Translations under genes and position numbers: made by a program
Source of the DNA: Candidatus Anderseniibacteriota bacterium
GTDB taxonomy: Bacteria > Patescibacteriota > Andersenbacteria > UBA10190
Assembly (NCBI GenBank): GCA_040900375.1
Contig: JBBDZC010000012.1
Location: 39,301-103,300 of the forward strand
DNA: 64,000 nucleotides
Direction of reading: 5' to 3'
Notes under the pieces: model-generated
Told to the model about the DNA's origin: nothing
The model's database searches: none
The model's input: the letters and a program-made list of their open reading frames with translations, nothing else
In this document: positions 1-64,000 of the stretch, in pieces
How positions within the stretch are numbered: position 1 is the first letter of the stretch
Layout: each line of letters begins with the position of its first letter

Positions 1-945
1 TGGCGAGACCAAGAACGGGCCCAGCATCAAACTCAAGAATTGGCACGGGCGAAAGCGACGGTGGAGTTCGTGGAGCAGCAGACAAAAATTATTGACGAGA
101 CGCGCGAACTCCTCAAGCTTGCCACAGCAGAAGAGGATGCAGCTACCCTTAGCGATATTAAAAAAACGAGCGCGGCGGTGGCAGCGACACTGACACGGAA
201 AGAACGAGAATTACTCTTCAATGGACCGCATGATCAAAGTAATGCGATTGTGATGATTCAAGCCGGCGCGGGGGGGACTGATGCCCAGGATTGGGCGATG
301 ATGCTCGAGCGCATGTACCTACGGTTGGCAGAGTCCCGGGGTTGGAAAAGCCATTTGCTCGAGCGCCAAATAGGGGAGGAGGCCGGCATTAAACACTCAA
401 CGTTTGAGCTTAAAGGGAATTATGCTTATGGCATCTTAAAACAAGAGCATGGTGTCCATCGGTTAGTGCGTCTCTCACCCTTTAACGCGGATAATTTACG
501 CCAAACATCCTTTGCTGGTGTAGAAATTCTGCCCAAAATTACTTTCCAAGAAGCAATGCCGCTTGATACCAAGGATCTTGTTATTGATACGTTTCGGGCA
601 AGTGGGGCGGGCGGGCAGCATGTTAATAAAACCAGCTCGGCCGTGCGGATTCACCATTTGCCCACGGGCATTATTGTCAGCTGTCAGAATGAACGTTCCC
701 AGGCGCAAAACAAGGAGCAAGCATTGAGTATCCTGCGCGCCAAACTTCAAATCCTAGCTGAACAGGCGCACGCAGAGCAATTAAGCGAGCTAAAAGGAGT
801 GGCTCATGAAGTAGCCTGGGGAAATCAAATTCGCTCATATATCTTGCATCCCTATACACTCGTTAAAGATCACCGCACTGGCCAAGAGGAAACCGATGTA
901 CACAAGGTTCTTGATGGCGATCTGCAGGCTTTTTTACCGCTGTAA
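1..945 (+). CDS. prfB: Peptide chain release factor 2, 5'-truncated by window start (frame stays open to position 1)
   Basis: SPF tripeptide (RF2-specific) and GGQ motif (SGAGGQHVNKT) are present in the translation. The reading frame is open from nt 1, so the gene begins upstream of the window. Confidence 0.9.
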   Translation, partial: WRDQERAQHQTQELARAKATVEFVEQQTKIIDETRELLKLATAEEDAATLSDIKKTSAAVAATLTRKERELLFNGPHDQSNAIVMIQAGAGGTDAQDWAMMLERMYLRLAESRGWKSHLLERQIGEEAGIKHSTFELKGNYAYGILKQEHGVHRLVRLSPFNADNLRQTSFAGVEILPKITFQEAMPLDTKDLVIDTFRASGAGGQHVNKTSSAVRIHHLPTGIIVSCQNERSQAQNKEQALSILRAKLQILAEQAHAEQLSELKGVAHEVAWGNQIRSYILHPYTLVKDHRTGQEETDVHKVLDGDLQAFLPL

Positions 946-1047
946 TCTTCTTTTCTTAAAATAGACGCTTAGGGGGAAGCAAAGCATATGATATACTGGC
1001 CTATACAAGCTTTCCCTATATATGCTTACTTATAACCAGCCGCGCGC

Positions 1048-1728
1048 ATGATTACCTTTACCGAGGTATCAAAAGCCTATACGCCCGAAAGTGCCGCGCT
1101 TGCGAACGTTACCCTCAAGATTCCAACTGGTGATTTTGTTTCGATCGTGGGTCAGTCCGGCGCCGGTAAATCAACGCTCCTCAAACTACTCTCCGCCGAA
1201 GAGCGCCCGTCAGCGGGAAAAATTGTCATTGACGGCTGGGATATCACCCAGATCAAGAAATGGCAAATTCCTCACCTGCGGCGGCAAATTGGCGTGGTGT
1301 TTCAGGATTTTAAACTCCTGCCCAAGCGCACGGCTTTTGAAAACGTGGCGTTTGCCATGGAAGTGGGTGGCGCTCTGTCGCGCGAGATTCGCGAAACAGT
1401 ACCGCATATTCTCAAATTAGTTAACTTGCTGGAAAAAGCGAATGTCTACCCCACGGAAATGTCGGGTGGCGAGAAACAGCGCGTGGCAATTGCTCGGGCC
1501 TTAGCGTATAAGCCACAGATTCTCTTAGCTGATGAGCCAACCGGTAACCTCGATGCACTCCATTCGTGGGATATTGTCCAACTGCTAATTAAAATTAATA
1601 AATTAGGTACAACCGTGTTGCTGGCCACACATAATGATGACATTGTGAACGCACTTAAAAAAAGAGTAGTTACTATTAACAAGGGGGCGGTGATCTCTGA
1701 TCAGCAGGGAGGAACCTATAAATTATGA
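1048..1728 (+). CDS. ftsE: Cell-division ABC transporter ATP-binding protein FtsE
   Basis: Walker A GQSGAGKST, ABC signature LSGGEKQRVAIARAL, Walker B LLADEPTGNLD. About 226 aa, immediately upstream of an FtsX-like permease. Confidence 0.9.
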   Translation: MITFTEVSKAYTPESAALANVTLKIPTGDFVSIVGQSGAGKSTLLKLLSAEERPSAGKIVIDGWDITQIKKWQIPHLRRQIGVVFQDFKLLPKRTAFENVAFAMEVGGALSREIRETVPHILKLVNLLEKANVYPTEMSGGEKQRVAIARALAYKPQILLADEPTGNLDALHSWDIVQLLIKINKLGTTVLLATHNDDIVNALKKRVVTINKGAVISDQQGGTYKL

Positions 1729-1898
1729 CCCCGAAATACATCTTTCCCCATGTTCTTCTCGCAATTTTAGGAAATACTACGGATACTTACCTGCTGGAGA
1801 AGAACATGGTAGTGCTCAACGTCATAATTGTTTAGAATAGCTATGTTGCCAGAAATATTTTTCCCTCTAAGGAATCTAAAACTAGTCGTATCGGCCAA

Positions 1899-2852
1899 AT
1901 GGCCGGGAAAGTTGTTATACGGGGTATGATTGGCATTTCCTTTATGCGCATTCTGCGGACCGCTTTCCAGAATTTGTGGCGTAATATCTGGCTGGCGGTG
2001 GCAACGCTCATTATCACGACGATTACGCTCTTGATGATGTCCGTGCTCTACTTTGCTAACATTTTTGGGGTGCAAGTTCTCCAAAATATTGAAGATAAAG
2101 TTGACTTGTCCGTGATTTTCAAAGAAAACGTTCAGGAACAATACATTACTACCATTGCCCAGGAAGTACGGGCACGGCAGGATGTGCAGGCGGTAACCAT
2201 TGTGACGAGCGCGCAAGCTTTGGATATTTTCCGCCAACGCCACGTAGATGACCCCTTAATCGAGGAATCGCTGCAAGAGCTCCAAGATAATCCGCTGCCG
2301 GCCACTATGTACATTGTGGCCACTGAACCGCGGTTCTATCAAAATATTGCTCAAAGCCTTGAGGCTGAGAAGTACAGCCCTTTTATTGATCGGGTTAATT
2401 ATGAGAATTCGCGCGGAGTGATTGAGCGCCTAATTGCCATTATTTCCTCGGTTAAAAACATCGGATTCTTGGTGACGGTGACGTTTGCGTTGCTCGTGGT
2501 CCTGATCATGTTTAATACCGTCCGGCTCGCCATTTATAGTTTCCGTGAAGAGATTGACATTATGCGCTTGGTCGGTGCCTCGCGCTGGTTTATCCAGGGA
2601 CCCTTTGTGATTGAGGCAGTGATTGTGGCAGTTGTCGCCGTCGGGGTTGCCAGTACATTGATCTACCCCGCGCTCAAAGCAGTCGCCCCGCAACTACAAC
2701 GGTTCTTCTTTGATACGCAAGAGAGCCAATTCAATATTTACCAGTACGCGCTTGAACACTGGACAACCGTGATTGGTTTACAAATGCTTTTGGCCGTGGG
2801 TCTGGCAATCTTCAGTAGCTTGATCGCCGTCCGCCGTTACCTCCGCGATTGA
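1899..2852 (+). CDS. ftsX: Cell-division permease FtsX (start may be the internal ATG near 1926)
   Basis: About 300 aa with an N-terminal TM, a large extracytoplasmic loop and three C-terminal TMs, typical of FtsX. Follows ftsE. Confidence 0.8.
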   Translation: MAGKVVIRGMIGISFMRILRTAFQNLWRNIWLAVATLIITTITLLMMSVLYFANIFGVQVLQNIEDKVDLSVIFKENVQEQYITTIAQEVRARQDVQAVTIVTSAQALDIFRQRHVDDPLIEESLQELQDNPLPATMYIVATEPRFYQNIAQSLEAEKYSPFIDRVNYENSRGVIERLIAIISSVKNIGFLVTVTFALLVVLIMFNTVRLAIYSFREEIDIMRLVGASRWFIQGPFVIEAVIVAVVAVGVASTLIYPALKAVAPQLQRFFFDTQESQFNIYQYALEHWTTVIGLQMLLAVGLAIFSSLIAVRRYLRD

Positions 2853-2894
2853 TAATACCCTGGGTAGGTGTCTTTAAAGGTAGGTAAACGGCGT

Positions 2895-3848
2895 TTAAAG
2901 GCGACTTAAAATATCATTTAAGGACGCGGGTAGTTCTTGGACACGGACAAGGGGCGTTTGGCTGACAATGTCATAGACAGAAGGCAGGTAGCGCGCTGAC
3001 TGCACGATAATGCGCAGTCGTTGGCCGACAAAGCGAGATGAAGGCAGCAGCCGCACCTCTATCACTCCAGGGTGGCCGCGGAGCTTGCGCAAAACGTCAT
3101 ACCGCAAACCCTCGATCCAAACATCAAGAATGCGCGGACAAGCTAAGGCATTGGCAATCTCATTGCATGTGCCTAAATGCGCCAGAGTAGCTTGGTGGAG
3201 AAGCACCATGGGCCAGTCTAACGTTTCAGCGGTAGCGACAAATCGCGTGGCAACAATAATAGTGCGGTTAGGAAAGAGTGAGGGTAATAAACTCTTGAGC
3301 GGTAGAACACCGAGCTGATCGGCAGTATCATCAAGTAAGATGAGCGGGGCATCCGAGAGGGCCGCACGCGCGAGATTAAGACGCAGCCGCTCGGCCGTAG
3401 AAAGTAAACGAGCAGACCGATGCATAACCGAGTTTAATTGTACCAGGTCACTAATCTCACCAATGCGGGCTGGCAGACTGGTAATCTGATGAGTAGTGCC
3501 AAAAGCTTGGAGAACCTCAAACGCGCTCTCGTGCGCAGGTTCCGACTCTTCGGCCGAAACATACCCAGCTGCTAAATCTTTAACTTTATGGGGGGCCACG
3601 CCATTAACATGAATTGTACCCTTGCTCGCTGCCGTTATACCGGCCAGAAGCCGCAGTAACGTAGTTTTGCCTGCTCCTTCACGGCCGAAAACGGTCACGC
3701 AGTCACTTTGATTTAGGCGTAAATTGATGTCGCGCAAGACAGAGTGAGGGTGAGGAGACCGGCCGAAAAGTGAAGTCAGGAAGGAGGATTGGGGCTGATA
3801 GTCGACGTAGACATGGCGCAGATCAACAAACGAAGGCTGGTGGTCCAT
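2895..3848 (-). CDS. ABC-type ATPase with degenerate signature motif; the ORF as listed extends to 3956, but the likely start is Met at 3848 (MDHQPSF...)
   Basis: Walker A GREGAGKTTLLRLLAG is present. The signature reads LSTAERLRL instead of LSGGQ. Walker B reads LILLDDTAD, so the catalytic Glu is replaced by Asp. A C-terminal extension of about 100 aa follows. Confidence 0.65.
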   Translation of the reverse strand: MDHQPSFVDLRHVYVDYQPQSSFLTSLFGRSPHPHSVLRDINLRLNQSDCVTVFGREGAGKTTLLRLLAGITAASKGTIHVNGVAPHKVKDLAAGYVSAEESEPAHESAFEVLQAFGTTHQITSLPARIGEISDLVQLNSVMHRSARLLSTAERLRLNLARAALSDAPLILLDDTADQLGVLPLKSLLPSLFPNRTIIVATRFVATAETLDWPMVLLHQATLAHLGTCNEIANALACPRILDVWIEGLRYDVLRKLRGHPGVIEVRLLPSSRFVGQRLRIIVQSARYLPSVYDIVSQTPLVRVQELPASLNDILSRL

Positions 3849-3976
3849 GCAGGCTAGTATATCATACTGCCCTTGGGTTAGGCGCCCGGCAGTGGACAAA
3901 AAATAAAGGGTGGCGGTATGGTAATTGCAGAAGATTGTTCTCTTTAACCAATCCACCCAATTCGGGAGGAAAAATC

Positions 3977-4552
3977 ATGACGCAAGCTCTGGCTGTCGAA
4001 AAGATAGTGGAAAAACTTTGCGCCTTCTTCACTCCACCCCGTTCCCATCTCATTCTCAATCAAAAGCAATACAAAAGATTGAACACTCCCGTCTATGTGA
4101 TGGCGGTGTGGCAAGGGCAGAGCAGAAATTTTGCTTTTCCGGTCGATGAACCGATGGACGCTGACATTCTTCCCCGTACTTTCACACTGACCAAGTCTGA
4201 TGATTTAGCAGTATTCATGCTCGGCAGTGCGGCGGAAGTATTGAATGCCAGAGTGAGGCACCTCACTGCTTTTCTTGGCCATCGCTCACCGAATTTGCAT
4301 CTACCGGCTGACTCGACGCTGGACTACTTGACTGCCGCCGAGACCAATAACCAACTTGATACACTAGAGCAGCTTGGCGAAGTTGAGGTTGGCCTCGATA
4401 TACATGTTGCTCTGCCAGGGACAATGCAGGCGCCAAGGTGCTTTAAATCAGTGGTTCGGGCGGTGCCTTTGGCCGCGCTGTTTACTCCGGCACAGTTGGC
4501 GCAGGCACTCCAAGTGGACCAGCCAAAGCTGCGATTTCGAGAGTTTTTCTAA
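3977..4552 (+). CDS. Hypothetical protein (start chosen at ATG 3977, preceded by GGAGG)
   Basis: The ORF 3770..4552 has its 5' part antisense to the ABC ATPase. An internal ATG with a GGAGG Shine-Dalgarno 8 nt upstream gives a 191-aa product with no recognised motif. Confidence 0.4.
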   Translation: MTQALAVEKIVEKLCAFFTPPRSHLILNQKQYKRLNTPVYVMAVWQGQSRNFAFPVDEPMDADILPRTFTLTKSDDLAVFMLGSAAEVLNARVRHLTAFLGHRSPNLHLPADSTLDYLTAAETNNQLDTLEQLGEVEVGLDIHVALPGTMQAPRCFKSVVRAVPLAALFTPAQLAQALQVDQPKLRFREFF

Positions 4553-4604
4553 AGCGCAGACCATGAGAGCCCCCACGTCGATCAGGGAAGACGACGTGGG
4601 ATTT

Positions 4605-5195
4605 TTAATTGTGAGACTCGGCGGGCGGCGGGAGAGGTGTCCCTGTTGTTACGGGCGTTTGCCAAGCTTGCTTGGCGGATAGGCGAGCGCCGAGTAACCC
4701 GGGAACATACTGAATGGCTAAAAATAAACTAAAGGTAAAAATCATGTCGCCAAAGAGCGTGTTGCGGAAGAAGGGCAGGGCATAGAGATACGATAAGATA
4801 AGGCCGTCGAGCGTGCGGGCATACATGCCTGACCACCACCACACCGCGGCATTCGTCACGAGATAAAATAACACCGAGCTTATAACAGTCACGCCGATGG
4901 TCCGCCAGGGCCGAAAACTGCCATGAAGCAGGTGGCCGAGTAAGGCAATAAGGCCAAAGCAGCTATAAACTGCCACCGTGATTTCGATTTGGTCAAAGCC
5001 GATCATGGTGTCGGAAATGAACATGGCAACCAACGGCAGGGCGAGAGCCAGAGGAACACTCACCATAGATCCAGCGACAAGTGCCAGGGCGGCTATGGGT
5101 GCCACGTTAGGAATATGCTCGCTCACCCGGGCGGCAACGGAGAAAATAACGAGGCTTATCATTAACAAGAAAGTATAAAATTGCGATAATCTCAT
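4605..5195 (-). CDS. Small polytopic membrane protein, ECF-transporter S-component-like (about 6 TM, 196 aa)
   Basis: Six predicted hydrophobic helices in about 190 aa, the size and topology of ECF substrate-capture subunits. Lies 3' of the DUF4430 operon on the same strand. Confidence 0.45.
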   Translation of the reverse strand: MRLSQFYTFLLMISLVIFSVAARVSEHIPNVAPIAALALVAGSMVSVPLALALPLVAMFISDTMIGFDQIEITVAVYSCFGLIALLGHLLHGSFRPWRTIGVTVISSVLFYLVTNAAVWWWSGMYARTLDGLILSYLYALPFFRNTLFGDMIFTFSLFLAIQYVPGLLGARLSAKQAWQTPVTTGTPLPPPAESHN

Positions 5196-5204
5196 ATCAC
5201 CACC

Positions 5205-7301
5205 TTAGAGCACGTTAAGCTTAGCGAGCAAGCGCGTCAGCGTTACCCCCACGCCAATATTCGCTAATCCAAAGAGAGCAAAGGCAAACCGGTGATCAGT
5301 TGCCGTCACTGGCACAGGCGGAGTAAGCGAGGAGGAAAGTGGTGGCGTAACGCGCGGCGATGATAGCGGAGAGATTATCGGTGACGATAGAGCCGCTTGG
5401 GTAGCCAATCTCTCATCGGGGCCGGCGAGGCTCTGGTAGTAAGGAGAGGGCGACATAACGGGGACGCTGGTGGTGGTGCCGGCTGCTCTTGCGACGGGCG
5501 GCACGGAAATTTGAGTCGCAAGGAGAGAAGAGTCGTCGGTGGTAATTTGGCCGCCCACAATATCAGTAATCACTGGCAGGGTCGTAACCGGCCACGGCGT
5601 ACCGAGAAGAGCGACTGCTGCGTACGCTGTCATAAAAGCCGACACATCGGTATGTGACCGCCACCCAAAACCACCGGTGGCTGATTGATACCGCAGCAGA
5701 GCATGCCAGGGTGTGGCGCCGGTAGTATTTTGCCAATCGTTGGGATTCTCACCTAGGGCAATAATGGCTTGCAGAGCCCACGCCGTGCTGGCCGAGTTTT
5801 CGCCAAAGCCACCATACTGATCTTGATTAAGCTGCAAGTAGTGCCGCGCGCGCTCGAGCGCCTCCTGAACATTATGCTCGCCACCCTGTCGCTGATAGGC
5901 TTGCAGGGCTTGGGTCGCCGCGGCGGTAATATCAATGCCTACCCACGAACCGTTCGCTGTCTGCTTGGTAAGAATTGTTTGGACGGTGGCGGCAATCGGG
6001 TTACCGCTGACTGGCTCACCGGCGGCCAGCAGAGCGAGAACTCCAAAAATATCATCATTCACGAGTGTTTCTTCGCCAATTTGATTGTGGTGATAGTAGC
6101 CTTTGAGCTTCGTAACTAAGTTTTGGCCGCCGAAGCGCCGCGGGTCACCGCCCCCCGCTCGCACCGCCAATACGAGCCGTTCTACATCTAGAGCGGATTC
6201 AAGAGACGTCCGGGCGAGCGCGTGGGCCAAACTATTGCTACCGACCGTAACGGCGCTGGCTCGTTCATTATTAGCTCCAAAGGCAATGGCACTCCACGCC
6301 GAGGTAATTTGACCATCAATACTGCCGTCACCCTGCTGGCGGGCGCGCAGATAACGGAGCGCTTGGGCAGCGCGCTCTTGCCGGTCAGTCGTTGTTATTC
6401 CAGCCACGTGCCCGGGTGGGGGAGTGGGGGATGGAGATAGTGTTGGTATCGCTGGAGTCGGTGAGGGACTGGGTAATGGTGACGGGAAAAGACTGGGGCT
6501 AGGAGAGCTACTGGCAACAGGGCTTGGGGAAGGGCTTAGAGATGGCGAGGGGGTGGGAGTGGGAGAGGATATGGGACTCGGTGAAGGCACAAGCACGGTG
6601 ACTACCTGGCGAGCACTGCGGATAAAAGTAGGGCCGGAAGCCTCAATAGTTAATTCACCAGGGGTGGGGGTGATGATCACCACGCCATCAGCGCCAACTT
6701 CGTGTGACTTGTCATTGACATGTAGGGTAGCGCCGCCAGCATTTTCCCACTGTCCGTGCCAGTTAAAATTTTCATCGTAGTCACCCACACGCTGCTCAAC
6801 CAAAATTTCCGCGGGTTGATCAGCATTTATGGGAGATGGCAAAGTGACGCGCAGGGGAACGCCCGGAAAAGCAGCAAAGGCTAACAGGAGATCATCTCCG
6901 GACTGGGGAGTGTAGCTATCTATCCCAACAGCCGCCGGGTCATAATTGACAAAAAATCCCCAGGATTTTGAGAAATCTGCAGGTGTGTCGTCATTGCCAA
7001 TTCGTTTGAGGAAAAGGCCAAAGCCAAAATCCTGAAATTCATAGGTTAAACCCGTAGCTTCCGCGGCAGCAACTAATGCGCAAGCACCCACTGAACTCAA
7101 CTCATGGGCAACTCCCGTCGTATCTACCACCGTGCAGTCACCAGCAGCGACGTGACCGGCGAACAGGGTGGCGGCGCTGCCCTCAATGCGCAGGTGGACA
7201 GTGGTGGCCGCGCGTACCGGAACAAATGTAACCGCAATGGCGCCGGTCGTGAGGATAAAGAACAGCCCGGCAGCGACAACGCGGTGAATGTTTTCTCTCA
7301 T
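5205..7301 (-). CDS. Cell-surface protein: signal peptide, DUF4430-like domain, Pro/Ser-rich linker, prenyltransferase/squalene-oxidase-like alpha/alpha-toroid repeats, C-terminal TM anchor
   Basis: N-terminal hydrophobic signal. The motif ...SWGFFVNYDPAAVGIDSYTPQSGDDLLLAF resembles DUF4430. A long PSPSP linker follows. QGDGS/GGFG repeats (QGDGSIDGQITSAWSAI, QTANGSWVG, YGGFGENSASTAWALQAI, TGGFGWRSHTDVSAF) are typical of terpenoid-cyclase/prenyltransferase repeats. The C-terminus is hydrophobic. Confidence 0.7.
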   Translation of the reverse strand: MRENIHRVVAAGLFFILTTGAIAVTFVPVRAATTVHLRIEGSAATLFAGHVAAGDCTVVDTTGVAHELSSVGACALVAAAEATGLTYEFQDFGFGLFLKRIGNDDTPADFSKSWGFFVNYDPAAVGIDSYTPQSGDDLLLAFAAFPGVPLRVTLPSPINADQPAEILVEQRVGDYDENFNWHGQWENAGGATLHVNDKSHEVGADGVVIITPTPGELTIEASGPTFIRSARQVVTVLVPSPSPISSPTPTPSPSLSPSPSPVASSSPSPSLFPSPLPSPSPTPAIPTLSPSPTPPPGHVAGITTTDRQERAAQALRYLRARQQGDGSIDGQITSAWSAIAFGANNERASAVTVGSNSLAHALARTSLESALDVERLVLAVRAGGGDPRRFGGQNLVTKLKGYYHHNQIGEETLVNDDIFGVLALLAAGEPVSGNPIAATVQTILTKQTANGSWVGIDITAAATQALQAYQRQGGEHNVQEALERARHYLQLNQDQYGGFGENSASTAWALQAIIALGENPNDWQNTTGATPWHALLRYQSATGGFGWRSHTDVSAFMTAYAAVALLGTPWPVTTLPVITDIVGGQITTDDSSLLATQISVPPVARAAGTTTSVPVMSPSPYYQSLAGPDERLATQAALSSPIISPLSSPRVTPPLSSSLTPPVPVTATDHRFAFALFGLANIGVGVTLTRLLAKLNVL

Positions 7302-7900
7302 TGCCCGTCCTCCATGTGCATCGCTTCATACTGCCAGCTGATTTGATCGCCCAGATTGACGATGGCATTAGAGGCTCCAAGCGGGGAACGAGTGCTATTG
7401 ATGTAGAGATACCAATAAAGTTGCTGGGTAGGATCATTGGCGAGGCCGTTAATAGATTCTACGAGCAGCCCAAGGGATCCGCCGAAATCTTTGGTAGTCA
7501 TAGTGAGACCATGCGCCGCCGCCGCGTTCATAACTTCAATTACCGTCCGGGGCGCAGTCGTGGCTACTTGATAATCGGTATTCTGGCCCTGCGCTGCTAT
7601 ACGTAAGCCCACTGTTTCTGTGGGTGCACTGGCTGTCGTTACGACAGCTGTCGTGGAGGGAGGGAGAACTACTGGAGCCACTGAAGCAGTGGCGGAAAAG
7701 GTGGCGGTGGCCGGTGTGGTTGCCAGAGATGGGGGTGTTTCACTGGCTGGTTGCTGGGGCCAGCGAGTGAGTACGAAACCGAGGATGATGACCAGCGGGA
7801 CAAGAATAGCGAGGATAATAGCTTCCCCCTGAATTAAACCTGTTTGTCCATTTTTTCTATAGGGTGGCGCCCCAGAGAGAAGATCGGCAATTTTCTTCAT
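7298..7900 (-). CDS. Membrane-anchored DUF4430-like protein
   Basis: N-terminal TM helix, Thr/Ala/Pro-rich linker, and a C-terminal domain with LYWYLYINSTRSPLGASNAIVNLGDQISWQY (DUF4430-like W.Y.N/GAS/GD..W.Y pattern). The stop overlaps the start of the downstream gene (ATGA), consistent with an operon. Confidence 0.65.
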   Translation of the reverse strand: MKKIADLLSGAPPYRKNGQTGLIQGEAIILAILVPLVIILGFVLTRWPQQPASETPPSLATTPATATFSATASVAPVVLPPSTTAVVTTASAPTETVGLRIAAQGQNTDYQVATTAPRTVIEVMNAAAAHGLTMTTKDFGGSLGLLVESINGLANDPTQQLYWYLYINSTRSPLGASNAIVNLGDQISWQYEAMHMEDGQ

Positions 7901-7905
7901 GATAA

Positions 7906-7944
7906 TAATAGTGATAAAAAAATTAACCTCTGCCCAAGACAGAG
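7906..7944 (-). terminator. Intrinsic terminator/attenuator in the 5' leader of the DUF4430 operon (putative riboswitch expression platform)
   Basis: On the minus strand: CCUCUG-ucuuggg-CAGAGG followed by UUAAUUUUUUUAU, directly upstream of the ATG at 7900. Confidence 0.45.
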
Positions 7945-8100
7945 GATATTTTTACACCACTAGTAGTGGATTCCTGCTCGGGAGAGTGACACGTTAGCGA
8001 AGGATCGGACTTTAACCCCTTGACTAGCTCGGGGTAAACCGTTGCGGCACAGTGTGGGAATTACACCCACTTCACTTCACAAACAATTTTTAATTGGCAA
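7930..8100 (-). promoter_or_regulatory. Candidate cobalamin (B12) riboswitch in the operon leader
   Basis: Minus-strand RNA reads ...GUGAAGUGGGUGUAAUUCCCACACUGUGCCGCAACGGUUUACCCCGAG...GAGCAGGAAUCCAC... This parallels the cobalamin-riboswitch core (GGUG.AA.UCC...C.G.CCCGC.AC.GU) and the B12-box (GCCAGGAGACCUGCC-like GCAGGAAUCCAC). A terminator hairpin follows. Confidence 0.4.
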
Positions 8101-8192
8101 CGAATTGCTTACTTATTAGTATTCCTAAAGTTGCGAAGCGGTCAAGTAAGAATGAATGAATTTTTCCACATAGTGTTTGGAAATCAATACTG

Positions 8193-8265
<73 letters not shown>

Positions 8266-8367
8266 ATAACCAAATGTGGGCGTACCTCACTATACGACGC
8301 AGATACCACCCCCGCAAGCATGCTGCCGCGCTATCTTTACAGGAGGATTGTCCCTGGGTATGCTTAG

Positions 8368-9072
8368 GTGTTTATGATGTCCATATGTCGTGGGGAAAGA
8401 ATATCCCCCTTAGGTTTTCTCTTTGTTGCCTGCGCACTCGTGAGTGCCTCCTGGGGACACGTGTTGCCTGATCATGTACTTGCGCAAGAAAGTTCAGCGG
8501 CAGTCGTTTTCCAGATAACCGATGATCGACACGCCGTGCAGCCGGGCGAGAGCGTTGTGTTTCGCGTTACCGCCCGCAACTCGCAAAGCAGTGATGCTGG
8601 GGGAGTACGAATCACTGCTCATATTCCTGATTACCTCGTGCCGCTCTCTACTTCGCCAGCGGTTATTGCAAATCCCGATGCCCGCACGTTGACGTGGGAG
8701 AATATTACTCTGCCGGCGCGAGCTGAACAAACTTTTTCCTTCCGTGCCCAAATCGCCCAAGAAACACCTCCTAACACCATGCTGCGCACTGCCGCCGAGA
8801 TTATTGGTCCGGGGGTGCGCAGTAATTCTACGGACACTACACTTGTGGAATCAGTGCCGTTTATTGTGACCGAACAAGCAGCTACCACCACTGCTCCAAG
8901 TGTAGTGACTACACCGGTGCCACCAGCGGTTGTGCCCACGGCCCGCACTGGTCCAGCACATGGTCTGGCTATAGCGAGCCTGGCGCTCGTACTAGCGGCG
9001 GCGGCAGGACGGGCTGCCTACCAACAAACAGGGGTATCTGTCCATAATTTTCGCCCATTCTCCCAATTTTAG
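8368..9072 (+). CDS. Secreted/anchored surface protein, DUF11-like repeat domain (true start probably an internal Met)
   Basis: N-terminal hydrophobic segment, a beta-rich domain with a GGVRITAHIP...TFSF pattern reminiscent of DUF11/CARDB surface repeats, a Thr/Pro-rich linker and a C-terminal hydrophobic anchor. Confidence 0.5.
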   Translation: MFMMSICRGERISPLGFLFVACALVSASWGHVLPDHVLAQESSAAVVFQITDDRHAVQPGESVVFRVTARNSQSSDAGGVRITAHIPDYLVPLSTSPAVIANPDARTLTWENITLPARAEQTFSFRAQIAQETPPNTMLRTAAEIIGPGVRSNSTDTTLVESVPFIVTEQAATTTAPSVVTTPVPPAVVPTARTGPAHGLAIASLALVLAAAAGRAAYQQTGVSVHNFRPFSQF

Positions 9073-9169
9073 CGTTAAGGATGTTAAAAATGGCAGGGAA
9101 ATGTCATTGCTCCTCTAATAGAGCCGCGTTATCGTAAGGAAATATTCATTACCTAACTAGATTTAAGAG

Positions 9170-9799
9170 ATGACGAGTGCAGCCATTATTACGATTGTGG
9201 TCGCCGTAACTATTGTCGCGGGCAGTACAGCCCTAGGGACGTACTACTGGCGTACTTCATCCACAACACCTCGCCCCGCATCTGTAGCAATATCTTTGCC
9301 GTCGGTTGCTCCTACACCTCCCGCCAGCCCTGACGTCAAGGAAGGCGACGAACAGACAGTGACAAGCCCCCTGGTCCAGGGCACGAGCCAGCAGGTTGTT
9401 CCGTCGCCCGCACCATCATCCTTGTCAGTAGCAATCTCGCCCCCGCCTGCCGCGACCGATTCTTCAGCCTCGTTTATGCTCGATTTTATGGATACTCCCG
9501 ATACCATCCGTACCGGGCAATCTTTTACAGTGCGGTGGCGCGTGACGGGACCCGCGGGAGCAGCAGGGGAGAAGACTGCTCTTAAAGTTTCATTAGCGAC
9601 TAACTCTGCCAATAATGGCAGCCAGGCGGCGACTACAAATAATACGACTAATTCCTTCGGCCCATTTATAGTGCCGCGCACATTTTCCAGCGACTTTAAA
9701 TTTGGTAATGCGCCAGGTACAATCAATGTAGAAATCACCGCCAACATTGGCGGCCAAGAACTACGGCAAACTAAGGCCATCCAATTAACACCTGCCTAG
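9170..9799 (+). CDS. Signal-anchored Pro/Ser-rich secreted hypothetical protein
   Basis: N-terminal TM (IITIVVAVTIVAGSTALG), PS-rich low-complexity region, C-terminal globular domain. No catalytic motif. Confidence 0.45.
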   Translation: MTSAAIITIVVAVTIVAGSTALGTYYWRTSSTTPRPASVAISLPSVAPTPPASPDVKEGDEQTVTSPLVQGTSQQVVPSPAPSSLSVAISPPPAATDSSASFMLDFMDTPDTIRTGQSFTVRWRVTGPAGAAGEKTALKVSLATNSANNGSQAATTNNTTNSFGPFIVPRTFSSDFKFGNAPGTINVEITANIGGQELRQTKAIQLTPA

Positions 9800-9866
9800 C
9801 AACTCAACGAGAAGCAGTGCCAGTAGTGGACGACAGTGCTAATGGCAACGTATACTTTTTCGTATC

Positions 9867-10625
9867 ATGGCAGACAATGTTATACCCACGACCCAATCCG
9901 GAAAACTACTTGGATTTGTTATTGTTGCCGGACTCTTTTATTTAGCGGGGCAGTATATTGCTTCAGCGCCCCAGCGTGCTTCTCAAGAGCAGGAAGCAGA
10001 ACGCCAAATTACCGTCTCGGGTCGCGGTGAAGTGCACAGTCGGCCTGACATCGCATATCTTACTTTAGGCGTCAATACGGGCGTGCGGCCATCGGCCGAA
10101 GAGGCATTAGGCCACTTAAGCGACCGCTTTACCGCCGTGGTCACGGCAGTGAAAGGCGCCGGGGTAGCCGAGGACGATATCACGACTACCAATGTATCCA
10201 TTAATCCGGTCTATGACTATGTCGAGGGCCGACAAATTCTTCGCGGCTTCGAAGCCCAGGAGTCTATCCGAGTAAAAATTCGCGAACTTAACCGCATTGG
10301 GGAAGTATTAACGCGGAGTACGATTGAAGGCGTTAATCAAGCTGGCGGAATTTCCTTTGCGATTGATGATGCCGAGGCGCTCCAACAAGAAGCGCAAGAA
10401 CAGGCGATCGCAGACGCCCAAGAAAAAGCGGAACAACTGGCGCGCGCGTTACAAGTCCGCTTAGGGTCCGTTAAATCTTTTTCCTCATCGCCCTCACCTC
10501 AAGACCCGCCAATTTTATACGAGCGAGCAGCCCTCGAGGCGGCGGGGAGTGCGGCTGCGCTTCCGGTGCCCCCAGGTTCGCAAGATATCGTGGCTCAAGT
10601 CACCATTACCTATGAACTACGCTAG
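9867..10625 (+). CDS. SIMPL/DUF541-family periplasmic protein
   Basis: N-terminal TM followed by ITVSGRGEVHSRPDIAYLTLGVNT...DITTTNVSINPVYDY..., characteristic of DUF541 (26-kDa periplasmic immunogenic protein family). Confidence 0.75.
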   Translation: MADNVIPTTQSGKLLGFVIVAGLFYLAGQYIASAPQRASQEQEAERQITVSGRGEVHSRPDIAYLTLGVNTGVRPSAEEALGHLSDRFTAVVTAVKGAGVAEDDITTTNVSINPVYDYVEGRQILRGFEAQESIRVKIRELNRIGEVLTRSTIEGVNQAGGISFAIDDAEALQQEAQEQAIADAQEKAEQLARALQVRLGSVKSFSSSPSPQDPPILYERAALEAAGSAAALPVPPGSQDIVAQVTITYELR

Positions 10626-10659
10626 TCGGTGGACGCCGTTCGAAACCTTTTCACCACTT

Positions 10660-10860
10660 AGTCCAAATAAAAGTCACCACGGGCATAAGCCCGTGGTATC
10701 GGGGGACTTTTGTCTGTGGCGTGCCGGCTCCGCCGGAACAGTGACAAAGCCCTTCATCCTCGGGCTTACGCCCGAGGTCTTACGGGCTCCAGATAAAGCT
10801 AATATGACAGGCAAGTAATGTACAAAAAAGGGTGCTAGTCCGTGGCACCCTAAAACTAAA
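10660..10860. repeat. Cluster of stable hairpins in a convergent intergenic region (REP-like)
   Basis: CCACGGGC-ataa-GCCCGTGG (about 10676-10695), CCGGC-tcc-GCCGG, CCTCGGGC-ttac-GCCCGAGG (about 10757-10776), AGGGTGC-tagtccgt-GGCACCCT (about 10831-10856). Confidence 0.5.
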
Positions 10861-10864
10861 TGAG

Positions 10865-11191
10865 CTATTGATTCTCTGCTTGTGGTTTCCATTGTCGGTA
10901 TTCTAGTTCACGCCGAAGTTCCTCAAGAAGTTCCTGCTCTGGTCGGTGAGCATTCTGCTGAAGAAATTGAGCGCATTTAAGCACTTTCGTTTTACCCTGC
11001 GGAAGAAGTTCACACCAGGCATCGAAAGTTTCTGCATTAATCTCTTCAATATCTTTTTCCATGCCATCCAGTAAAACAAGTGAAATTACTCTGCTCGTGC
11101 GTTTGTTTAGTTCAGTGAGCACTTCGTCTTGAGACAATCTAGCCGCAACACGAGCGACGTGAAGAGCTTGTCCCCAATACGCTTCAAACAT
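10865..11191 (-). CDS. Small hypothetical protein, possible HTH regulator of the divergent two-gene module
   Basis: 108 aa, low GC. ARVAARLSQDEVLTELNKRTSRVISL could form a helix-turn-helix. Divergent from the 11432 operon with a palindromic operator in between. Confidence 0.45.
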   Translation of the reverse strand: MFEAYWGQALHVARVAARLSQDEVLTELNKRTSRVISLVLLDGMEKDIEEINAETFDAWCELLPQGKTKVLKCAQFLQQNAHRPEQELLEELRRELEYRQWKPQAENQ

Positions 11192-11238
11192 AATTTATCC
11201 TTTCAAAAGAGCAGTTTGTTATCTATGTTGATCCGTTT

Positions 11239-11255
11239 TGTGATAGCTTATCACA
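11239..11255. promoter_or_regulatory. Perfect inverted repeat TGTGATA-gct-TATCACA in the divergent promoter region
   Basis: 7-bp arms separated by 3 nt, centred between the minus-strand 108-aa gene and the plus-strand ZnR-DUF4145 gene. Typical geometry of a dimeric repressor operator. Confidence 0.4.
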
Positions 11256-11431
11256 ATATTCAATTTTCATAGTTTCGCACTATAGACAGGATCAGAACCT
11301 TTTTCCAGAATACACCCGCCCAATTTTTTATCACCACCTTTGCGATACCAAATGCTTCCGACTAAGACGTTGGCTCCATTGTTGGTTCATGGACGGTGCC
11401 CTATAAGGCTGATATACTCCATAGTTAAACT

Positions 11432-12142
11432 ATGAGCATACTTCGTGATATTCAATTTAGGACAACTGATGGGAAGGGCGGCTACATAGCCCTTGATCGT
11501 TTTCCTGATTCTTGCCCAGCATGCGACCAGTCTATTGAGCCAGTCTTCGTTGATGCCTTCTCTAATTACACTGGAAGCATGGACGGTTTTCTGCAGGCAG
11601 TTTTTCGTTGCCCAAGACATAAGTGCGGGAGAATTTTCCTTGCGTATTATGTCGGTTCAAGAAGTATGCGCTCCGATTTAATGGAATTAAGCCAGATTGG
11701 CATTTTGACATCAGTGGAAGGTCGCTCTTTTGACCAGATAATCAGGGATATGTCAGAACGATTTACGGTTATATACCTTCAAGCCGAAATTGCGGAGCAT
11801 AATGGCTTAAAGGAGATATGTGGTCCAGGGTATAGAAAGGCACTTGAATTTTTGATTAAGGATTATTTGCTTCGGCAATGTGGAGGAGATGCACATAAAG
11901 AAGCCGCGGTAAAAAAGAAGAAGCTAGGAGCCGCCGTAAAAGACATTGACGATAGCAACATTCAGGCAACGGCAAAACGTGCTGCTTGGCTGGGAAATGA
12001 CGAAACGCACTACGAACGCAAATGGACCACTAAGGACCTGACTCACCTTAAAGACTTGATATCCTTAGTTGTGAACTGGATTGAGAACACAGAAAAAACT
12101 AAAAAATATGTGGAAGAAATGCCTGAAGAAGTAACTCCGTAG
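11432..12142 (+). CDS. Zinc-ribbon + DUF4145-like domain protein (candidate defence/abortive-infection component)
   Basis: Cys cluster CPAC...CPRHKC in the N-terminus. The C-terminal region (...YRKALEFLIKDYLL...RAAWLGNDETHYERKW) matches the DUF4145 pattern (R..GN...H). About 40% GC versus a flanking ~53%. Confidence 0.55.
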   Translation: MSILRDIQFRTTDGKGGYIALDRFPDSCPACDQSIEPVFVDAFSNYTGSMDGFLQAVFRCPRHKCGRIFLAYYVGSRSMRSDLMELSQIGILTSVEGRSFDQIIRDMSERFTVIYLQAEIAEHNGLKEICGPGYRKALEFLIKDYLLRQCGGDAHKEAAVKKKKLGAAVKDIDDSNIQATAKRAAWLGNDETHYERKWTTKDLTHLKDLISLVVNWIENTEKTKKYVEEMPEEVTP

Positions 12143-12143
12143 T

Positions 12144-12749
12144 ATGCCTGACGAAAAAATAAAAATATCCGAAAAAGACTTTGAGGAGTTCATGCAAAAG
12201 CAAGGTTCAAAGTTTTTTCAAATAGAATCGGATGCAATGGGTGCTTATGGGGATAAGCAAATGGAACTTTTCTACAAAATTCTTGATTTTACCTATAAAA
12301 CTCTGACGGTAATCGCCTTAGTGGCTGGTTTTGGATTTACCGGGTTAGATAAGGTGCACAGTATATTACTCTTCGTTTTGGGCGAGGGATTTCTTTTCGC
12401 TGCAATTATCTACGGGCTGTATTGGGTGCAAAAAGTTTATGAAAGCAACCTTGATGCGTTGGATAAAGCTAAGGTGCGAATCAAGGAAGGTTTTGCTGCT
12501 CGTAATGCTGCCTTCAGAAAAATCTACAACAGCTACTTAGAAAAGAAAGAGGTAGAAAAGGCTGATATGGAAGATTTAACGCAAAAGAATAATGATTTGC
12601 TTCAAGTGTTTGCGGGCAAAACAGGTGAAAATAACAAGCAAGAAAGGACCCCACTCAAGCCCATAATGATTTTGTTTATTGCAGGCTCAATCTTAATTTT
12701 ATTTTCCTTTCCTTTCATATGTACCTTCGTGTTCTTATCTAAAATCTAA
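12144..12749 (+). CDS. Three-TM membrane protein, translationally coupled to the DUF4145 gene (candidate effector)
   Basis: Starts 1 nt after the upstream stop. Two central TM helices, a long charged amphipathic region and a C-terminal TM. Very AT-rich (about 33% GC at the 5' end). Confidence 0.5.
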   Translation: MPDEKIKISEKDFEEFMQKQGSKFFQIESDAMGAYGDKQMELFYKILDFTYKTLTVIALVAGFGFTGLDKVHSILLFVLGEGFLFAAIIYGLYWVQKVYESNLDALDKAKVRIKEGFAARNAAFRKIYNSYLEKKEVEKADMEDLTQKNNDLLQVFAGKTGENNKQERTPLKPIMILFIAGSILILFSFPFICTFVFLSKI

Positions 12750-12758
12750 CACGATTTT

Positions 12759-13541
12759 TCAGCTCCGAATCATAGCGTCAAAAAAGGTTGGACCACCTTG
12801 TTTTGCTGATTCAGATTGCAAGCTAGCAAGGGTTGAAATCATTGCGCTATTCACCTCAAAAACAAAATCTTTACTTACCACCATTCGGTCATTAGCTAAG
12901 ACATTCAGCGCCCCGCTAACTGTGCCTTCGTGAATCAAGTTAATTTCAAGATTTTCAAACTCAATTGCTAGGCGGGCGATTCCCTTCCTAGCTACCACAA
13001 TAGGAAGGCGAGTCGTAAAATCATCTGCTCTACTCCCATTCTCGTTAATTTTGAAAAACTTCTTGAAATGCACAATACCATCACCCAAAGTAACGTAAAC
13101 CGCTTTAATTGCCACCGGCGCCTCGCTTTGGTTGTGAAAGGTAAATTCTAGGTGGATGCGAGTACCTGGAAGCTCCTGGCTCTTAATAACGCCCATAAAA
13201 GGACTAAGCGTTAAGAAAGACTGTTCAGTTGGACTATCATCTACCACGGGTGGCTTGTCTGAGGATGTAGTGCGCATAAGGTCTTGTATCTGTGCCACCA
13301 TGGTATCGTTGGCGCCGGATATTTGGTAAATGTTGAAGTTGGAGTTGTGAGTAGTATTGCCGACACCACCCTCAATATCCTTAATTGTCATTTTTTGCTT
13401 ATTTCTACTGGCAATTTCTTTATGCTCTTTAAAGTTATGGGAATTGTTCCGATTCCAAGTAAACGGAATAGACAATTTACCGACCAAATCTTTAAACCAA
13501 GATGATTCCATATCATCAGCATTTTGCTCTTTTTCCTGCAA
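12759..13541 (-). CDS. Hypothetical protein (island cargo), no recognised domain
   Basis: 260-aa ORF, low GC, convergent with the two-gene module. Ends about 130 nt from the 3' end of tRNA-Gln. Confidence 0.45.
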   Translation of the reverse strand: MQEKEQNADDMESSWFKDLVGKLSIPFTWNRNNSHNFKEHKEIASRNKQKMTIKDIEGGVGNTTHNSNFNIYQISGANDTMVAQIQDLMRTTSSDKPPVVDDSPTEQSFLTLSPFMGVIKSQELPGTRIHLEFTFHNQSEAPVAIKAVYVTLGDGIVHFKKFFKINENGSRADDFTTRLPIVVARKGIARLAIEFENLEINLIHEGTVSGALNVLANDRMVVSKDFVFEVNSAMISTLASLQSESAKQGGPTFFDAMIRS

Positions 13542-13677
13542 ATTTCAAGCAGGAAATGGGGGTTTTGAAGGCTAGGCTTGTAACTCTGTCATTGAAACGA
13601 GTTCTGCCAGTTGGCTTGAGGATAAAGGGGTCAAGTACAATTATTTCTGCATCTTGATCTAGCGACTATTGTGCGTG

Positions 13678-13748
13678 TTCCGGGACAGGGATTCGAACCC
13701 CAATTTTCAGGTTCAGAGCCTGACGTCCTGCCGTTAGACGATCCCGGA
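13678..13748 (-). tRNA. tRNA-Gln (anticodon CTG)
   Basis: Acceptor TCCGGGA/TCCCGGA, anticodon stem TCAGG/CCTGA with loop CTCTGAA, T-loop TTCGAAT. 71 nt. Confidence 0.85.
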
Positions 13749-13787
13749 TTAACTTTCACCTTCTGATTATTAGAGTATTATGGAAAT

Positions 13788-14255
13788 ATGCAAATCTACA
13801 TTGGCGCTGACCACCGTGGACTGGCCCTAAAAGAGAGCCTCAAGAATTGGTTGCAGGAGGCAGGCCATGAGGTTACGGACGTCGGGCCCACGACAGTCAA
13901 TAAAGATGATGACTACCCGGATTATGGCATTCAAGTCGCACGGGCCGTTGGGGAGGCTCCCAAAGAGCGGCGGGGGATTGTTATTTGCGGTTCAGGGGTG
14001 GGGATGGCAGTCGTAGCTGATAAAGTCAAGGGGGTGCGGGCCGGCTTGATTCATGACCCGCGGATTGCCGAAGCCGCTCGCCGTGATGATAACATTAACG
14101 TATTGGCGCTTGGGGCAGATTTCGTGGATGAAGAACAGGCGCGGGAGGTAGTGTCCGCCTGGCTGACAACTGATTTTTCGGGTAAAGACCGGCACCAGCG
14201 CCGCCTTGATAAGATTCAGCGCTATGAGCATGAACACTCGTGCCCCTGTGCTTAA
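13788..14255 (+). CDS. rpiB: Ribose-5-phosphate isomerase B
   Basis: MQIYIGADHRGLALKE...GIVICGSGVGMAVVADKVKGVRA is typical of the RpiB/LacAB family. Confidence 0.9.
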   Translation: MQIYIGADHRGLALKESLKNWLQEAGHEVTDVGPTTVNKDDDYPDYGIQVARAVGEAPKERRGIVICGSGVGMAVVADKVKGVRAGLIHDPRIAEAARRDDNINVLALGADFVDEEQAREVVSAWLTTDFSGKDRHQRRLDKIQRYEHEHSCPCA

Positions 14256-14925
14256 CGTAGAGATTGTCCCCGCCATCCTCCGGCGCACCTACGAAAAAAT
14301 CGAGGCGGACTGGAATACGATCCAAGTAGTGGCGCACCACGTCCAAATTGATATTACTGATGGGATCTTTGCCGGGGATGGTTCTTTTCGAGACTTGCCG
14401 CGCTTCAAGCGACTAGTCAACAGTGAAAAAATTGAGCTGCACCTTATGGTGCATACACCAGCACACTATGTTGACGGGGTTGTTGATCTCAATCCGGCGC
14501 GCTGCGTTTTTCACCTGGAGGCTTTCAGTGGGACCAATGATTTGCAATTTATTTACCAGAAACTGCGGGCGGAAACCCAAGCCCAGTTGGCGCTGGCCAT
14601 AAATCCCGAAAGTCCAACGGCGCGCCTCGAAGAATTCCTGCCGCTTCTAGATTACGTTTTATTCATGGGCTACAACCCTGGCTGGGCCAACCAGCCGCTC
14701 AATCCGATTGTTTATAACAAAATTCGGTCTTTTCGCGAGCAGCACGCGGACTTTCCGGTAGCGGTCGATGGCCACGTCAATCGCGAAACAATTGAACCGT
14801 TTATCCGCGCCGGCGCGGGCATTTTGTGCGCGAATACGGCGATCTTTGGCCAGGGAGAACCAGTGGAAAACTACCGCCAATTAACACTCCTGGCAGAAGC
14901 GGCCCACCAAGCAGTCCGCGCTTAA
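14224..14925 (+). CDS. rpe: Ribulose-phosphate 3-epimerase (the ORF opens at 14206; likely start at Met 14224, overlapping the rpiB 3' end)
   Basis: QIDITDG (like HVDVMDG), LHLMV, FHLEA, LAINP, NPGWANQ, VDGHV motifs, consistent with the Rpe TIM-barrel. Confidence 0.8.
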   Translation: MSMNTRAPVLNVEIVPAILRRTYEKIEADWNTIQVVAHHVQIDITDGIFAGDGSFRDLPRFKRLVNSEKIELHLMVHTPAHYVDGVVDLNPARCVFHLEAFSGTNDLQFIYQKLRAETQAQLALAINPESPTARLEEFLPLLDYVLFMGYNPGWANQPLNPIVYNKIRSFREQHADFPVAVDGHVNRETIEPFIRAGAGILCANTAIFGQGEPVENYRQLTLLAEAAHQAVRA

Positions 14926-15004
14926 ACGTGAACGAAAAAGCACGCGTACTTTTCTTAAAGTTACGGTATGATACTAGGGTAGTAATTCTTCAGGTCGTAG
15001 CGTC

Positions 15005-15889
15005 ATGAGAAAACTAACCACTCTGCCGGAACTCAACCGCATGGCTAACACAGTGCGGACAGATATTATTAAGATGCTGCTGGCGGCGGGGTCGGGGCAC
15101 AGCGCCGGACCCCTGGATTTAGCTGATATTGCGACCGCCCTCTACTTCAATGTCATGAATATGAGCCCGAAGCAGAAAGACGATCCCGACCGGGACCGCT
15201 TGTTCATCTCGTGCGGGCACACCGCCCCGGTGTGGTATGCCGTGCTTGCACGCGCAGGATTTTTTCCTGTTGAAGAACTCAAAACCCTGCGGAAGCTCGG
15301 CACGCGCTTGCAAGGTCATGTTGATCGCCTGACCGTGCCTGGTATTGAAAGCAGCCACGCCAGTTTAGGTCAGGGTTTAGGTGTCGCTGCCGGCTGCGCC
15401 TATGCGGGACAGCTCGACGGCAAACGGTACCAGACCTACTGCATTTTATCTGACGGAGAACATGACGAAGGCTCGGTCTGGGAAGCGATTTCGTTTGCCG
15501 GTCATTACCGCCTCATGCACTTAACGGCCATTATTGACCGCAACAACATTCAAATTGATGGGCCAACCGAACAGATAATGACGAAAGAGCCTCTGCGTGA
15601 ACGTTACGAGGCCTTTGGCTGGCACGTGATTGATGTGAACGGCCACAACATCGAGGAATTTATTGACGCGTGCCAAGAGGCTACAGCCATCATTGAGAAG
15701 CCGGTGTGTATTATTGCCCACACGATTGCCGGCAAAGGAGTTGACTTTATGGAATTTGATTACCGGTGGCATGGCGACCCGCCCGGTAAGCGCGAGACGG
15801 AGCGAGCGCCGGCTAAAGAAGACCAAGGGAGAATCGCCTTGCAGCAACTGCGAACGCTGCAGGGCAAAATTAAGAATATGGATCTCTAG
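15005..15889 (+). CDS. tkt: Transketolase, N-terminal (TPP-binding) subunit of a split enzyme
   Basis: GSGHSAGPLDLADIATALYF..., GHT, GQGLGVAAG, SDGEHDEGSVWEA. About 294 aa, the size of a split TktN subunit. Confidence 0.9.
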   Translation: MRKLTTLPELNRMANTVRTDIIKMLLAAGSGHSAGPLDLADIATALYFNVMNMSPKQKDDPDRDRLFISCGHTAPVWYAVLARAGFFPVEELKTLRKLGTRLQGHVDRLTVPGIESSHASLGQGLGVAAGCAYAGQLDGKRYQTYCILSDGEHDEGSVWEAISFAGHYRLMHLTAIIDRNNIQIDGPTEQIMTKEPLRERYEAFGWHVIDVNGHNIEEFIDACQEATAIIEKPVCIIAHTIAGKGVDFMEFDYRWHGDPPGKRETERAPAKEDQGRIALQQLRTLQGKIKNMDL

Positions 15890-15892
15890 CCT

Positions 15893-16888
15893 ATGTTCAG
15901 CAAGGGAGCGCACCTTAAGCGCACCACCCTCGACCCCGACGTGGAACTAATTCCCACCCGCGATGGCTATGGCATGGGCATTGTGGAGTTGGGTGAAAAA
16001 GACGAGCGAATTATGGTGTTGTGTGGTGATTTATCGGAATCAACCCGGAGCGCGAAATTTCGTGATGCCTTCCCCCAGCGATTCATCCAAGTAGGCATCG
16101 CTGAACAAAATATGGCGGTGGTCGCAGTCGGTTTGGCGCTCCAAGGTAAGATTCCCTTTATTTCTACGTACGCCGTTTTCTGTCCAGGGCGCAACTGGGA
16201 CCAGGTTCGTATTTCCGGCTGTTACAATAATGCCAACGTTAAGTATGCGGGAGCTCATACCGGCATCTCGGTCGGGCCGGATGGCGCCACGCACCAAGCG
16301 ATGGAAGACATTGCGTTGACGCGCGTGCTGCCTCGCATGACAGTGCTCGTACCGTGCGATGTAGAAGAAACCCGCAAGGTTGTCCACGCGGCGGCAAAAA
16401 TTAACGGGCCAGTCTACTTTCGCTTTGCGCGGACCGGCACACCAGCTTTTACCACAGATAAAACGCCTTTTAAAATCGGCAAAGCGACTGTTTTCCGCGA
16501 GGGGAGTGATGTTGCGATTATTGGAGCCGGGCCTATTATTCATTCGGCACTGATGGCCGCAGACCGTTTAGTCGAAAAAGGTATTTCCTGTCGGGTCATT
16601 AATTCACCCAGCATCAAGCCGCTCGATACGGAGACAATTGAACGCGCCGCGCGAGCATGTGGCGCAGTGGTTACCTGTGAAGAACATCAAGTTATGGGCG
16701 GCGTGGGCAGCGCCATCGCCGAGGCTTTAGCGACGAGCTACCCCGTACCGATAGAGTTTATTGGCATGCATAACTCATTTGGTGAATCAGGCGAGCCGAT
16801 GGAGCTCCTGAAAAAGTACCGCATGGACGCCGACGCAATTGCCGACGCAGTCAGGCGCGTGGTGAAACGTAAGCGCTCCTCACGATAG
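15893..16888 (+). CDS. tkt: Transketolase, C-terminal (pyrimidine-binding + C-terminal) subunit
   Basis: Follows TktN after a 3-nt gap. IAEQNMAVVAVGLAL..., GAHTGISVGPDGATHQ motifs. Confidence 0.9.
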   Translation: MFSKGAHLKRTTLDPDVELIPTRDGYGMGIVELGEKDERIMVLCGDLSESTRSAKFRDAFPQRFIQVGIAEQNMAVVAVGLALQGKIPFISTYAVFCPGRNWDQVRISGCYNNANVKYAGAHTGISVGPDGATHQAMEDIALTRVLPRMTVLVPCDVEETRKVVHAAAKINGPVYFRFARTGTPAFTTDKTPFKIGKATVFREGSDVAIIGAGPIIHSALMAADRLVEKGISCRVINSPSIKPLDTETIERAARACGAVVTCEEHQVMGGVGSAIAEALATSYPVPIEFIGMHNSFGESGEPMELLKKYRMDADAIADAVRRVVKRKRSSR

Positions 16889-16926
16889 TTTTTTCCTGTC
16901 TTAAATTCTTAAAACACCCTAATTTT

Positions 16927-17895
16927 ATGGCGAAAGTTTTCATCAGTTATAAACTACCAGTAATCGCACAGCAGCGCTTGGAACAAGCCGGTCACAGTGT
17001 GGTTGTTCGCGAAGAAGAAACGCTGGTCTCGCGGGAAGAGCTTGTCACCGCGGTCCAGGAGTATGAGGCACTCTTACTCCTGTTGACTGACAAGGTAGAC
17101 CAGCCCTTGCTGGCCCAAGCAGGCCCCCAGCTCAAAGTAATTGCCAATTATGCCGTGGGTTTTGACAATATTGATGTGGCGGCGGCCCAGGCGCGGGGGA
17201 TTGCGGTAACCAATACGCCCGAGGTATTAACCGAAGCGGTTGCTGAACACACCGTGACGCTCTTAGCAGCTCTCGCCCGGCGGATTGTAGAGTCAGACAG
17301 CTTCCTGCGAATGGGTAAGTATCACGGGTGGCGCCCCGAGTTGCTGCTGGGAACGGGTCTAGATAATAAAGTTCTGGGGATAGTGGGGTTAGGCCGAATA
17401 GGAGTGGAAGTAGCGCGGCGCGCGCAGTTTGGTTTCGGCATGAAAATTGCCTACAACGACCTCAAGCCCAATGCTGACTTCGAGCGAGAGTTTGCCGCGA
17501 CCTACTATGAGCATCTGGATGACCTGCTGCCTGCCGTGGATGCTGTTTCTTTGCATGTGCCCTTGCTGCCCGCCACACGCCATTTGATTAACCAGGAGCG
17601 GCTGGCGCTGATGAAGCCTACAGCCTTATTGGTGAATACTGCGCGCGGACCAGTGGTAGACGAAGCGGCGCTGGTAGCAGCGCTGCAAAACCAGACTATT
17701 GGAGGCGCCGCGCTTGATGTATTTGAACAGGAGCCAGAGCTTACTCCTGGTTTAGTTGAACTGCCCAACGTGGTTCTCACGCCGCATACCGCTTCGGCTA
17801 CAATTGAAGCCCGCGCGGCGATGGCGGAGTTGGCGGCGGATAATATTATCGCGGTGCTCGCCGGCAAGACGGCACTAACACCCGTTAAAGTCTAG
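16927..17895 (+). CDS. D-isomer-specific 2-hydroxyacid dehydrogenase (glyoxylate/hydroxypyruvate reductase-like)
   Basis: NAD-binding GLGRIGVEVARRA and a catalytic-domain pattern typical of the GyaR/SerA family. Confidence 0.8.
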   Translation: MAKVFISYKLPVIAQQRLEQAGHSVVVREEETLVSREELVTAVQEYEALLLLLTDKVDQPLLAQAGPQLKVIANYAVGFDNIDVAAAQARGIAVTNTPEVLTEAVAEHTVTLLAALARRIVESDSFLRMGKYHGWRPELLLGTGLDNKVLGIVGLGRIGVEVARRAQFGFGMKIAYNDLKPNADFEREFAATYYEHLDDLLPAVDAVSLHVPLLPATRHLINQERLALMKPTALLVNTARGPVVDEAALVAALQNQTIGGAALDVFEQEPELTPGLVELPNVVLTPHTASATIEARAAMAELAADNIIAVLAGKTALTPVKV

Positions 17896-17911
17896 ACAAA
17901 GGGAAGATGCC

Positions 17912-18400
17912 ATGAAGCCGAGGTTAAGTCCGCGCCAACGTATTTTCGGGATCGTACTCGTCGCTAGTCTGTGTGTCGGCGCGGGGGTGCTAGTGGCAAC
18001 CCAGATTGATTTTACAATGTGGGGCAAAAGCCGAGCCTCACCTGACCCGATGCTTTTGTTACGAGAAGTTACCTTGGGAACACTGGCCTCACCTGGTGAA
18101 GCTACCAAAACTACCCCGAAGCTGCGCCAAGCAAGTAGCTACCGCGTCAACGACCCGCTTGCTTTACGGATTACGATGGACCCGGCCGTCACCGAGCCAG
18201 TGACTCTCGTGGCCCGCCTGCTGACCCCAACCGGCCAGGTGGTAGAACTAGAACCCTCGTCAGTTACTTTTAGACCCGGCACTTCGACCCATTGTTGCTG
18301 GCAAGTTGCCCAGGGCAATGATTACACGTTACAAGTTTTCTATCTTGACCGTGTGATCACCGCTTTGCCACTGCGCATTGATGCTCCCTTTACTCGATAA
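17912..18400 (+). CDS. Signal-anchored hypothetical protein
   Basis: N-terminal TM (IFGIVLVASLCVGAGVLV), otherwise no recognised motif. Confidence 0.4.
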   Translation: MKPRLSPRQRIFGIVLVASLCVGAGVLVATQIDFTMWGKSRASPDPMLLLREVTLGTLASPGEATKTTPKLRQASSYRVNDPLALRITMDPAVTEPVTLVARLLTPTGQVVELEPSSVTFRPGTSTHCCWQVAQGNDYTLQVFYLDRVITALPLRIDAPFTR

Positions 18401-18534
18401 GCTCATGGTGGCCATGCTCAATCGACAAGCACATCGCTACTCCTCTCACCAGCGCCGCCGGCAGCAAGTGTATCTCGGACTAATTTTACTACTAGTGATA
18501 GGTATTGATTGGTACCTACGGTCAAGGCAGTAAC

Positions 18535-18632
18535 CAACCCCACGTACTTACTTCCACAACCGCGGGTCCAGCCTTCGCTAAAGCTTAAGTCACCCGCGGC
18601 TGATGGGGGAATGAATCAGGTAGGGTTGGTAT
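18535..18632. repeat. MITE-like ~98-bp element, copy 1 (terminal inverted repeats ...CCAACCCC / GGGTTGGTAT, internal CCGCGGGT/ACCCGCGG stem)
   Basis: Near-identical (1 mismatch, aaagctt vs aaggctt) to the copy at about 21200-21299. The termini are inverted complements of each other. Confidence 0.7.
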
Positions 18633-18680
18633 AAGTTCAAAAAGCCCGCACAAACTTTGTACGGGCAGAGCAGGAGTAGT

Positions 18681-19109
18681 TTAAGAGACGGCAACGGGAA
18701 CGGTTCGGCCTTCTTTTAAGAAACGCCAGGATAAATCTGGCCGGCGCTCCAGGTGGTATGCATCTTTCAGGCGCTCGCTAAAGCAACTCTGCGCGCTGAC
18801 CCATTGGTGCGGCTTGCGCTCGCCCGAAGAGTAACGGACCCACCACGAGTTATTCTGCAGGGCAAGACAGTAAACTCCGTACGTTATGTCAGGGTCTTTT
18901 TGCAGAGCATACTGGTGAGCGGAGCGACAATAAGGCTCATTCTCGGCAATGACCGCCGCCAAGGAAAGAGTCCGACTAGTAGGGCGATGGCACCAGTGAT
19001 CCAAATCCTCATGGGTTAGCTCTGCGCCAGTCAGGAGTCTAAGCAGCCGCTGTGGGTGTTCATGGCGAGACGACATCTCCACGTTATTCATGGGAATCCT
19101 TTCTGTCAA
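18681..19109 (-). CDS. Hypothetical Cys/His-containing protein
   Basis: 142-aa ORF immediately downstream of the priA homolog on the same strand. No recognised domain. Confidence 0.4.
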   Translation of the reverse strand: MTERIPMNNVEMSSRHEHPQRLLRLLTGAELTHEDLDHWCHRPTSRTLSLAAVIAENEPYCRSAHQYALQKDPDITYGVYCLALQNNSWWVRYSSGERKPHQWVSAQSCFSERLKDAYHLERRPDLSWRFLKEGRTVPVAVS

Positions 19110-19215
19110 AGAACGGTAAGAAAGTACAGGTGGGCCGCAAGCAAGATTGGTCGGTAGGATAAGCAGTGAAGAGATTTTATCTGCCGCAGATCAGCTCGTC
19201 AACCCCTCGATCCTA

Positions 19216-21117
19216 CTAGAGAATTCGTTCAGGAGTGACATCAACCCGATCGAGTGGCAGAGAGGCGTACAGCGAGGTAAGTGTGTCGAGAGCACCTAAT
19301 AGTAAGAGGTGGCGTTCATACTTGCCGCGGCGCTTGGTAAGAAAACTGCTAAACGGTCCCCGAATACTGACCGGCGTACCCGCTGTCATTTTCTCTTCGA
19401 TAGCTGTACGCAATGCGATAGCTTTATGGTCTGCTCCGGCGGGGGTAGCGCTGGCGGCTGTGATAATCACTGCTTCCCGGACTGGAGGATAGCCAAAATG
19501 CTGGCGCTCGCGTAACTGACGCTCGGCGAAGGCTGTTGGGGTAAGGATTAATTGATCGGCAACCAGTTGCTCTTTGCGCGTCACGATCACAACAGGCTGG
19601 CGGGCAGGCAGGAGAGACTGTAAACGAACAAGCGTATAATATGTGCGCTCCGAACTCCGGAAATCAGGGTAGAGTAAGCCCCGTTCGGGGAAGAGGTACA
19701 CCGCGTGCTCAAGACGCTGATTCGCGAGGGCAGCAAAAAGGGCAGTCGTTCCCAGGATGACTGTCCCACCCTTGAGAGTGCTTAGGGGAGAATTAGGGCG
19801 ACGGAGGGTATCAGCATCAAGTCGGAGGAGGGAAGCGGAAGCAGGCAGAAGTTCCTGCAAAAGGTCAGCGATTTTTTCTGTGCCGGCACCAAAGGAACGC
19901 AGCTTTTCCTGGTGACAGTGCGGGCAACGAGACGGGACTGCCTGTACCTTCCCACAGTGATGACATTGGAGACGGCGTAAGCCGGGCCCATGCACCGTGA
20001 AAGCAATATTACACTCGGGACAGCGCACAGCCTGATGACATGAACTACAAACAATTGTTTGCCAGACACCCCGTACATTATGGAGAATCGCGATACGCTC
20101 ACGTGCGGCCACCCAGCTTTTTAGCTGTCTCACAAACGTCGAGGGCAAACTCAAGTACTGCTTTTGCTCCGCCTCGGATAAAGCTATGACCCTAGGTTGC
20201 GGCAGACGGGGACGCCGTGTCAGCGGCGGTAAGGTGCCAGAAGCAACGGCGTGTTCTATGCGGAGCGAGGGGAAGCTTGTGGCATAGACTTGCACAGCGT
20301 GGTGAATTCCTGCCAGCACCCGGCTGATATCGAGATTGTGGAGGCGCGGATATTGATCCCATAATTTGTGGGTGCTGTAAAATTCTTCTTCGATCACAAT
20401 TACACCAAGGTTAGCGAAAGGTAAGAAAGCTGCTTTCTGGGTACCAATGATAAGCTGCAGGTTACCCGTGCGAACCTGGTGCCAGATCAGCGTAGATTGC
20501 TTCGGGGTCAAATCAGCGTGCATGAGGGCGAAGCGAGAAGCGGCGGTGGTGGTCTCCGCGAGACGAGCAATATGCTCGAGCATCCATTTTTCCGGGACTA
20601 ATATTAACACTTGTCGGCTTTGGCGCCAGGCTTGCTCCATCCGGGGTAGGTAGCGGCGAAAACGACTCATAAGCCTTCGGGCCACCACGACGGTATCATT
20701 GGCAATGAGCGGGGGAGCGGGGGAGGGCTGGGTGAGAACGGTCTGCGCCGCAGCCGGAAAAGATGGTGACTGCTGGCGCGTGACTGCTGGCGGATAGAAG
20801 AGACGCAACGTGTAGCCTAAACCCCCGCGCATGGTGCGATGAATCCAATGCGCAAATTCCACCTGGCGCGCAGTGAGCTGCAGGGGGGAGAGAAGAGTTA
20901 GCTCCTTGGTGAGGTAGGGGACACGCTGACGATGTACATTAACTACTACGCCCGGCACAACACGGCGGCCAAAAGGAATGGTTACCCGGGCAAATATCTC
21001 GGGCTCATGGCGTAGGGTAGCCGGCACATGGTAGGTGTAGGCCTGGGCGCTGGTGGCCGGCAGAGGAATGGCAGGGGCGACCTCGACATACACACGTGAT
21101 TTTTTTGTAGATACCAT
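19216..21117 (-). CDS. priA: Primosomal protein N' (PriA) homolog with degenerate ATPase motifs
   Basis: Collinear with PriA through the helicase core and the Cys-rich region (CSSC...CPEC...CHHC...CPHC). Walker A is absent (RRLMSRFRRYLP where GVTGSGKTEVYL is expected). Motif II reads IEEEF (expected DEEH). Motif VI lacks GRAGR. Confidence 0.75.
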   Translation of the reverse strand: MVSTKKSRVYVEVAPAIPLPATSAQAYTYHVPATLRHEPEIFARVTIPFGRRVVPGVVVNVHRQRVPYLTKELTLLSPLQLTARQVEFAHWIHRTMRGGLGYTLRLFYPPAVTRQQSPSFPAAAQTVLTQPSPAPPLIANDTVVVARRLMSRFRRYLPRMEQAWRQSRQVLILVPEKWMLEHIARLAETTTAASRFALMHADLTPKQSTLIWHQVRTGNLQLIIGTQKAAFLPFANLGVIVIEEEFYSTHKLWDQYPRLHNLDISRVLAGIHHAVQVYATSFPSLRIEHAVASGTLPPLTRRPRLPQPRVIALSEAEQKQYLSLPSTFVRQLKSWVAARERIAILHNVRGVWQTIVCSSCHQAVRCPECNIAFTVHGPGLRRLQCHHCGKVQAVPSRCPHCHQEKLRSFGAGTEKIADLLQELLPASASLLRLDADTLRRPNSPLSTLKGGTVILGTTALFAALANQRLEHAVYLFPERGLLYPDFRSSERTYYTLVRLQSLLPARQPVVIVTRKEQLVADQLILTPTAFAERQLRERQHFGYPPVREAVIITAASATPAGADHKAIALRTAIEEKMTAGTPVSIRGPFSSFLTKRRGKYERHLLLLGALDTLTSLYASLPLDRVDVTPERIL

Positions 21118-21199
21118 ACATTATCACCGTACCATGAGGACCAGAATTGCACCGCTCTTTTTGGTAGACTGTTCGCCCACCATGCTCCCTCAAGCTCAT

Positions 21200-21299
21200 A
21201 CCAACCCCACGTACTTACTTCCACAACCGCGGGTCCAGCCTTCGCTAAGGCTTAAGTCACCCGCGGCTGATGGGGGAATGAATCAGGTAGGGTTGGTAT
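21200..21299. repeat. MITE-like ~98-bp element, copy 2
   Basis: ATACCAACCCCACGTACTTACTTCCACAACCGCGGGTCCAGCCTTCGCTAAGGCTTAAGTCACCCGCGGCTGATGGGGGAATGAATCAGGTAGGGTTGGTAT. Abuts the stop of the AMMECR1-like gene. Confidence 0.7.
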
Positions 21300-21817
21300 C
21301 ACTCATCGTAATGGGTCACTTCAAAACGATACATCGTGAAATCCTCGCGGTGGGAATCAATCCGTGACTCACGCAAAGCCGTAGCAATTTGGTCTTGGCC
21401 TGTTTCGATGCCAACCCGTTGGGGCAACAGCAGCGCTGATTTTTCCGTCGTGGACTTGAGGTATAGCCCAAAATGTTGGGGATCTAAATGATCGGGATCA
21501 CTAATACGCTGGAGGGGGCCCAACAGTGCCACACTATAAACCAAATACGATAAGTCTGCGTGGCGCACGCGGCGGGTTTGGTGATTGCTAATCGCAATAA
21601 TCGTATTAGTAATAATTTCTTCAGCAAGAGTGGGTTGATAGGGTAAAGGCTGGCCATACATGGAGCGCAAGCGCCGTCCCGGATTCTCAAAAATTGAGAC
21701 ATAGCATGCTTTCTGTCGCAAGGCCTCGGGCGGTAGGGCAGGGGGTAAGGGCAACGGTTCGTTGGTGCGAACATAATGTTCGGCAGAATGGCGGGCTAAT
21801 TTAACGTAGGTGCTCAT
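21299..21817 (-). CDS. AMMECR1-domain protein
   Basis: KACYVSIFENPGRRLRSMYG resembles the AMMECR1 core (G.FVT....LRGCIG-like). 172 aa. Confidence 0.55.
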   Translation of the reverse strand: MSTYVKLARHSAEHYVRTNEPLPLPPALPPEALRQKACYVSIFENPGRRLRSMYGQPLPYQPTLAEEIITNTIIAISNHQTRRVRHADLSYLVYSVALLGPLQRISDPDHLDPQHFGLYLKSTTEKSALLLPQRVGIETGQDQIATALRESRIDSHREDFTMYRFEVTHYDE

Positions 21818-21907
21818 GATGAGTAAATCATTCTAAGATACCATACCCGGGTCTCGCGCATCATTTTACCTTGCTGGAAGCGGCCGCTTGACCTACAGTG
21901 CAGCTAT

Positions 21908-22468
21908 ATGGAGCCGTCGATGATTCGCACTGATACTCGTGTTCGCTTGTTTGTGGCTGTACCGATACCAGCGCTTATCCAGAAAAATTTAATAGCAGCG
22001 CTTAATAGTTTTCCGCAGTACATTGAGCAGACAATTGATCAAGAAAGGTGGCATTTGACGCTCGTTTTCTTGGGTGAAGTTGAAAACCCACGACAATACT
22101 GGTCGCGACTTACCAAGGCCTTACCGCAAGCCTTTATGCCAACCATCTCAATTACGCACATCGGGCGCGGTCTCCAGCGCGATCAATTATGGGCCTATGC
22201 CCATCCGACAGCTATTCTCTTTAATTTATACCGCGAGCTGGGACAACGACTGCGCGGCATGCGCTTTCCTTTGCCCCGGCAACAGTACGATGATTTTGTG
22301 CCACACGTTCACGTGGCCAATCTATACCCTATGGCACGGGGCATTGGGATTGCTGATGCAGCCGTTACCACCACTTTTAGCGTCCGCGAACTCCTAGTAT
22401 ACCGGAGCGTTCCGGGTGCCCACGGATCACAGTACGCGACAGAAGCGGCTATACCCTTAGGTGCGTAA
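21908..22468 (+). CDS. 2H-phosphoesterase family protein (LigT/ThpR-like RNA 2',3'-cyclic phosphodiesterase)
   Basis: First H-x-T-x motif HLTLVFLG. The second motif is a variant, PHVHVANL. About 186 aa. Confidence 0.6.
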   Translation: MEPSMIRTDTRVRLFVAVPIPALIQKNLIAALNSFPQYIEQTIDQERWHLTLVFLGEVENPRQYWSRLTKALPQAFMPTISITHIGRGLQRDQLWAYAHPTAILFNLYRELGQRLRGMRFPLPRQQYDDFVPHVHVANLYPMARGIGIADAAVTTTFSVRELLVYRSVPGAHGSQYATEAAIPLGA

Positions 22469-22470
22469 GT

Positions 22471-23442
22471 ATGTCGCTATCTACCCGTACTGCACAACGA
22501 GAAAAAGTCTTGGCCCCGGCTGCGGCAACTTTGTCGCCAAGGAGTGAGCCCGATCTGACTGCGGCCATACCGCGGGGAACAATCGAGCAATTGCAACTAG
22601 GTCACGTAATTTGTGACTTCTTGCGGCAGGAGATCTTTCAGAACTTGTGTACCACCTGGCTCACTAATGATGAACAACGTTTTCATCATGTAATCACTCT
22701 TAACCCGGAGATGGTCATGGCCGCGGAAAGTAATATCCCTTTTCGCCAGGCGCTCCAACAAGCAAAGCTGCGCGTTCCTGACGGGGCTGGTTTAATTTGG
22801 GCCCAGTGGTTTATCCGTTCTCAATTTTGGTCGCTGATTCCTAGCTTAATCGCTTTTTCTTTCCGTGATGTTGAACGCATTACGGGGGTTGACACAGTTT
22901 GGCTACTGGCCCGCCTGTGTGCCCGCTTTGATCACCCCTTGTACCTCTTAGGCGGCACGGCTCGGGAGGTAGAGAGAACAGCTACGCTGCTCCGTGATGC
23001 TCTGCCGAGCCTTCAGGTTCATACGAGTGCCGACCATACCTACAATCTTGAGGGTCCCGCGGAAATTTTAGCAGACATTCGCCACCGGGCACCCGCCGTA
23101 CTCTTAGTGGCTTATGGGGCGGTCAAGCAAACATTGTGGATTGAACGCCATAAGCAGGAACTTCCGAGTGTCCGAATTGCCGTGGGGGTCGGTGGCGCCT
23201 TTTCTATTTTAAGCGAAGAGAAACCGCGGGCACCGCGAATCTTGCGGCAATTTAACCTGGAATGGTTGTGGCGACTCTTGTTAGAACCCTCACGATTACC
23301 ACGTATTTGGCAGGCAACTGTCCGGTTTCCACTGCTCATCCAGCGCCAAAAAGCGGCTGACCCGCCACTATTTGCCTCGCCCGATACTCAATCTACGCCC
23401 GCTACACCTCCGTTAGACAAACAGGATACTGCTGCAAGATAA
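22471..23442 (+). CDS. WecB/TagA/CpsF-family glycosyltransferase (TagA/WecG-like)
   Basis: ITLNPEMVMAA...LRVPDGAGLIWA...PLYLLGG pattern of the WecG/TagA family. Confidence 0.75.
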   Translation: MSLSTRTAQREKVLAPAAATLSPRSEPDLTAAIPRGTIEQLQLGHVICDFLRQEIFQNLCTTWLTNDEQRFHHVITLNPEMVMAAESNIPFRQALQQAKLRVPDGAGLIWAQWFIRSQFWSLIPSLIAFSFRDVERITGVDTVWLLARLCARFDHPLYLLGGTAREVERTATLLRDALPSLQVHTSADHTYNLEGPAEILADIRHRAPAVLLVAYGAVKQTLWIERHKQELPSVRIAVGVGGAFSILSEEKPRAPRILRQFNLEWLWRLLLEPSRLPRIWQATVRFPLLIQRQKAADPPLFASPDTQSTPATPPLDKQDTAAR

Positions 23443-23714
23443 GGAGCAAGAAAGGGGGTAAAGTTACTATTTTCAATGTGCTCGCGGCATTTATAAAAGT
23501 AAATATTAGCTTTATTTGGTAAATAATTAGGCTTTTGCACATGTAGCTATATTTGACGCAATATCATGCCCTTTTTAGGGTGAAATGATGGTCGAATTTA
23601 TCTACCGGTTTAGCACAAGGGTTTTAGTTAGTCTCATCCGGGAGGCGTAATGCTCTTGTAAGACTTAGCAGGGTATGAATATCCTTACCGACTTTAAAGG
23701 AGGTGACGGCAGAC

Positions 23715-24377
23715 ATGAATGATCACGATAAAGATGACGATGCAGTAGATTATGAGGAAGGAAGTTTTTTTGATCGAATCAAAGAATCACCTCGAACTGT
23801 TTCTGCCCTAATTATCATTTTAATTGTCGCGGCCGCGATTTACGCTTTTTCCGGAAATGATGACCAGGGGTTGCAAGATGAGCCTGGTGACCAGGTAGCA
23901 GTTACCACGCAAGAACCAGGAACGGGTGAGGAAGAAGAAGCGGGAACCGAGACGACACCCTCGCCAGGCGAGGGGGATGGAGCAGACGTTACGAGCGCGC
24001 CAACAACAACGCCCGCCGCGCCTTCGGAGCCAGTCACCCAAGAGCAGCTGCGCGAGGCCGCCCAAGCCTTGCCCCAGGCACGCACCACTGACAATGCGTA
24101 CGTGGAAGTAGCACAAGCGGGTGATGGGATCACCCACCTAAGTCGTCGAGCGGTCACTCATTGGCTCGCCGAAAATCAACCCGGCTATTCCGTAACCAAT
24201 GAACACCGCATCTACATCGAGGACTATATCCAGAATCGTCTAGGAAGTGAGCGTCTAGAAATAGGCGGAGAAAAATCCATTTCCTTTGACCTAATCCGTG
24301 AGGCAGTCGCCGCCGCCGGACAATTAAACGAGCAGCAACTGCGTAACCTAAGCCAGTACACCCACGCATTAACATGA
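23715..24377 (+). CDS. Acidic membrane-anchored hypothetical protein (start at ATG 23715 with AAAGGAGGTG Shine-Dalgarno; the ORF opens at GTG 23703)
   Basis: Strong Shine-Dalgarno 9 nt upstream of ATG. Asp/Glu-rich N-terminus, one TM (ALIIILIVAAAIYAF), Glu/Thr/Pro-rich linker, C-terminal globular part. Confidence 0.45.
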   Translation: MNDHDKDDDAVDYEEGSFFDRIKESPRTVSALIIILIVAAAIYAFSGNDDQGLQDEPGDQVAVTTQEPGTGEEEEAGTETTPSPGEGDGADVTSAPTTTPAAPSEPVTQEQLREAAQALPQARTTDNAYVEVAQAGDGITHLSRRAVTHWLAENQPGYSVTNEHRIYIEDYIQNRLGSERLEIGGEKSISFDLIREAVAAAGQLNEQQLRNLSQYTHALT

Positions 24378-24471
24378 TTGTAGTGGGCCTTTCGGGGAAT
24401 CAAAAAGCTCCACTGTATACGGTGGAGCTTTTTGCTACACTGCCTTAATCTATGAGTACCATGTCGCGGCT

Positions 24472-25233
24472 ATGACTTTACCCTTACCTACCCGTGAAGC
24501 TCCACGGGCTCACGCCCGTGGCCTCTCCCGTCAAGGGACGCCGCCGCAGGCGGTGAGCGGAACCCCGCGAAGCCGAAGGCCCAGCTACCCCACTTCGCTC
24601 GCCGTTGGCGAGCTCCGCGGGGTACCCCATTCGCCTTCATCCACGGGCTCACGCCCGTGGCTTTCGGCGAAGTGGGGTAAACTTCCATCCGAGGCTAAGC
24701 GCGTCTTTACCGGACGCATTTTTAGTGTGTGGCAATGGGAACAGCAACTATATAACGGTAGTACGGCAATCTTTGAAGGGATTAGCCGCCCCGACTATGT
24801 TTGTGCTATTGGAATATTGCCTAATCAAAAACTCCTGTTAGTGGAAGATGAACAACCTGATCGTCCAGCCATCATCACGCCGGCAGGCGGTCAACTCGAG
24901 CCGGGTGAAGAACCAAGCGCGGGCGCAGGACGAGAATTCCGGGAAGAAACAGGCTATGAAGCCAGGCAGCTTGTACCCTGGTTTACGTATCAGCCAAATA
25001 GTAAATTATTTATGACGTGCCACTTCTTCATCGCCCGCCATCTTACAGCGCACGGTCAGACCGCGCTTGAAGCAGGGGAGCGCATCACGCTTAAGCAGTA
25101 CACTTTTGCGGAATTTGTCGCCCTTGGGAGCGACCCGGCTGTACGAGATGGAATGTTACGTATTAAGCTGCTTGAAGCCCAGCTTGATCCCCAAAAGAAA
25201 CAAGATCTCCACCACTTACTCTATGCCCGGTAG
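24472..25233 (+). CDS. NUDIX hydrolase (ADP-ribose pyrophosphatase-like); the first ~75 codons of the ORF are encoded by the hairpin-repeat element and the true start is uncertain
   Basis: NUDIX box GGQLEPGEEPSAGAGREFREETG. Conserved N-terminal strand GRIFSVWQWEQQ begins about nt 24700. The upstream in-frame sequence is Pro/Arg-rich low complexity derived from the repeats. Confidence 0.75.
   Translation: MTLPLPTREAPRAHARGLSRQGTPPQAVSGTPRSRRPSYPTSLAVGELRGVPHSPSSTGSRPWLSAKWGKLPSEAKRVFTGRIFSVWQWEQQLYNGSTAIFEGISRPDYVCAIGILPNQKLLLVEDEQPDRPAIITPAGGQLEPGEEPSAGAGREFREETGYEARQLVPWFTYQPNSKLFMTCHFFIARHLTAHGQTALEAGERITLKQYTFAEFVALGSDPAVRDGMLRIKLLEAQLDPQKKQDLHHLLYAR
24514..24661. repeat. Pair of identical 20-nt palindromic hairpins (CCACGGGCTCACGCCCGTGG) flanking a ~108-nt structured segment, within the 5' region of the NUDIX ORF
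   Basis: Exact copies at about 24514-24533 and 24642-24661. Between them, 13-nt complementary arms TACCCCACTTCGC / GCGAAGTGGGGTA. Same hairpin family as 10676 and 10757. Confidence 0.55.
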
Positions 25234-26572
25234 TGAAAAACAGGTTCGTGTCCGGATCGCGCCTAGTCCCACCGGTAATCTTCATGTGGGCACGGTCCGC
25301 GCGGCTCTTTTTAATGAACTTTTTGCTCGCCACCACGGCGGCAGCTTCATCATCCGTATTGAAGATACTGATAAGGCGCGCTCGCGTCCCGAGTTTGAAC
25401 GTAATATTCTCGAGGGCTTAGCCTGGCTGGGAATAGAGTGGCAGGAAGGGCCGGACAAAGACGGTAGTTTTGGTCCCTACCGTCAGTCAGAACGTATTGA
25501 ACACTACCGCGCCGCTTTGCAGGCGCTCTTGGACCAGGATAAAGCTTACTATGATGAGACAGCTAATAACGTCATTCGGTTACGTGTGGCTCCTCAAGAA
25601 GTACGGTTTACTGACCTTATCCGGGGAGAAATTATTACCCATACTGATAGTTGGGGAGGGGACTTTGTGATCGCGCGCGACCTTAAAGATCCTGTTTTTC
25701 ATCTCGCGGTTGTGGTTGATGATGCCGCCCAGCAGATTAGCCATGTGATTAGGGGAGAGGACCATATCAGCAATACCGCCCGCCATCTTTTACTGCAGCA
25801 AGCGCTTAATCTTCCAACACCGCACTATGCTCACTTACCATTACTCCTGGATGAGCATCGCCGGAAACTCTCGAAGCGGGCAGGGGAAGTCAGTGTGCTC
25901 ACGTACCAACAGCACGGCTACTTGCCGGATGCTCTGCTAAACTATTTAGCGCTGCTGGGTTGGAATCCCAAGAATGACCAAGAATATTTCACCCACGAAG
26001 AACTAATTCGTAACTTTAACCTGCCGGGTATCCAAAAGGGCGGAGCAGTTTTCTCCCTGGTAAAGCTGCAAGGTTTTAATAAGTATTATTTACGCCAATT
26101 ATCACCGCCGGCGTTGTTGGCGGCAGCCGAGCCGTATTTACGCCAGGCGGGAATCGCGGTGGATAATACGGCTTACTGGCAGTCGGCGCTGCAAACAGAG
26201 CAAGAGCGGGTGAGTACTCTTCAAGAATTAGGCCAGGCTGTAGCGTTTTTTGCACCAGACTGGCAAGGTGATTTCCCGGGGACGCTGCTTATATGGAAAA
26301 AAAGTGATCGTCAGCAGACACGGCAGATTCTAGAAAAATTAGCCCAGTTTCTTGAGACCCTGCCCGAGCCGACGTTTACGGTGCAAAGTCTCCACGATGA
26401 GATTATGAACTGGCTGGAGACAGAACAGTTGGGACGAGGGGATACACTGTGGCCTCTGCGGGTGGCCCTGACTGGACGCGAGCATTCACCTGGGCCCTTT
26501 GAAGTAGCCGCCGTCCTGGGCAAACAGGCGACGCTGCAGCGCATTGCGCAGGCGCTGGAGAAACTATTATAA
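25223..26572 (+). CDS. gltX: Glutamyl-tRNA synthetase (the ORF opens at 25067; likely start at MPGSEKQ, 25223, overlapping the NUDIX stop)
   Basis: HIGH-region PSPTGNLHVG and KMSKS-like KLSKR, in the class I GluRS arrangement. Confidence 0.9.
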   Translation: MPGSEKQVRVRIAPSPTGNLHVGTVRAALFNELFARHHGGSFIIRIEDTDKARSRPEFERNILEGLAWLGIEWQEGPDKDGSFGPYRQSERIEHYRAALQALLDQDKAYYDETANNVIRLRVAPQEVRFTDLIRGEIITHTDSWGGDFVIARDLKDPVFHLAVVVDDAAQQISHVIRGEDHISNTARHLLLQQALNLPTPHYAHLPLLLDEHRRKLSKRAGEVSVLTYQQHGYLPDALLNYLALLGWNPKNDQEYFTHEELIRNFNLPGIQKGGAVFSLVKLQGFNKYYLRQLSPPALLAAAEPYLRQAGIAVDNTAYWQSALQTEQERVSTLQELGQAVAFFAPDWQGDFPGTLLIWKKSDRQQTRQILEKLAQFLETLPEPTFTVQSLHDEIMNWLETEQLGRGDTLWPLRVALTGREHSPGPFEVAAVLGKQATLQRIAQALEKLL

Positions 26573-26844
26573 TTTTAACCATTATGAAACATTTTCGCCC
26601 CCGCTGGCAGCGCATCCTCTACACTATCATTGTGGCGTTGTTGGCCCTTGGTATGGTATCTATTTCGTTTATCTACTAAGCAATCCCTGATTGGGAGATA
26701 TTGCAGGAATAGCCTGGCGCTTCGGCATAATGAATATCCAAGGCCCCTGATGGGCCGGAGCCGTTGATATACTGGGCAGGCTGTATCGCGCCGATAAGTC
26801 GTGGCATAATAAGAGAGTTAGCTTATGGTCCTCACGCATTACTT

Positions 26845-28047
26845 GTGAAGCCACGTTTTGTTGTTGGTTTGCTCTTCCTGGCAGCGCTGTTTATAGTGGC
26901 GCAGCCTGGTCAATTGTGGGCAAAAACGGTTGAGGAGCTCCGGGCGGAACTGAATGCTCGGCGCGAACAGTTGAAAGAGGCGGAATCAAACATTGCCCAG
27001 TTTAAACAAGAGATTCAACTAAAAAAGAGAGAGGCCCGTACGCTCGAAGAGCAAATTGACCTCATGGATTACAATATTGATGAAATAGAGCTCACGATTA
27101 CCAGGACCCTCGCCGAAGTAGAGAAGACGAATAGTGAGATTGAGTCAGTCGCTGCCGAAATTGCGCAGCGCGAAGAAGAAATTATTGGCCAGAAGGCTAA
27201 GCTAGCGGAGTACATTCGGGCCATGCATATCTTGGATCAACAATCGACCGTCACCGTATTCCTTAAGTATGCCACTTTTTCCGAGGCAGTTAGCGAAGCG
27301 GCCACGTATCAAGAGTTACAGAATAGGGGGCAGGAGACATTAGTTGCCGTCCAGCAACTGCGCGATGAACTAAGCGCTAAGCAGCGTGAACTAGAAGATT
27401 TTAAACAGACGCTAGAAGCCCTCCAGCGGCGACAAGAACAGCAGCAGCAAACACTAACCGTGCAGCGTAATTCGAAAGAACGAATTCTCCAACTTACTAA
27501 TGCGCAAGAGGTACAATTTCAGCAGCTTCTCAAGCAATCTCAGCAAGCCCATCAAGCAGCTGATGCCGACATTAAACAAATTGACCAGCTCATTCGTGAG
27601 GAGCTACGTAAGCAAGGTATTGGCAAGCTACCCGCCATCGGCATACTTGATTGGCCGGTAGAGGCAATTTTTGGTGTTTCCTGTCCTTTTCACTGTGCCG
27701 GATATCCTTATCAGTATCTCATTGGCCCGCACGCCGGGATTGATATTCCAACCTATGTAGGGACGCCTATTAGAGCGCCGGCTGACGGCTATGTGGCCCG
27801 GCTGCATGACGCGGGAGGACCAGGCTACAGTTATATTTTGATGCTGCACGGGGAAAGTGTTTCGACGGTCTATGGTCATGTTTCTGGTTTTGCTACTAAT
27901 GAGGGCCAACTAGTCACTCGGGGCACGATCATTGGCTATACCGGCGGGGCGCCTGGCACAAGGGGAGCGGGGCTTTCCTCGGGACCACATCTTCATTTCG
28001 AAGTACGGGTTAATAACACGCCGGTGGATCCCGCTAAATACTTATAA
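26845..28047 (+). CDS. M23-family peptidoglycan endopeptidase with N-terminal signal peptide and long coiled coil (the ORF opens at 26764; likely GTG start at 26845)
   Basis: A GTG start gives MKPRFVVGLLFLAALFIVAQPGQLWA as signal peptide. About 250 aa of heptad-rich coiled coil follow. C-terminal M23 motifs HAGIDIP...HGESVSTVYGH...GPHLHFEV. Confidence 0.8.
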   Translation: MKPRFVVGLLFLAALFIVAQPGQLWAKTVEELRAELNARREQLKEAESNIAQFKQEIQLKKREARTLEEQIDLMDYNIDEIELTITRTLAEVEKTNSEIESVAAEIAQREEEIIGQKAKLAEYIRAMHILDQQSTVTVFLKYATFSEAVSEAATYQELQNRGQETLVAVQQLRDELSAKQRELEDFKQTLEALQRRQEQQQQTLTVQRNSKERILQLTNAQEVQFQQLLKQSQQAHQAADADIKQIDQLIREELRKQGIGKLPAIGILDWPVEAIFGVSCPFHCAGYPYQYLIGPHAGIDIPTYVGTPIRAPADGYVARLHDAGGPGYSYILMLHGESVSTVYGHVSGFATNEGQLVTRGTIIGYTGGAPGTRGAGLSSGPHLHFEVRVNNTPVDPAKYL

Positions 28048-28249
28048 ATATTTACCTTAAGGTGCGTCGTGATGGCTTTTGATCCGGATAAAATTTTTGA
28101 GGCCTGGGTGGTTCGACTCTCCCCAGTGTGGGGACCTTTCTATGCGGTGTTTTATATCCTGCGTCTTTTTTGGCGAGAGCTTTTTCGCCGCGAGCCCTGA
28201 AGTATTCAACCATCGCCTGACTGATCACAAACTAGTACAATAGCTTTTA

Positions 28250-28441
28250 ATGGCATTGCCGACTTTGGCTGAATTTATTCAAAAACTGGAAGGACCTTAT
28301 AAGTGGTACGTCATTATGGCTGTCATTTTAGTTCTGACTGCTTTCTTTAGTCGTTTCGTTTTTAAAACAATTAAGTGGTTTCTCATGATTATTGCTTTAG
28401 GTGTGATTATGCTGGCAGTGGTTATGTATCTGACCACATAA
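28250..28441 (+). CDS. Small two-TM membrane protein (hypothetical)
   Basis: 63 aa with two hydrophobic helices, followed by a hairpin terminator. Confidence 0.35.
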   Translation: MALPTLAEFIQKLEGPYKWYVIMAVILVLTAFFSRFVFKTIKWFLMIIALGVIMLAVVMYLTT

Positions 28442-28447
28442 AAAAAT

Positions 28448-28474
28448 CCCCTGCTCTTACTTAAAGAGTAGGGG
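28448..28474. terminator. Hairpin terminator (CCCCTGCTCTT-actt-AAGAGTAGGGG) after the small membrane gene; a second hairpin GCCCCGC-taa-GCGGGGC lies about 45 nt further
   Basis: Imperfect 11-bp stem preceded by an A-run on the plus strand, giving bidirectional potential. Confidence 0.45.
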
Positions 28475-29201
28475 ATAGGAACAAAGAGGCTTTAGTGCAG
28501 ACCCAAGCGGCTACTTGCCCCGCTAAGCGGGGCTTGCTGTGCCCTTCCGAAACGTCGGGTGAAGGAGAGCCGGCGAGGAGGAAGCGACAGTAGTCATCCC
28601 ACCTGCTGTCGTAGTAGTCGAGGTCCAGCTCGCGCCCGTCACCCCACCTGCCGAGACACGGGACATGGCGATCGCCATCCAGCACGGCAGAGGAGCCGAG
28701 GCAGATGGTGGGGAATTCCCGCTGCAGCTCCTTGTGCTTCGGGTGTAAACCGACGGCGAGCAGGTCCTCGGTTTTCGCCAGCTCCTTGTCGCCCATCGCT
28801 GCGACCGCTGCTTCCACCTGTTCGCTCTCCATATCCTTCTTGAAATGGACGAGGTACAGCTTGCGCGGACCGCGGCGGGTGATGGGGAAGTTGGCGGTGG
28901 TGATGTTCTCGTTGGCGTAGTTGTACTCGCCAGCGCGGACCATCTCCTCCGTGGTCGCTTTCTCGCCGACCGTCAGCTCGCCCAGTTCCGTGACGCTCGG
29001 GTCAGGCGTGAGCTTTGGGAGACCCAGAGCCACGCGGACCGTATCCCGATGAAGTGTAGGGAAGCCGTCCGTGGCAGCGGCTTCCAGGATGTCGGTGAAG
29101 AGACCGCTGACGAGCAGCTGTTGGAGCTGCTTGCCAGAGAGGTCCTGCTGACCAACGAACTTCAACACTTGCTGCGCCTGCCGATAGGTTGCCGATTTCA
29201 T
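28461..29201 (-). CDS. Hypothetical protein encoded by an atypically GC-rich (~62%) segment
   Basis: Longest ORF in a locally high-GC block with codon usage biased to G/C third positions, unlike neighbouring genes. No recognised domain. Upstream is a 950-bp AT-rich gene desert. Confidence 0.4.
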   Translation of the reverse strand: MKSATYRQAQQVLKFVGQQDLSGKQLQQLLVSGLFTDILEAAATDGFPTLHRDTVRVALGLPKLTPDPSVTELGELTVGEKATTEEMVRAGEYNYANENITTANFPITRRGPRKLYLVHFKKDMESEQVEAAVAAMGDKELAKTEDLLAVGLHPKHKELQREFPTICLGSSAVLDGDRHVPCLGRWGDGRELDLDYYDSRWDDYCRFLLAGSPSPDVSEGHSKPRLAGQVAAWVCTKASLFLSPTL

Positions 29202-30158
29202 CTGGCAATCCTCCTTCTTAGGTAGTAGGCCAGTACCTTATTGCACCTAGCAATGGATACATCGCCTCTGAAAAGAACAGCGTAATAATACAATTAATAC
29301 CTATCAATGTCAATGGCCTATCGCGAGGCCGAGAGGGCAGGGGAAGAATACTCTCTGCGATTTTTATATTGTGCGACGTTTTAGGTAGCTAGAAACTCAT
29401 AAGCCGGATTTTGCCACTATCGGAGTGTTTCTAGAGCTTAAGCGACAACGCTAGGCGTTTGAGAAAAAGTGCTATTAAAACTACTACTGCGGAGGTCATA
29501 AAAAATATTCCGGAAGATACTCTTTGCAAGAGAAAATTTTTGATCTTGAAGTTCACGTATGGGTGAAGAGGTGATAAGAGGGAAGCTACACCGAGGGGCT
29601 AATAAAGAATATATAAGCTCACAAGACTCATACTAGGTACCTATAAACTCGCATACGCGATTTAAACGCTTCGTGATAGGTAATATTTACTAGTACCCAT
29701 GATACATATGTATCTATGTGGCTCGAGAGAATAACAAAATGTTCCAGGGTGAGTATGATAGAGAGATAGACGAGATATGTACGTCCCCGCCGGGGCAGAA
29801 CTTTTCAGCAGGGCAGGCGAGGAGGGAGACAGAAAAGAGAGCGATGTAGCTCAAGCGGTAGATCATGCTCAGCGATGGCGTACGTCGCACAATATACCTT
29901 TTGCGACATTCTATGTTTCCCCTTTATGTTATCCACATATACGAACATATTTAATACATCCGTCAATTTATGTCGTAGTGTTTTTCAGCTCGGTTTAATT
30001 CCCTCCTTATTACTTACTCTCTCATTAACTTATTCCGCCCAACTATCTTCTCCTCCCCTACCCTACAGGGAAAAGAGTATGGCTGAGGTGAGGACTTAGT
30101 AAAAATATGAAGTTATTTATATAAGAGAGGGTAGAGCGGGGGTGCCCACTCCCCTACC

Positions 30159-30653
30159 CTAGGTTGCCGGCTGGCCTAATTTTTCGCGGGTGCATTGGCT
30201 CGGAACATACCCCGCTGACTCGGCTTCCTCGGCAGAGTTAAACCATACTTCATTTTCGGCCTTTATTTGCCGGCGAGCCGCACAATCGCGGTGATGATAC
30301 TTATCGGAGTTAACACTAGCCACAAATAATTTTTCTAACGTGCCGGCAGTGGGTGGCGCTGTCTGTTGGACCGCCGCCACAGTGGGCGTGGAAGATTCGG
30401 TGGTGATATTATTTTTTTCATCAGCGAGCGCTTGGCCGTCTGCCTGTAAAACCTGCAAGGCCTCGGCTGTGCCACCGGCACTCGGTTTATCCGGGTAGGC
30501 TTGGTCGCTAAAGACAATGGGATGCGAAGCATAGTACGGAGACATTACACGCCCGACCTGCCACCCTGCCCCGAAGAGCACTATCCCCACCACTAGAAAT
30601 ACGAGCACGCTGCGATGTTGCTGTGACCATACCCAGAGCGAAGTTATGTCCAT
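30159..30653 (-). CDS. Membrane-anchored protein with C-terminal Ada-like metal-binding domain
   Basis: N-terminal TM. C-terminal YHHRDCAARRQIKAENEVWFNSAEEAESAGYVPSQC aligns with the Ada N-terminal Zn-binding motif (C..AR.....EN V.F....EA..AG+.PC). Confidence 0.5.
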   Translation of the reverse strand: MDITSLWVWSQQHRSVLVFLVVGIVLFGAGWQVGRVMSPYYASHPIVFSDQAYPDKPSAGGTAEALQVLQADGQALADEKNNITTESSTPTVAAVQQTAPPTAGTLEKLFVASVNSDKYHHRDCAARRQIKAENEVWFNSAEEAESAGYVPSQCTREKLGQPAT

Positions 30654-30700
30654 GATCTAAGCCTAGAACTTGTGACCCAAAACGTAAATGAGATTTCTTC

Positions 30701-31414
30701 TTATGTGCCAAAGCGCCGCGCCCGCTGGCCATACTGTGTGAGAGCTTGCTCAAGATCAGCCACGCTGAAATCGGGGTAAAACTTTGGTACAAAGATCCAC
30801 TCGGCGTACGCGCTCTGCCAGAGTGCAAAGCCGCTAGTGCGCTGTTCGCCCGAAGTGCGAATTACCAAATCAATATCGGGTAATGCGGGCTGATCAAGAT
30901 ACTGTCTAAAGTTTTCTTCCGTAACCGCCTGGAGATCAGATAGACGATGCACGGCCCGAATAATTTCATCTTTTCCACTATAATCCAAGGCAAAATTTAA
31001 CGTGAAAGTTGTATAGTCCGCCGTCTCGGCGCTTAGATCAGTAATTAATCTGGCTAAAGAAGGAGGAATACGGTCCAGGCGGCCGGAATGGGCCAGACGA
31101 GTTTTGTTACGGTTAAATTTCTCTCGTTCCTGCCGCAGAAACTGTTCATAGAGACGCATCAGATGCTTAATCTCTTCATCTCGCCGCTGCCAGTTTTCCG
31201 TAGAAAATCCCCAAAAGGTAACCGTGGCAATACGCGGATGTTGATAGCACCAGTCGATCAGGGACCGACTGTTTTCTATTGCTTGCTGGTGACCCAGCCA
31301 AGGTGCCAGTGCCCGTTGGCGCGCCCAGCGGCGATTACCATCGGGGATAATGGCGAGATGCAGTGGTGGTAAAGCCATAGTAGTAACTAATCTCCTGTGG
31401 CTATTTTGTAGCAC
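30701..31414 (-). CDS. uppS: Undecaprenyl-diphosphate synthase (isoprenyl transferase)
   Basis: HLAIIPDGNRRWA, FWGFSTENW and RTSGEQRTSGF(A)LWQSAYAE motifs of cis-prenyltransferases. Confidence 0.9.
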   Translation of the reverse strand: MLQNSHRRLVTTMALPPLHLAIIPDGNRRWARQRALAPWLGHQQAIENSRSLIDWCYQHPRIATVTFWGFSTENWQRRDEEIKHLMRLYEQFLRQEREKFNRNKTRLAHSGRLDRIPPSLARLITDLSAETADYTTFTLNFALDYSGKDEIIRAVHRLSDLQAVTEENFRQYLDQPALPDIDLVIRTSGEQRTSGFALWQSAYAEWIFVPKFYPDFSVADLEQALTQYGQRARRFGT

Positions 31415-31437
31415 ATTTCCTCCCCGTGGGTAATTGA

Positions 31438-31493
31438 CCCTTCGACCGGCTCACCCTTCGACTAACCCAGGATACCTTGAGCCGGTCGAAGGG
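31438..31493. promoter_or_regulatory. Long perfect inverted repeat (16-bp arms CCCTTCGACCGGCTCA / TGAGCCGGTCGAAGGG, 24-nt loop) in the uppS / 31571 divergent intergenic region
   Basis: Seen directly. The loop contains a third partial copy, CCCTTCGAC. Confidence 0.4.
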
Positions 31494-31570
31494 CAAGCTC
31501 AATCTGGGCTTATCGAAGATTGACCGCCCAATCAGTACGCGTACAGTGCTAAGCAGTAATCTCTCCTACT

Positions 31571-32824
31571 ATGTCGCAATCTCAATATGTTTTCTTCCTC
31601 GGCAATCACCCCGAGCTGTCCGGCGCAGAATGTCTGGGGGTACTTTCATCTCAAGCAATAACCTGGCAGCTTGAGGTAGTTACCCCGGCATATTTTATTA
31701 TTTCTGTAACGCCTGAGCTGCCCGCTGGTTTCTTATCGCGGCTGGGCGGCACCGAGCGCATTGCCCGGGTCGTTGCAGTTCAGGAAAAACCCTGGCAGGC
31801 ACACGAACTCCGGGAGCGGCTTTTCCCTTCATCATTGCCCGAGAAATTAACGCTCGGGGTCAGCACTCTCAACATAGGCAAAGATTATGGTAAGCAGCTC
31901 GGGCGAGACCTAAAAAATCTTATGCGCCAGCATAATGTTCGTTTGCGTTTCATCTTACCGCAAGGTAAGTCACCGCGCTTAAACAGTGCCCAGGTACTGT
32001 TCAACAAGTTGCTCTCGGCTCCCCATCAAGAAATTACGGTGCTCAAGCATAGTGATCGCTACTGGTTGCTGCAGACGGTCCAAATTCAAGATATTGCTGC
32101 CTACGAACTTCGCGACACGCAGCGCCCCGTTCGTGACGCAAAAATCGGCATGCTGCCGCCGAAGCTGGCCCAGATCATGCTGAATCTGGCTACCGCTTCT
32201 CTTTCCCCGCAGCCTAGCCTCCATATCCTTGATCCTTTCTGTGGCATGGGGACCATTGTGCAGGAAGGCTGGCTGCAGAGACAAATAATGGTGGGGACAG
32301 ATATCGAGGCCACTATGATTACCGCTAGTCAGAAAAACATAGCTTGGGTAGCAGGACATGGGGTAGTCTCCCCTACTCCCCTACCCCGCTTCCAGGTACA
32401 TGATGTCCGCCAGCCTTTTCCACTAAACTGGCGGCGCCAATTTGATGCGGTGGTAACGGAGCCCTACTTGGGTCCGCCGCTGCACTCTCCCCTACCCGCT
32501 ATTAAGGCCGAATATCACATTGCGCCGCTTGCCGATCTCTACATGGCTTTCTTCGAGAATGTTCGACCCTTGCTTAAGCCCGGCGGGATGGTTCTCGTGT
32601 TGCTGCCTGCTTTCCGGCGAGGCAAACGCAGCTCTGCCTCTTTTACGCTGTTTCCTCAAGCTTTTCTTGACGCTGTGGGCCGGCTTGGGTATAGTCCAAG
32701 ACAGCTTATTCCTGAAGAGCTTGCGGACATCTTTAGGCCTTCGCCCCGCCACAGTCTGCTCTACAGCCGGAGCGACGCTCTCGTGGGCCGGGAAATAACT
32801 CTTTGGGAAAGCATTGGTACTTAA
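31571..32824 (+). CDS. THUMP-domain RNA (guanine-N2) methyltransferase-like protein (Trm11/TrmN/COG1041-like)
   Basis: The N-terminus [15 protein letters not shown] resembles Trm11-type starts. Central [14 protein letters not shown] and SAM-binding [14 protein letters not shown] resemble the UPF0020 methylase family. Confidence 0.55.
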
Positions 32825-32832
32825 GTACTACT

Positions 32833-33117
32833 ATGGCACATAAGAAAGCTGGTGGATCAACTAGTTTAGGACGTGAATCACATTCCAAGCGATTGGGAGT
32901 TAAAATCTATGGCGGTGAATCAGTTAGTGCTGGCCAAATTATCATTCGACAGCGCGGCAGCCGCTACCGCGAAGGTCAGGGAGTACGACGCGGGAGTGAT
33001 GATACCCTCTATGCTGCTTCCGCTGGGATTGTCCGCTTTACCCGGCGCCATATTAAACGGTTTACCGGCGCCCTTAAGAAAGCAACCTTCGTCAGTGTTG
33101 AAGGGCAAACAAAGTAG
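32833..33117 (+). CDS. rpmA: 50S ribosomal protein L27 (the ORF opens at 32803; start at MAHKK, 32833)
   Basis: [29 protein letters not shown]...IIIRQRG is the canonical L27. Confidence 0.85.
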
Positions 33118-33184
33118 CAAAACGATCTTATGACTCTTTAAAATTCCCGACTGGGAATTTTTTAATAGCCGCAAAATGAGTCGC

Positions 33185-34861
33185 CTACGTTTTATGGTGG
33201 CGGCGGTGATACCGCTTGGCCGCAGCGATAAAGGCATTAAATAAGGGATGGCCGGTGCGCGGGCGCGAGGTAAATTCAGGATGGAACTGCACGCCAACAA
33301 ACCAAGGGTGGTCAGCAACCTCAATAATCTCTACTAGTTTGGCATCGGGCGTGGTACCGGCAATGCGTAAACCCGCCCGTGTTAGCTGGTCCCGGAAATC
33401 ATTGTTAAACTCATACCGATGCCGGTGACGTTCGCGAATCTGTCGGGCTTGGTATGCCTTGTAGGCAAACGAGGTTGGTTCGAGGACACAGTCCCAACCG
33501 CCCAGTCGCATTGTCCCGCCTTTGTCGGCAATTGTTTTTTGCTCGGCCATTAAGTGAATAACGCAGCGAGCGTTATTAACCATCCCCTCTTTTGCTTCAA
33601 TAAACTCCTGACTGGTTGCTTGGGGGACCCCCGCAACATTCCGAGCGAACTCAATGACTGCTAACTGCATACCCAGGCACAACCCAAAATAAGGAATTTT
33701 TTGCTCGCGCGCGTGTTGAATTGCCCTGATCTTTCCTTCGGTGCCCCGGACACCAAATCCGCCGGGGACCACAATACCGTCAGCCTCGTTAAGTAAATCT
33801 ATGCCTCGCTTGTTCTCTAATTGCTCGGCCTCCACCCACCGCAAGATTAAGTCTAGGTTGTTATACCACGAGGCGGCTTTGAGAGCCTCAACTAAGCTGG
33901 CATAGGTGTCGAGCATGGTCGTATATTTCCCGACCATGGCCAGGGTAATGGTGGGTTTAGGGGCCTTGATCTTAGTTACAAACCGCTGCCAATCGCCATT
34001 GCGCCGGGGGCGCACTCGTAGGCCAAGTTTTTTTAAGATCACTTCGTCGAGCCGCTGTTCTTCCATGAGGAGGGGTACCTCGTAGACACTTTTAACCGTC
34101 AGAAGCGGCATGATGGCTTCGGGCGCTACATTGGTATAGAGTGAAAGCTTGTGTACAAGATCGTGTTTGACCGGATAATCTGTCCGGGTAATGAGAATAT
34201 CGGGTTGGATCCCGATGCTCCGTAGTTCCCGTACGCTGTTTTGCGCGGGCTTTGTCTTAACCTCCTCACTCGCCTTCAAGTACGGTAAGAAAACCACGTG
34301 CACGTAGAGCACATTCTCGCGGCCTTCATCAAGAATCATCTGTCGGGCAGCTTCAATGAAATGGAAGCCTTCGTTGTCACCGACCGTGCCGCCAATTTCT
34401 ACGATATGGACGTCGTAGTGATTTTCAAGAGCGGCAGTGCGGGCACGGCGCTTGACCTCATCCGTGAGGTGAGGAATGACCTGAACGGTTTTACCCAAGT
34501 AATCACCGCGTCGCTCCCGGGCGATAACGTTTTGGTAAACCTCGCCTGTCATGACCGATGAGTCGCCTGTTAAGTTAGAATCTAAGAAGCGTTCATAGTG
34601 TCCTAAATCAAGATCGCACTCCGCCCCATCATCCGTTACAAATACTTCGCCGTGCTCGGCAGGATTAAGCGTCCCTGCATCCACGTTAATATACTGGTCA
34701 AACTTTTGCATGTTGACCGCTAGCCCCCGGCTCTTGAGGATGTTGCCAATTGAGGCTGCGGTAATGCCTTTGCCAAGACCAGAGAGCACGCCCCCTGTTA
34801 CAAAAATATACTTTACCTGTTTCTTCCGGCGGCGCCGGGGAGAAGAAGAGCTTGTAACCAT
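33185..34861 (-). CDS. pyrG: CTP synthase
   Basis: N-terminal synthetase domain (KYIFVTGGVLSGLGKG) and C-terminal glutamine amidotransferase domain (GLCLGMQLAVIE, HPEF). Confidence 0.95.
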   Translation of the reverse strand: MVTSSSSPRRRRKKQVKYIFVTGGVLSGLGKGITAASIGNILKSRGLAVNMQKFDQYINVDAGTLNPAEHGEVFVTDDGAECDLDLGHYERFLDSNLTGDSSVMTGEVYQNVIARERRGDYLGKTVQVIPHLTDEVKRRARTAALENHYDVHIVEIGGTVGDNEGFHFIEAARQMILDEGRENVLYVHVVFLPYLKASEEVKTKPAQNSVRELRSIGIQPDILITRTDYPVKHDLVHKLSLYTNVAPEAIMPLLTVKSVYEVPLLMEEQRLDEVILKKLGLRVRPRRNGDWQRFVTKIKAPKPTITLAMVGKYTTMLDTYASLVEALKAASWYNNLDLILRWVEAEQLENKRGIDLLNEADGIVVPGGFGVRGTEGKIRAIQHAREQKIPYFGLCLGMQLAVIEFARNVAGVPQATSQEFIEAKEGMVNNARCVIHLMAEQKTIADKGGTMRLGGWDCVLEPTSFAYKAYQARQIRERHRHRYEFNNDFRDQLTRAGLRIAGTTPDAKLVEIIEVADHPWFVGVQFHPEFTSRPRTGHPLFNAFIAAAKRYHRRHHKT

Positions 34862-34871
34862 ATAACTAGCC

Positions 34872-35360
34872 TTAAGCGGCCGCAGGCTTGCGGCCCAGGT
34901 GCGGTTCAGCAGTAACTGTTACCTGAATTGATGTTTCCACTGTGGGTGCGAGACGGACCGTCACTGCCTGGCTACTTATAGATGTAATCGGATGGGCTAG
35001 CTTTACATCCTTGGGGGTAATAGTTAGGCCTGCCTGCTGCCGCAGTTCCTCGGCAATTTTCTTGGCGGTAATGCTGCCAAAAATCTGTTCGCCATCTTTG
35101 ACGCGGACAGGAATCACCAACTCGGTGCCATCAAGTTGCTGCGCTTGTTCCTGCAACTGCTGTAACTCGGCTTCTTGTTGCTTCAAAGCGGTGGCGCGAT
35201 GCCGCTTTTTCTCTGCCACTACTTTACTTGTGGCGAGGGCCGCCTTACCTTGTACAAATAAAAAATTTCGGGCATATCCTTCGGACACTGCCACGATATC
35301 GCCGGCTCGGCCAATGGAGTTAATGTCCTCCAAAAGTATAACCTGAATACGTTTTGCCAT
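34872..35360 (-). CDS. rplI: 50S ribosomal protein L9
   Basis: MAKRIQVILLEDINSIGRAGDIVAVSEGYARNFL... is the L9 N-domain. Confidence 0.85.
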   Translation of the reverse strand: MAKRIQVILLEDINSIGRAGDIVAVSEGYARNFLFVQGKAALATSKVVAEKKRHRATALKQQEAELQQLQEQAQQLDGTELVIPVRVKDGEQIFGSITAKKIAEELRQQAGLTITPKDVKLAHPITSISSQAVTVRLAPTVETSIQVTVTAEPHLGRKPAAA

Positions 35361-35369
35361 TAGGTCAAT

Positions 35370-35660
35370 CTAGTACATGGTGAATGATGAATATGGAGTA
35401 CTGGCCCGGTGCCAATTGCTTTGTACCTGATCTACCCGGGCACTTCCGGGTCCATCGTAGCATCTCTTGAGGAGTGTTTCTAGAGCGCTTCTTTCCCCTT
35501 GTGCACACACCACAACACTGCCGTCTGGTTCATTGCGAACAAAACCCTGAAGGTGTAGTTCGACGGCCCAGGCTTTTATTGTCTGACGAAAAAATACCCC
35601 TTGGACCTTACCGGTAATTTTTACCTGCAGTTCCTGGAGGGTCGAAAAATTGTCCGCCAT
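35370..35660 (-). CDS. acyP: Acylphosphatase
   Basis: VQGVFFRQ...GFVRNEPDGSV is the acylphosphatase signature. 96 aa. Confidence 0.8.
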   Translation of the reverse strand: MADNFSTLQELQVKITGKVQGVFFRQTIKAWAVELHLQGFVRNEPDGSVVVCAQGERSALETLLKRCYDGPGSARVDQVQSNWHRASTPYSSFTMY

Positions 35661-35675
35661 AGTGGCCCCGAAGCT

Positions 35676-36920
35676 TTAAGACTGGTCGAGTTGGCGTTGC
35701 AGCTCCTCGCGAGCGCGAATGAGCTGTTCGTCTTCTTCTGTGTCATGGTTCTGCTCGATGGTAATAGTGGGCTCAATCCCCTCTTCGTTAATGTTGCGAC
35801 CGCGCGGAGTAAACCACTTAGCCACGGTAATCCGCAAGCTTGAGCCATCACGTAATTTGAGAAATTCTTGCACCGAGCCTTTACCAAAGGTTTTTGTACC
35901 GACGATAGGCGCCTGGCGGTGATCATGAAGAGCACCCGCTAAAATTTCTGAAGCTGATGCCGAGCCACCGTTGACCATAACCACGACGGGGAGGGCTTCC
36001 AGCAGCGCGTTGCCCTCCGCGGTATAATCTTTTGTGACACTTCCCTTTTCCGAAACAACAACACTGCCGGCTGGCACAAAACGAGAAGCAATTTCCACCG
36101 CTGATTGCAAAAAACCACCGGGATTATTGCGGACGTCAACAATGACGCCCCGCACACCGGCTTGCAGCGCACCCCGGACTGCCGTCGTGAAACGTTCAGC
36201 GGTATCACCATTAAAGCTAGTGATGGTTAGAATGGCAATGTCACCTTCCTGTTGGGCTTTGACGCTCTCGACTTCAATGCGGTCACGCCTAATTTCGATA
36301 TCCTGGGTCTCACGGTCGTCCTTATGGATAACGGTCAACACCACTTTCGTTCCGCGCTCCCCCCGAATCTGGGTTACGATTTCATCTAAGCTTGACTCGG
36401 GCGTTAGGGGTTTATGATCAATGGCAACAATGATATCTCCCTCACGAATGCCCGCTTGCTGGGCAGGTGAACCCTGGAGAGGCGTAATCACCGTGACTAA
36501 TCCTGTGCGCAAGCCAATTTCGACACCGATACCAGAGAAACTGCCTTCGATTGTTTCCTCAAATTGCTTGGTCGCTTCGGGGTCGGCAAAAACTGTATAC
36601 GGGTCACCGGCCGCGCGGATCATCCCCGCTACCGCGCCGTAGTATAAATCTTCATCTTGCAACTCCCCTGTATCGATGTACTTCTCGTGCAATTTATCCC
36701 ACGCCTCCCAAAATGTCGGGAAAACCAGCTGGCGATTACCTTCTTCTACCCGGACAAAGCGCAGGGGTGAGTTAGGCCCAAAAGGAGTGGCCGGAACAAT
36801 GTAGCGCCCAATAAAAATACCCAGACCTAAAATAAGAACCACGACGCCCAGCCGGCGAGCAACCTGGGCCCGCCTTGAAGTTTTCAATATGATTGGCACT
36901 GGGTTATCCATCTCCATCAC
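35676..36920 (-). CDS. ctpA: Carboxyl-terminal processing protease (S41) with PDZ domain
   Basis: N-terminal TM, PDZ segment, and S41 catalytic region GGSASASEILAGAL and TFGKGSVQ. Confidence 0.85.
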   Translation of the reverse strand: MMEMDNPVPIILKTSRRAQVARRLGVVVLILGLGIFIGRYIVPATPFGPNSPLRFVRVEEGNRQLVFPTFWEAWDKLHEKYIDTGELQDEDLYYGAVAGMIRAAGDPYTVFADPEATKQFEETIEGSFSGIGVEIGLRTGLVTVITPLQGSPAQQAGIREGDIIVAIDHKPLTPESSLDEIVTQIRGERGTKVVLTVIHKDDRETQDIEIRRDRIEVESVKAQQEGDIAILTITSFNGDTAERFTTAVRGALQAGVRGVIVDVRNNPGGFLQSAVEIASRFVPAGSVVVSEKGSVTKDYTAEGNALLEALPVVVMVNGGSASASEILAGALHDHRQAPIVGTKTFGKGSVQEFLKLRDGSSLRITVAKWFTPRGRNINEEGIEPTITIEQNHDTEEDEQLIRAREELQRQLDQS

Positions 36921-36945
36921 AGTATACTGATTGCGACGAGATTGA

Positions 36946-38745
36946 CTATTCGAGTTCGCGTATTGCCAAGTGCAACTCTTCGATTTGCGTTGGCGATACG
37001 GGTGAGGGGGCCCCCATCATAACGTCCTGCGCCCGGCCATTCTTGGGAAAAGCGTAGATATCACGAATACTCTCACACGCCCATAGGACCATCATAAGGC
37101 GGTCAATTCCTGGGGCAATACCGCCGTGAGGCGGGGCGCCATACGCAAATGCCCGCAACATGGCGCCAAATTTCTCATCCACGGCTTCTTGACTATAGCC
37201 AGCTAACGCGAAAGCTTTATACATAATGGCGGGATTGTGATTACGAATACCGCCGGAGCTAATCTCAAAGCCGTTACACACCAGATCATATTGATAAGCT
37301 AAAATATCAGTTGGCTCCTGTTGCTCGAGCGCTTGTAATCCCCCTTGGGGCATAGAGAAAGGATTGTGAGAAAAATTGATTTTACCTTCGGCCTCATTCC
37401 ACTCATACATGGGAAAATCAACAATCCAGCACCAAGCGGCTTTAGTTACATCAATTAATGACAACTTTTGGGCCACAGCAGTCCGCACTGCCCCGAGGGC
37501 CTTACTGGCCGTCAACCACTGGTCGGCCGCAAAGAAAATAGCGTCACCAGATTTTGCCCCGACCTTCTTAAGTAACGCTGCCACTATGTCGTCACCCAAA
37601 AACTTAAGGATTGGGGATGTCGGTTTATCCTTAATGAGGATATAGGCCAGCCCACCGGTGCCGGTCGCGCGGGCGGCGTGGGTTAGTTCATCAATGGCCT
37701 GGCGCGACAGCTTCGCGCCACCAGGTACTCGGAGAGCGTGCACTACTCCCCCATGCGCGAGTGCGTCCGCAAATACTTTAAATTCACTGGCGGCAACTTC
37801 GTCACTCACGACCGTAATTTTAAGATCGTAACGCAGATCAGGTTTGTCACTGCCATAGGTTATCATAGCCTCACGCCAGGTTAAGCGCGGAAATGGTTTA
37901 GCGGCGACCTGCTTATCACTGAATTTTTCCGTGAGGGCAATCATTAAAGGTTCAGTAACAGCAAAAATGTCTTCTTGGGTGACAAAACTCATTTCCAAAT
38001 CAAGTTGATAAAATTCACCGGGGTGGCGATCCGCCCGTGGATCTTCATCGCGGAAGCATGGGGCAATCTGAAAATAGCGGTCGAAACCAGCAACCATGAG
38101 CAGCTGTTTAAATTGCTGCGGGGCTTGCGGCAGCGCGTAAAACTTACCCGGGTGCAGCCGGCTGGGAACTAAATAATCGCGGGCGCCTTCGGGCGAAGAG
38201 TTAGCCAGAATGGGTGTCTGCACTTCGACAAACTGCTGGGCGTGCATGTAGGCCCGAATATGGGCAATAAAAGCATCTCGTTGTAAGATTATCGCCTTGA
38301 GCCGCTCTCGTCGCAGGTCAAGAAAGCGGTACTTTAAGCGCAATTCTTCATTGACGGCGGTATCAGACGCTACTTCAAAGGGCAGCGGCTGGGCCGCGCT
38401 TAACACTTCTACAGTAGTGACCGCTACTTCAATCTTGCCAGTGGTCAGCTCTTTATTAACCATGGCTTTCGGACGCGCCATCACGGTCCCGGCAACTGCA
38501 ATCACAAACTCACTGCGTAGGTTTTCGGCCGCGGCATGTGTTGTCGGCTGTTCCGTAGGATTAAACGTCAGCTGCGTGATTCCCCACCGATCGCGCAGAT
38601 CAATAAAAATTAGTCCGCCATGATCACGGCGAGCATGCACCCACCCGGTCAGGCGCACTGGCTGTCCCACGTGAGCGGGACGCAACTCACTGTTGGTATG
38701 CGTTCGATATTTATTGGGCGTAATCAGGGTGGAGGCCAAGGGCAT
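36946..38745 (-). CDS. aspS: Aspartyl-tRNA synthetase (the ORF extends to 38877; likely start at the internal Met at about 38745)
   Basis: Anticodon-binding OB fold (VRLTGWVHARRDHGGLIFIDLRD), class II motifs (FRDEDPRADRHPGEFYQLD, GGIRNH, GAPPHGGIAPGIDR). Confidence 0.9.
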   Translation of the reverse strand: MPLASTLITPNKYRTHTNSELRPAHVGQPVRLTGWVHARRDHGGLIFIDLRDRWGITQLTFNPTEQPTTHAAAENLRSEFVIAVAGTVMARPKAMVNKELTTGKIEVAVTTVEVLSAAQPLPFEVASDTAVNEELRLKYRFLDLRRERLKAIILQRDAFIAHIRAYMHAQQFVEVQTPILANSSPEGARDYLVPSRLHPGKFYALPQAPQQFKQLLMVAGFDRYFQIAPCFRDEDPRADRHPGEFYQLDLEMSFVTQEDIFAVTEPLMIALTEKFSDKQVAAKPFPRLTWREAMITYGSDKPDLRYDLKITVVSDEVAASEFKVFADALAHGGVVHALRVPGGAKLSRQAIDELTHAARATGTGGLAYILIKDKPTSPILKFLGDDIVAALLKKVGAKSGDAIFFAADQWLTASKALGAVRTAVAQKLSLIDVTKAAWCWIVDFPMYEWNEAEGKINFSHNPFSMPQGGLQALEQQEPTDILAYQYDLVCNGFEISSGGIRNHNPAIMYKAFALAGYSQEAVDEKFGAMLRAFAYGAPPHGGIAPGIDRLMMVLWACESIRDIYAFPKNGRAQDVMMGAPSPVSPTQIEELHLAIRELE

Positions 38746-39917
38746 ACCTAGAGGGTAGATGAGAGCGTAGGAGAGAGCAACAGATCCAAGTCTTAAAAAA
38801 GTAGCTTGAAGAACTCTACTGTTTCTTTCTCGAGAGTGATGCAACATGAAGGTAGTAACCCAGAAGTCTGTCGGCAAACCGGGTAAGAAAAGTTTGTATA
38901 AAGACTCCTAGGTTCCCCGCTCATAGGCGGGGAGGTCGTATGCCTAGGATGCGCCCCGCTCCTTCAGACGGGGCTAGCTTGTTGGCACCCTACGTAGTAG
39001 GCATGCCGAGATAAAGAACACTGCACGTCTTCTTTAAGAAGACGCACATTGCCTAAAGCAAAAGCCCTGGGCAATAAGCACCCTCTTCATGGATTAAGGA
39101 GCTTTACTAAAGAACTTTCTAGTATAACTAGCCAAACAGAAAACGCAAGTCCGCTGCATTTCCTTACGTCGTACCCTAAAACTTAAAGAAAAAGCCGTGT
39201 AGTATGCGAGCACTCCTAGGGGGCAGTACCAGGATTGCGGACACATACCACACGGCATAGTCTCCTCTGTTCCGACAGAGAAGAAAGAACCCAGTGAGCT
39301 GGTCAGTCTCCAGCGTTAGCTGGTATGTAAGCCTAAGGGATAGCGGACCTCCTTGTGTGAGGACCTCCAGGCCTTCACGGCTACCTTTATGGCCTACTCA
39401 CTGGGTTACTCTGTTGGACTTGACGCAGATAAACTGCCGTCCAACTGATGAAAAAGAACACTATGATGACTCCGCGACCCCGCCTTTTTAAGAGAAAGGA
39501 GATGAGGCCGCGGAGCTAAAGACTTCTGATACCTTCTTAGTGACGAGGAGCACCTGGAGTCTAGTTACAGACATAGGTTCTTTATAACGTCGTGTGAGCA
39601 GTAGGATTCACGCGACATACTTAAACGTGCGCAAGACACGGTAAGTCGAAACTGACCGAGCTGTAGTTGCACGCAAGCTCCCTCCTCACCACTAAGAAGG
39701 TGTAGAAGTTTTTTAAGATGCTTTTCTCTTCTCAAGGTACGGCAATAACCATTTAGTATACTCTTCCGTGATAGTTTGTCAAGTTTTGTTTACATTTTCC
39801 TTGTACTATCTGATTCTTCTGCCAAGTAAAGCCGTTTTATTATAAAATATGTGTCAATTTTTACCGTCAATACTATGGATATTCTCAACAATTAAAAAGT
39901 AAGGCACAATAAAGGAG

Positions 39918-40553
39918 ATGAAGATTTGTGTTATTGGTAGTCCGAGTACGGGCAAGTCAGTATTTGCGCGGACGCTCTCGGCCGAGATGGGTAAACGAGG
40001 TATTAATTGTGAATTAGTCCAGGAATACGCCAGTGCCTATATCCAACAAGTGGGCGCGCCCGAGCAAGCCTGGGAACAGTTAGTGATTAGTATCGGCCAA
40101 TATTTGTCCGAGCAAAAAACCACTCGTGATCATATGGTTACCGATGCGGCGGCATTTGCTACCTATGTGTATGCCCAGCGAGCTTTGCCGAAGATGATTA
40201 ATTCACGGGTCTGGCCAAAGTATCGTCATTTACTCGATATGTTGCGGACGCTCGCCCGCATCTCGGCTGAATCGTACGATCTTATTTTCTTACTCACCCA
40301 CGTTTTTCTTCCCCGCCAAGATGGCGTGCGGCTCGAGACCCACCTTTCGTATGACGAATGCAAGGAAATCAATCGGGATATGGAGGTCTACTTAGAATCC
40401 GAGCGAGTAGCCTACCATCGGCTGAAAGCTAACTCTGCCAAAGCTTTGGGCACGGCCATACAGATTATTGAGCAGCGGCTCTTGATTCAATCGCCCCAAC
40501 CCAAGTCTCACAAAGAGAGCGACCGCCTGACCATTGGCATTCGGTCCCCATGA
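39918..40553 (+). CDS. P-loop NTPase, AAA_28/NadR-like kinase family
   Basis: MKICVIGSPSTGKSVFARTL Walker A at the N-terminus, about 210 aa, resembling the nicotinamide-riboside-kinase-like AAA_28 family. Confidence 0.55.
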   Translation: MKICVIGSPSTGKSVFARTLSAEMGKRGINCELVQEYASAYIQQVGAPEQAWEQLVISIGQYLSEQKTTRDHMVTDAAAFATYVYAQRALPKMINSRVWPKYRHLLDMLRTLARISAESYDLIFLLTHVFLPRQDGVRLETHLSYDECKEINRDMEVYLESERVAYHRLKANSAKALGTAIQIIEQRLLIQSPQPKSHKESDRLTIGIRSP

Positions 40554-41060
40554 CTAGGTCAGCACAATTAATGAGTGAGTATATAACCTTTTTGGTGTAT
40601 AGCTGGCAGCGGGGCTTCCTTAATGTAAAAGTCAGCAGGTAAAAAGCACCCAAGACTAGAGAGTGGAACCCCTTAGTCCAGCAAATGAGGCGTTTAGCAG
40701 CTATAGAAGAAGCCTCGGCGGCTGCGTGGTAGCCGGTTGCGGCTATAGCAGCGCATTTTATTTTTATTTGTCGAACCCTTTTATTTACCGCATCCCGCAG
40801 ACCCCTAGCCCAAAAAACGGCACTCTTTATTGGTGGTCTATATTACAAAAAGAAACTTCCTAATTGATAGCGCGCGACAGCGACACCCCCTACCCCCCAA
40901 AAAAATCAGGAGCCCGATAAGCGATTTACGCTTTTTTAGAGATATGGCCACATATACTTCGGTGTCCTCGAAGTAACACACCCTCTGCTTGACTATCCAA
41001 GACAGGCTTTTTCTTTACCGCTACTATAATAAGACTTGTACTAAGCAATATTATATTTTT

Positions 41061-41462
41061 ATGCATTCACCTACTCACTACGGTATTGAACTGGTTATTA
41101 ATGCGAGCGGTTGCGACCCATCACTCATGACGCGTGAGAAATTAGCAGTCTTCATTGAGCAATTATGTGAGAGAATTGACATGAAGCGCGCGCTCGAACC
41201 TTATTTCTGGGACGAGATTAATGGCGGTTCGACGCCTGAACCGCACTTAAAAGGAGTATCGGTTTTTCAGTTTATTGAAACGAGCAATATTGCCATTCAC
41301 GCGCTGACCATGCTCGAAGTGATTTTCCTTAATATTTTCTCTTGTAAGCCATTCGAGCAAAAAGCTGTGGAGAAATTCGTCAAGGAATATTTCAAAGCTC
41401 AACACGTAGAAAGTAAGTTGATTGAACGAACGTATGTCGCGCGCCTACGAGAAAAATCTTAA
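41061..41462 (+). CDS. S-adenosylmethionine decarboxylase-family (pyruvoyl-dependent decarboxylase-like) protein with non-canonical processing motif (the ORF opens at 40989)
   Basis: HYGIELVINASGCD...GVSVFQFIETSNIAIH aligns with small AdoMetDC proenzymes (G..vis.l.GCD...GVSGVVIISESHLTIH). It has T-S at the E-S cleavage site and lacks the FPE motif. Confidence 0.45.
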   Translation: MHSPTHYGIELVINASGCDPSLMTREKLAVFIEQLCERIDMKRALEPYFWDEINGGSTPEPHLKGVSVFQFIETSNIAIHALTMLEVIFLNIFSCKPFEQKAVEKFVKEYFKAQHVESKLIERTYVARLREKS

Positions 41463-42687
41463 ACTCGACTGGCGACTTTCGCCGGCTGATTTACACCAAC
41501 AGGCTTTAGCACAGCTTGCGGCAAGCGAATCAATTGTCCGATGCGTCTTTGGGACAGATACCTCAGAAGTCGGCTTGCTAGACATAGCTCTGCCCACACG
41601 AACGCCTTTTTCGTTCCAAAAACGTGCTATTGAAAACCAAGCCCAATTTAATGTGGCATACATCGTCCCCACTGGCGTCGGTGCTGCCCAGGGTGGGCAC
41701 GCTGGCGATGCAACACCGGTTCTGAAGGCCATTTCCAGTATTGCCGATACTGTCTTTACACATCCAAACGTGGTTAATGCCTCCGATGTAAATGAGATGC
41801 CCAATAATACTCTCTATGTAGAAGGAAGCCTACTCTCAGCGTTTCTAATGGGCACTATTGGCCTTATGCGACGCCGAGGTAATCGCGTCCTCGCACTTCT
41901 CGGTCAACACCACAGGCGATACGTTGAGGCTGCAATAAACACAATTAATGCCGCTCGTGCGACTTACGGCCTTGATTGCTTAACCTTAGCCATTGTTCCG
42001 CTCACCATGAAAGCTGATTGGTCGCCCTCTGGTCGGGCATCTGGAGAAATTACCGGGCTCGATAATGTCTGGCAGGAACTCAACAAGCACGAGGGAGAAT
42101 TTGATACTATTGCCATCACGTCGCCGATTACTATGAATCCGGAAGCACGTGACTTTTATCTCGAAGAAACAAAGGGGGAATCCGTAAATCCGTGGGGTGG
42201 TATCGAGGCACTACTCACACATGCTATTGCTATGAGGATGCAAGTCCCTGTTGCACACGCACCCATGATGGAATCACTAGAGGTAGAGGCACTTAATTAC
42301 GGCATTGTTGATGCCCGTGTGGCCGCCGAGATGATTTCACTTTCGTATTTACAGTGTGTTCTTAAGGGATTGCAGCGGGCCCCTGTCGTTGCAGACCCAG
42401 CTACGCCCCACAGTTTGACTGCCGCCGATGTTAATGCCTTAATAATTCCCCGTGGATGTTTTGGCATGCCAATTTACGCTGCACTGCACCAAGGTATTCG
42501 CGTTATCGCGGTAGCGGATAAAATATACGCGGAAGACCATACTGAGGTTATTCGTGCTCTACCCTGGCGGCCAGGTCAATACAGAGAAGTCAGCAATTAT
42601 TCTGAAGCCCTAGGCATCCTGGCTTGCATGAAAGCAGGTATAGTGCCTGAAGCTATCAGTCGTCCCTTGCAAACAATCTCACTCTAA
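41422..42687 (+). CDS. Conserved hypothetical protein (PTGVGAAQGGHAGDA motif), translationally overlapping the AdoMetDC-like gene
   Basis: 421-aa ORF overlapping the upstream stop by about 40 nt. No confidently recognised family. Confidence 0.45.
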   Translation: MNERMSRAYEKNLKLDWRLSPADLHQQALAQLAASESIVRCVFGTDTSEVGLLDIALPTRTPFSFQKRAIENQAQFNVAYIVPTGVGAAQGGHAGDATPVLKAISSIADTVFTHPNVVNASDVNEMPNNTLYVEGSLLSAFLMGTIGLMRRRGNRVLALLGQHHRRYVEAAINTINAARATYGLDCLTLAIVPLTMKADWSPSGRASGEITGLDNVWQELNKHEGEFDTIAITSPITMNPEARDFYLEETKGESVNPWGGIEALLTHAIAMRMQVPVAHAPMMESLEVEALNYGIVDARVAAEMISLSYLQCVLKGLQRAPVVADPATPHSLTAADVNALIIPRGCFGMPIYAALHQGIRVIAVADKIYAEDHTEVIRALPWRPGQYREVSNYSEALGILACMKAGIVPEAISRPLQTISL

Positions 42688-43013
42688 TAAGAGCCGGCAA
42701 CTCATGCCAGTCTAAAGTTTTACTTCGGTTGGCCCCTTGCCATGAATCAATGCGCCAAAATAGGCCGTGCGCATTGAGCGCAACAAGTGTGAGGTATCAG
42801 AGGTGTCTATCCAAAAGTACCTAGATCGCTGCATTGCAGTTATTACTGATCCGGTCCAACGATGGCTGACCTACACAATTCCCGAAAATACTCAGAGGTT
42901 CCAAAGAGAATTATTTCCCGCGGGCATTGAATTTGACGGCGAACTTTGTCGAACCCATGAATTATCGCCTATTGTAGAGATTTTAGAGGACTTTCCTATT
43001 ACAAAGTCCGGTT

Positions 43014-43089
43014 TGGTGCGCCCGGCAGGAATCGAACCTGCGACCGTTGGCTTAAAAGGCCACTGCTCTACCAATTGAGCTACGGGCGC
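43014..43089 (-). tRNA. tRNA-Lys (anticodon TTT), CCA encoded
   Basis: GCGCCCGTAGCTCAATTGGTAGAGCAGTGGCCTTTTAAGCCAACGGTCGCAGGTTCGATTCCTGCCGGGCGCACCA. Anticodon loop CTTTTAA. Confidence 0.85.
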
Positions 43090-43207
43090 GTACGAACTAT
43101 ATACCGATTTGATTGCAAATAGTCAATTACTACTAAATGTGATACCATATAGGTGATAACTTATCCACATTTATCCTTCATTCATTTATTTAAATTTATC
43201 CACGCCT

Positions 43208-43918
43208 ATGGCTCACACAAAAACACTGCAGTTTAATGTTTCGGCCTGGCTGTACGGGGGGATGGTTGCGGTACTGCTGCTTGGTCTCATCTTTGCGGCT
43301 CGGCAATCGTCAGCCGCTGATCGCTACACCTTCTTGATGCGCGGTGATGTCATGAAGCTTGATGCTGCCAATAAAAATATTCACGTGTATATTCGTCACG
43401 TCAATTCAGCGGCCGAACATGATGCTGGCCAAACTATTGAGATTGATGTCCGCTCGGCTACTTTCTACAATTATGACAGCAAGCAGCGCAAGGTACGGAC
43501 AACTCTCGGTTCATTGGCCGTGGGTGACGAAGTCGTGATTCGGGGTACCGGCGGGAGCGGGATCTATAATGCGGATTGGGTAGTGGAAAATGATAACTTA
43601 GTTAAGGTTTTAGGGACGGTTGATACACAGGATGTCAGTAATAACTTCTTGAAAGTTGAGATTGAATCAGTGACATTTCAATCAACTGGTAAGGCCTATA
43701 AGGCAAATATCTTCAAGAAGGGTGCTGTGGTCCGTGTCTACTACGATGAAGATAGTGTAAAGTTTATCAGCCGGGATGGGAATGCGATGAGGGCAGATGA
43801 AATTGCGAATAACGGCGAAAAGATCACACTTAAGAACATTAAGGTCAAGTACGGCTCGCGTTTTGAAGCTGATGCCGCCGCACCTGTTTCAGAGATTACC
43901 GACGGTAAACACCTGTAG
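43208..43918 (+). CDS. Signal-anchored hypothetical secreted protein (tandem beta-rich domains)
   Basis: N-terminal TM (WLYGGMVAVLLLGLIFAA). An internal duplicated pattern (...VYIRHV...VRS / ...VRVYYDEDSVKFI...) resembles DUF5666-type repeats. Confidence 0.4.
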   Translation: MAHTKTLQFNVSAWLYGGMVAVLLLGLIFAARQSSAADRYTFLMRGDVMKLDAANKNIHVYIRHVNSAAEHDAGQTIEIDVRSATFYNYDSKQRKVRTTLGSLAVGDEVVIRGTGGSGIYNADWVVENDNLVKVLGTVDTQDVSNNFLKVEIESVTFQSTGKAYKANIFKKGAVVRVYYDEDSVKFISRDGNAMRADEIANNGEKITLKNIKVKYGSRFEADAAAPVSEITDGKHL

Positions 43919-43925
43919 CCTGAAC

Positions 43926-45011
43926 CTAAAAGAATGATCGCTTACGAGCGGCAGTAAACTCTTCGAGTAGCTGCCGCTGTTTGCGTGAGAGTTTCGTGGG
44001 AATGATTACCTGGGCCCTGACAATCTGATCACCGCTACGTCCCCCCCCAATTACCGGAAATCCCTGGCCGCGTAATTTAAACTCTGTCCCCGGTTGAGTG
44101 CCGGCAGGAATTTTGAGAGGCGTTATTCCCGCAAGAGTAGGGATGTTCTTGGTTGCGCCCAGCGTAGCTTCGACAAATGATAACTCAACCTGTGAACGAA
44201 CATCGCTACCGTCGCGCCGCAAGTGGGCGTGCGGCCGGATATGCACAGTGACATAGAGGTCGCCGGGGATACCACCCCGAACCGGAAATTCTCCCTGGCC
44301 GGCAATGCGAACCGTCTGACCATCGTCAATACCCGCTGGAATGGTAATTTTTAAGGTTTTACTTCGGCGTTGTCTGCCCTCACCCCGACACTTTGTGCAC
44401 ACTGTTTCTGGTTTCTTGCCTTCGCCCTGACAGTCGGGACAGATACTGGATTGGCTAAAGACGCCAAACATAGTTTGCCGCGACGTGGTGACACTGCCGG
44501 TGCCCCGGCACATTGCGCACTCCTTAATGGGAGTGTTGGGCTCGGCACCGTTGCCGTGACACAAGCGACAGGATTGATAGAGTTGAAGAGTAGTGTCACG
44601 CTTCATATCGGCTGCCGGCTCCGCAAAATCCAGCGTGACATCAATGGCGACATCATTGCCTTGGCGCACCGAGGCGCGCGTTCGTGACCCTGACTGTCGT
44701 CTGCCAAAAAACTGTTCAAAGATATCACTCACGCCGCCTAAGTCTTCAAAGTTAACGCTATAATTACCAAATCCGCTAAAGCCCCCTCCCCCACCGGCTT
44801 GGTCAAAGTTCTGGCCAAACTGATCATACTGGGCCCGTTTTTGCTCATCACTTAATACTTGGTATGCAGCGTTAACCTGCTTGAATTTCTCTTCATCCCC
44901 ACCTTTTTTATCGGGATGATACTGATGTGCCATACGGCGATATGCCCGCTTGATTTCATCTGCGGAAGCGTCTTGGGTAATGCCTAAAATTTGGTAGTAA
45001 TTTTGAGCCAC
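43926..45011 (-). CDS. dnaJ: Chaperone DnaJ
   Basis: J-domain with HPDK, a G/F-rich region, and four CxxCxGxG zinc-finger repeats. Confidence 0.95.
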   Translation of the reverse strand: MAQNYYQILGITQDASADEIKRAYRRMAHQYHPDKKGGDEEKFKQVNAAYQVLSDEQKRAQYDQFGQNFDQAGGGGGFSGFGNYSVNFEDLGGVSDIFEQFFGRRQSGSRTRASVRQGNDVAIDVTLDFAEPAADMKRDTTLQLYQSCRLCHGNGAEPNTPIKECAMCRGTGSVTTSRQTMFGVFSQSSICPDCQGEGKKPETVCTKCRGEGRQRRSKTLKITIPAGIDDGQTVRIAGQGEFPVRGGIPGDLYVTVHIRPHAHLRRDGSDVRSQVELSFVEATLGATKNIPTLAGITPLKIPAGTQPGTEFKLRGQGFPVIGGGRSGDQIVRAQVIIPTKLSRKQRQLLEEFTAARKRSFF

Positions 45012-45070
45012 AAAGTAATTAGTTATTTAAGACCTTCTTGAATGTTTATGCGTTTTCTCCTCATCGGAAG

Positions 45071-46024
45071 TTACAGCTGGAGACGCTCCACCATAGCTTG
45101 CGTACGGGTAATCGTAAAGAGCTGTGCTTCTTGCCCAAGTTGGACACTTAAGGCAATGAGCCCTAGCGTGGGCCAGACGATAAAGGGTACCAACACCCGG
45201 AAGGTTAGAAAGATAATAATCATCAAGAGGATGGAAGCAATTAGAGGATTTTGACTGGTTAACTCATTAATCTGGCGATTAATGAGGCCGGCTACGATGG
45301 TAGAAAAGCTTTCTTGACCACTTAGATTTTGGCCGAGCCGCTGGGCAATTTCTTGTCGCGAACGCTGCAATTGCTGTTCATCAATTATATACCCCGGAGG
45401 CAGTTTCTTTCGTTCTTCGGCAATGCTTGCTTCGAGCAACTCGTCAAAGGAAGTCTGCGGCGTATAACCAGGAAAGAAATCATTAATAATTGGATCAAAG
45501 GGTTTTAAGAGAGGTTCTATTTGGCGTTCAGTAATCTGAAACCGCGCCTGGGCCACCGAGTTAGTAATCAGTGGCCAGGCGACACCGAGTAAAGCAATCA
45601 TGAGACCCAGGGTTAACAACTGGACGCCACCCGGGAATATTTGAGTAATACGATAGTACACCCGATTATGAACTTCGCGAACGATTGTCCGCTGCGCCAT
45701 AGCCATAAAAACAACCAGCAACACTGCGGCGCCAATGCCGACTGGTGACAGTATACTGAAGGCGACAACCATGAGCGCGGGAACCAGGTAGAGGGCGGCG
45801 AGGCTAGCGGGCCGACGAAGGATCGATAAGCAGAGCGCCATGAGCATGATCCACACCAGCGCTAGTAAAATAATTACCAGAGCATACCACCCGTGCTGCA
45901 GCGAGAGCGGCAACAGAAGCATCATTGCCGCAAACGGCAACAGGCTATAGCTGCAGACAAAAATGACCAGCGCTAATTCTTTTTGGTAGGCAGTCATGTC
46001 CTTATAGTGTAGCGCACTCATCAA
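45071..46024 (-). CDS. Polytopic membrane protein inserted between dnaK and dnaJ (possibly AI-2E/UPF0118-like)
   Basis: 317 aa, at least 7 hydrophobic helices with a central cytoplasmic loop. Family assignment is uncertain. Confidence 0.45.
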   Translation of the reverse strand: MMSALHYKDMTAYQKELALVIFVCSYSLLPFAAMMLLLPLSLQHGWYALVIILLALVWIMLMALCLSILRRPASLAALYLVPALMVVAFSILSPVGIGAAVLLVVFMAMAQRTIVREVHNRVYYRITQIFPGGVQLLTLGLMIALLGVAWPLITNSVAQARFQITERQIEPLLKPFDPIINDFFPGYTPQTSFDELLEASIAEERKKLPPGYIIDEQQLQRSRQEIAQRLGQNLSGQESFSTIVAGLINRQINELTSQNPLIASILLMIIIFLTFRVLVPFIVWPTLGLIALSVQLGQEAQLFTITRTQAMVERLQL

Positions 46025-46079
46025 TAACCCTTAAACATGCTTTGGCTACTCTCCCGGCAGTAAAGCTCCCACTTAAGCC

Positions 46080-47999
46080 TCAAGATTGCTTACTAGAAGA
46101 GGGGGATTTGTCGGGGGCTTCCTCGGCTTTACCATCAACTACCCCACCCGGGTTTGGTGTCTGGGCTGTCGCCGGCTCGGGAGAGCCAGTGCTAGCTGAT
46201 TGTTGGTAGAGTTTCTCACCAATTTTCTGGGCGGCCGCGGAGAGCTCCTCGGTAGCGCGCTTGATGGCAGCAGTGTCCTCTCCTGACTGAATTGCTTTAA
46301 GTGCTTCTATTTTTTCCGTGACGGTCTTTTTTGTCGACTCGTCAATTTTATTTTCTGCCTCGCGCAGAGCTTTTTCCGTGGCGTAGATGAGTTGTTCAGC
46401 CTGGTTCTTGACCTCCACAATTTCTTTTTTACGTCGGTCCTCCTCGGCATGGGCGGCGGCTTCTTGCTGCATCCGCTGGATTTCCTCTGCCGAGATGCCC
46501 GAGCTACCTTCAATTTTAATACTTTGCTGCTTGCCACTGGCTTTATCCTTAGCTGAAACATTCAAGATGCCGTTAGCATCAATATCAAAGGTTACTTCAA
46601 TCTGGGGTGTACCCCGCGGAGCGGGCGGAATACCATCCAAGACAAATCGCCCCAAAGATTTATTATCAGCGGCCATCTCGCGTTCCCCTTGCAAGACATG
46701 GATTTCAACCTGGGGCTGACTATCAGCGGCGGTCGAAAATACTTGCGACTTTTTGGTCGGCACCGTGGTGTTCTTAGGAATGAGTGATGTGCGTACACCC
46801 CCCAGAGTTTCTAGACCGAGTGTGAGCGGCGTAACATCGAGCAGTAAAACATCTTTAACATCGCCGCCCAAGATGCCGCCCTGAATGGCGGCGCCATACG
46901 CCACCACTTCGTCAGGGTTAATGCCTTTGTGGGGATCTTTGCCAAAGTATTGCTGGACGACCTGGGTAACTTTTGGCATGCGGGTCTGGCCACCCACGAG
47001 AATAACTTCATTGATATCAGCCGGTTGCAGCTTAGCTTCGGCTAAAGCTTCTTTAGTCACGGCGAGTGCTTTCTCGATTAAATCATCAACAAGCTCTTCT
47101 AATTTGGCGCGGGTGAGTGTTAGGACTAAGTGCTTGGGGCCATGAGCGTCGGTGGTAATGAAGGGTTGGTTAATCTCGGTAGTGGTTGAACTCGACAGCT
47201 CGTGTTTAGCTTTTTCAGCCGCTTCCTTTAAGCGCTGCAGGGCCATAGTATCGCGGCTTAAATCAATGCCCTCATGGCTCTTAAATTCCTTCACGATCCA
47301 ATCAATGATGCGCTGGTCAAAGTCATCTCCCCCTAAGTGTGTATCACCATGCGTGGCGCGGACTTCGATAGTATCAGCTGCAATCTCGAGAATGGAGACA
47401 TCAAATGTTCCTCCACCTAAATCAAAGACAACGACTTTCTCTTCTTTCTTCTTATCCAGGCCGTACGCCAGGGCGGCGGCCGTGGGCTCATTGATAATGC
47501 GACGGACTTGTAAACCTGCAATTTTACCCGCATCTTTAGTCGCTTTTCGTTGCGCATCATCAAAGTATGCTGGGACGGTAATCACCGCATCAGTAATGGT
47601 GGTGCCGAGCTTGCTTTCGGCATCCGCTTTAAGCTTTTGCAGGACCATGGCGGAAATTTCTGCGGGTTGGGCCCATTTTTCACCCAACTGGATCTCTACT
47701 CCCCCATCGGATCCTTCCCGAATCTCGTAGGGTAGCAGCTCTTTGTCACGCTGGACTTCCAGATCGCTAAAACGACGGCCAATTAAGCGCTTGGCCGAGT
47801 AAATAGTATTATGGGGATTAATAATGCTCTGGCGCTTAGCGACAACACCAACCAGCCGCTCATTTGACTTACTTAAAGCTACGACTGACGGCGTGGTGCG
47901 GTTACCCTCACTATTTTCAATAATAGTTGGTTCGCCCCCTACCATGTAGGCGATAGCTGAATTAGTGGTGCCTAAGTCGATACCTAAAATAGTACTCAT
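46080..47999 (-). CDS. dnaK: Chaperone DnaK (Hsp70)
   Basis: [26 protein letters not shown] and [11 protein letters not shown] motifs. 639 aa. Confidence 0.97.
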
Positions 48000-48037
48000 A
48001 TGAATGTGAAGATTAAGAAATTAAGGATAATTATAAA

Positions 48038-48499
48038 TTAAAGACTGACTTTGACCTTCGCTGGGCGGAGTACCTGATTGGCCAGCTTGTAGCCTTGTTG
48101 GACTACCTCGATCACTTGATTACTTGGTACTCCCTCCTTTTTGACCTGGGCAATCGCTTCGTGGAGCTGGGGATCAAACGACTGTCCCTGCGTTTCAATG
48201 ATTTGTAAACCAAAACTATGAAGTGTTTGCTCAAGCTGGCGCGCGACATGGAGGACACCTTGCACCCAGGCATCGTCCTGGAGATGAGACGGCACGTGGG
48301 AAGTGACTGCTTGGAAATTATCAGCAATTGCGAGCAGCGGTTCTAAAGTGCGGCGTTGTAATTGGAGCATCTGTATCGCCTGGTTCTCTCGCAGCGACTT
48401 ACGGAAATTGAGCAACTCTGCTCGGGAGCGCTGCCAGCCTTCTAAATATTCTTGTTCACGGGGGGAACCTATAGTATGAGCTTGACGGGCATGAATCAT
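48038..48499 (-). CDS. grpE: Nucleotide exchange factor GrpE
   Basis: C-terminal GrpE domain pattern (...FDPQLHEAI...VIEVVQQGYKL...). Confidence 0.85.
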   Translation of the reverse strand: MIHARQAHTIGSPREQEYLEGWQRSRAELLNFRKSLRENQAIQMLQLQRRTLEPLLAIADNFQAVTSHVPSHLQDDAWVQGVLHVARQLEQTLHSFGLQIIETQGQSFDPQLHEAIAQVKKEGVPSNQVIEVVQQGYKLANQVLRPAKVKVSL

Positions 48500-49209
48500 A
48501 GAGATTGTTGTTTAATGATTGTGGCAAGGGCCTGAACGAGAGACAAGGTACGGTGGTAGTGCATCCGCTTTGGCCCAACCACAACAAGTACCATCTGGGG
48601 AACAAGCGGCGAGGTAATAGTTTGCACCACCAGGCTAATATGCTCGGCCGAAAAAAAAGGATTTTCTTTGCCAATGAAAACTGTTGTTTCGCTCGCTAGG
48701 TGGGCTAGTTGGGCGACATAGTCATCAATCCCCTCGAGCACGGCCGACATTTCTCGCACGGCGGCAAGGTGATCTCCTTCAGGCTGGTTTAAGACTTCAT
48801 GGAGACCAGCTTCTTGCAATTCTCCGGTTGAAACCACTCCGCTGACAACCATGGCATGAGAGCGACGAGACAGCAGTTTAGAGATTGTGCGGGCTAAGTG
48901 GCGATACTCCTCCTGCATGCGCTGAAGCTCCTGTCGGAGGGTGTGCCGCTGCCCGGCAGTGAGTTCGCGGAGGCGTACATGATCAACATAGTAGCGATAT
49001 CCCTGGTCAGTGGGTACGCGGCCGGCCGATGTATGCGGCTGAACCAGGTATCCCGCTGCTTCCAACTCGCGCAGAATTGCGCGAATCGTCGCCGGACTTA
49101 ATGCCAGGTTAAAGCGATGCTGTAAGGCAGTACTGCCCACGGGGCGGGCCGTGCGAATGTACTCTCGCACCACTCCCCCCAGTATATAAGCTTCTCGGGG
49201 CTCCATCAT
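48496..49209 (-). CDS. hrcA: Heat-inducible transcription repressor HrcA
   Basis: N-terminal winged helix (AYILGGVVREYIRTARPVGSTAL...LRELEAAGYL). First gene of the dnaK operon. Perfect CIRCE operator immediately upstream. Confidence 0.85.
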   Translation of the reverse strand: MMEPREAYILGGVVREYIRTARPVGSTALQHRFNLALSPATIRAILRELEAAGYLVQPHTSAGRVPTDQGYRYYVDHVRLRELTAGQRHTLRQELQRMQEEYRHLARTISKLLSRRSHAMVVSGVVSTGELQEAGLHEVLNQPEGDHLAAVREMSAVLEGIDDYVAQLAHLASETTVFIGKENPFFSAEHISLVVQTITSPLVPQMVLVVVGPKRMHYHRTLSLVQALATIIKQQSL

Positions 49210-49227
49210 AGCATCATAGAGTGATAA

Positions 49228-49254
49228 TTAGCACTCAAGACGTTTGAGTGCTAA
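49228..49254. promoter_or_regulatory. CIRCE operator (TTAGCACTC-N9-GAGTGCTAA)
   Basis: Exact match to the CIRCE consensus, 19 nt upstream of the hrcA start codon. Confidence 0.9.
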
Positions 49255-49303
49255 CTCCATACTACGTTGTGCGGACAAGATGTCAAGGATTCCTGGGCGG
49301 GCT

Positions 49304-50473
49304 TTAAGTACGAATCGGGGTGGTCACTATCAATATGTTTGCTGGATTTTCTGGGTCGATCAGCAGCGCAGTCACACCGTGATTTGGCAGGTTGAGAGAA
49401 AAAGTCTGCCACGTTTTGCCGCCATCTTCCGAACGGAAAACAACACTATTAATCGCAACAAGCATCCGGGTGAAATTAGTAGGACTGACTGCGACCGCAG
49501 TTGTATTAAACGACTGGAATTGATCAAGGGGCAGGGCTAATTGCTCCCAGCTCTCACCATTATCGCGGCTGATGACCGCGCCATCATCAACCCCCACCAT
49601 GAGTGCCTGGGGAAAATCTTGCACAAAGGTTACATCAAATACTCGCTTACGATTAGTAAAACTCAAAGCGCCAGGGTTTTTGAGGTCGCGGGGAATCAAC
49701 AACTCTTCTTGAGTGGTGGGTGTCACTCGTAGTAAGGTGTGGGTGGAAGTAAGGAGGAGTAACTCACCGGCTCGATGCGGCGAAGGAATAATATTGCGAA
49801 TACTTAAGCCCTGGCGGTTGCCACCGACTAAGGTGCTCGCTTGCAAGGTATATTCTGTCCGCCACGTCTTGCCTGACTGTTCGCCTACAAAGATACTCCC
49901 CAAGCTACTGCCAGCATAGATACGGTCCGCGTTAAAAGGATCGAGTTCGATAGAAATAACTCGAGGATCAGGGGCCTCTGGCGCTCGAATGATTTGCCAT
50001 TGGCGCGTATCGAGCGGCAACGGGATAGCGAGCGCGACGTCCCAGCTATGGCCGTCGTCAATGGTGCGGATGACAAATCCTTGACCCTCCCCGGTGGTGC
50101 CTGCAGTAATGATAACGCCGTTGGCTAGCGCGACCACGTCACTGACAAAAGTTAAGGGAGTGGTCAGACGCACCCAACTGCCTCCCCCATCATCAGACCG
50201 AATAATGCCCTGTGCCCCGGCCGCGATGTAGATTGTTTGCGGACTATGGGGCGGGCGGTGAGCACGCTGGAGGCTAAATGAAGCAATATTAGTTGTTCGT
50301 TCATCGTCACGTAAGGTCACAGTTTGCTCAAATAAGGCCCCGGCACTCTGCGAGTAGTAGGTACCACCCGGCGGTGCCGCCGCCGGACGGGGGGTGCACC
50401 CGGCAATCTGGGCGACACTAATGACGAGCAGCGGCAGAACAACCACGCGCAGCGGGAGCGAAGATGAGGACAT
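49304..50473 (-). CDS. Lipoprotein with BNR/Asp-box repeats (Ycf48/sialidase-like beta-propeller)
   Basis: Lipobox-like LLVISVAQIAGC. Repeated S-x-D-x-G-x-[ST]-W motifs (SDDGGGSW, DDGHSW, SRDNGESW, SEDGGKTW). Confidence 0.6.
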   Translation of the reverse strand: MSSSSLPLRVVVLPLLVISVAQIAGCTPRPAAAPPGGTYYSQSAGALFEQTVTLRDDERTTNIASFSLQRAHRPPHSPQTIYIAAGAQGIIRSDDGGGSWVRLTTPLTFVSDVVALANGVIITAGTTGEGQGFVIRTIDDGHSWDVALAIPLPLDTRQWQIIRAPEAPDPRVISIELDPFNADRIYAGSSLGSIFVGEQSGKTWRTEYTLQASTLVGGNRQGLSIRNIIPSPHRAGELLLLTSTHTLLRVTPTTQEELLIPRDLKNPGALSFTNRKRVFDVTFVQDFPQALMVGVDDGAVISRDNGESWEQLALPLDQFQSFNTTAVAVSPTNFTRMLVAINSVVFRSEDGGKTWQTFSLNLPNHGVTALLIDPENPANILIVTTPIRT

Positions 50474-50499
50474 AAAAATCTGTTATACTTGAATCCTAC

Positions 50500-51405
50500 A
50501 TGCAATCCTCTCTCACTTCAAAGAATGTGGCGTGGACAAATATTACTGCGCCTGCCGCGGAAGAACTGGCTGCCCTCGTTCGGGAAACAATCTTGTTGCC
50601 GCTGGACGCCGAATTCATCGCCTATGAAAACCCCCGGCCGGAAATTACGGTTCGAGCACCCTATCTGTTAATTTTGATCCAAGTACCGGTCTTTGATAAG
50701 CAGCTACGCGTGACCACCGGTGCCTCTCTCTATTTTATTATCAAGGAGAATCATTTGTGGACGTTGCAGTATGATAGTATCGCTAATCTAGAGAAACTAC
50801 GGCAAGATTTTGAAACTAATTTGGAGAAACAAGAGGAGTACTTTAATGACGGGGCTCTTGGTCTTGCTATATATCTCATTAATCAAATGGTGAACAGCGC
50901 CTTTCGCAAGCTGGACCGAGTCCATAAGCACATTAATATTGCCGAAGATGCAGTCTTTCAGGGCAATGAACGTAAAATGGTAGAAGAAGTTGCCATTCTT
51001 GCCCGTGACGTTATGGACTTCCGCAAAATTATTCGCCCCCACAAAAATTTGTTTGCGCAAGTCCCCTCCCACAGCCTCATCACCCCCGCGGTGGTGGGGC
51101 CGTGGCTGCGCCTACATAATCAAGTTAATAAACTCTGGGAAATGCTCGAAAGTTTGTCGGAAAGCACAAGAGATCTAGGTCGAACAAACTCAAATCTTTT
51201 GCAGTACAAAGAAGGACAACTACTGCAAATGCTTACGTACTACTCTATTATCTCTATTCCCGTTTTTATCTTACTGACACCATTTAACCCCCGCCAGGAG
51301 CAGGCTACTATAGTTGATATCACGATCTACTGGGGAGTTTTAAGCCTGCTCGTAGTGGTCCTAATACTCATTTTTTTGCGCTTTAAAGGAAAACGAGTGC
51401 TATGA
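50500..51405 (+). CDS. CorA-like divalent-cation transporter superfamily protein with non-canonical pore motif
   Basis: Cytoplasmic N-domain plus two C-terminal TM helices in a CorA-like arrangement. The first-TM motif reads PFNP rather than GMN. Confidence 0.45.
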   Translation: MQSSLTSKNVAWTNITAPAAEELAALVRETILLPLDAEFIAYENPRPEITVRAPYLLILIQVPVFDKQLRVTTGASLYFIIKENHLWTLQYDSIANLEKLRQDFETNLEKQEEYFNDGALGLAIYLINQMVNSAFRKLDRVHKHINIAEDAVFQGNERKMVEEVAILARDVMDFRKIIRPHKNLFAQVPSHSLITPAVVGPWLRLHNQVNKLWEMLESLSESTRDLGRTNSNLLQYKEGQLLQMLTYYSIISIPVFILLTPFNPRQEQATIVDITIYWGVLSLLVVVLILIFLRFKGKRVL

Positions 51406-51439
51406 AAAAAGCGCCCGTGAACGAGCGCCAAGAAATAAC

Positions 51440-52153
51440 TCACATGACCAGGATGTCATCGTGGGGCCAGAAAAGCTCGCAAATATTGAGAGCTGCTGCT
51501 GTCGCCTCTTGCCAAGCCTGGCGGTAGAGGCTCTCGAGCTGGACAGAGGACATATCTTGCACATCTTCCCGACTCGTGGGAAGGATAATGAGCCGGCGAT
51601 GAGGTGTTCCCGGCGGCACATGCGTCAGCGGGTTGAAGTAGAGAATAGTAAAGACTTCAGCCGCCGTCTCGACAATGCGTTGGCATTCCAGTAAACTGTC
51701 GTCCACGTGTAGATTAATGCCGTGCTGCTCCACCACGCGATGCTTAGTCCCATTAGCGGAAAACCAGCCTTCAGTGATCCGACCATTATAGTACTGGTGC
51801 AGCTCTCGCATTGTCCGCATCCGCGTCTGCTCGCTGCGGGCAGTGAGGATTGGTATACGAGCCAGGGGCGCCAAAGTTTCCACGGCTTCTTGAGAACCAG
51901 GGATGACAGTGGCTGGAGGGCAAAGATCAGAACAAAGAAACTCCGCATAGAGAAGACCTAATTCTTCAGTCGGTCTCCCACCCGTGGCAGTATTCCACGA
52001 ATGAGTTTTGCGAAATAATTCCTGATCAAAGGGACAACCCATGTGTGGCAAGGCCATTTTAAAGGCTTGACCGATGCCGTCCAGGAGAGTGTCATCGGCG
52101 TCGAGCGAGATTATTCTGGCACCTGCCATCGGTGGTCGCTCCTTAATTAGCAA
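51440..52153 (-). CDS. HAD-superfamily hydrolase
   Basis: Motif I IISLDADDTLLDG (DxDxT) close to the N-terminus. Confidence 0.55.
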   Translation of the reverse strand: MLIKERPPMAGARIISLDADDTLLDGIGQAFKMALPHMGCPFDQELFRKTHSWNTATGGRPTEELGLLYAEFLCSDLCPPATVIPGSQEAVETLAPLARIPILTARSEQTRMRTMRELHQYYNGRITEGWFSANGTKHRVVEQHGINLHVDDSLLECQRIVETAAEVFTILYFNPLTHVPPGTPHRRLIILPTSREDVQDMSSVQLESLYRQAWQEATAAALNICELFWPHDDILVM

Positions 52154-52211
52154 GAGAGGTAAATTGTAAGGTACGTTGCTCTACCGATATAGTATACACT
52201 GATACAACGTC

Positions 52212-53645
52212 ATGCCCGACCTACTTTTCTACAACTCATTTACTAAGCAGGTGGAGCCTCTCCGTCCCCAAGAGCCTGGTAAAGTTCGTCTCTACCACTG
52301 CGGGCCAACGGTGTACAAGCGACAACATATCGGCAACATGCGTCGTTTTTTGTTCGCTGACTACCTGCGCCGCACGCTGGAATTCTTTGGTTACGAGGTT
52401 CGAGAAATTACTAATATTACTGACGTCGGCCATCTTACTCAAGACGAAATTGATGCGGGTGAAGATAAAATGGAGCGGGCCGCGAAAGAGGCAAAGGTCA
52501 CACCCCAAGTTATTGCCGACAAGCAAATAGCGGCTTTTATAGCTGATGTGCAGGCGTTAAATATTCAACTCTCTCATAAGTATCCGCGCGCGACCCAGCA
52601 TATTCCCCAGATGCAGCAGCTCATTACCCAGTTACTGGAAAAGCAATATGCTTACCAAACGACCACGGGCATCTATTTTGATGTGCAATCTTTCCCCGCC
52701 TATGGAAAATTGTCTGGCAATACCCTAGAGAACATTGCGGCTGGCAAACGAGTGGCTATCCGCGAAGAAAAGAAACACCCGGCTGACTTTGCGCTATGGA
52801 TATTTGATAAGCAGAGCCTCCAGCGCTGGGATTCACCGTGGGGCGAGGGTTTCCCCGGCTGGCACATCGAGTGTTCCGCTATGAGTCTGGAATATTTGGG
52901 GTCGGGTATTGATATCCATACCGGAGGCGAAGATAATCGTTTTCCCCACCATGAGAATGAAATTGCCCAGTCCGAGGCTGCCACGGGTGAGAGTTTTGTG
53001 CGTCTCTGGATGCATAATCGGCACCTGCACCTTTCTGGCCAGAAACTGGCAAAGCGAGCCGGAGAACAGATTACGCTCGATACAATTAAGGAAAAAGGCT
53101 TTACCGCGTTAGCGTTTCGCTTACTGGTTTTCAGTGTTCACTACCGTACCCCCATGGATTTTTCCTGGGAGGCTTTGGCGGCCGCGGAAGAGCACGTGCG
53201 CTCTCTTCGGGGAACACTACGGCGGCTTCTCAATCTTGATCTGGTTGCTAATCAAGCTGATGCAACTGTCGACCGAGAAGTTACGCAAGCTTTTGGCAAA
53301 GCACTCGCTGATGATTTAAATACTCCACAAGCCTGGACGGTTTTTTTACAGTACGTGCGAACGATTAATACCGCCCTTGAAACCACAACACTCACCACTG
53401 CGGCTGCCAAGCAGTATTTGACAACCCTCTTCCATCTTGACCACGTTCTGGGGGTTCTCCAGCCCCTACGCTACGAACTGGAAGCCGAACATATCCCGGC
53501 CGAGATTACTGATTTAGCCAAGCAGCGCGAACGGGCCCGCCAAGGAAACCAATTTGTCGAGGCTGACCGCCTACGAACCATTCTTGAGAGTAAAGGCTAT
53601 TATATAGAAGATACGCCGAGTGGGCCGAGAATTATGCCAAAGTAG
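52212..53645 (+). CDS. cysS: Cysteinyl-tRNA synthetase
   Basis: YHCGPTVYKRQHIGN (HIGH region with Zn-binding Cys), WHIECSAM, FPHHENEIAQSEA. The KMSKS position reads KLAKR. Confidence 0.9.
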   Translation: MPDLLFYNSFTKQVEPLRPQEPGKVRLYHCGPTVYKRQHIGNMRRFLFADYLRRTLEFFGYEVREITNITDVGHLTQDEIDAGEDKMERAAKEAKVTPQVIADKQIAAFIADVQALNIQLSHKYPRATQHIPQMQQLITQLLEKQYAYQTTTGIYFDVQSFPAYGKLSGNTLENIAAGKRVAIREEKKHPADFALWIFDKQSLQRWDSPWGEGFPGWHIECSAMSLEYLGSGIDIHTGGEDNRFPHHENEIAQSEAATGESFVRLWMHNRHLHLSGQKLAKRAGEQITLDTIKEKGFTALAFRLLVFSVHYRTPMDFSWEALAAAEEHVRSLRGTLRRLLNLDLVANQADATVDREVTQAFGKALADDLNTPQAWTVFLQYVRTINTALETTTLTTAAAKQYLTTLFHLDHVLGVLQPLRYELEAEHIPAEITDLAKQRERARQGNQFVEADRLRTILESKGYYIEDTPSGPRIMPK

Positions 53646-53675
53646 TCGCCAGGATCTTTTGCACTGTTTTTCCAC

Positions 53676-55154
53676 GTGCACCCGCGAGGCGGGCGCGTTA
53701 TGCTATCTTATGTGAAGACACGAGGTCGTATGCTAGATCAACGTCATGACAAACCGCGCCGCTCCACGGCGGCGGGGACGGGCTCACGCGTGCCGCCGCA
53801 GAACCAAGAGGCTGAAGAATCAGTCCTGGGCAGTCTGCTGATTGATAAAAACGCTATGGTTGCCGTAGCGGATTTTTTGAACGCGGAAGATTTCTATAGC
53901 GACAAGCACGGCATCATCTACCAGAGTATGGTAGAACTCTACGAAAAGAGCGAGCCGATTGATATCCTATCGGTAATGAACCGCCTGAAAGAGAAAAAAC
54001 AGCTGACGTTGATCGGCGGCGAGAATTTAGTTACCCACCTGGCCACAGTTGTACCCACTGCCGGGAATGTCTCTCACTATTCTCGGATCGTCCAAAAAAA
54101 TTCAACGCTGCGCCGGCTAATCTCCGCCGCCGCTGATATTACAGAGCTCGGTTTTGCTGAAGCAGAAGAAATCGATGTGGTTCTTGATAAAGCCGAGCAG
54201 GCACTATTTGCTGTCTCCCAAGACCATAAGCAGAGTAATTTTATTAAGCTCTCGGAAGCGCTCGAAGATGCCTTTGTGCGTATTGATAAGCTCCATAAGG
54301 GCGATAAGGATTTGCGGGGGGTAACGACTGGTTTTGGTAGTCTGGATAAGAAACTGGCGGGCTGGCAAAACTCTGATCTTATTATCCTGGCCGCCCGTCC
54401 GTCAGTCGGTAAGACAACTTTAGCGCTCGACTTTGCCCGCCATGCAGCCTTGAAGGGGGTGCCAGTCGGGGTGTTTAGCCTGGAAATGTCGAAAGAGCAA
54501 TTAGTTGATCGCATGCTCGCCGCCCAAGCCCATGTTGATCTGTGGCGACTGCGCACGGGCAATTTAGAGACCGGCGGTGAATTTGATGATTTTTCTCGGA
54601 TTGGCGAAGCTATGGGCGAACTGTCAGAAGCGCCGATTTACATTGATGACCATGCCTCTACCGGGGTGATGGGCATGCGCACGATGGCCCGGCGTTTGCA
54701 GGCAGAACACGGCTTAGGCTTGTTGATTATTGATTATCTGCAGCTGATGGAGTCGAGCCGTTATGTTGATAATCGCGTGCAAGAAGTTTCTGATATTTCG
54801 CGCAGCCTGAAGCGCTTAGCGATTGAGCTTAACGTGCCGATTATTGCTTTATCCCAGCTATCCCGAGCAGTGGAAATGCGTACGGATCAGCGCCCTAAGC
54901 TCTCCGATCTCCGTGAATCAGGCAGTATTGAACAAGATGCTGATGTTGTCCTCTTCATCCACCGTCAGCCTTTGGCGGAAGGCGTTGAGCGGCCGGATAC
55001 GCTTGATATTTCTCTGCTCATTGAAAAACATCGTAATGGCCCCACGGGAGAGATACCGATGCGCTTCCATAGCCGCTATGTTTCCTGTACCGAACCAGAA
55101 GATGCTTACGAAGAAATTTCACTGGCCTCTCCCGCGCGCGTTGCTCTTTCTTAA
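53676..55154 (+). CDS. dnaB: Replicative DNA helicase DnaB
   Basis: N-terminal PPQNQEAEESVLGSLLID and a RecA-like domain with Walker A AARPSVGKTTLAL. Confidence 0.9.
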   Translation: MHPRGGRVMLSYVKTRGRMLDQRHDKPRRSTAAGTGSRVPPQNQEAEESVLGSLLIDKNAMVAVADFLNAEDFYSDKHGIIYQSMVELYEKSEPIDILSVMNRLKEKKQLTLIGGENLVTHLATVVPTAGNVSHYSRIVQKNSTLRRLISAAADITELGFAEAEEIDVVLDKAEQALFAVSQDHKQSNFIKLSEALEDAFVRIDKLHKGDKDLRGVTTGFGSLDKKLAGWQNSDLIILAARPSVGKTTLALDFARHAALKGVPVGVFSLEMSKEQLVDRMLAAQAHVDLWRLRTGNLETGGEFDDFSRIGEAMGELSEAPIYIDDHASTGVMGMRTMARRLQAEHGLGLLIIDYLQLMESSRYVDNRVQEVSDISRSLKRLAIELNVPIIALSQLSRAVEMRTDQRPKLSDLRESGSIEQDADVVLFIHRQPLAEGVERPDTLDISLLIEKHRNGPTGEIPMRFHSRYVSCTEPEDAYEEISLASPARVALS

Positions 55155-55365
55155 AACAGAGAGCTACCTCCTGCCAAAGTTGTCTTCCTTAGGGTACCTA
55201 CCCTGCGGTAGTATGGAATCTATATGCCCAGTAGAATCACCTCGATCACCCGCTCGTAATTTCAGCTCTATGGATACACCAACGAGCAGTCTTGTTCCTA
55301 CGCCGCTGCTCTTCCTTACTGCCGTCCCGTCAGAACGGGACTTAATCTAGATAGTTCTACTGGGT

Positions 55366-55959
55366 ATGCTTCCCAAAGCTGTTCGAGATTTAACCCAAGA
55401 GCTTACGCGCCTGCCAGGAATTGGGCCAAAGACGGCGCAGCGCTTAAGTATTTACCTATTGCGCCAGCCCCGCGCTGTGGTGGCCCGCTTTGCGGATACG
55501 TTAAAAAATCTCCACGCTAATGTACGAATCTGCAGCCAGTGCTACAACTTAGCCGAAGATACAATTTGTATTGTGTGCCAAGACCAAATGCGTAGTCCTA
55601 AACTCCTCTGTGTGGTCGAAGATGCTCTCGATGTTGAGGCAATTGAGCGTACCAACTCGTACGAGGGACGATACCATGTTTTAGGTGGGGTTCTTTCCCC
55701 GCTTGAAGGAATTGGGGTCGAGCAATTGACGCTCCGAGAGCTTTTTTCCCGGGTAGACCACGAGCAGATTGAGGAACTTATTATTGCCCTCGATCATACG
55801 ATGGAAAGCGAGGCTACCACCCGTCATATCATTAACCACCTGCGCGGCATGCCTATTAAAATCACGCGCTTGGCGCGTGGTTTACCTACTGGGGGTGATA
55901 TTGAGTTTGCTGATACCCTCACATTGACTGCCGCGCTAAGCGGTCGTAAAAAACTCTAA
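55366..55959 (+). CDS. recR: Recombination protein RecR
   Basis: HhH LPGIGPKTAQRL, C4 zinc finger CSQC...CIVC, and a Toprim domain. Confidence 0.9.
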   Translation: MLPKAVRDLTQELTRLPGIGPKTAQRLSIYLLRQPRAVVARFADTLKNLHANVRICSQCYNLAEDTICIVCQDQMRSPKLLCVVEDALDVEAIERTNSYEGRYHVLGGVLSPLEGIGVEQLTLRELFSRVDHEQIEELIIALDHTMESEATTRHIINHLRGMPIKITRLARGLPTGGDIEFADTLTLTAALSGRKKL

Positions 55960-56277
55960 TTACTTGGCCGAGATTTTTGTAATCTCTACTTCCGTGAAGT
56001 GCTGCTTGTGGCCAAAGTACTTCTTGTAACGCTTTTTGGCTTTCATTTTCACGCCCGTCACTTTCGGGCGACGGCCATGAAGGATGACGGTGCCTTCTAC
56101 TTTTGCTCCCTTAACTGTCGGCTTGCCGAGGGCCACGCTTTTTTCCGTGGCGACAAGTAAAACTTCGTTAAAGGTAACCTTTTTCCCAGCCGCCGTCGGC
56201 AATTTTTCAACTTTGATTCTGGTACCATCAGTCACCACGTACTGCTTGCTGCCGGTTTTAATCACTGCATGCGCCAT
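55960..56277 (-). CDS. rplU: 50S ribosomal protein L21 (the ORF extends to 56346; start at MAHAVIKTG)
   Basis: MAHAVIKTGSKQYVVTDGTRIKVEKL is the canonical L21 N-terminus. Confidence 0.85.
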   Translation of the reverse strand: MAHAVIKTGSKQYVVTDGTRIKVEKLPTAAGKKVTFNEVLLVATEKSVALGKPTVKGAKVEGTVILHGRRPKVTGVKMKAKKRYKKYFGHKQHFTEVEITKISAK

Positions 56278-56284
56278 AGTAGAG

Positions 56285-56497
56285 ATAATTAACTTATGCC
56301 CCATCATGGGGGGAAAGCATCTTTTTGTCAACCCATTCGACTCCACGGTCTAAAGGCCGTGGCTTGCTTAAGGGTTGACTCTAAAGCCGCGCGTATCTCC
56401 ACCCTGAAGGGTGGAGCTTGCGCGAGTCGAAGAGTCAATCTTTGATAAGCTCCCCTCGACTCTTAAAGATCGGGGTCGAATGGGTCAAGGGGAAAAC
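56285..56497 (-). promoter_or_regulatory. Highly structured 5' leader of rplU (nested long hairpins); possible ribosomal-protein leader / terminator of the upstream gene
   Basis: CCACGG-n8-CCGTGG, a long imperfect hairpin TTGACTCT...CTCCACCC-tgaa-GGGTGGAG...AGAGTCAA, and CCCCTCGA...GGGGTCGA. Confidence 0.35.
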
Positions 56498-56992
56498 CTA
56501 GTCGCTGGGAAGGTAGGTAATAATACTACCTACATTGATGCCATATTCACGAGCCTTGCCCGCCCCCACTTCTAGAACTCCATCAACCGGTCGCGGCGAG
56601 CGATAGATTGGTGGCGGTAGAGTGATACTTTCATCAATTACCGGCACGTTCTCTTCAATACCGATTACGCTTCCTTGAGAAACCCAGACAATATCAATTG
56701 GTATAAGCATGCCTTTCATCCAGTAGCGAGCCTCTTGGAGCTCGGTATAAGGAAAGTACATGCCTCGCCACTGCGGTATCGCAGAGCACCCAGCTAAACC
56801 CTGCTGCCGCTCCACCTCATTATCAGCAAGAGCCACGCGAAAGGTCTTGCCATTAACGCTTATTTTTCCCTCGGAAAAATCCCGGCATGTTTCCGTGGCG
56901 TTCAGGCTGCCATTTATGACTAGTAGGCCGACGATAATAATAACCACGACGCCTGTAGTAATCCCTAGTCCACCCAAGATCACACGGCTCAT
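56498..56992 (-). CDS. DUF192-domain protein (COG1430)
   Basis: N-terminal TM, then ...FRVALADNEVERQQGLAG...MLIPIDIVWVSQGSVIGIEENVP typical of DUF192. Confidence 0.6.
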   Translation of the reverse strand: MSRVILGGLGITTGVVVIIIVGLLVINGSLNATETCRDFSEGKISVNGKTFRVALADNEVERQQGLAGCSAIPQWRGMYFPYTELQEARYWMKGMLIPIDIVWVSQGSVIGIEENVPVIDESITLPPPIYRSPRPVDGVLEVGAGKAREYGINVGSIITYLPSD

Positions 56993-58053
56993 ACCGAGGA
57001 GCGACTACGGGCCTGTTGGTAAATCAAACTGGCAATAACTAGCGTCAACATACAGCCAGCAATCAGGAAGGCAATAATCTTAGCTCTGGTCTGTAGGGTA
57101 ATGGCGCCAATTCCCAAACCCACACTCAATAATGTGCCGAGGATAGCAATACTGCGCGCTTGGAAACCGGCGGAGAGTAAGCGGTGGTGAAAATGGCGAA
57201 CGGTATCGCCGTGCCAAGGAATCTGCCGTGCCCAGAGACGCGCGATAATTACTGCCAACATATCAATGACCGGCAACGCCAGTACGAGCAGGGTGGTAAC
57301 AATTTTACCGCCACCCACAATAGCAATCATGCCAATGTACAACCCTAAAAACCAGCTGCCACTCGTGCCTAAGTAGACCCGGGCGGGGGGAAAGTTCCAC
57401 AGCAAAAATCCTAACACGCCGCCCGCGCCAATGGCTGCTAAGGCTAAAGTAGTGCTGTCTTGAACAGACGGAAGCAGGCTCACTGCCCCGAGGGTGAAAA
57501 AAGTAACGACCCCCACTCCCCCGGCTAAGCCATCAATGCCATCGAGCCAGTTAACGGCGTTCATAAGAAACACGAGCCAGATAATTGCTAGTAGTGCTCC
57601 CGGCAGAACCAGTGACCCAATCGTATACGAGTTAAGACTGATCACGCCCGATTCCCATGGGTTACTAATTTCCCGAATCGTCCACCCCCACCCCACGGCG
57701 ATTGTGGCAATCACGATTTGCCAGACAAACTGTCTGCTGGCGGGCAACTTAACATGTTCATCAATAATACCAATCAGCAGGGTGAGGAAAGCACTGGCGA
57801 GTAAGCCAATTCGTAAATAAACATCATCTAAGACGATGTATCCGAGCAAACTAATCACGCCGATGACCATAGCCCCACCGAAGTAAACCTGAGGGTGCTC
57901 AATATGGGCTCGAAGAGAAAAAGGACTAAGGCGTAGCAGGGCAGCAAATAAGCCAAAGACTAAAATAAAGCTGCTGCCAAACAAGAGGAGGTGCGAAAGG
58001 GTGAGAGGAGTTAGATCAAGAAGCATACGGAGACTATAGTTGACATAGTGCAA
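56989..58053 (-). CDS. Glycosyltransferase family 4 polyprenyl-phosphate N-acetylhexosamine-1-phosphate transferase (WecA/TagO/MraY family)
   Basis: Polytopic, with the conserved NAVNWLDGIDGLAGG motif. It is not in a dcw cluster, so it is WecA/TagO-like rather than MraY. Confidence 0.8.
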   Translation of the reverse strand: MHYVNYSLRMLLDLTPLTLSHLLLFGSSFILVFGLFAALLRLSPFSLRAHIEHPQVYFGGAMVIGVISLLGYIVLDDVYLRIGLLASAFLTLLIGIIDEHVKLPASRQFVWQIVIATIAVGWGWTIREISNPWESGVISLNSYTIGSLVLPGALLAIIWLVFLMNAVNWLDGIDGLAGGVGVVTFFTLGAVSLLPSVQDSTTLALAAIGAGGVLGFLLWNFPPARVYLGTSGSWFLGLYIGMIAIVGGGKIVTTLLVLALPVIDMLAVIIARLWARQIPWHGDTVRHFHHRLLSAGFQARSIAILGTLLSVGLGIGAITLQTRAKIIAFLIAGCMLTLVIASLIYQQARSRSSV

Positions 58054-58154
58054 TTGTTGTTGTCCGATATCGTAATCTAGGAATTAACATCATAAAGCTG
58101 TCTGCTGTTTAGGTGTACAACGTTTCTTTTACCCTAACAACCCTCTCTAAAAAT

Positions 58155-59837
58155 TCAAATATTCTTGCTCTTAGCTAGAGCTATGTGGGGCCGACGAGAC
58201 TTTTGCATGACATTAAACTCAAGATCGCGGCCCAAGAACAGTCTGGTTTCAGCATCCAGGGCCGGTAAAGCGGAAAGCACGGCGGCAATCAGGGGCACGA
58301 GCGCCCACTGCAACATAATACCGAGGTAACGCCAGCGGCTGTATGCCTGCGGTCGCGGAGGGAGAAGCAGGAGTGAGAGAGTAGTCGAGATAAGTAAGCC
58401 AACCATGGCAATAGACACAATCGTGCGAGCAACAAAGGGTAAACTATACGACAGCACCGTTGCGTGAAATTCTGGTCCGCCAAAAAAAATGGGGAGCCAG
58501 CCGAGACCGGCAATAATAATAGGCGCTGTGGCCCAGGAATGATGACCTTCAAGAGTGCGGAAAATATAGGTAAACTTGGTGCGGAAGGAAATCTGCTTCT
58601 GGCGGAGAAACCCTTCGGCAATATAAGGAAAGTTTTCGATCCCCCAGGCCCAGCGACGCTTTTGCTTATACTGGTTCTTCAGCGTTTGCCACCAGTTTCC
58701 TGCCAGGGCGGCATCCATGGAAACAGTCGTGTATAAAGGTTCGGTGCGGTAATGACCATGGTAATGAAGCAAACACTGCCAAAAAATGCGCGAATCTTCG
58801 GAAACAATATTTTTCTGCCAATAGCCGACTTCCTGGAGCGCTCTAAGCGTCATAGAGTGACTCGAGAATGTCACCAGACGTTCGGGCCGAGTCGATTCTA
58901 TCATCTGCCAAAAGGTCGAACCGGTAGCGATAACCCGGGAAAAGGCTGGGGCATCCCATAAGTTATTATTGTACATAGGCAGCGGCTGGTAGCTGACGCG
59001 GTAGCGGTCAGGATGGGTGATGAAAGTATAGGTTAAAAGAGAAAAATAAGAAGGGTTAACAACTGTATCGCTATCAAAGTTACTCACGAGAATATGCGCT
59101 ACCGGAATCCCCAAGCGCTGCAGCTCAACCTCCATATGTTTGAGTGCCCACGTGGCATTAGCGCTCTTGACACGCGCCTCGCCCGGTAAGCCATCAGGAT
59201 GAAAGGTAATCAAGAGAGTCCCAAACTTGGCGGCAAATTCACGCTGCAAGGCTGCTGACTTTTCCTGTGCCGGCTTGCCAACGCGCTCTTCGAAACCAAT
59301 CACCACATGCAGCCGCTCCTGCGGGTAATCAACTGCGGCGAGTGAGGCTAAAGAGGTCCGCAGAACTGCTAGTGATTCATCATAGGTCGGCAGGATTACC
59401 ACGTGGTGAATTTTTTCCCAGTTTAAGGGTTCTTCACCTCGTTGGCGCAAGTTTTCTACTTCTGTAAGATGCTGGCGCAATATCGCCTGCTCGTCGAGCG
59501 AACCTGCCGCTGCCGTTAAGCGTGCACGCAAGTGCTGGCAATAGTCTGTAAGATCGCCCGAGACCCCTTGGCAACGCTTGATCCAATTAACGCTCCGTTC
59601 GCGCCCTAAGCGCCGATACGCATACACAAGGTGAACGGACATATACACGCCGCGGATCAAAGCGTACAAATCATAAATAATAATGAAAATAGCAATCCAA
59701 AAAGGAATGATGAAAGCCAAGACTGACAGACCAATCAGGGTGCCCCATGACAACGTTGCTGGAATGATTTGAAAAAATCTCCGGCGCAGCGCGACCGGGT
59801 TAACTTCAATCACCCATTGTCCGGAAGACTTGATCAT
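58155..59837 (-). CDS. Processive family-2 glycosyltransferase (cellulose-synthase-like)
   Basis: ILPTYDES..., D-S-D (LVSNFDSDTVV), and Q-x-x-R-W (KQKRRWAWG), with TM helices at both ends. Confidence 0.75.
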   Translation of the reverse strand: MIKSSGQWVIEVNPVALRRRFFQIIPATLSWGTLIGLSVLAFIIPFWIAIFIIIYDLYALIRGVYMSVHLVYAYRRLGRERSVNWIKRCQGVSGDLTDYCQHLRARLTAAAGSLDEQAILRQHLTEVENLRQRGEEPLNWEKIHHVVILPTYDESLAVLRTSLASLAAVDYPQERLHVVIGFEERVGKPAQEKSAALQREFAAKFGTLLITFHPDGLPGEARVKSANATWALKHMEVELQRLGIPVAHILVSNFDSDTVVNPSYFSLLTYTFITHPDRYRVSYQPLPMYNNNLWDAPAFSRVIATGSTFWQMIESTRPERLVTFSSHSMTLRALQEVGYWQKNIVSEDSRIFWQCLLHYHGHYRTEPLYTTVSMDAALAGNWWQTLKNQYKQKRRWAWGIENFPYIAEGFLRQKQISFRTKFTYIFRTLEGHHSWATAPIIIAGLGWLPIFFGGPEFHATVLSYSLPFVARTIVSIAMVGLLISTTLSLLLLPPRPQAYSRWRYLGIMLQWALVPLIAAVLSALPALDAETRLFLGRDLEFNVMQKSRRPHIALAKSKNI

Positions 59838-59839
59838 TA

Positions 59840-60205
59840 CTAAAAATTAACCTGCCACAAGAGGTAAAAAGAAAGCAGCATAATCAATTGCAAAACTGGC
59901 ATAATACTCCATAAAACCCACGCGGCGCGGTGATCAGCGCGCAAGACTGCGATTCCCACCACTGTATTAAAAATCAGGATTAATGAGCCAATCAATGGCA
60001 GGACAATAATCTGCTCGCCTTCACCGATGAAGTCAATACCCACGTCAATGGAATAGTGTAAAACAACAGCCGGATCATGGCGGGGAAAAGCGAGTAAGGC
60101 AGCCGCCCAAAGGGCACCATTTAAAAGAACACTCCAGCCCAGCACAATAAAAAATATGCGCACGAGCGCAGTGGAGAGATAGGGTTTCAAGAAAGGCAGT
60201 GCCAT
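59840..60205 (-). CDS. Small 4-TM membrane protein co-transcribed with the GT2 gene
   Basis: 121 aa, four hydrophobic segments, starting 2 nt after the upstream stop. Confidence 0.4.
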   Translation of the reverse strand: MALPFLKPYLSTALVRIFFIVLGWSVLLNGALWAAALLAFPRHDPAVVLHYSIDVGIDFIGEGEQIIVLPLIGSLILIFNTVVGIAVLRADHRAAWVLWSIMPVLQLIMLLSFYLLWQVNF

Positions 60206-60206
60206 A

Positions 60207-61559
60207 CTACAACCCTTCTTTCTCGTATTCCTTAGCGACGGCCATTACCCTATCACCATACCAGGTAAACCGCTGCCAATTAGGTCCGGCTAAATAGCGA
60301 TTGACAGCTTCGTACTCACCGGCCGGGCTAGTCGCGCCTCTATCAGCGAGAAAAATGGCCGTGGCGACAAAGGCATCAGTCAGTTCATAAGGATTAGGTT
60401 GGGCTTTATTCATGAGCTGTCCTACACGCGCTTCAATCACTTCCCATGTAGCGGGCATAAACTGACCAGGGCCCATCGCGCCTCCCCATCCCTGGTAGCT
60501 GCGGGGTCGCGCAGAGATTGGTGCCTGCTGGGGATCAAGCCCAAGCTTTTTGGTAATACGCAGAAAGGCTTCGCGACTACCAGGATGCATATCGTCAGGA
60601 AAGACACCACTGCCGATATTCGTACCCAAATTAGTTTCAACTTTTAAGACACCTAACAGGAGCGCGGCGCGCACTCCCGTGAGCTTACTTGCATAGCGCG
60701 CGATATCAGTGGCCTCGGTTAAGGTGAGCTTAATCCCTGAATTTTTTAAGGTGAAAATATCTTGTTCAATTTCCTGGCGGGCGAGGCGCGCCTCGGCGAG
60801 GCGATTGTCATACTCGACTTGTTGTTGCTTTTTCGCGCGCAGGAATTTTTCCTGCTCGCCTTGTTGGGAAGATAGTTCCTGCTGTTGACTGGCTAATAAT
60901 TGTTGCAAGGTGCTTAAATCTTGCTCTTGGACCTCTAATTCATTTTGTTTCTTTGATAAATCTTCTTCGTGCGCCCGCAGCTCATGCACTAAGGTAATAT
61001 GGCGATCTTGGAGTGTTTGATAGGCTGCCCGCGCGCTCAAGACTTCACCGAGACTGCCGGTATCAAAGAAGAGGCGAATGAGTGACTGTTGTTCATGCTC
61101 ATACAGGAGACGAATCAACGCTCGTAGTTGCTGGCGCTTTGTCTGCACATTGCCTTGCAAATCCTCAATTCTTTCAGTCGTTACTGTCTGCTCTTCGCGC
61201 ACCACGTGAATGGTTAACTGGGTTTGCTTCAACTCAAGTTGAGCTTTTTGCAGTTGGCGCTGGAGGCGCGTGAGCTGGTCAGCAATTAGTGCGGCTTCGG
61301 CTTGCGTCGTATCGCTTCGGGATTGCAGCAGGCGGATCTTTTCATCGAGCGCGGCAATTTCTTCGCGCTTGGTTGCCACTTCCTCTTGATTCTTTTCTAA
61401 TTCCTTAAGCGCCACCGAGGCTTGGTCACTATCAGGATTACTACTAGGAGTGGGACTAGGGATTGGTGTTTCCTGGGCCTGCAGTGGCCCGGGGATAAGC
61501 ATGACCACGGCGATCCACAGCCCACTGATGATTATCCTCTTGCAAGAATAAGGCCTCAT
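60207..61559 (-). CDS. Secreted coiled-coil protein with C-terminal MltB-like lytic transglycosylase domain
   Basis: Signal peptide, about 250 aa of Gln/Glu/Leu-rich coiled coil, and a C-terminal YQGWGGAMGPGQFMPATW matching the MltB family GAMGPMQFMPSTW motif. Confidence 0.6.
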   Translation of the reverse strand: MRPYSCKRIIISGLWIAVVMLIPGPLQAQETPIPSPTPSSNPDSDQASVALKELEKNQEEVATKREEIAALDEKIRLLQSRSDTTQAEAALIADQLTRLQRQLQKAQLELKQTQLTIHVVREEQTVTTERIEDLQGNVQTKRQQLRALIRLLYEHEQQSLIRLFFDTGSLGEVLSARAAYQTLQDRHITLVHELRAHEEDLSKKQNELEVQEQDLSTLQQLLASQQQELSSQQGEQEKFLRAKKQQQVEYDNRLAEARLARQEIEQDIFTLKNSGIKLTLTEATDIARYASKLTGVRAALLLGVLKVETNLGTNIGSGVFPDDMHPGSREAFLRITKKLGLDPQQAPISARPRSYQGWGGAMGPGQFMPATWEVIEARVGQLMNKAQPNPYELTDAFVATAIFLADRGATSPAGEYEAVNRYLAGPNWQRFTWYGDRVMAVAKEYEKEGL

Positions 61560-61570
61560 AGCACTTCGCG

Positions 61571-62023
61571 TTAGCGCCTAATACCCAGCCCTCGGATCCA
61601 CTCTTGCCACCCACTGGTTGATCCGGTTTCCTCTTGGAATTTAATCCACGCCTCTTGCGGTGTCACCAAAGCTACACCTGCCACTTCGCCCAGCTGTAAG
61701 AGGTGGTGATCTTGCGTGACAAGTAAATCTGCTTGCCCTCCTACGGCCGCAGCCACGAACTTATAATCGTCCTCATCATCAATGGTGATGTCTACAAGAG
61801 CTGGCTCCACGGCTTCAGTGGCGGCAATGAATTCGGCAATCTGTTGGTGGTATTGCTCATTATCAATGCGCCGACGCAAAATCAGGCGATACTCGCGCAC
61901 TGTCGGGGGTGTGGCTAGAGCCGTAAGCTTGCCCGCGCAGACAGCCTTAATCAACTGGGCCTGTGCGTTAAAATCATCGAGGTAGCCATCAATTAAAACA
62001 TTCGTGTCTAAAACAACACGCAT
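61571..62023 (-). CDS. PIN-domain protein (VapC-like, TIGR00305-type)
   Basis: MRVVLDTNVLI... N-terminal Asp and downstream acidic residues (DITIDDEDD, TQD). 150 aa. No adjacent antitoxin gene. Confidence 0.65.
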   Translation of the reverse strand: MRVVLDTNVLIDGYLDDFNAQAQLIKAVCAGKLTALATPPTVREYRLILRRRIDNEQYHQQIAEFIAATEAVEPALVDITIDDEDDYKFVAAAVGGQADLLVTQDHHLLQLGEVAGVALVTPQEAWIKFQEETGSTSGWQEWIRGLGIRR

Positions 62024-62171
62024 ATATCAAATCGTAAATCTTCTATCAAAAAACTCAAAGTCATTATTTTACAGGTGCCAAGAATTTTCGTTATCACAAG
62101 ACATGACGGGTTTCTACTAACTGTGCAAAAGTAATCTATAGGTCAAGGCTAGTATGTGGTATTATTTAAAT

Positions 62172-62185
62172 TGTTCGTACAAACA
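62172..62185. promoter_or_regulatory. Candidate LexA operator (imperfect palindrome TGTTCGTACAAACA)
   Basis: GTTC-N4-GAAC-like dyad about 90 nt upstream of lexA, related to GAAC-N4-GTTC Cheo-type boxes. Confidence 0.3.
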
Positions 62186-62274
62186 TTTCTCATCCTTCGT
62201 GTTAATTTTGTATGCCTAAGGATTGAGCCCCTAGTTTTTTCTCTTCCTTTTTATTAATTAACTTTTATGTTTCT

Positions 62275-62883
62275 ATGGCTTATAGCGACTTGACCAAGCG
62301 GCAAAGTGAGACCCTCGATTGCATCCGCAACTTTTTAGCCCAGCACAACTATGCGCCCAGTTATCGCGACATTATGAAGGACACTGGCATTAGTTCTCCC
62401 GCCACCGCCTACGCTCATGTCCAGGCACTGCGGGACAAGGGTTATCTTAAATTACGGGATGGGCAAATGCGCTCGGTAGAACTAACAGAGAAATCTAATA
62501 TGTTCACGCGCGGTATTGAGTTGCCGCTGGTAGGTGCCATTGCGGCGGGAGAGCCGATCGAGGCTATTGAGAATAAGGAAAGCATCGCTGTGCCGCTCGA
62601 ACTCTTGCCTAATCTTAATTGTTATGCCCTGCAAGTTAAGGGTGACTCCATGATTGAGGATGGTATTCTCGACGGCGATTACGTGATCGTGGAGCGCAAT
62701 TTTTATCCCAATAATGGTGATGTGGTAGTGGCCTTAATTAGTAATGAGAATGCGACCCTCAAGCGCTACTACCGGGAGAAAACCCGGATTCGACTACAGC
62801 CAGCTAATAAAAACATGAAGCCTATTTACACTCGTAACCCTGTGATTCAAGGCATTGTTCGGGGGGTGCTGCGCCGGTATTAA
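62275..62883 (+). CDS. lexA: SOS repressor LexA
   Basis: N-terminal winged HTH and a C-terminal S24 peptidase with VGAIAAGEPIEA cleavage region, Ser in GDSM and Lys in TLKRY. Confidence 0.9.
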   Translation: MAYSDLTKRQSETLDCIRNFLAQHNYAPSYRDIMKDTGISSPATAYAHVQALRDKGYLKLRDGQMRSVELTEKSNMFTRGIELPLVGAIAAGEPIEAIENKESIAVPLELLPNLNCYALQVKGDSMIEDGILDGDYVIVERNFYPNNGDVVVALISNENATLKRYYREKTRIRLQPANKNMKPIYTRNPVIQGIVRGVLRRY

Positions 62884-62962
62884 AAGGCTGCAGCTAGCTT
62901 TTGACTTTGGCGCAGTATCGCTCTAGAGTAGAAGGCGTGTTCTTTCCTAGAAGATTGCCTTT

Positions 62963-63295
62963 ATGAAGGATAGCTACGTGGCTCAACAATTTCCTGGAGT
63001 GTGGATACAAATTGCCGGTAACTCTAAGCGCATTAAAGGATGCGAGCCGCCACCTCACTGGCGCTACCGTATCAACGACACATCCGCCGAAGTCTTTCTT
63101 CTCTCCTCCTGGGCGGCGATCGGTGAAGCCACCCCTGAAAATCATACTCAAGGTACTAACTCTTCCGCTAAAGGCGAGGAGTTTATCGCCTGGGTACTGT
63201 ACTTTGGTGATGTGGAAATAGACACCACGGGTCATGCTACGATTCGGCTGAAAACACCCTCGGCACCATTGCCCAAAAGCTTCCGTGGAAAATAG
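62963..63295 (+). CDS. Hypothetical protein (one of two mutually exclusive overlapping ORFs; strand unresolved)
   Basis: The 110-aa plus ORF overlaps the 113-aa minus ORF (62894..63235). Neither has a recognisable motif. Confidence 0.2.
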   Translation: MKDSYVAQQFPGVWIQIAGNSKRIKGCEPPPHWRYRINDTSAEVFLLSSWAAIGEATPENHTQGTNSSAKGEEFIAWVLYFGDVEIDTTGHATIRLKTPSAPLPKSFRGK

Positions 63296-63327
63296 CCCTT
63301 ACGTGTAAACGCCAGGGCTTTTCTTTT

Positions 63328-64000
63328 TCATGACTCTATTGATTCACCTTCAGACAAGCCTGCCGCCGGGGTAGTTGTCTCAATTTGGTCTAAGCGATTG
63401 GAGAATTTATCTAAGCGGCGGGCGGAATCGTCAAAACGGTTTTTAGCATTCCCCAAGTGCTTACCGACCATAGTGAAATCATCAGCGAATTGTTTAAAAT
63501 CATGCCGGACTGTATTTAAGGCTTGCAAGATCTCGCGGGCCTGTTGTTGGATCTTCATGCCGCGGAGCCCCAGTAAAATAGTTTGCAGGTACGCCAGAAA
63601 ACTATTAGGGGAAACCGGAATGACCTTATGGCTTAAGCAAAATTCCCATAAACTCTCCCCTGCCGGATCATGGACCATGGTTTCGTAGTATACGCCTTCA
63701 ATGGGAATATACATAAATGCGAATTCTAAAGTTTTTTCGGTCGGGGCAATGTACTTGCGAGCGATGTCAGTAATATGTTTCTTGATATCGCGCCGGAAGG
63801 ATTGGCGCGCCAAAGCCTTGCGCTCTGGAGTTCGCTCATCCATGAAAAGTTGGTAATTAGCGAGCGGAAATTTAGCATCAATCGCCACGATGTAGCCGTC
63901 CTGGAGGCGAATAATCGCATCGGCAATCTCCCCGCTGCTGGGCAACGTAAACTGGGTAGCATAACGATCATGGGGTAAAACATCGGCGAGCAAATTGGTC
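63328..64000 (-). CDS. rmuC: DNA recombination protein RmuC, C-terminal part (5' end off-window; the listed 63993 start is internal)
   Basis: The C-terminal RmuC nuclease-like domain pattern (...IDAKFPL...YIPIEGVYYE...). The frame stays open to the window end. Confidence 0.75.
   Translation of the reverse strand, partial: TNLLADVLPHDRYATQFTLPSSGEIADAIIRLQDGYIVAIDAKFPLANYQLFMDERTPERKALARQSFRRDIKKHITDIARKYIAPTEKTLEFAFMYIPIEGVYYETMVHDPAGESLWEFCLSHKVIPVSPNSFLAYLQTILLGLRGMKIQQQAREILQALNTVRHDFKQFADDFTMVGKHLGNAKNRFDDSARRLDKFSNRLDQIETTTPAAGLSEGESIES

Follow-up and report, generated by a model that had tools for sequence, protein, structure and literature searches.

An operon on the minus strand of a tiny-genome CPR bacterium (Candidatus Andersenbacteria) is best explained, with a probability of roughly 0.8, as a cobalamin-repressed unit for the capture and import of corrinoids. 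The type of B12 uptake system is known and recognisable here, but this form of it had not been described before. The operon lies in a 64-kb stretch of DNA, referred to here as the window, and comprises three tightly packed open reading frames behind a structured leader (Table 1). The first two frames (200 and 698 aa) overlap by 4 nt (ATGA), and the third, of 196 aa, starts 9 nt past the end of the second. All features named in the original prediction were present at the coordinates given there, the leader sequence that it quoted was exact, and most elements of its interpretation were borne out. The promoter-like site between the tRNA-Arg gene and the leader lies some 30 nt ahead of P1, which makes it a candidate promoter. 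The stretch between the terminator and the ATG held no clear Shine-Dalgarno sequence.

Table 1. Features of the operon and its leader (residue numbers refer to the 698-aa protein).
Feature	Position	Strand	Description or basis
Promoter-like site	8118..8145	-	TTGACC, 16 nt, AATACT; consensus scan, 9/12 matches, pattern only
Cobalamin riboswitch aptamer	7993..8084	-	RF01482 full-length alignment, covariation, leave-window-out model
P1 helix	8084-8075 paired with 8002-7993	-	Aptamer helix
T-loop hairpin	8070-8054	-	GGUG..AA.UCC
L5 mini-hairpin	8051-8043	-	UGU-GCC-GCA
CGG/CCG helix	8041-8039 paired with 8008-8006	-	Extension hairpin 8034-8016
B12-box-like segment	8012-8003	-	AAGUCCGAUC
P13-like hairpin	7972..7983	-	UCC-CGAGCA-GGA, loop nearly invariant; stem covariation
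Intrinsic terminator	7916..7945	-	8-bp stem CCUCUGUC/GGCAGAGG, 3-nt loop, then UUAAUUUUUUU; terminator scan and MFE fold
200-aa protein	7298..7900	-	N-terminal TM anchor, Pro/Thr/Ala-rich spacer, C-terminal DUF4430 (SLBB beta-grasp)
698-aa surface protein	5205..7301	-	Doubly anchored; AF2 model, Foldseek, Pfam
N-terminal TM/signal helix	residues 2-25		
DUF4430 beta-grasp	residues 33-153		
Beta-sandwich	residues 164-237		
Disordered Pro/Ser linker	residues 244-297		
Alpha/alpha toroid	residues 304-566		
Disordered stretch	residues 583-665		
C-terminal TM	residues 667-697		
196-aa six-helix membrane protein	4605..5195	-	Pfam DUF6580, ECF S-component fold

The leader belongs to the cobalamin riboswitch clan

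The leader (8084-7972, minus strand) is, as had been predicted, a true member of the cobalamin riboswitch clan with an intrinsic terminator behind it; homology, covariation and a link to the Rfam clan support this, while the window copy itself scores below gathering. In a local search it matched RF01482 over the whole model with 33.8 bits (E 1e-4), a similarity well outside what chance would give, though below the gathering score of 50 bits. The aptamer also fell short of the gathering scores of RF00174 and RF01689, and a gathering-threshold Rfam scan of the whole 64-kb window reported three tRNAs only and not the riboswitch.

Homologous leaders gave much stronger signals. A covariance model of the family had 46 matches, comprising the window and 45 of the 79 related loci, upstream of homologous operons, and the window copy had the third-highest score of all copies (96.7 bits). 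A second model was trained on 21 homologous leaders, all from other genomes and with the window left out; its single match in the 64-kb window lay at 7970-8090(-), with 88.8 bits and E 2e-21. All 25 nhmmer matches lay upstream of and on the same strand as the gene. An unfitted MAFFT alignment made from 20 leaders had 83.5% of its cells paired, compared to 42-50% after sliding, and changes on both sides occurred in 17 of 25 pairs; the observed values were reached by none of 500 shuffles. The corresponding figures for an alignment of 48 sequences were 85% and 21 of 25 pairs, and over the two alignments sliding left about 40-50% paired. The core helices and conserved sequence (P1, T-loop hairpin, L5 hairpin, P6 and B12 box) were thus backed by covariation. 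Furthermore, each of the three clan models had homologous copies at or above its gathering score: RF01482 (L077, 63.5; L033, 53.7), RF00174 (L030, 40.9; L023, 40.8; L075, 35.9; L020, 34.8) and RF01689 (L037, 38.1; L061, 38.0).

The sub-gathering score, the default scan without a match and the lack of a clear Shine-Dalgarno sequence between terminator and ATG would also suit a degenerate riboswitch remnant, or an unrelated structured leader, in front of an operon that is constitutive or otherwise regulated. Such a leader is highly improbable, given that all conserved core elements are intact, all helices pair, an intact terminator follows, and the copy scores so well with both the family model and the model that excludes it.

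The element shares with Rfam clan CL00101 (RF00174, RF01482, RF01689) the GGUG..AA.UCC T-loop, P1, the GCCGCAAC(N)GU junction and the AAGUCCGA B12 box; the candidate L5-L13 kissing loop and the proposed OFF-switch terminator logic would be further points in common. It differs in being compact, with a short P6 extension (missing in L007, L069 and L072), in the almost invariant CGAGCA loop of its 3' hairpin, and in its scores, which for the window copy and for many of those from CPR are under the Rfam thresholds. Aptamers with a short P6 (class II) tend to prefer MeCbl or HyCbl.

Downstream hairpin and terminator

The stem of the P13-like hairpin covaried across leaders (UCC/GGA, CCCU/AGGG, CUUCU/AGAGG), and in the 48-sequence alignment it was 90% paired with changes on both sides in all four pairs. 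This hairpin is proposed to be both the kissing partner of L5 and the 5' strand of an antiterminator. The proposed pairs between L5 and the loop (GCC with G(A)GC) were 96% paired; two of them were invariant and one varied (GC 37, CG 2, UA 2, unpaired 3), the covariation of the kissing loop amounting to one pair with about three independent events. A pattern scan independently picked up the terminator, CCUCUGUCUUGGGCAGAGG plus U-run, at 7945-7927, and 28 of 31 homologous leaders carried a U-run of at least five within 110 nt past the 3' hairpin. Antiterminator complementarity had a mean z of -1.7 over 31 loci; in the window its dG was -13.6 vs. -9.6, with 8 of 200 shuffles equally good (p ~0.04, weak for the window alone).

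These elements suggest the following switch. The leader would fold into a compact aptamer consisting of P1, T-loop hairpin, L5 mini-hairpin and short P6. With B12 bound, the GCC loop of L5 would kiss the invariant CGAGCA loop of the downstream hairpin, so that nothing would keep the terminator from folding and transcripts would end short of the ATG at 7900. If B12 is lacking, the terminator would have its 5' arm and loop taken up by pairing to the CCCGAGCAGG strand, and the operon would be transcribed.

Two surface proteins with DUF4430 domains and a toroid

Both surface proteins contained the DUF4430 domain originally assigned to them: Pfam PF14478 matched residues 119-192 of the 200-aa protein with E 3.6e-10, and DUF4430 matched the 698-aa protein with E 3e-5. 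In window-type loci, the gene next to the riboswitch, first in the operon, encoded an orthologue of the 200-aa protein; this is the slot of the DUF4430 'CbrS' genes adjoining cbrT. In the AF2 model of the 698-aa protein, with its domains at pLDDT above 90, the beta-grasp resembled the beta-domain of transcobalamin with cyanocobalamin bound (5NP4) at a Foldseek TM of 0.77. In the N-terminal beta-grasp, His66 and the two Cys that flank it are invariant. Full-length homologues of the 698-aa protein (n = 44) came for the most part from CPR.

The toroid had been predicted to be transcobalamin-like. The alpha/alpha toroid fold was recovered with AF2 and Foldseek, but specificity for transcobalamin was not, as the similarity to terpene cyclases is just as great. 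Foldseek matched it to squalene-hopene cyclase with E 4e-7, compared to about 1e-5 for 2BB5 (transcobalamin), 2V3N and 2BB6, and of 30 family members, 26 matched SQHop_cyclase_C and 9 Cobalamin_bind (PF01122). The 698-aa protein itself matched PF01122 marginally and over a partial region (25.5 bits, cut-off 25.0); its Pfam matches to terpene-cyclase and prenyltransferase toroids were weaker, all cyclase scores lying under cut-off. On another reading, the 698-aa protein belongs to the superfamily of terpene-cyclase, prenyltransferase and thioester-domain toroids and is either an enzyme outside the cell or a structural protein of the envelope, its co-transcription with B12 genes reflecting attachment to a host or remodelling of the envelope. 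Squalene-hopene cyclase and drimenyl diphosphate synthase head the Foldseek list, an N415-D416-D417 motif is nearly invariant, and its NCBI name is prenyltransferase/squalene oxidase repeat protein. We consider this role quite unlikely. Besides the sub-threshold cyclase scores, the toroid is predicted to be extracellular, with a disordered stalk and a TM anchor on either side, and would be far from isoprenoid diphosphate substrates. Moreover, toroid genes stand behind B12 riboswitches, the toroid was always fused with or adjacent to DUF4430, and in other phyla it was naturally fused to DUF6580 or to an S-component, with a DUF4430 protein and a double ABC ATPase encoded alongside. One such fusion locus, L082, was under the control of a canonical RF00174 riboswitch (60.9 bits).

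AF2, Foldseek and Pfam agreed in placing the toroid and the SLBB beta-grasp within one secreted protein. This is the kit of transcobalamin, intrinsic factor and haptocorrin (PF01122 and DUF4430), which are likewise secreted or surface-located. The two-domain architecture that had been proposed on this basis holds for the domains. Their order differs: the beta-grasp precedes the toroid in the 698-aa protein, the reverse of transcobalamin, whereas in the majority of other CPR lineages DUF4430 follows the toroid, as it does in transcobalamin. An earlier catalogue of bacterial SLBB+toroid proteins covered both arrangements, the toroid being N-terminal in some and C-terminal in others, and predicted that they bind B12 (Burroughs et al. 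2007, PMC1796856). Compared to transcobalamin, the 698-aa protein adds the beta-sandwich, a linker of ~55 residues and two membrane anchors, and the operon encodes a second, separate DUF4430 protein. The two proteins would be tethered to the membrane on the outside, one a small DUF4430 protein and the other a long one presenting DUF4430 and toroid on flexible Pro/Ser stalks, and may sandwich a corrinoid between them, much as transcobalamin does with its alpha and beta domains.

The DUF6580 membrane protein

The 196-aa protein, a putative corrinoid translocator, had been described as ECF-S-like and similar to CbrT. Its size and topology agreed with an S-component (~160-200 aa, six helices, S-component fold), but it did not belong to the CbrT family: the sole Pfam family matched was DUF6580 (PF20221, E 9e-37), not the classical S-component families PF12822 and PF07155, and it is not identical in sequence family to L. 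delbrueckii CbrT. The DUF6580 profile detected CbrT with E 1e-6, and the first helix-loop has the motif R-x(6)-PNV-x-P in both; a distant DUF6580 member, P0128, additionally carried PF07155. Invariant residues of the family included R23, N30, P33, D62, N115, Y125 and R144, with H27 nearly invariant. The 196-aa protein was 14% identical to BtuM, the solitary S-component-like B12 transporter of Thiobacillus denitrificans (PDB 8OVV). BtuM uses a cysteine as cobalt ligand (PMC6072759), whereas DUF6580 has no invariant Cys. A search for characterised DUF6580 members found none, and of the 45 related loci with the riboswitch, no more than 13 had DUF6580 in the operon.

The surface proteins may hand the corrinoid to the DUF6580 protein, which would bring it through the membrane either alone, like BtuM, or using an ECF module encoded elsewhere.

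Gene neighbourhoods and the likely cargo

The claim of a B12-scavenging module gained strong support from the gene neighbourhoods of relatives and from a parts list that equals that of the Lactobacillus cbrT cluster (NrdJ-DUF4430-DUF4430-CbrT-PduO). ECF-CbrT of L. delbrueckii (PDB 6FNP) is an experimentally proven importer of B12 and also transports cobinamide (PMC5997447). Like the L. delbrueckii nrdJ-cbrS-cbrT-pduO cluster, the CPR operons combine one or two small DUF4430 proteins with a small six-helix membrane protein of S-component fold, and in relatives the genes for a class II ribonucleotide reductase and for the adenosyltransferase PduO are linked to them. In the closest relatives (L002, L003, L004 and L009), NrdJ and PduO followed directly downstream, giving the CbrT-type neighbourhood of DUF4430, nrdJ and pduO on comparison with L083-L087. 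The CPR operon differs in its PF20221 membrane protein (in place of PF07155/PF12822), in the added large toroid-bearing surface protein and in its cobalamin riboswitch, none being detected in Lactobacillus-type loci. Within the 64-kb window, neither EcfT/EcfA nor NrdJ, PduO or other B12-dependent enzymes were found; of the CbrT-type set (cbrS, nrdJ, pduO), DUF4430 was the only neighbour of the DUF6580 gene, and nrdJ and pduO were not adjacent.

The same riboswitch could in principle govern the uptake of another tetrapyrrole or corrinoid precursor, such as heme or cobinamide, with B12 status merely tuning expression. For an ECF-like operon of L. sakei with separate transcobalamin alpha- and beta-like subunits, heme import was argued from docking and physiology (bioRxiv 10.1101/864751); cobinamide, as mentioned, is also cargo of ECF-CbrT, and His66 with its two Cys could ligate the metal of either macrocycle. 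We regard such a cargo as improbable, though less so than the two alternatives above. A cobalamin riboswitch controls 45 related loci, with a canonical RF00174 element in L082, the best structural matches were B12-bound proteins (5NP4, 8OVV), and the direct linkage is to NrdJ and PduO, which specifically require cobalamin. Cobalamin is the probable cargo. Its use is likely the PduO/NrdJ route, because in close relatives the same transcript region runs on into PduO, for adenosylation, and NrdJ, for AdoCbl-dependent ribonucleotide reduction.

Organization of the operon

The operon is a real feature, and its original reading as a B12-responsive B12-scavenging module was essentially correct, given the riboswitch, the DUF4430 and toroid proteins, and the NrdJ/PduO context in relatives. 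It is best filed as a compact cobalamin riboswitch together with a CPR version of the DUF4430/S-component B12 uptake kit and a tethered transcobalamin-like toroid protein. The three minus-strand ORFs predicted were returned by ORF calls, the leader sequence quoted in the prediction occurs verbatim in the window, and the proposed hairpin and U-run terminator before the start codon was recovered by an independent pattern scan. CPR bacteria (Patescibacteria) have minimal genomes and obtain cofactors from other cells, and many need a B12-dependent ribonucleotide reductase for DNA synthesis; the locus provides a concrete, testable route by which they could acquire B12. The B12-uptake concept itself was anticipated by earlier comparative genomics.

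Features of the operon and its surroundings, and of the non-CPR fusion operon at related locus L082 (last row, coordinates on that locus)
Feature	Coordinates	Strand	Remarks
FtsE/FtsX pair	1048-1728 and 1899-2852		neighbours of the orphan ABC ATPase
Orphan ABC ATPase	2895-3956	minus	N- and C-terminal extensions; between operon and FtsE/FtsX
ORF without family match	3977-4552	plus	opposite strand; separates ABC ATPase from DUF6580 gene
196-aa protein ORF	5195-4605	minus	starts 9 nt past the end of the 698-aa ORF
698-aa protein ORF	7301-5205	minus	ATGA overlap with the 200-aa ORF
200-aa protein ORF	7900-7298	minus	
Hairpin and T-run (terminator)	7945-7927	minus	independent pattern scan
Small hairpin UCC-CGAGCA-GGA	7983-7972		downstream of P1
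Sigma-70-like site	8145-8118	minus	between tRNA-Arg(CCG) and leader; pattern scan
tRNA-Arg(CCG) gene	8265-8192		upstream neighbour of the leader
L082 five-gene operon	3504-9956		including riboswitch; 249-aa protein (no family), 306-aa DUF4430 protein, 311-aa protein (no family), double ABC ATPase, S-component-toroid fusion

Identification of the riboswitch

At curated thresholds, an Rfam scan of the whole window returned three tRNAs and no cobalamin riboswitch. The riboswitch claim first looked liable to fail because a scan of the window and 19 related loci at the gathering threshold gave a single cobalamin match, in L020 (L numbers denote related loci from other genomes). With the leader alone and permissive filters, the AdoCbl model RF01482 gave a full-length alignment of 33.8 bits (E 1e-4), short of its gathering score of 50, and independent evidence was therefore sought. 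The doubt was reversed when the window leader itself was used as query: among loci from 79 genomes, fetched through relatives of the 698-aa protein, nhmmer found homologues in about 25, all on the gene strand and directly upstream. Homologous leaders passed the thresholds of all three Rfam cobalamin-clan models, namely RF01482 (L077 and L033), RF00174 (L030, L023, L075 and L020) and RF01689 (L037 and L061).

Covariation was assessed for five helices, written onto 20 leaders that MAFFT had aligned without structure fitting. Pairing was found in 83.5% of the cells, vs. 42-50% when the 3' partners were slid, and both sides changed in 17 of 25 pairs; the observed values were reached by none of 500 shuffles. 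The middle pair of the CNG/CNG helix, for instance, was seen as G-C, A-U, U-A and C-G. A covariance model built from this alignment gave one match in the window and matches in 45/79 loci, and in the resulting 48-sequence alignment 85% of cells paired and 21/25 pairs covaried. A leave-one-out model, built from 21 other loci with the window excluded, scored the window element at 88.8 bits (E about 2e-21) as its single match in 64 kb. Recurrence, covariation, the link to the Rfam clan and the leave-one-out score together make the predicted riboswitch solid at the level of comparative sequence analysis, the window copy being a compact form under-scored by Rfam. The Rfam cobalamin models miss many CPR riboswitches, this one included, and the 48-sequence alignment could seed a better model. 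Nothing relevant was found in the literature on cobalamin riboswitches in CPR or on DUF6580.

Among the related leaders, those of L007, L069 and L072 have no P6 extension hairpin at all (CAACGGU-UAAAGUCCG) and keep the remaining conserved elements and the CGAGCA hairpin, giving a minimal aptamer of ~75 nt. A weak second match to the riboswitch model (18 bits, E 0.06) lies at L059:6290-6342, just past the second operon gene; the 3' hairpin motif recurs in it as CCCCGAGCAGAG, and it could be either a remnant or an internal hairpin with a regulatory role.

Expression platform

The stem of the small hairpin downstream of P1 covaries (UCC/GGA, CCCU/AGGG, CUUCU/AGAGG) while its loop is nearly invariant. 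The GCC of the L5 loop can pair with the G(A)GC of this hairpin loop; the three proposed pairs form in 96% of cells, and one switches from GC to CG (L068, L054) or to UA (L020, L023). This pairing would agree, on thin support, with the L5-L13 kissing loop of known cobalamin riboswitches. The CCCGAGCAGG strand of the small hairpin is complementary to the terminator over its 5' arm and loop, and the energy of the resulting duplex was on average 1.7 sd better than that of shuffled controls over 31 loci, with z < -2 in 13 of them. The window antiterminator duplex had -13.6 vs. -9.6 kcal/mol (8/200 shuffles equally good), and several relatives have the antiterminator as their MFE fold. We infer a standard OFF switch, in which, once the ligand has stabilised the small hairpin and the kissing loop, the terminator would form and transcription would stop.

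Surface proteins

The first gene encodes, as predicted, a membrane-anchored DUF4430 protein, in which a low-complexity spacer joins a TM segment at the N-terminus to the DUF4430 domain at the C-terminus (E 3.6e-10). The structure model of the 698-aa protein showed a confident beta-grasp (residues 33-153), beta-sandwich (164-237) and alpha/alpha toroid (304-566), with disordered Pro/Ser-rich stretches between domains and TM helices at both ends. Its beta-grasp matched the cyanocobalamin-bound beta-domain of human transcobalamin (5NP4, TM 0.77). The toroid matched transcobalamin (2BB5, 2V3N and 2BB6; E about 1e-5) and, slightly better, squalene-hopene cyclase and drimenyl diphosphate synthase (E 4e-7 to 8e-6); the fold search also showed a resemblance to complement TED domains. 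Pfam searches over 30 family members gave DUF4430 in 27, SQHop_cyclase_C in 26 and Cobalamin_bind in 9. Based on these fold matches and family-wide counts, the predicted two-domain transcobalamin architecture held as far as the DUF4430 beta-grasp and the toroid are both present, but sequence does not place the toroid specifically in the transcobalamin family, and the domain order is reversed. In most other CPR lineages the toroid precedes DUF4430, as is canonical, and an Ig-like protein comes next.

PDB sequence searches with the 698-aa protein gave nothing useful, only low-complexity Pro/Thr matches, and those with the 200-aa and 196-aa proteins gave zero matches; no informative family was found in NCBIfam. 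Burroughs et al. (2007; PMC1796856) described bacterial surface proteins that combine SLBB and toroid domains in either order and predicted B12 binding for them, a prediction that now gains regulatory and genomic evidence. A comparable system of L. sakei has been proposed to be a heme importer (bioRxiv 10.1101/864751). The literature searched contained no report of ligand binding or transport by any bacterial DUF4430/toroid protein.

In the N-terminal beta-grasp of the 698-aa protein, His66 is invariant over 30 family members and flanked by two invariant cysteines (C56 and C74); the cysteines could form a disulfide and His66 could be a metal or cobalt ligand. N415-D416-D417 of the toroid is nearly invariant in the same set, and this NDD recalls the DxDD of class II terpene cyclases.

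DUF6580 membrane protein

The 196-aa protein belongs to Pfam DUF6580 (E 9e-37), a family named 'putative transport protein' at NCBI. A profile built from 41 DUF6580 sequences had a sole PDB match (E 1e-6), over the N-terminal half, to chain A of 6FNP, a crystal structure of the B12 importer ECF-CbrT (PMC5997447). CbrT was reached by this profile only, not by single-sequence PDB searches, and relatives of CbrT fall in PF07155/PF12822, never in PF20221. The predicted ECF-S-like character of the protein is therefore upheld as distant kinship within the S-component fold, but its Pfam family is not that of CbrT: DUF6580 is a distinct, distantly related family and not CbrT itself. It is the probable translocator of the operon. 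Of the 45 related loci that carry the riboswitch, only 13 have DUF6580 in the operon under its control. Neither ligand binding nor transport by any DUF6580 protein was reported in the literature searched. As a functional hypothesis, DUF6580 would be a corrinoid-translocating relative of S-components.

Genomic context in relatives

The order riboswitch, DUF4430, DUF4430-toroid, DUF6580 recurs in L002, L003, L004, L005, L008 and L009. In L002, L003, L004 and L009 the next genes encode a class II (B12-dependent) ribonucleotide reductase with an RNR-II insertion domain and a PduO-type cobalamin adenosyltransferase. Since Lactobacillus-type contigs read NrdJ, DUF4430, DUF4430, CbrT, PduO around cbrT, the parts list is common to both systems, whereas the CPR operon has DUF6580 in the CbrT slot and adds the toroid. 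CbrT is, to our knowledge, the only characterised Gram-positive-type B12 importer. The locus also suggests a role for the DUF4430 'CbrS' proteins beside cbrT; the literature searched described none. The functions of DUF6580 and DUF4430 are now directly testable.

Toroid fusions with DUF6580 or with an S-component occur in other lineages, next to a double ABC ATPase. At the non-CPR locus L082, a canonical RF00174 riboswitch (60.9 bits) directly precedes such a fusion operon, DUF4430 protein included; it looks like a complete dedicated ECF-type B12 system, with the 311-aa protein possibly the EcfT equivalent. The toroid-protein family is also frequent in Dehalococcoidia, which are corrinoid auxotrophs. 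In the 64-kb window itself, where large and membrane ORFs were checked, there was no NrdJ, PduO, EcfT/EcfA or other evident B12-dependent enzyme.

A joint reading, put forward tentatively and considered rather unlikely, goes further: DUF6580 would be a new, widespread stand-alone (ECF-module-independent) corrinoid transporter family, fed in CPR by bacterial 'transcobalamins' that are tethered to the membrane and strip B12 from the surroundings or directly from the surface of a host cell, and the compact riboswitch with the CGAGCA loop would form a separate subclass of cobalamin riboswitches, adapted to CPR and with a ligand-form selectivity of its own. If true, this would explain how ultra-small episymbionts maintain an AdoCbl-dependent ribonucleotide reductase without B12 synthesis and without BtuCDF.

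At the CPR locus L031 (312-6565), NrdJ and then PduO are followed by one very long ORF (3275-6565) with matches to both the toroid and the DUF6580 profile. It appears to be a fusion of transporter and toroid within CPR; no riboswitch was detected within the locus DNA examined. CPR operons of the toroid-then-DUF4430 type have a conserved secreted protein of ~165-200 aa after the toroid gene, the second gene past the riboswitch in L032, L033 (2061-2552), L045, L050, L059, L060, L067, L074 and others. As an alternative transporter it was rejected, being an Ig-like/ASH-like secreted protein with sub-threshold Ig-like/ASH/MSP/Cep192-type Pfam matches only. Because Bacteroides BtuH binds B12 via a C-terminal domain (PMC8941943), this protein could by analogy be another corrinoid binder.

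Local surroundings

The orphan ABC ATPase near the operon was considered as its energizing subunit and rejected, since an opposite-strand gene call divides the two, relatives do not keep the ATPase beside the operon, and it is closer to CcmA/CydC-type ATPases than to CbiO. Divergent from and upstream of the operon are two plus-strand genes for anchored or secreted proteins, one combining a DUF11 domain (E 1.6e-7) with a C-terminal TM helix (8368-9072) and one with an N-terminal TM helix and no family match (9170-9799), which with the operon form a local surface-protein cluster. Elsewhere in the window, a 317-aa protein without Pfam match and with ~7 predicted TM segments (45071-46024, minus strand) adjoins dnaJ and dnaK.

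Follow-up and report, generated by a model that had tools for sequence, protein, structure and literature searches.

Two near-identical 100-nt palindromic repeats in the AMMECR1-priA gene cluster of an Andersenbacteria genome

Gene arrangement and the repeat pair

The window analysed here, i.e. the complete stretch of 64,000 nt of DNA from Candidatus Anderseniibacteriota, includes a minus-strand operon formed by an AMMECR1-family gene, a gene for a PriA-like protein and a small gene, closed by an intrinsic terminator and facing a small ORF on the opposite strand (Table 1). Inside this cluster, a repeat search of the 64-kb window identified a direct repeat of 100 nt present in two copies, both in + strand orientation and with a start-to-start spacing of 2,667 nt. 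The copies are 99% identical, with one mismatch in 100 nt (18582 in copy 1, 21249 in copy 2), the + strand reading A at the former position and G at the latter. A first description of this DNA, made from its letters only (the sequence-only reading), had already reported the pair with its one difference, which stands; the unit is 100 nt long and not 98, and its left copy starts at 18533 and not at 18535.

Table 1. Features of the AMMECR1-priA locus, in coordinates of the 64-kb window.
Feature	Position	Strand	Description
Conserved small ORF, 39-42 aa	18405..18533	+	basic N-terminus and hydrophobic segment
Repeat copy 1	18533..18632	-	100-nt imperfect palindrome in convergent intergenic spacer
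Intrinsic terminator of the AMMECR1-priA-small gene operon	18639..18666	-	GCCCGTACAAAGTTTGTGCGGGC then TTTTT
Small gene after priA, 142 aa from TTG	18681..19109	-	homologue at the same position in L004
PriA-like gene, 633 aa, Andersenbacteria type	19216..21117	-	PF17764
Unique spacer, 82 nt	21118..21199	-	from copy 2 to the priA start codon; outside the repeat
Repeat copy 2	21200..21299	-	100 nt, between the AMMECR1 stop codon and priA
AMMECR1-family gene, 172 aa	21299..21817	-	PF01871

Similarity between the copies stops at the borders of the unit, with none detected outside the 100 nt. A 41-nt piece of the repeat, searched in the window with up to three mismatches allowed, matched the two known sites only, and 100 shuffled sequences gave no match, so that none is expected by chance. 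An assembly artefact was considered and rejected, given that two independent assemblies agree on the pair. In the independent Logan assembly (SRR27977660) the contigs break exactly 30 nt inside the repeat on each side, contig L003 corresponding to 18604-21229 of the window and contig L001 beginning at 21270; direct repeats of 100 nt fragment de Bruijn-graph assemblies at this locus. The observation of a near-identical repeat pair is confirmed, and the pair is real.

Copy 1 is wedged between two features that are conserved in relatives, the stop codon of the small ORF on the + strand and the intrinsic terminator that closes the minus-strand operon. Its first shared base is the last base of the TAA stop of the ORF, and it starts about 7 nt past the T-run of the terminator. 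The small ORF has homologues of 38-39 aa at the same position in three loci from relatives (L004, L005 and L007), and the L004 homologue of the small gene has an equivalent terminator behind it. As these conserved features bound copy 1 on both sides, the unit is at most 100 nt.

At copy 2, the edge of the repeat is the last base of the stop codon of AMMECR1 (TGA, 21301-21299, minus strand), and the right-hand copy thus does abut the stop of this gene, as first described. The AMMECR1 C-terminus (...VTHYDE*) is the same as in the L004 orthologue, which indicates that the insertion left the protein unaltered. In the 82-nt spacer between copy 2 and priA, a Shine-Dalgarno-like GGTGA precedes the priA ATG by 6 nt, and no promoter-like site was found. 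This spacer is likewise missing in relatives; the possibility that copy 2 continues through it was examined and rejected. An ORF of 104 aa on the + strand (21053-21367) crosses copy 2 and is antisense to the start of priA and to the end of AMMECR1, in agreement with the initial view that a spurious ORF reads through this copy. The genes flanking both copies are intact.

The PriA-like protein retains a 3'-DNA-binding domain, a zinc region rich in Cys and a C-terminal domain; it lacks Walker A, and EEEF is found in place of DEEH. The gene had been described as a degenerate priA, but it is not a decaying copy: the missing Walker A and winged-helix region are common to all five Andersenbacteria-type sequences aligned, and their lengths are conserved. 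The small gene after priA, which encodes 136 aa if the ATG at 19091 is used (the Logan call), gave no match in a Pfam search. Its former designation as an orphan has to be given up, because a homologue follows priA in L004 (32% identity over 96 aa, E-value 1e-14).

Palindromic structure of the unit

Each copy is an imperfect palindrome: terminal arms of 23-25 nt with 74-76% complementarity enclose an inner stem, CCGCGGGT/ACCCGCGG, and a hairpin forms the apex. The inner stem is the one proposed in the sequence-only reading, and has arms of 11 nt at 91%. The inverted termini (TIR) proposed there also exist, but their 10-nt form, ATACCAACCC...GGGTTGGTAT, is valid for copy 2 only. Since copy 1 reads TAACCAACCC, the TIR that is perfect in both copies has 8 nt, ACCAACCC/GGGTTGGT. 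Terminal inverted repeats are a trait of MITEs, and the 100-nt unit is within the size range of these elements (about 50-500 bp, non-coding).

Stop codons interrupt five of the six frames of the repeat, and the remaining open frame has no usable start. The six-frame translation was also used as a composite peptide query, meant to catch spurious ORFs across other copies, and gave no match at E ≤ 10 among 5.8 billion proteins. The unit is thus without coding capacity, as had been stated for it.

Both strands, as RNA and as DNA, fold far better than shuffled sequences, which is the outcome of a folding test suggested together with the first description. For the minus strand, the RNA folds have -48.1 kcal/mol (z -4.6) in copy 1 and -56.2 kcal/mol (z -6.1) in copy 2, and for the + strand -39.6 kcal/mol (z -2.2) and -46.4 kcal/mol (z -4.6), respectively. 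The covariance-model score of copy 1 is 126.7 bits on the minus strand versus 31.2 bits on the plus strand. The repeat was considered as an intrinsic terminator and rejected, as no T-run follows either copy on either strand and a terminator scan puts that of the operon at 18666-18644, outside the repeat. ARAGORN predicted no tRNA or tmRNA at the repeats, and with Rfam 15 there was no match at gathering score in the window and nothing overlapping the repeats at E ≤ 10.

The sequences next to the unit depend on where its ends are set. If the unit is taken as 96 nt (CCAACCC...GGGTTGG), the flanking dinucleotides are TA/TA in copy 2 and AA/TA in copy 1; taking it as 98 nt gives AT/AT and TA/AT. 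The TA flanks are compatible with, though no proof of, a TA target as in IS630/Tc1-type MITEs. The TA dinucleotide is itself palindromic and may be an extension of the TIR, and the target-site duplication (TSD) is ambiguous. The flanking sequences of the two copies share no target motif.

Absence from syntenic relatives and from sequence collections

Comparison of synteny around priA, which had also been proposed at the start, showed that the order AMMECR1-priA-small gene, followed by a convergent gene of 162-169 aa, is kept in three syntenic relatives, and that the repeat is absent from both orthologous junctions in L004, L005 and L006/L007. This presence/absence difference at orthologous sites is seen against relatives with priA 43-47% identical in alignment, a distance too large for them to supply the sequence of an empty site. 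AMMECR1 and priA overlap by 11 nt in L004 and by 8 nt in L005, and are 11 nt apart in L006, the relatives having no spacer at this position, whereas the gap in the window is of 181 nt including copy 2. The loci examined in relatives, about 92 kb in all, contained no sequence or structure match to the repeat (blastn, nhmmer and covariance model). As relatives with the same gene order lack the repeat, both copies are lineage-specific insertions. The same comparison disposes of the suggestion that the two copies delimit a composite unit of 2.6 kb: the gene block is found in relatives without the repeats, with priA and the presumed orphan as ancestral residents, so that we reject the view of the segment as composite or mobile.

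The genome itself was searched over a total of about 70 kb, and no third copy was detected in the 64-kb window or in a right-hand extension of 4.5 kb obtained from Logan contigs (blastn-short/blastn, nhmmer and covariance model). At least one further family of palindromic repeats occurs in the window, where short REP-like hairpins form a family separate from the 100-nt unit. No transposase, integrase or reverse transcriptase domain was detected among the approximately 65 ORFs of the 64-kb window, which thus contains no autonomous IS partner for the repeat.

In the public collections, an exact 22-mer of the core (CCGCGGGTCCAGCCTTCGCTAA) had zero matches in the GTDB representative genomes and zero in the JGI metagenomes, in scans for exact patterns that are insensitive to diverged copies of the repeat and with a genome collection that does not include the source MAG. 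A pattern restricted to the TIR, ACCAACCCYAC-N65-95-GTRGGGTTGGT, retrieved 25 metagenome loci and 1 viral locus, all with unrelated interiors. These loci share 60-73 identical positions with the 98-nt core of the element, 22 of which are fixed, and many of them are long, perfect and unrelated hairpins. Plasmid and phage collections scanned for the repeat yielded nothing relevant. Overall, no relative of the repeat sequence was found in these limited scans of public protein and DNA collections.

Origin and possible consequences of the repeats

A small inserted MITE-like repeat is a reasonable reading of the pair. The origin that we favour, with moderate confidence, is that the unit is a short (96-100 nt), non-coding, non-autonomous and imperfectly palindromic selfish repeat of MITE/ERIC-like type and low copy number, specific to this lineage and recently copied into a conserved cluster of housekeeping genes, at two intergenic sites close to each other. 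The MITE-like character assigned from the letters alone is upheld by the lack of coding capacity, the palindromic structure, the sharp borders and the absence from the junctions of relatives; the TSD is ambiguous, and no partner IS was found in the 64 kb. That the copies are 99% identical suggests a recent spread. The element could have been copied in trans by a transposase whose gene lies elsewhere in the genome or has since disappeared, and a local hop would account for the 2.7-kb spacing of the copies. Alternatively to a transposase, copying may have proceeded by a hairpin-mediated mechanism.

Several known systems resemble this unit. The Correia/NEMIS elements of Neisseria and IS630-derived MITEs such as Nezha of cyanobacteria are likewise non-coding, TIR-bearing and of about 100 nt. 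Bacterial MITEs also lie between genes, near where these end, and can form stable hairpins when co-transcribed; the flank may be TA in the present case. They differ in occurring in tens to hundreds of copies, compared with the two known here in the ~70 kb searched, and the repeat described here has no clear TSD, no partner IS found and no similarity to any sequence searched. ERIC/IRU and other long imperfect palindromes between the genes of enterobacteria have about 100-127 nt with a palindrome that spans the whole unit, and are likewise non-coding, found in transcribed intergenic regions of operons, and variable in presence/absence among related genomes. In contrast, the host phylum is different (here CPR), there is no sequence relationship, and only two copies were found in ~70 kb. 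REP/BIME, which RAYT (Y1) transposases mobilise, and PATEs of the IS200/IS605 type similarly form hairpins at the 3' ends of genes; they have no TSD, and that of the present repeat is ambiguous. REPs, however, have 20-40 nt, a conserved 5' tetranucleotide and a high copy number, compared with a unit of 100 nt here, and no gene for RAYT, TnpA, TnpB or a Y1 transposase is present in the window.

We consider it unlikely, if by no means far-fetched, that a palindromic intergenic sequence was simply copied once, 2.7 kb away, by template switching at the hairpin, gene conversion or illegitimate recombination, with no transposase and no wider family involved. By our own arithmetic, random placement of two copies in 64 kb would bring them so near to each other in only about 8% of cases, which speaks for a single local event rather than for a dispersed family. 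The restriction to two tightly clustered copies in ~70 kb, the absence of a clear TSD and of a transposase in the window, and the lack of a homologue in any collection searched are consistent with such an event. However, both sites are insertions relative to the relatives, so that there is no obvious resident source copy, and both copies end exactly where the palindrome does, as expected of defined termini and unlike random template switching.

It is rather improbable that the repeat is a functional cis-acting RNA hairpin of the minus strand, kept by selection and not by mobility, serving as a 3' stabiliser, as an RNase III processing site, or as an insulator between AMMECR1 and priA that undoes their coupling and forms a cap to the operon. 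Both copies have the orientation of the operon, and the minus strand has the stronger folds in both. The difference between the copies changes a G-C to a G-U pair on this strand and gives an A.C mismatch on the plus strand, but a single substitution is worth only about 2:1 odds, and G-U pairs are present in the best folds of both strands (4-5 vs 3-4). In addition, copy 1 is located downstream of the intrinsic terminator of the operon so that its transcription in that sense is probably poor, the repeat has neither a U-tract nor an Rfam match, and nothing comparable is observed at the corresponding junctions of relatives. The sequence-only reading had also allowed for a small structured RNA gene present in two copies, which finds no support, given the lack of an Rfam match even at E ≤ 10, the absence of a homologue in relatives and the position of copy 1, past the terminator on the better-folding strand.

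The interpretation of the copies as sites of site-specific recombination (integron attC-like or attL/attR), which would make the priA segment an excisable cassette, is close to refuted. The attC sites of integrons, which are imperfectly palindromic and 57-141 nt long, follow genes in one orientation, as do the hairpin-forming direct repeats of about 100 nt found here, and the termini (...CCAAC / GTTGG...) resemble the R''/R' cores of attC. Nevertheless, each terminus matches only 5/7 positions of RYYYAAC and GTTRRRY, no tyrosine recombinase or integrase is encoded in the 64 kb, and the would-be cassette is a syntenic block of conserved core genes in relatives that lack the repeats.

Diversity-generating retroelements (DGRs) are common in CPR bacteria, and two repeats of about 100 nt with one difference, an A on the + strand of copy 1 that is G in copy 2, bring to mind a template/variable repeat pair with adenine mutagenesis; for practical purposes this is refuted, as the window has no reverse transcriptase, neither copy is within the 3' end of a real gene (the ORF over copy 2 being antisense to two real genes), the six-frame translations, including the repeat-encoded part of the 104-aa ORF, have no protein homologue, and the unit is palindromic with copies that differ at a single site.

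Copy 2 would place a very stable hairpin, of about -50 kcal/mol, in the AMMECR1-priA transcript, where it may serve as a 3' stabiliser or processing site. It would also take the place of the overlap or near-abutment of the two genes, and with it of the translational coupling that may exist in the relatives. We regard as very doubtful the broader proposal that this is the first mobile palindromic repeat family described in Andersenbacteria/CPR, and that the stop-codon hairpin replacing the AMMECR1-priA overlap or near-abutment is an RNA processing/stability module that sets the expression of a PriA without Walker A. More speculatively, the two hairpins flanking priA could, as ssDNA, be structures similar to primosome assembly sites and bound by this PriA. 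A full-text literature search on MITEs in the Candidate Phyla Radiation led only to work on diversity-generating retroelements, which does not appear to describe such an element.

The feature is otherwise of an ordinary kind and touches no long-standing question. As direct repeats, the two copies are a substrate for recombinational loss of priA, and homologous recombination between them would make the priA segment deletable. If the repeat is indeed MITE-like, it would mean that non-autonomous repeats with recent activity persist even in the streamlined genomes (about 1 Mb) of CPR bacteria, and that such repeats can land on stop codons and split tightly packed, overlapping operons.

Two copies of a palindromic element

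The window holds a single family of long direct repeats, represented by two 100-nt copies on the plus strand that are 99% identical, spaced by 2,667 nt, and different only at A18582 versus G21249. Similarity drops sharply beyond both borders of the unit. A 41-nt piece of it, with up to three mismatches allowed, matched only the two copies (0 in 100 shuffles), and no third or partial copy was found in the 64 kb by low-stringency blastn or nhmmer. An assembly artefact is ruled out as the source of the repeat, since in the independent Logan assembly of SRR27977660 the contigs end exactly 30 nt inside it on either side, which is the behaviour of a k=31 graph at a true repeat and not the product of one assembler.

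Both copies share a perfect terminal inverted repeat (TIR) of 8 nt, ACCAACCC/GGGTTGGT, beyond which the arms form a degenerate palindrome of 23-25 nt (74-76%). The inverted termini described in a sequence-only reading thus stand in their 8-nt form, the proposed 10-nt form being present in copy 2 only, and its inner stem, CCGCGGGT/ACCCGCGG, was confirmed. One reading frame is open throughout the unit, but without a start, and a six-frame composite peptide had no match among 5.8 billion proteins.

The target-site duplication is ambiguous. With a 96-nt definition (CCAACCC...GGGTTGG) the flanks are TA/TA at copy 2 and AA/TA at copy 1, and with a 98-nt definition they are AT/AT and TA/AT; as TA is palindromic, a flanking TA is indistinguishable from a longer TIR. 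One end of each copy touches a stop codon, that of AMMECR1 (TGA-TA-CCAACCC) or that of a small ORF (TAA-CCAACCC), which may reflect a preference for TA/AT-rich targets; alternatively, very short spacers may simply be the sole tolerated landing sites.

Features of the window and of the compared loci (window positions unless a locus is named)
Feature	Position	Strand	Remark
Repeat copy 1	18533-18632	+	
Repeat copy 2	21200-21299	+	
AMMECR1	21299-21817	minus	
PriA-like	19216-21117	minus	
136-142-aa gene after priA	18681-19109	minus	
Intrinsic terminator after 136-142-aa gene	18666-18644 + T-run	minus	
162-aa gene	17912-18400	+	convergent
Small ORF, 39-42 aa	18405/18414-18533	+	convergent
Small-ORF homologue, L004	about 5480-5595	minus	
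Small-ORF homologue, L005	8275-8394	minus	
Small-ORF homologue, L007	7875-7991	minus	
Logan contig L003	18604-21229		ends in repeat copies
Logan contig L001	starts at 21270		begins in copy 2
REP-like hairpin pair	10676-10697, 10757-10778		81 nt apart
REP-like hairpin pair	24501-24522, 24640-24661		139 nt apart
REP-like hairpin, solitary	56342-56363		
NUDIX gene	24682-25230	+	
Glu/Gln-tRNA synthetase ORF	25067-26572		longest ORF

Comparison with syntenic relatives

Three distinct relatives were compared: L004 (Logan), L005 (NCBI GCA_964470115.1) and L006/L007 (ENA, JGI groundwater). They share with the window the gene order WecG-LigT, AMMECR1-priA-(small gene), followed by convergent genes for a 163-169-aa protein, a 2-hydroxyacid dehydrogenase and a transketolase. 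In L004 and L005, priA begins 11 and 8 nt, respectively, before the end of AMMECR1, and in L006 it begins 11 nt after it; the gap in the window is 181 nt, comprising the 100-nt repeat and an unrelated 82-nt spacer. AMMECR1 and PriA are both intact in the window and as long as their orthologues, the AMMECR1 C-terminus (...VTHYDE*) being the same in L004. Copy 1 lies between two features conserved in the relatives, the stop codon of the small ORF and the terminator of the convergent operon, which almost touch in L004, so that the inserted unit is at most 100 nt. In about 92 kb of the relatives' loci there was no match to the unit by sequence or structure, nor any comparable palindrome at the equivalent junctions. 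This comparison shows that both copies are insertions relative to the syntenic relatives. Since the repeat-free relatives share the gene order, the 2.6 kb that the copies enclose are ancestral, and not the composite or mobile unit once suspected.

The degeneracy noted earlier in priA is not decay of this one copy, as its unusual features are common to all five Andersenbacteria-type sequences aligned (the window protein and four homologues). Equal in length, they have neither the winged-helix insert nor a Walker A motif (GxGKT), and the DEEH of canonical PriA is EEE in four of them and EQA in the fifth; the 3'-DNA-binding domain, the C-terminal domain and all eight zinc cysteines are retained. 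Judged from these alignments, the protein looks like a conserved one rather than a pseudogene, probably devoid of ATPase activity given the missing Walker A motif. It is identical to a Candidatus Andersenbacteria MAG protein (NCBI locus tag WEA04_02880), the next-closest homologue being 46% identical. The following gene, previously considered a 142-aa orphan, matched no Pfam family and has a positional homologue in L004 (5024-5443; 32% over 96 aa, E 1e-14), with a common HW(C/V)HRPT...SLA.VI motif.

In the window and each of the three relatives, the small ORF follows the 162-169-aa gene (homologues MNILAARQAGRLSPRKR..., MKAIIARQAKRFTPQQRR... and MPLKIRQSEERFPATVRRR...); the window version extends about 4 aa further at its C-terminus, and the first base of copy 1 completes its stop codon. 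This conserved ORF (38-42 aa; 18405-18533 in the window) encodes a basic N-terminus (..ARQA.R..P..RR) and then a hydrophobic helix.

Other structured sequences in the window

A second repeat family consists of short REP-like hairpins (CCACGGGC-N4-GCCCGTGG). In the one at 10757, two changes compensate each other (CCTCGGGC...GCCCGAGG), a left-flank motif, CCTTCATCC, is common to two copies, and Logan contig L001 breaks within another, at 24522. Two identical hairpins of this kind, together with a long-range CTACCCCACTTCGC/GCGAAGTGGGGTA pairing, are found in a GC-rich, very strongly structured non-coding block of 221 nt (24480-24700; plus strand -114 kcal/mol, minus strand -125), which has a 224-aa gene on one side and the NUDIX gene on the other; the sole Rfam hit overlapping it, to 6S, was not significant (13 bits, E 3.6). 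The NUDIX gene, which has 54-61% identity with its counterparts in L006 and L005, extends past the start of the longest ORF for the Glu/Gln-tRNA synthetase; the true start of the synthetase must therefore be further downstream. Beyond the 3' end of aspS, about 1 kb (38878-39917) is free of ORFs of at least 70 aa and of credible Rfam matches.

Nature of the element and consequences

The best-supported reading, which we favour by a modest degree, is that of a palindromic, non-autonomous repeat of MITE/ERIC-like type, specific to the lineage and copied recently, that would have been mobilised in trans or copied locally. By Pfam (about 65 ORFs; G+C 50.7%) the window is a housekeeping region (RF-1, FtsEX, pentose-phosphate enzymes, tRNA synthetases, DnaK/DnaJ/GrpE/HrcA, DnaB, RecR, ribosomal proteins, LexA, RmuC), with no transposase, integrase or reverse transcriptase domain. 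If two copies were distributed uniformly over 64 kb, a spacing of 2.7 kb or less would arise in only about 8% of cases (our own arithmetic), so that their closeness speaks for local copying and probably for a low-copy family. The main rival, a one-off duplication without a transposase, we regard as rather less plausible, though deserving of consideration.

The element's sequence has no detectable relatives in the collections searched. Its exact core 22-mer had no match in GTDB representative genomes and JGI metagenomes, and plasmid and phage collections gave nothing relevant. The TIR-only pattern matched 25 metagenome loci and one viral locus, none of them with a related interior. Eight of the metagenome loci (L012, L014, L017, L018, L023, L027, L028, L032) are for the most part hairpins that are long (90-115 nt, -60 to -121 kcal/mol) and nearly perfect, and L023 carries ACCAACCCC in tandem at its ends; though not related to the element of the window, these loci illustrate how common such palindromes are. 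In the 4.5 kb of DNA recovered beyond the window, a protein encoded 2-4 kb past its right end has relatives only 55-63% identical in the genome collection. A full-text search for MITEs in the Candidate Phyla Radiation returned one paper, on diversity-generating retroelements, which does not seem to describe an element of this kind.

That the unit is primarily a functional RNA hairpin seems improbable. Either strand folds far better than dinucleotide shuffles, and the minus (gene) strand does so better (-48.1 kcal/mol, z -4.6 for copy 1 and -56.2, z -6.1 for copy 2) than the plus strand (-39.6, z -2.2 and -46.4, z -4.6), with the same ordering under DNA parameters; this asymmetry argues weakly for the hairpin. 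The copy-to-copy substitution turns G-C into G-U on the minus strand and gives an A.C mismatch on the plus strand, a single event worth about two to one as strand evidence, and G-U pairs occur in the best fold of either strand (4-5 versus 3-4). On the better-folding strand copy 1 sits downstream of the operon terminator, which makes a role as a co-transcribed RNA element doubtful for this copy. Neither copy has a U-tract on its 3' side, no tRNA or tmRNA was found in the unit, and no Rfam family matched it at gathering score or E<=10. An integron attC site is rejected, as its core sites are matched at only 5/7 positions, no integrase was found in the window and the flanked genes are a syntenic core block, and so is a diversity-generating retroelement, whose defining features fail, with no reverse transcriptase in the window.

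For the organism, the insertion after AMMECR1 has likely removed the AMMECR1-priA overlap of the relatives, with any translational coupling it gives, and given the AMMECR1 message a strong 3'-terminal hairpin; priA has its own start in the window (GGTGA-N6-ATG). The 100-nt direct repeats would also likely be a substrate through which priA could be deleted together with its partner gene. Bacteria commonly carry small intergenic repeats of palindromic form, and the unit leaves their current understanding unchallenged.

Follow-up and report, generated by a model that had tools for sequence, protein, structure and literature searches.

A PriA homolog of Candidatus Andersenbacteria with a degenerate ATPase core and retained DNA-recognition elements, a predicted pseudohelicase

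The window, by which we mean the whole 64-kb stretch of DNA that was analysed, carries on its minus strand a single uninterrupted open reading frame (19216..21117) that starts with ATG and encodes 633 amino acids followed by a stop codon. Its product is 100% identical to the NCBI entry ‘MAG: hypothetical protein WEA04_02880 [Candidatus Andersenbacteria bacterium]’, from the ultra-small bacteria of the CPR/Patescibacteria. The gene, the parts of its product that are discussed below and two further genes of the window are as follows.

19216..21117, minus strand: priA-like gene, predicted PriA pseudohelicase (intact ORF, PriA homology, AF2 model, Foldseek)
20791..21090, minus strand: 3′ DNA-binding domain (3′BD), residues ~10–109 (Pfam PF17764)
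20695..20790, minus strand: short, poorly conserved linker, residues 110–141 (pLDDT, column identity)
20623..20694, minus strand: former Walker A element, with strand TVVV (142–145), loop ARR and a helix from 149 (alignment to canonical PriA)
20380..20391, minus strand: motif II relic, EEEF (243–246) for DEEH (alignments, motif search)
20335..20379, minus strand: aromatic-rich loop (ARL, motif IIa), residues 247–261, YSTHKLWDQYPRLHN (conservation, alignment)
20275..20283, minus strand: motif III relic, ATS (279–281) for SAT (alignments)
19903..20064, minus strand: Cys-rich region (CRR), residues 352–405 (CxxC search, alignment)
19615..19629, minus strand: motif VI relic, VRLQS (497–501) for (Q)VAGRAGR (alignments)
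19219..19497, minus strand: probable C-terminal domain (CTD), residues 541–633 (alignment, AF2)
21299..21817, minus strand: AMMECR1-family gene, directly upstream in the same orientation (Pfam PF01871, E 7.5e-19)
53676..55154, plus strand: dnaB, replicative helicase and presumed client (Pfam DnaB_C, 324 bits; DnaB N-terminal domain, 110 bits)

The gene is a PriA homolog. A phmmer search of PDB chains aligns residues 154–606 with residues 231–692 of E. coli PriA (E 1.5e-41), and this alignment contains the very pairing of ...QVLILVPEKWML.EHIARLAE with the E. coli protein on which collinearity had originally been proposed. The TIGR00595 priA profile gives 222.4 bits, just below the NCBIfam equivalog cutoff of 230.35, and its alignment begins only at residue 156, past the Walker A position. 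The AlphaFold (AF2) model of the 633-residue protein (pLDDT 88.1, pTM 0.86) finds its best Foldseek match in fork- and PriB-bound E. coli PriA (8fak_H, TM 0.80); apo PriA matches at TM 0.65, and the next protein outside the family, Mfd, at 0.4 or less. Two RecA-like lobes collinear with those of PriA, within an overall PriA fold, are thus found by phmmer, AF2 and Foldseek. As in the canonical proteins of E. coli and K. pneumoniae (PDB 4NL4, 6DGD, 8FAK; Foldseek TM 0.65–0.80), the order is 3′BD, lobe 1 with the ARL, lobe 2 with the inserted CRR, and CTD, and the eight zinc-ligand cysteines keep an almost identical spacing. Unlike them, the Andersenbacteria protein lacks the winged-helix domain, along with motifs I, II, III, V and VI, and differs at two sites of functional interest, Y335 of the ARL and the PriB-docking residues of the CRR.

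The helicase motifs were compared in a 120-sequence alignment that includes canonical PriA. The protein contains neither GK[ST] nor [AG]x4GK at any point, in agreement with the loss of Walker A that had been noted from the sequence; ARRLMSRFRRY stands opposite HGITGSGKTEIY, with ARRLMSR facing ITGSGKT, and no glycine-rich loop is left. Among the folded segments, the former P-loop has the lowest conservation (35% mean column identity), and R152, which occupies the position of the Walker lysine (E. coli K230), is invariant in 37 of 37 sequences. The sequence at the Walker A position is not random, with an invariant arginine at the place of the catalytic lysine, and the change is the same K-to-R replacement as in E. 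coli priA300 and in Deinococcus-Thermus PriAs. The further substitutions listed in the original prediction are also seen. For motif II, EEEF replaces DEEH and is the sole DExH-like string in the protein, its E243 being conserved in at least 90% of the clade; for motif III, ATSFPS faces GSATPS; further on, ILGTTALFAALA lies opposite LIGTQMIAKGLH; and for motif VI, RLQSLLP faces QVAGRAGR, where R498 is invariant in the clade yet the GRxGR arginine motif is missing. Motif V (GTQM..KG) is replaced as well, by GTTALFAA at the aligned position. None of the motifs I, II, III, V and VI that mark an active SF2 DExH helicase is therefore present in the 633-residue protein. Every residue set for ATP binding and hydrolysis is lost, and the protein is predicted to be inactive as an ATPase. 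Translating the gene and 300 nt on either side in all six frames brings up no GK[ST] in P-loop context, no DExH and no GRxGR on the coding strand in any other frame, so an assembly frameshift does not explain the motif losses. In one relative (P0067) the Walker A position reads AWISPGKT; this is a single sequence that also lacks motif VI, and it is best read as a relic or a coincidence.

Outside the nucleotide site, the 3′BD, ARL and CRR are all retained, as the CTD appears to be. The 3′BD is recognized by PF17764 at residues 17–109 (41.3 bits against a cutoff of 22.7, E 1.4e-10), and T28 and Y29, opposite E. coli D17 and Y18, are invariant or near-invariant in the clade together with the block GGLGYTLRLF. 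The linker that follows falls below pLDDT 50 at residues 114–128 and averages 22% column identity. At the other extreme, no stretch of the protein is as well conserved as the ARL, which has 84% mean column identity and invariant H250, K251, W253, Y256, P257 and L259, and which pairs with K328–H336 of E. coli PriA in the phmmer alignment. Within that segment, E. coli Y335 is required for helicase function, and its position is an invariant leucine in the Andersenbacteria protein; ARL function may therefore have changed. The E. coli loop crosslinks to fork DNA (PMC5175346). The CRR had been described as fully conserved, and it is indeed kept: CxxC pairs occur at 357, 366, 385 and 398, and all eight cysteines align with those of the E. 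coli CRR, with PF18319 reaching 23.9 bits, slightly under its cutoff of 26. Among full-length members of the clade, six of the eight cysteines never vary, and conservation of the remaining two is at least 90%. The surface residues by which the E. coli CRR docks PriB (D438, S481, T482 and H483; PMC10175261) correspond to S359, Q403, E404 and K405 in the phmmer alignment. The C-terminal region aligns with the E. coli CTD and is modelled with high pLDDT, and PF18074 matches at 547–609 with 19.4 bits (cutoff 26.9).

The gene is not decaying but is under purifying selection. A comparison of two closely related full-length orthologs gives a dN/dS of 0.08 for the whole gene and of 0.01–0.28 for single domains, with 0.04 for the 3′BD, 0.01 for the CRR and 0.08 for the CTD, and even the most reduced, split relatives give 0.04–0.18. 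The same motif states recur in about 75 independent protein clusters and in 27 species-level genomes with conserved synteny, and about 80 clusters at 50% identity carry this state; the degenerate state is fixed across the whole Andersenbacteria lineage. Some relatives have gone further. Some lack the CRR, which therefore cannot be essential to the core function, and in six the gene is split at the linker into two ORFs, one of which is the 3′BD alone. At the level of sequence, structure and evolution, then, the data support the original prediction of an inactive helicase and ATPase core beside an intact Cys-rich region, in a protein that would bind DNA and partners without hydrolysing ATP. Its suggestion that such variants are rare finds no support: besides being fixed in all Andersenbacteria, the loss of motifs I, II and VI is shared by 57 of 113 short, CPR-type PriA cluster representatives, which are a biased sample. 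Some of the other degenerate short PriAs are labelled Parcubacteria or Falkowbacteria. NJ trees place the Andersenbacteria as a monophyletic, long-branched clade that adjoins other degenerate CPR PriAs; since these trees are too crude for counting independent losses and long-branch attraction is likely, we make no claim on the number of loss events.

A precedent studied by experiment is PriA of D. radiodurans, shown to be without ATPase and helicase activity yet able to bind forks, DnaB and ssDNA (Lopper, Boone & Morrow 2015, PMC4504706). By the description given there, both proteins have arginine for the Walker A lysine and a poor Walker B, and the three marks of a pseudohelicase drawn from that work, namely PriA descent, a replaced Walker A lysine (here R152) and a poor Walker B (here EEEF), are all seen in the window protein. 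We propose the same ATP-independent scaffold role for it. The two belong to different lineages (CPR/Patescibacteria and Deinococcus-Thermus), so the loss of ATPase was presumably independent. Compared with the described D. radiodurans protein, erosion in Andersenbacteria is more complete: the glycine-rich loop, the Ser/Thr and motifs III, V and VI have gone too, the winged-helix domain is absent, the protein is only 633 residues long, and relatives lose the CRR or split the gene.

A second comparison is offered by the E. coli variants K230R (priA300) and K230A/D, the first of which matches R152. K230 variants are dead as ATPases and helicases, still assemble primosomes and support the PriA–PriB restart pathway (PMC5778457; PMC10175261); K230R alone abolishes both activities while primosome assembly and near-wild-type growth persist (PMC5778457; PMC4504706). 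These are single substitutions made in the laboratory, in a helicase core that is canonical in all other respects, whereas the Andersenbacteria form is natural, fixed and multiply degenerate. Their partners are PriB, DnaT and DnaC, proteins that one would not expect to find beyond the Proteobacteria. The natural separation of 3′BD and core in the six split relatives is mirrored by an E. coli suppressor in which a new start codon at residue 157 yields separate, working N-terminal and helicase polypeptides (cited in PMC5778457), although that break is of laboratory origin and lies within the winged-helix domain; the window gene itself is unsplit.

Taken together, we consider it probable that the gene encodes the PriA of this lineage, converted to a pseudohelicase that most likely serves as an ATP-independent scaffold for fork recognition and replisome reloading. 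The PriA fold and its DNA-recognition elements have been kept, among them the two-zinc CRR and probably the CTD, while the residues for ATP binding and hydrolysis have been given up. The 3′BD would recognize the nascent leading-strand 3′ end, and the ARL with the lobe surfaces the lagging-strand template. Such a protein would most likely act as a structure-specific sensor of abandoned forks and D-loops that nucleates the reloading of DnaB, directly or via an adaptor, and would not unwind the lagging-strand arm. By analogy we expect the protein to bind DNA forks, to take part in restart and to have DnaB as its client; the link between PriA and DnaB in this organism would follow from what holds in E. 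coli and in D. radiodurans (PMC4504706). The window places the gene together with recR, lexA, rmuC and dnaB, and at most of the 27 related loci, as well as at L028 and L029, the AMMECR1-family gene adjoins or overlaps priA.

Could the window copy instead be a degenerate paralog, with a canonical, ATP-hydrolysing priA elsewhere and some other DNA-binding role for this gene, or a place on the way to being lost? Two points speak for this reading: the window is only 64 kb of the genome, and NCBI annotates the protein only as hypothetical. We nevertheless judge it unlikely. Searches with four canonical PriAs (tblastn) find no second PriA-like sequence within the window, each of the 27 recovered species genomes has one locus of the degenerate type in the same housekeeping neighbourhood, and none of the canonical PriA matches bears an Andersenbacteria label. 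A dN/dS of 0.08 speaks against a copy under loss, and CPR bacteria have small genomes in which second copies of replication genes are seldom retained. Further still from the data is a non-functional relic or an assembly artefact, an idea that the loss of all catalytic motifs and a relative with an in-frame stop codon (L018) might invite. It is hardly credible given the intact 633-codon ORF, the same architecture in dozens of independent assemblies, the confidently modelled PriA fold, the invariant motifs outside the ATPase site and the low dN/dS even where the gene is most reduced and split; the conservation data effectively refute it.

The two other alternatives concern what the conserved protein does. 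It might be an NTPase or translocase with a non-canonical nucleotide site, for which R152, the EEE triad, R487, R491 and R498 would be the candidates. Charged residues are indeed invariant around the former active site (R152, E243, R487, E490 and R498), and E. coli PriA has been suggested to have a second, weak nucleotide site (PMC5778457). Against this stand the joint disappearance of the glycine-rich phosphate loop, motif III, the Ser/Thr of Walker A, the His of motif II and the arginines of motifs V and VI, the finding that K230R by itself kills the E. coli ATPase (PMC5778457), and the low conservation of the former P-loop. Structural salt bridges explain the conserved acid–base residues equally easily, and we regard a surviving nucleotide site as very unlikely. 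Alternatively, the inert helicase may be a scaffold for another process, such as the binding of recombination intermediates, regulation or defence. Pfam scans of 30 ORFs, neighbours of the gene and others in the window, found no PriB, DnaT, DnaD, DnaC/DnaI or DciA, the PriB-docking residues of the E. coli CRR are not conserved, and the function of the AMMECR1-family gene, the conserved neighbour, is not clear. Yet the strongest constraint falls on fork-specific modules, namely the 3′BD with its end-binding YTY, the ARL and the CTD; the neighbourhood is one of housekeeping genes and not a defence island; and the D. radiodurans pseudohelicase keeps its binding to forks and DnaB (PMC4504706). A role outside restart accordingly seems improbable, and an ATP-independent restart scaffold is the reading that we carry forward.

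Reviews treat PriA helicase activity as a conserved feature of bacteria, Deinococcus being the sole exception (PMC5778457), and our search of the literature brought up no work on PriA in the CPR, Patescibacteria or Parcubacteria. A broader proposal, which we put forward only tentatively, is that loss of the motor is the normal state of PriA in a large part of the CPR, and that the Andersenbacteria represent a stepwise deletion series in which the ATPase motifs went, then the CRR, and then the 3′BD was released, each step under purifying selection, so that the series defines a minimal ATP-independent PriA. If this is true, the minimal reloading PriA would comprise the 3′BD, two inert RecA lobes with a hyper-conserved aromatic loop, and the CTD, and would serve a restart pathway that needs neither unwinding by PriA nor a partner docked on the CRR. 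A second, presumably independent and far more eroded pseudohelicase lineage would indicate that selection preserves the scaffold function, which does not depend on ATP; the hints of many other motor-dead CPR PriAs point the same way, and the pattern of conservation picks out the DNA-contacting aromatic loop, the 3′BD and the CTD rather than the nucleotide site. The relatives that naturally lack the CRR or have a split gene provide ready-made constructs with which to ask what a minimal restart factor requires. For the CPR at large, the automated ‘hypothetical’ label means that the capacity of these genomes for replication restart is under-called, and expectations for these organisms that are based on the PriA ATPase would be wrong.

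The window protein is a PriA by descent and by fold. It is encoded on the minus strand by one unbroken reading frame with an ATG start, and its sequence matches at 100% an NCBI entry, labelled only "hypothetical", within the Patescibacteria/CPR (Parcubacteria group, Candidatus Anderseniibacteriota).

19216..21117, (-) strand: priA-like ORF, 633 aa

Residues 17-109 score over the Pfam cutoff as the PriA 3′ DNA-binding domain (3′BD), the Pfam matches to the PriA Cys-rich region (CRR) and C-terminal domain (CTD) are both sub-threshold, and the NCBIfam priA model TIGR00595, whose alignment starts at residue 156, falls short of its 230.35-bit cutoff at 222.4 bits. A phmmer search of PDB chains aligns E. 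coli PriA 231-692 with residues 154-606 (E 1.5e-41), recovering the LILVPEKWML/LVMVPEIGL pairing on which the original prediction was anchored. The AlphaFold2 model, with 37 members of the clade (Andersenbacteria homologues sharing the degenerate motif states) as input, is a confident PriA fold without a P-loop (mean pLDDT 88.1, pTM 0.86), with pLDDT below 50 only in the linker 114-128 and the loop 249-254. Its top Foldseek match in the PDB is fork- and PriB-bound E. coli PriA (8fak_H, TM 0.80); apo and ADP-bound PriA structures give TM ~0.65, and PriA is far in front of the runner-up family, Mfd (TM <=0.4). The winged-helix (WH) domain is absent, since residues 109 to 142 are too short to hold one, and it is equally absent from canonical CPR PriAs of ~660 aa.

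The nucleotide site is completely eroded. Neither GK[ST] nor [AG]x4GK occurs anywhere in the protein, and in an alignment of 120 sequences the segment ARRLMSRFRRY stands opposite the canonical motif I, HGITGSGKTEIY; the place of the canonical glycine-rich P-loop is taken in the model by a strand (142-145), three residues and a helix from 149. EEEF at 243-246 is the sole DExH-like string, with IVIEEEF aligned to IIIDEEH of motif II, and the same 120-sequence alignment pairs ATSFPS with GSATPS (motif III), ILGTTALFAALA with LIGTQMIAKGLH (motif V) and RLQSLLP with QVAGRAGR (motif VI). Alignment with other PriA proteins thus bears out every motif statement of the original prediction, which had read motifs I, II, III and VI as degenerate. 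A frameshift hiding canonical motifs is rejected, as the remaining reading frames of the gene region do not contain them. The Walker lysine position (E. coli K230), located by counting back from Y156, which aligns with E. coli Y234, is occupied by the clade-invariant Arg152; a lysine-to-arginine change at this site is also found in E. coli priA300 and in Deinococcus-Thermus PriAs (PMC4504706, PMC5778457). Speculatively, R152 and the EEE triad may make a structural salt bridge that replaces the Lys-Asp contact of P-loop NTPases.

Strong constraint persists on the 3′BD, the aromatic-rich loop (ARL), the CRR, lobe 2 and the CTD. Within the clade, the ARL (247-261, YSTHKLWDQYPRLHN) is the best-conserved stretch at 84% mean column identity, with H250, K251, W253, Y256, P257 and L259 invariant, and among the folded parts conservation is lowest in the former Walker A segment (35%). 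K251, Y256 and R258 align by phmmer with E. coli K328, W333 and R334, and an invariant leucine occupies the position of E. coli Y335, a residue essential for helicase function (PMC5175346). Also conserved are the 3′BD motif YTY, aligned to E. coli F16-D17-Y18, LVPE (motif Ia), GTQKA (motif Ib), YPDFRSxER and the eight CRR cysteines; the CRR was predicted to be intact, and its four CxxC pairs are indeed present at 357, 366, 385 and 398. PriB docks on the E. coli CRR via D438, S481, T482 and H483 (PMC10175261), where the window protein has S359, Q403, E404 and K405, a lack of conservation expected of an organism outside the PriB-bearing lineages.

The gene is maintained and is not a relic. The same substitutions recur in relatives: a word-indexed search returned ~75 cluster representatives with matching motif states and 31-47% full-length identity, profile searching across 1.84 billion representatives found ~80 clusters (50% identity) above ~380 bits, and scanning a single genome from each GTDB species located this priA type in 27 genomes. 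These are labelled Ca. Andersenbacteria/Anderseniibacteriota, "uncultured Saccharibacteria" or "bacterium"; the label "uncultured Candidatus Saccharibacteria bacterium", carried by many MAGs with this priA and synteny, is probably generic or incorrect. Synteny is kept across the related loci. In most of them an AMMECR1-family gene is the next gene upstream of priA, in the same orientation; one flank carries a LigT-like gene, a WecG/TagA glycosyltransferase, gltX and an M23 peptidase, and the other carries transketolase, rpe and rpiB.

21299-21817, (-) strand: AMMECR1-family gene, directly upstream of priA

The intergenic spacing is 181 nt in the window, and in relatives the two genes often overlap by a few bases. 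Directly downstream of priA, a 142-aa ORF (18681-19109, minus strand) without a Pfam match has a counterpart in 0 of the 27 related loci and is either a lineage-specific gene or a spurious ORF. Elsewhere in the window, 11432-13541 (GC 0.42 vs ~0.51; ORFs of 236, 201 and 260 aa without Pfam matches) adjoins tRNA-Gln at 13677-13748 and resembles a small island of integrated or foreign DNA.

dN/dS values between the full-length orthologs P0010 and P0012, all of which indicate purifying selection
Whole gene: 0.08 (dS 0.91)
3′BD: 0.04
Former Walker A segment: 0.14
CRR: 0.01
Lobe 2: 0.04
CTD: 0.08

One homologue (L018:1797-3401) is collinear apart from an in-frame TAA that follows ...YEKVFA, and may be a pseudogene or contain a sequencing error.

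These conservation data refute the idea that the window gene is itself a pseudogene or an assembly artefact. The main alternative, that this gene is a spare paralog and a canonical priA lies elsewhere in the genome, is unlikely: no second copy was found within the window, the conserved synteny is single-copy in the 27 genomes, and this gene type is under strong purifying selection. It is very unlikely that the protein is a cryptic NTPase, considering that all nucleotide-contacting motifs have been lost together. An inert scaffold with a different cellular role is disfavoured, as the fork-specific modules are the most constrained parts.

Reduction has gone further in relatives, and the clade comprises three size grades. 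The ~630-aa grade, including the window gene, has the CRR; the ~540-aa grade has deleted it entirely; and the ~400-aa grade, which lacks the N-terminal domain, is in fact a split gene. CRR-less members (about 510-590 aa; P0033, P0037, P0040, P0044 and others; loci L009-L016, L019 and L022) keep the 3′BD, the aromatic loop, YPDFRSxER and the CTD, and because so many members have deleted it, the CRR must be dispensable in part of the lineage. One of them, P0067 (508 aa), has AWISPGKT at ~118-125, a match to [AG]x4GK[ST] that falls precisely where Walker A aligns; it also has DEEQ and lacks motif VI. The match may be a P-loop relic or a coincidence. The split occurs in six species (L020, L021, L023, L025, L026 and L027), with L024 as a seventh case.

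L020:873-2392, split priA locus
L021:703-2237, split priA locus
L023:9992-11454, split priA locus
L025:718-2263, split priA locus
L026:10001-11517, split priA locus
L027:1147-2490, split priA locus
L024:3743-5268, split priA locus

At these loci the 3′BD has its own ORF of 101-110 aa, ending just past the GGLGYTLRLF block, and the ~400-aa core ORF either overlaps it at an ATGA or begins a few bases further on. The split point corresponds to the linker modelled as disordered in the window protein, and both ORFs are under purifying selection (dN/dS 0.04-0.18). A laboratory precedent exists in E. coli PriA, which is almost fully functional as two polypeptides broken near residue 157 (PMC5778457).

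Motor-dead PriA also looks widespread in the CPR, contrary to the original prediction that such variants are rare. Many other short PriAs (620-690 aa), found at lower scores than the Andersenbacteria clade in the profile search, lack motifs I, II, III and VI and retain four CxxC pairs. A second profile search added more, some labelled Ca. Parcubacteria (P0249), Ca. Falkowbacteria RBG_13_39_14 (P0336) or "bacterium" (P0343); both sets are among proteins P0164-P0232 and P0233-P0348. Motifs I, II and VI are jointly missing from 57 of 113 short PriA representatives and 43 are fully canonical, a sample that is biased because the queries themselves were degenerate and that indicates breadth, not frequency. 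Intermediate states exist, for example GKT and DEEQ without motif VI. In neighbour-joining trees, which are too untrustworthy for counting loss events, the Andersenbacteria clade is a monophyletic long branch beside the degenerate CPR PriAs.

How might such a protein work? In E. coli, K230R deprives PriA of its ATPase, helicase and translocase activities, with primosome assembly and the PriA-PriB pathway still supported (PMC4504706, PMC5778457, PMC10175261), and D. radiodurans PriA, devoid of ATPase and helicase activity, binds ssDNA, forks and DnaB (PMC4504706). The E. coli ARL makes contact with the fork (PMC5175346), and once a fork is bound, the CRR, lobe 2 and CTD together create an ssDNA pore (PMC10175261). 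We infer that the window protein would recognize abandoned forks and D-loops independently of ATP and would then nucleate reloading of DnaB, directly or via an adaptor; unwinding, where needed, would be left to other enzymes or to forks already single-stranded-gapped. The presumed client is encoded in the window, among genes with normal domain matches.

53676-55154: dnaB, presumed client
55366-55959: recR
62275-62883: lexA
63328-63993: rmuC

The presence of these four genes implies that the organism keeps a recognizable set of replication and repair functions together with an SOS-type regulator.

PriA pseudohelicases are a known kind from Deinococcus-Thermus (PMC4504706), and a review of replication restart names Deinococcus as the sole exception to conserved PriA helicase activity (PMC5778457); our literature search found nothing linking PriA with the CPR or Patescibacteria. 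Compared with the Deinococcus-Thermus proteins, the present case belongs to an unrelated lineage and is far more eroded, lacking the WH domain and, in its clade, further reduced by CRR loss and gene splitting. The mechanism is probably the one already proposed for the Deinococcus-type pseudohelicase; what is new and testable is the breadth of the phenomenon in the CPR and the natural reduction series.
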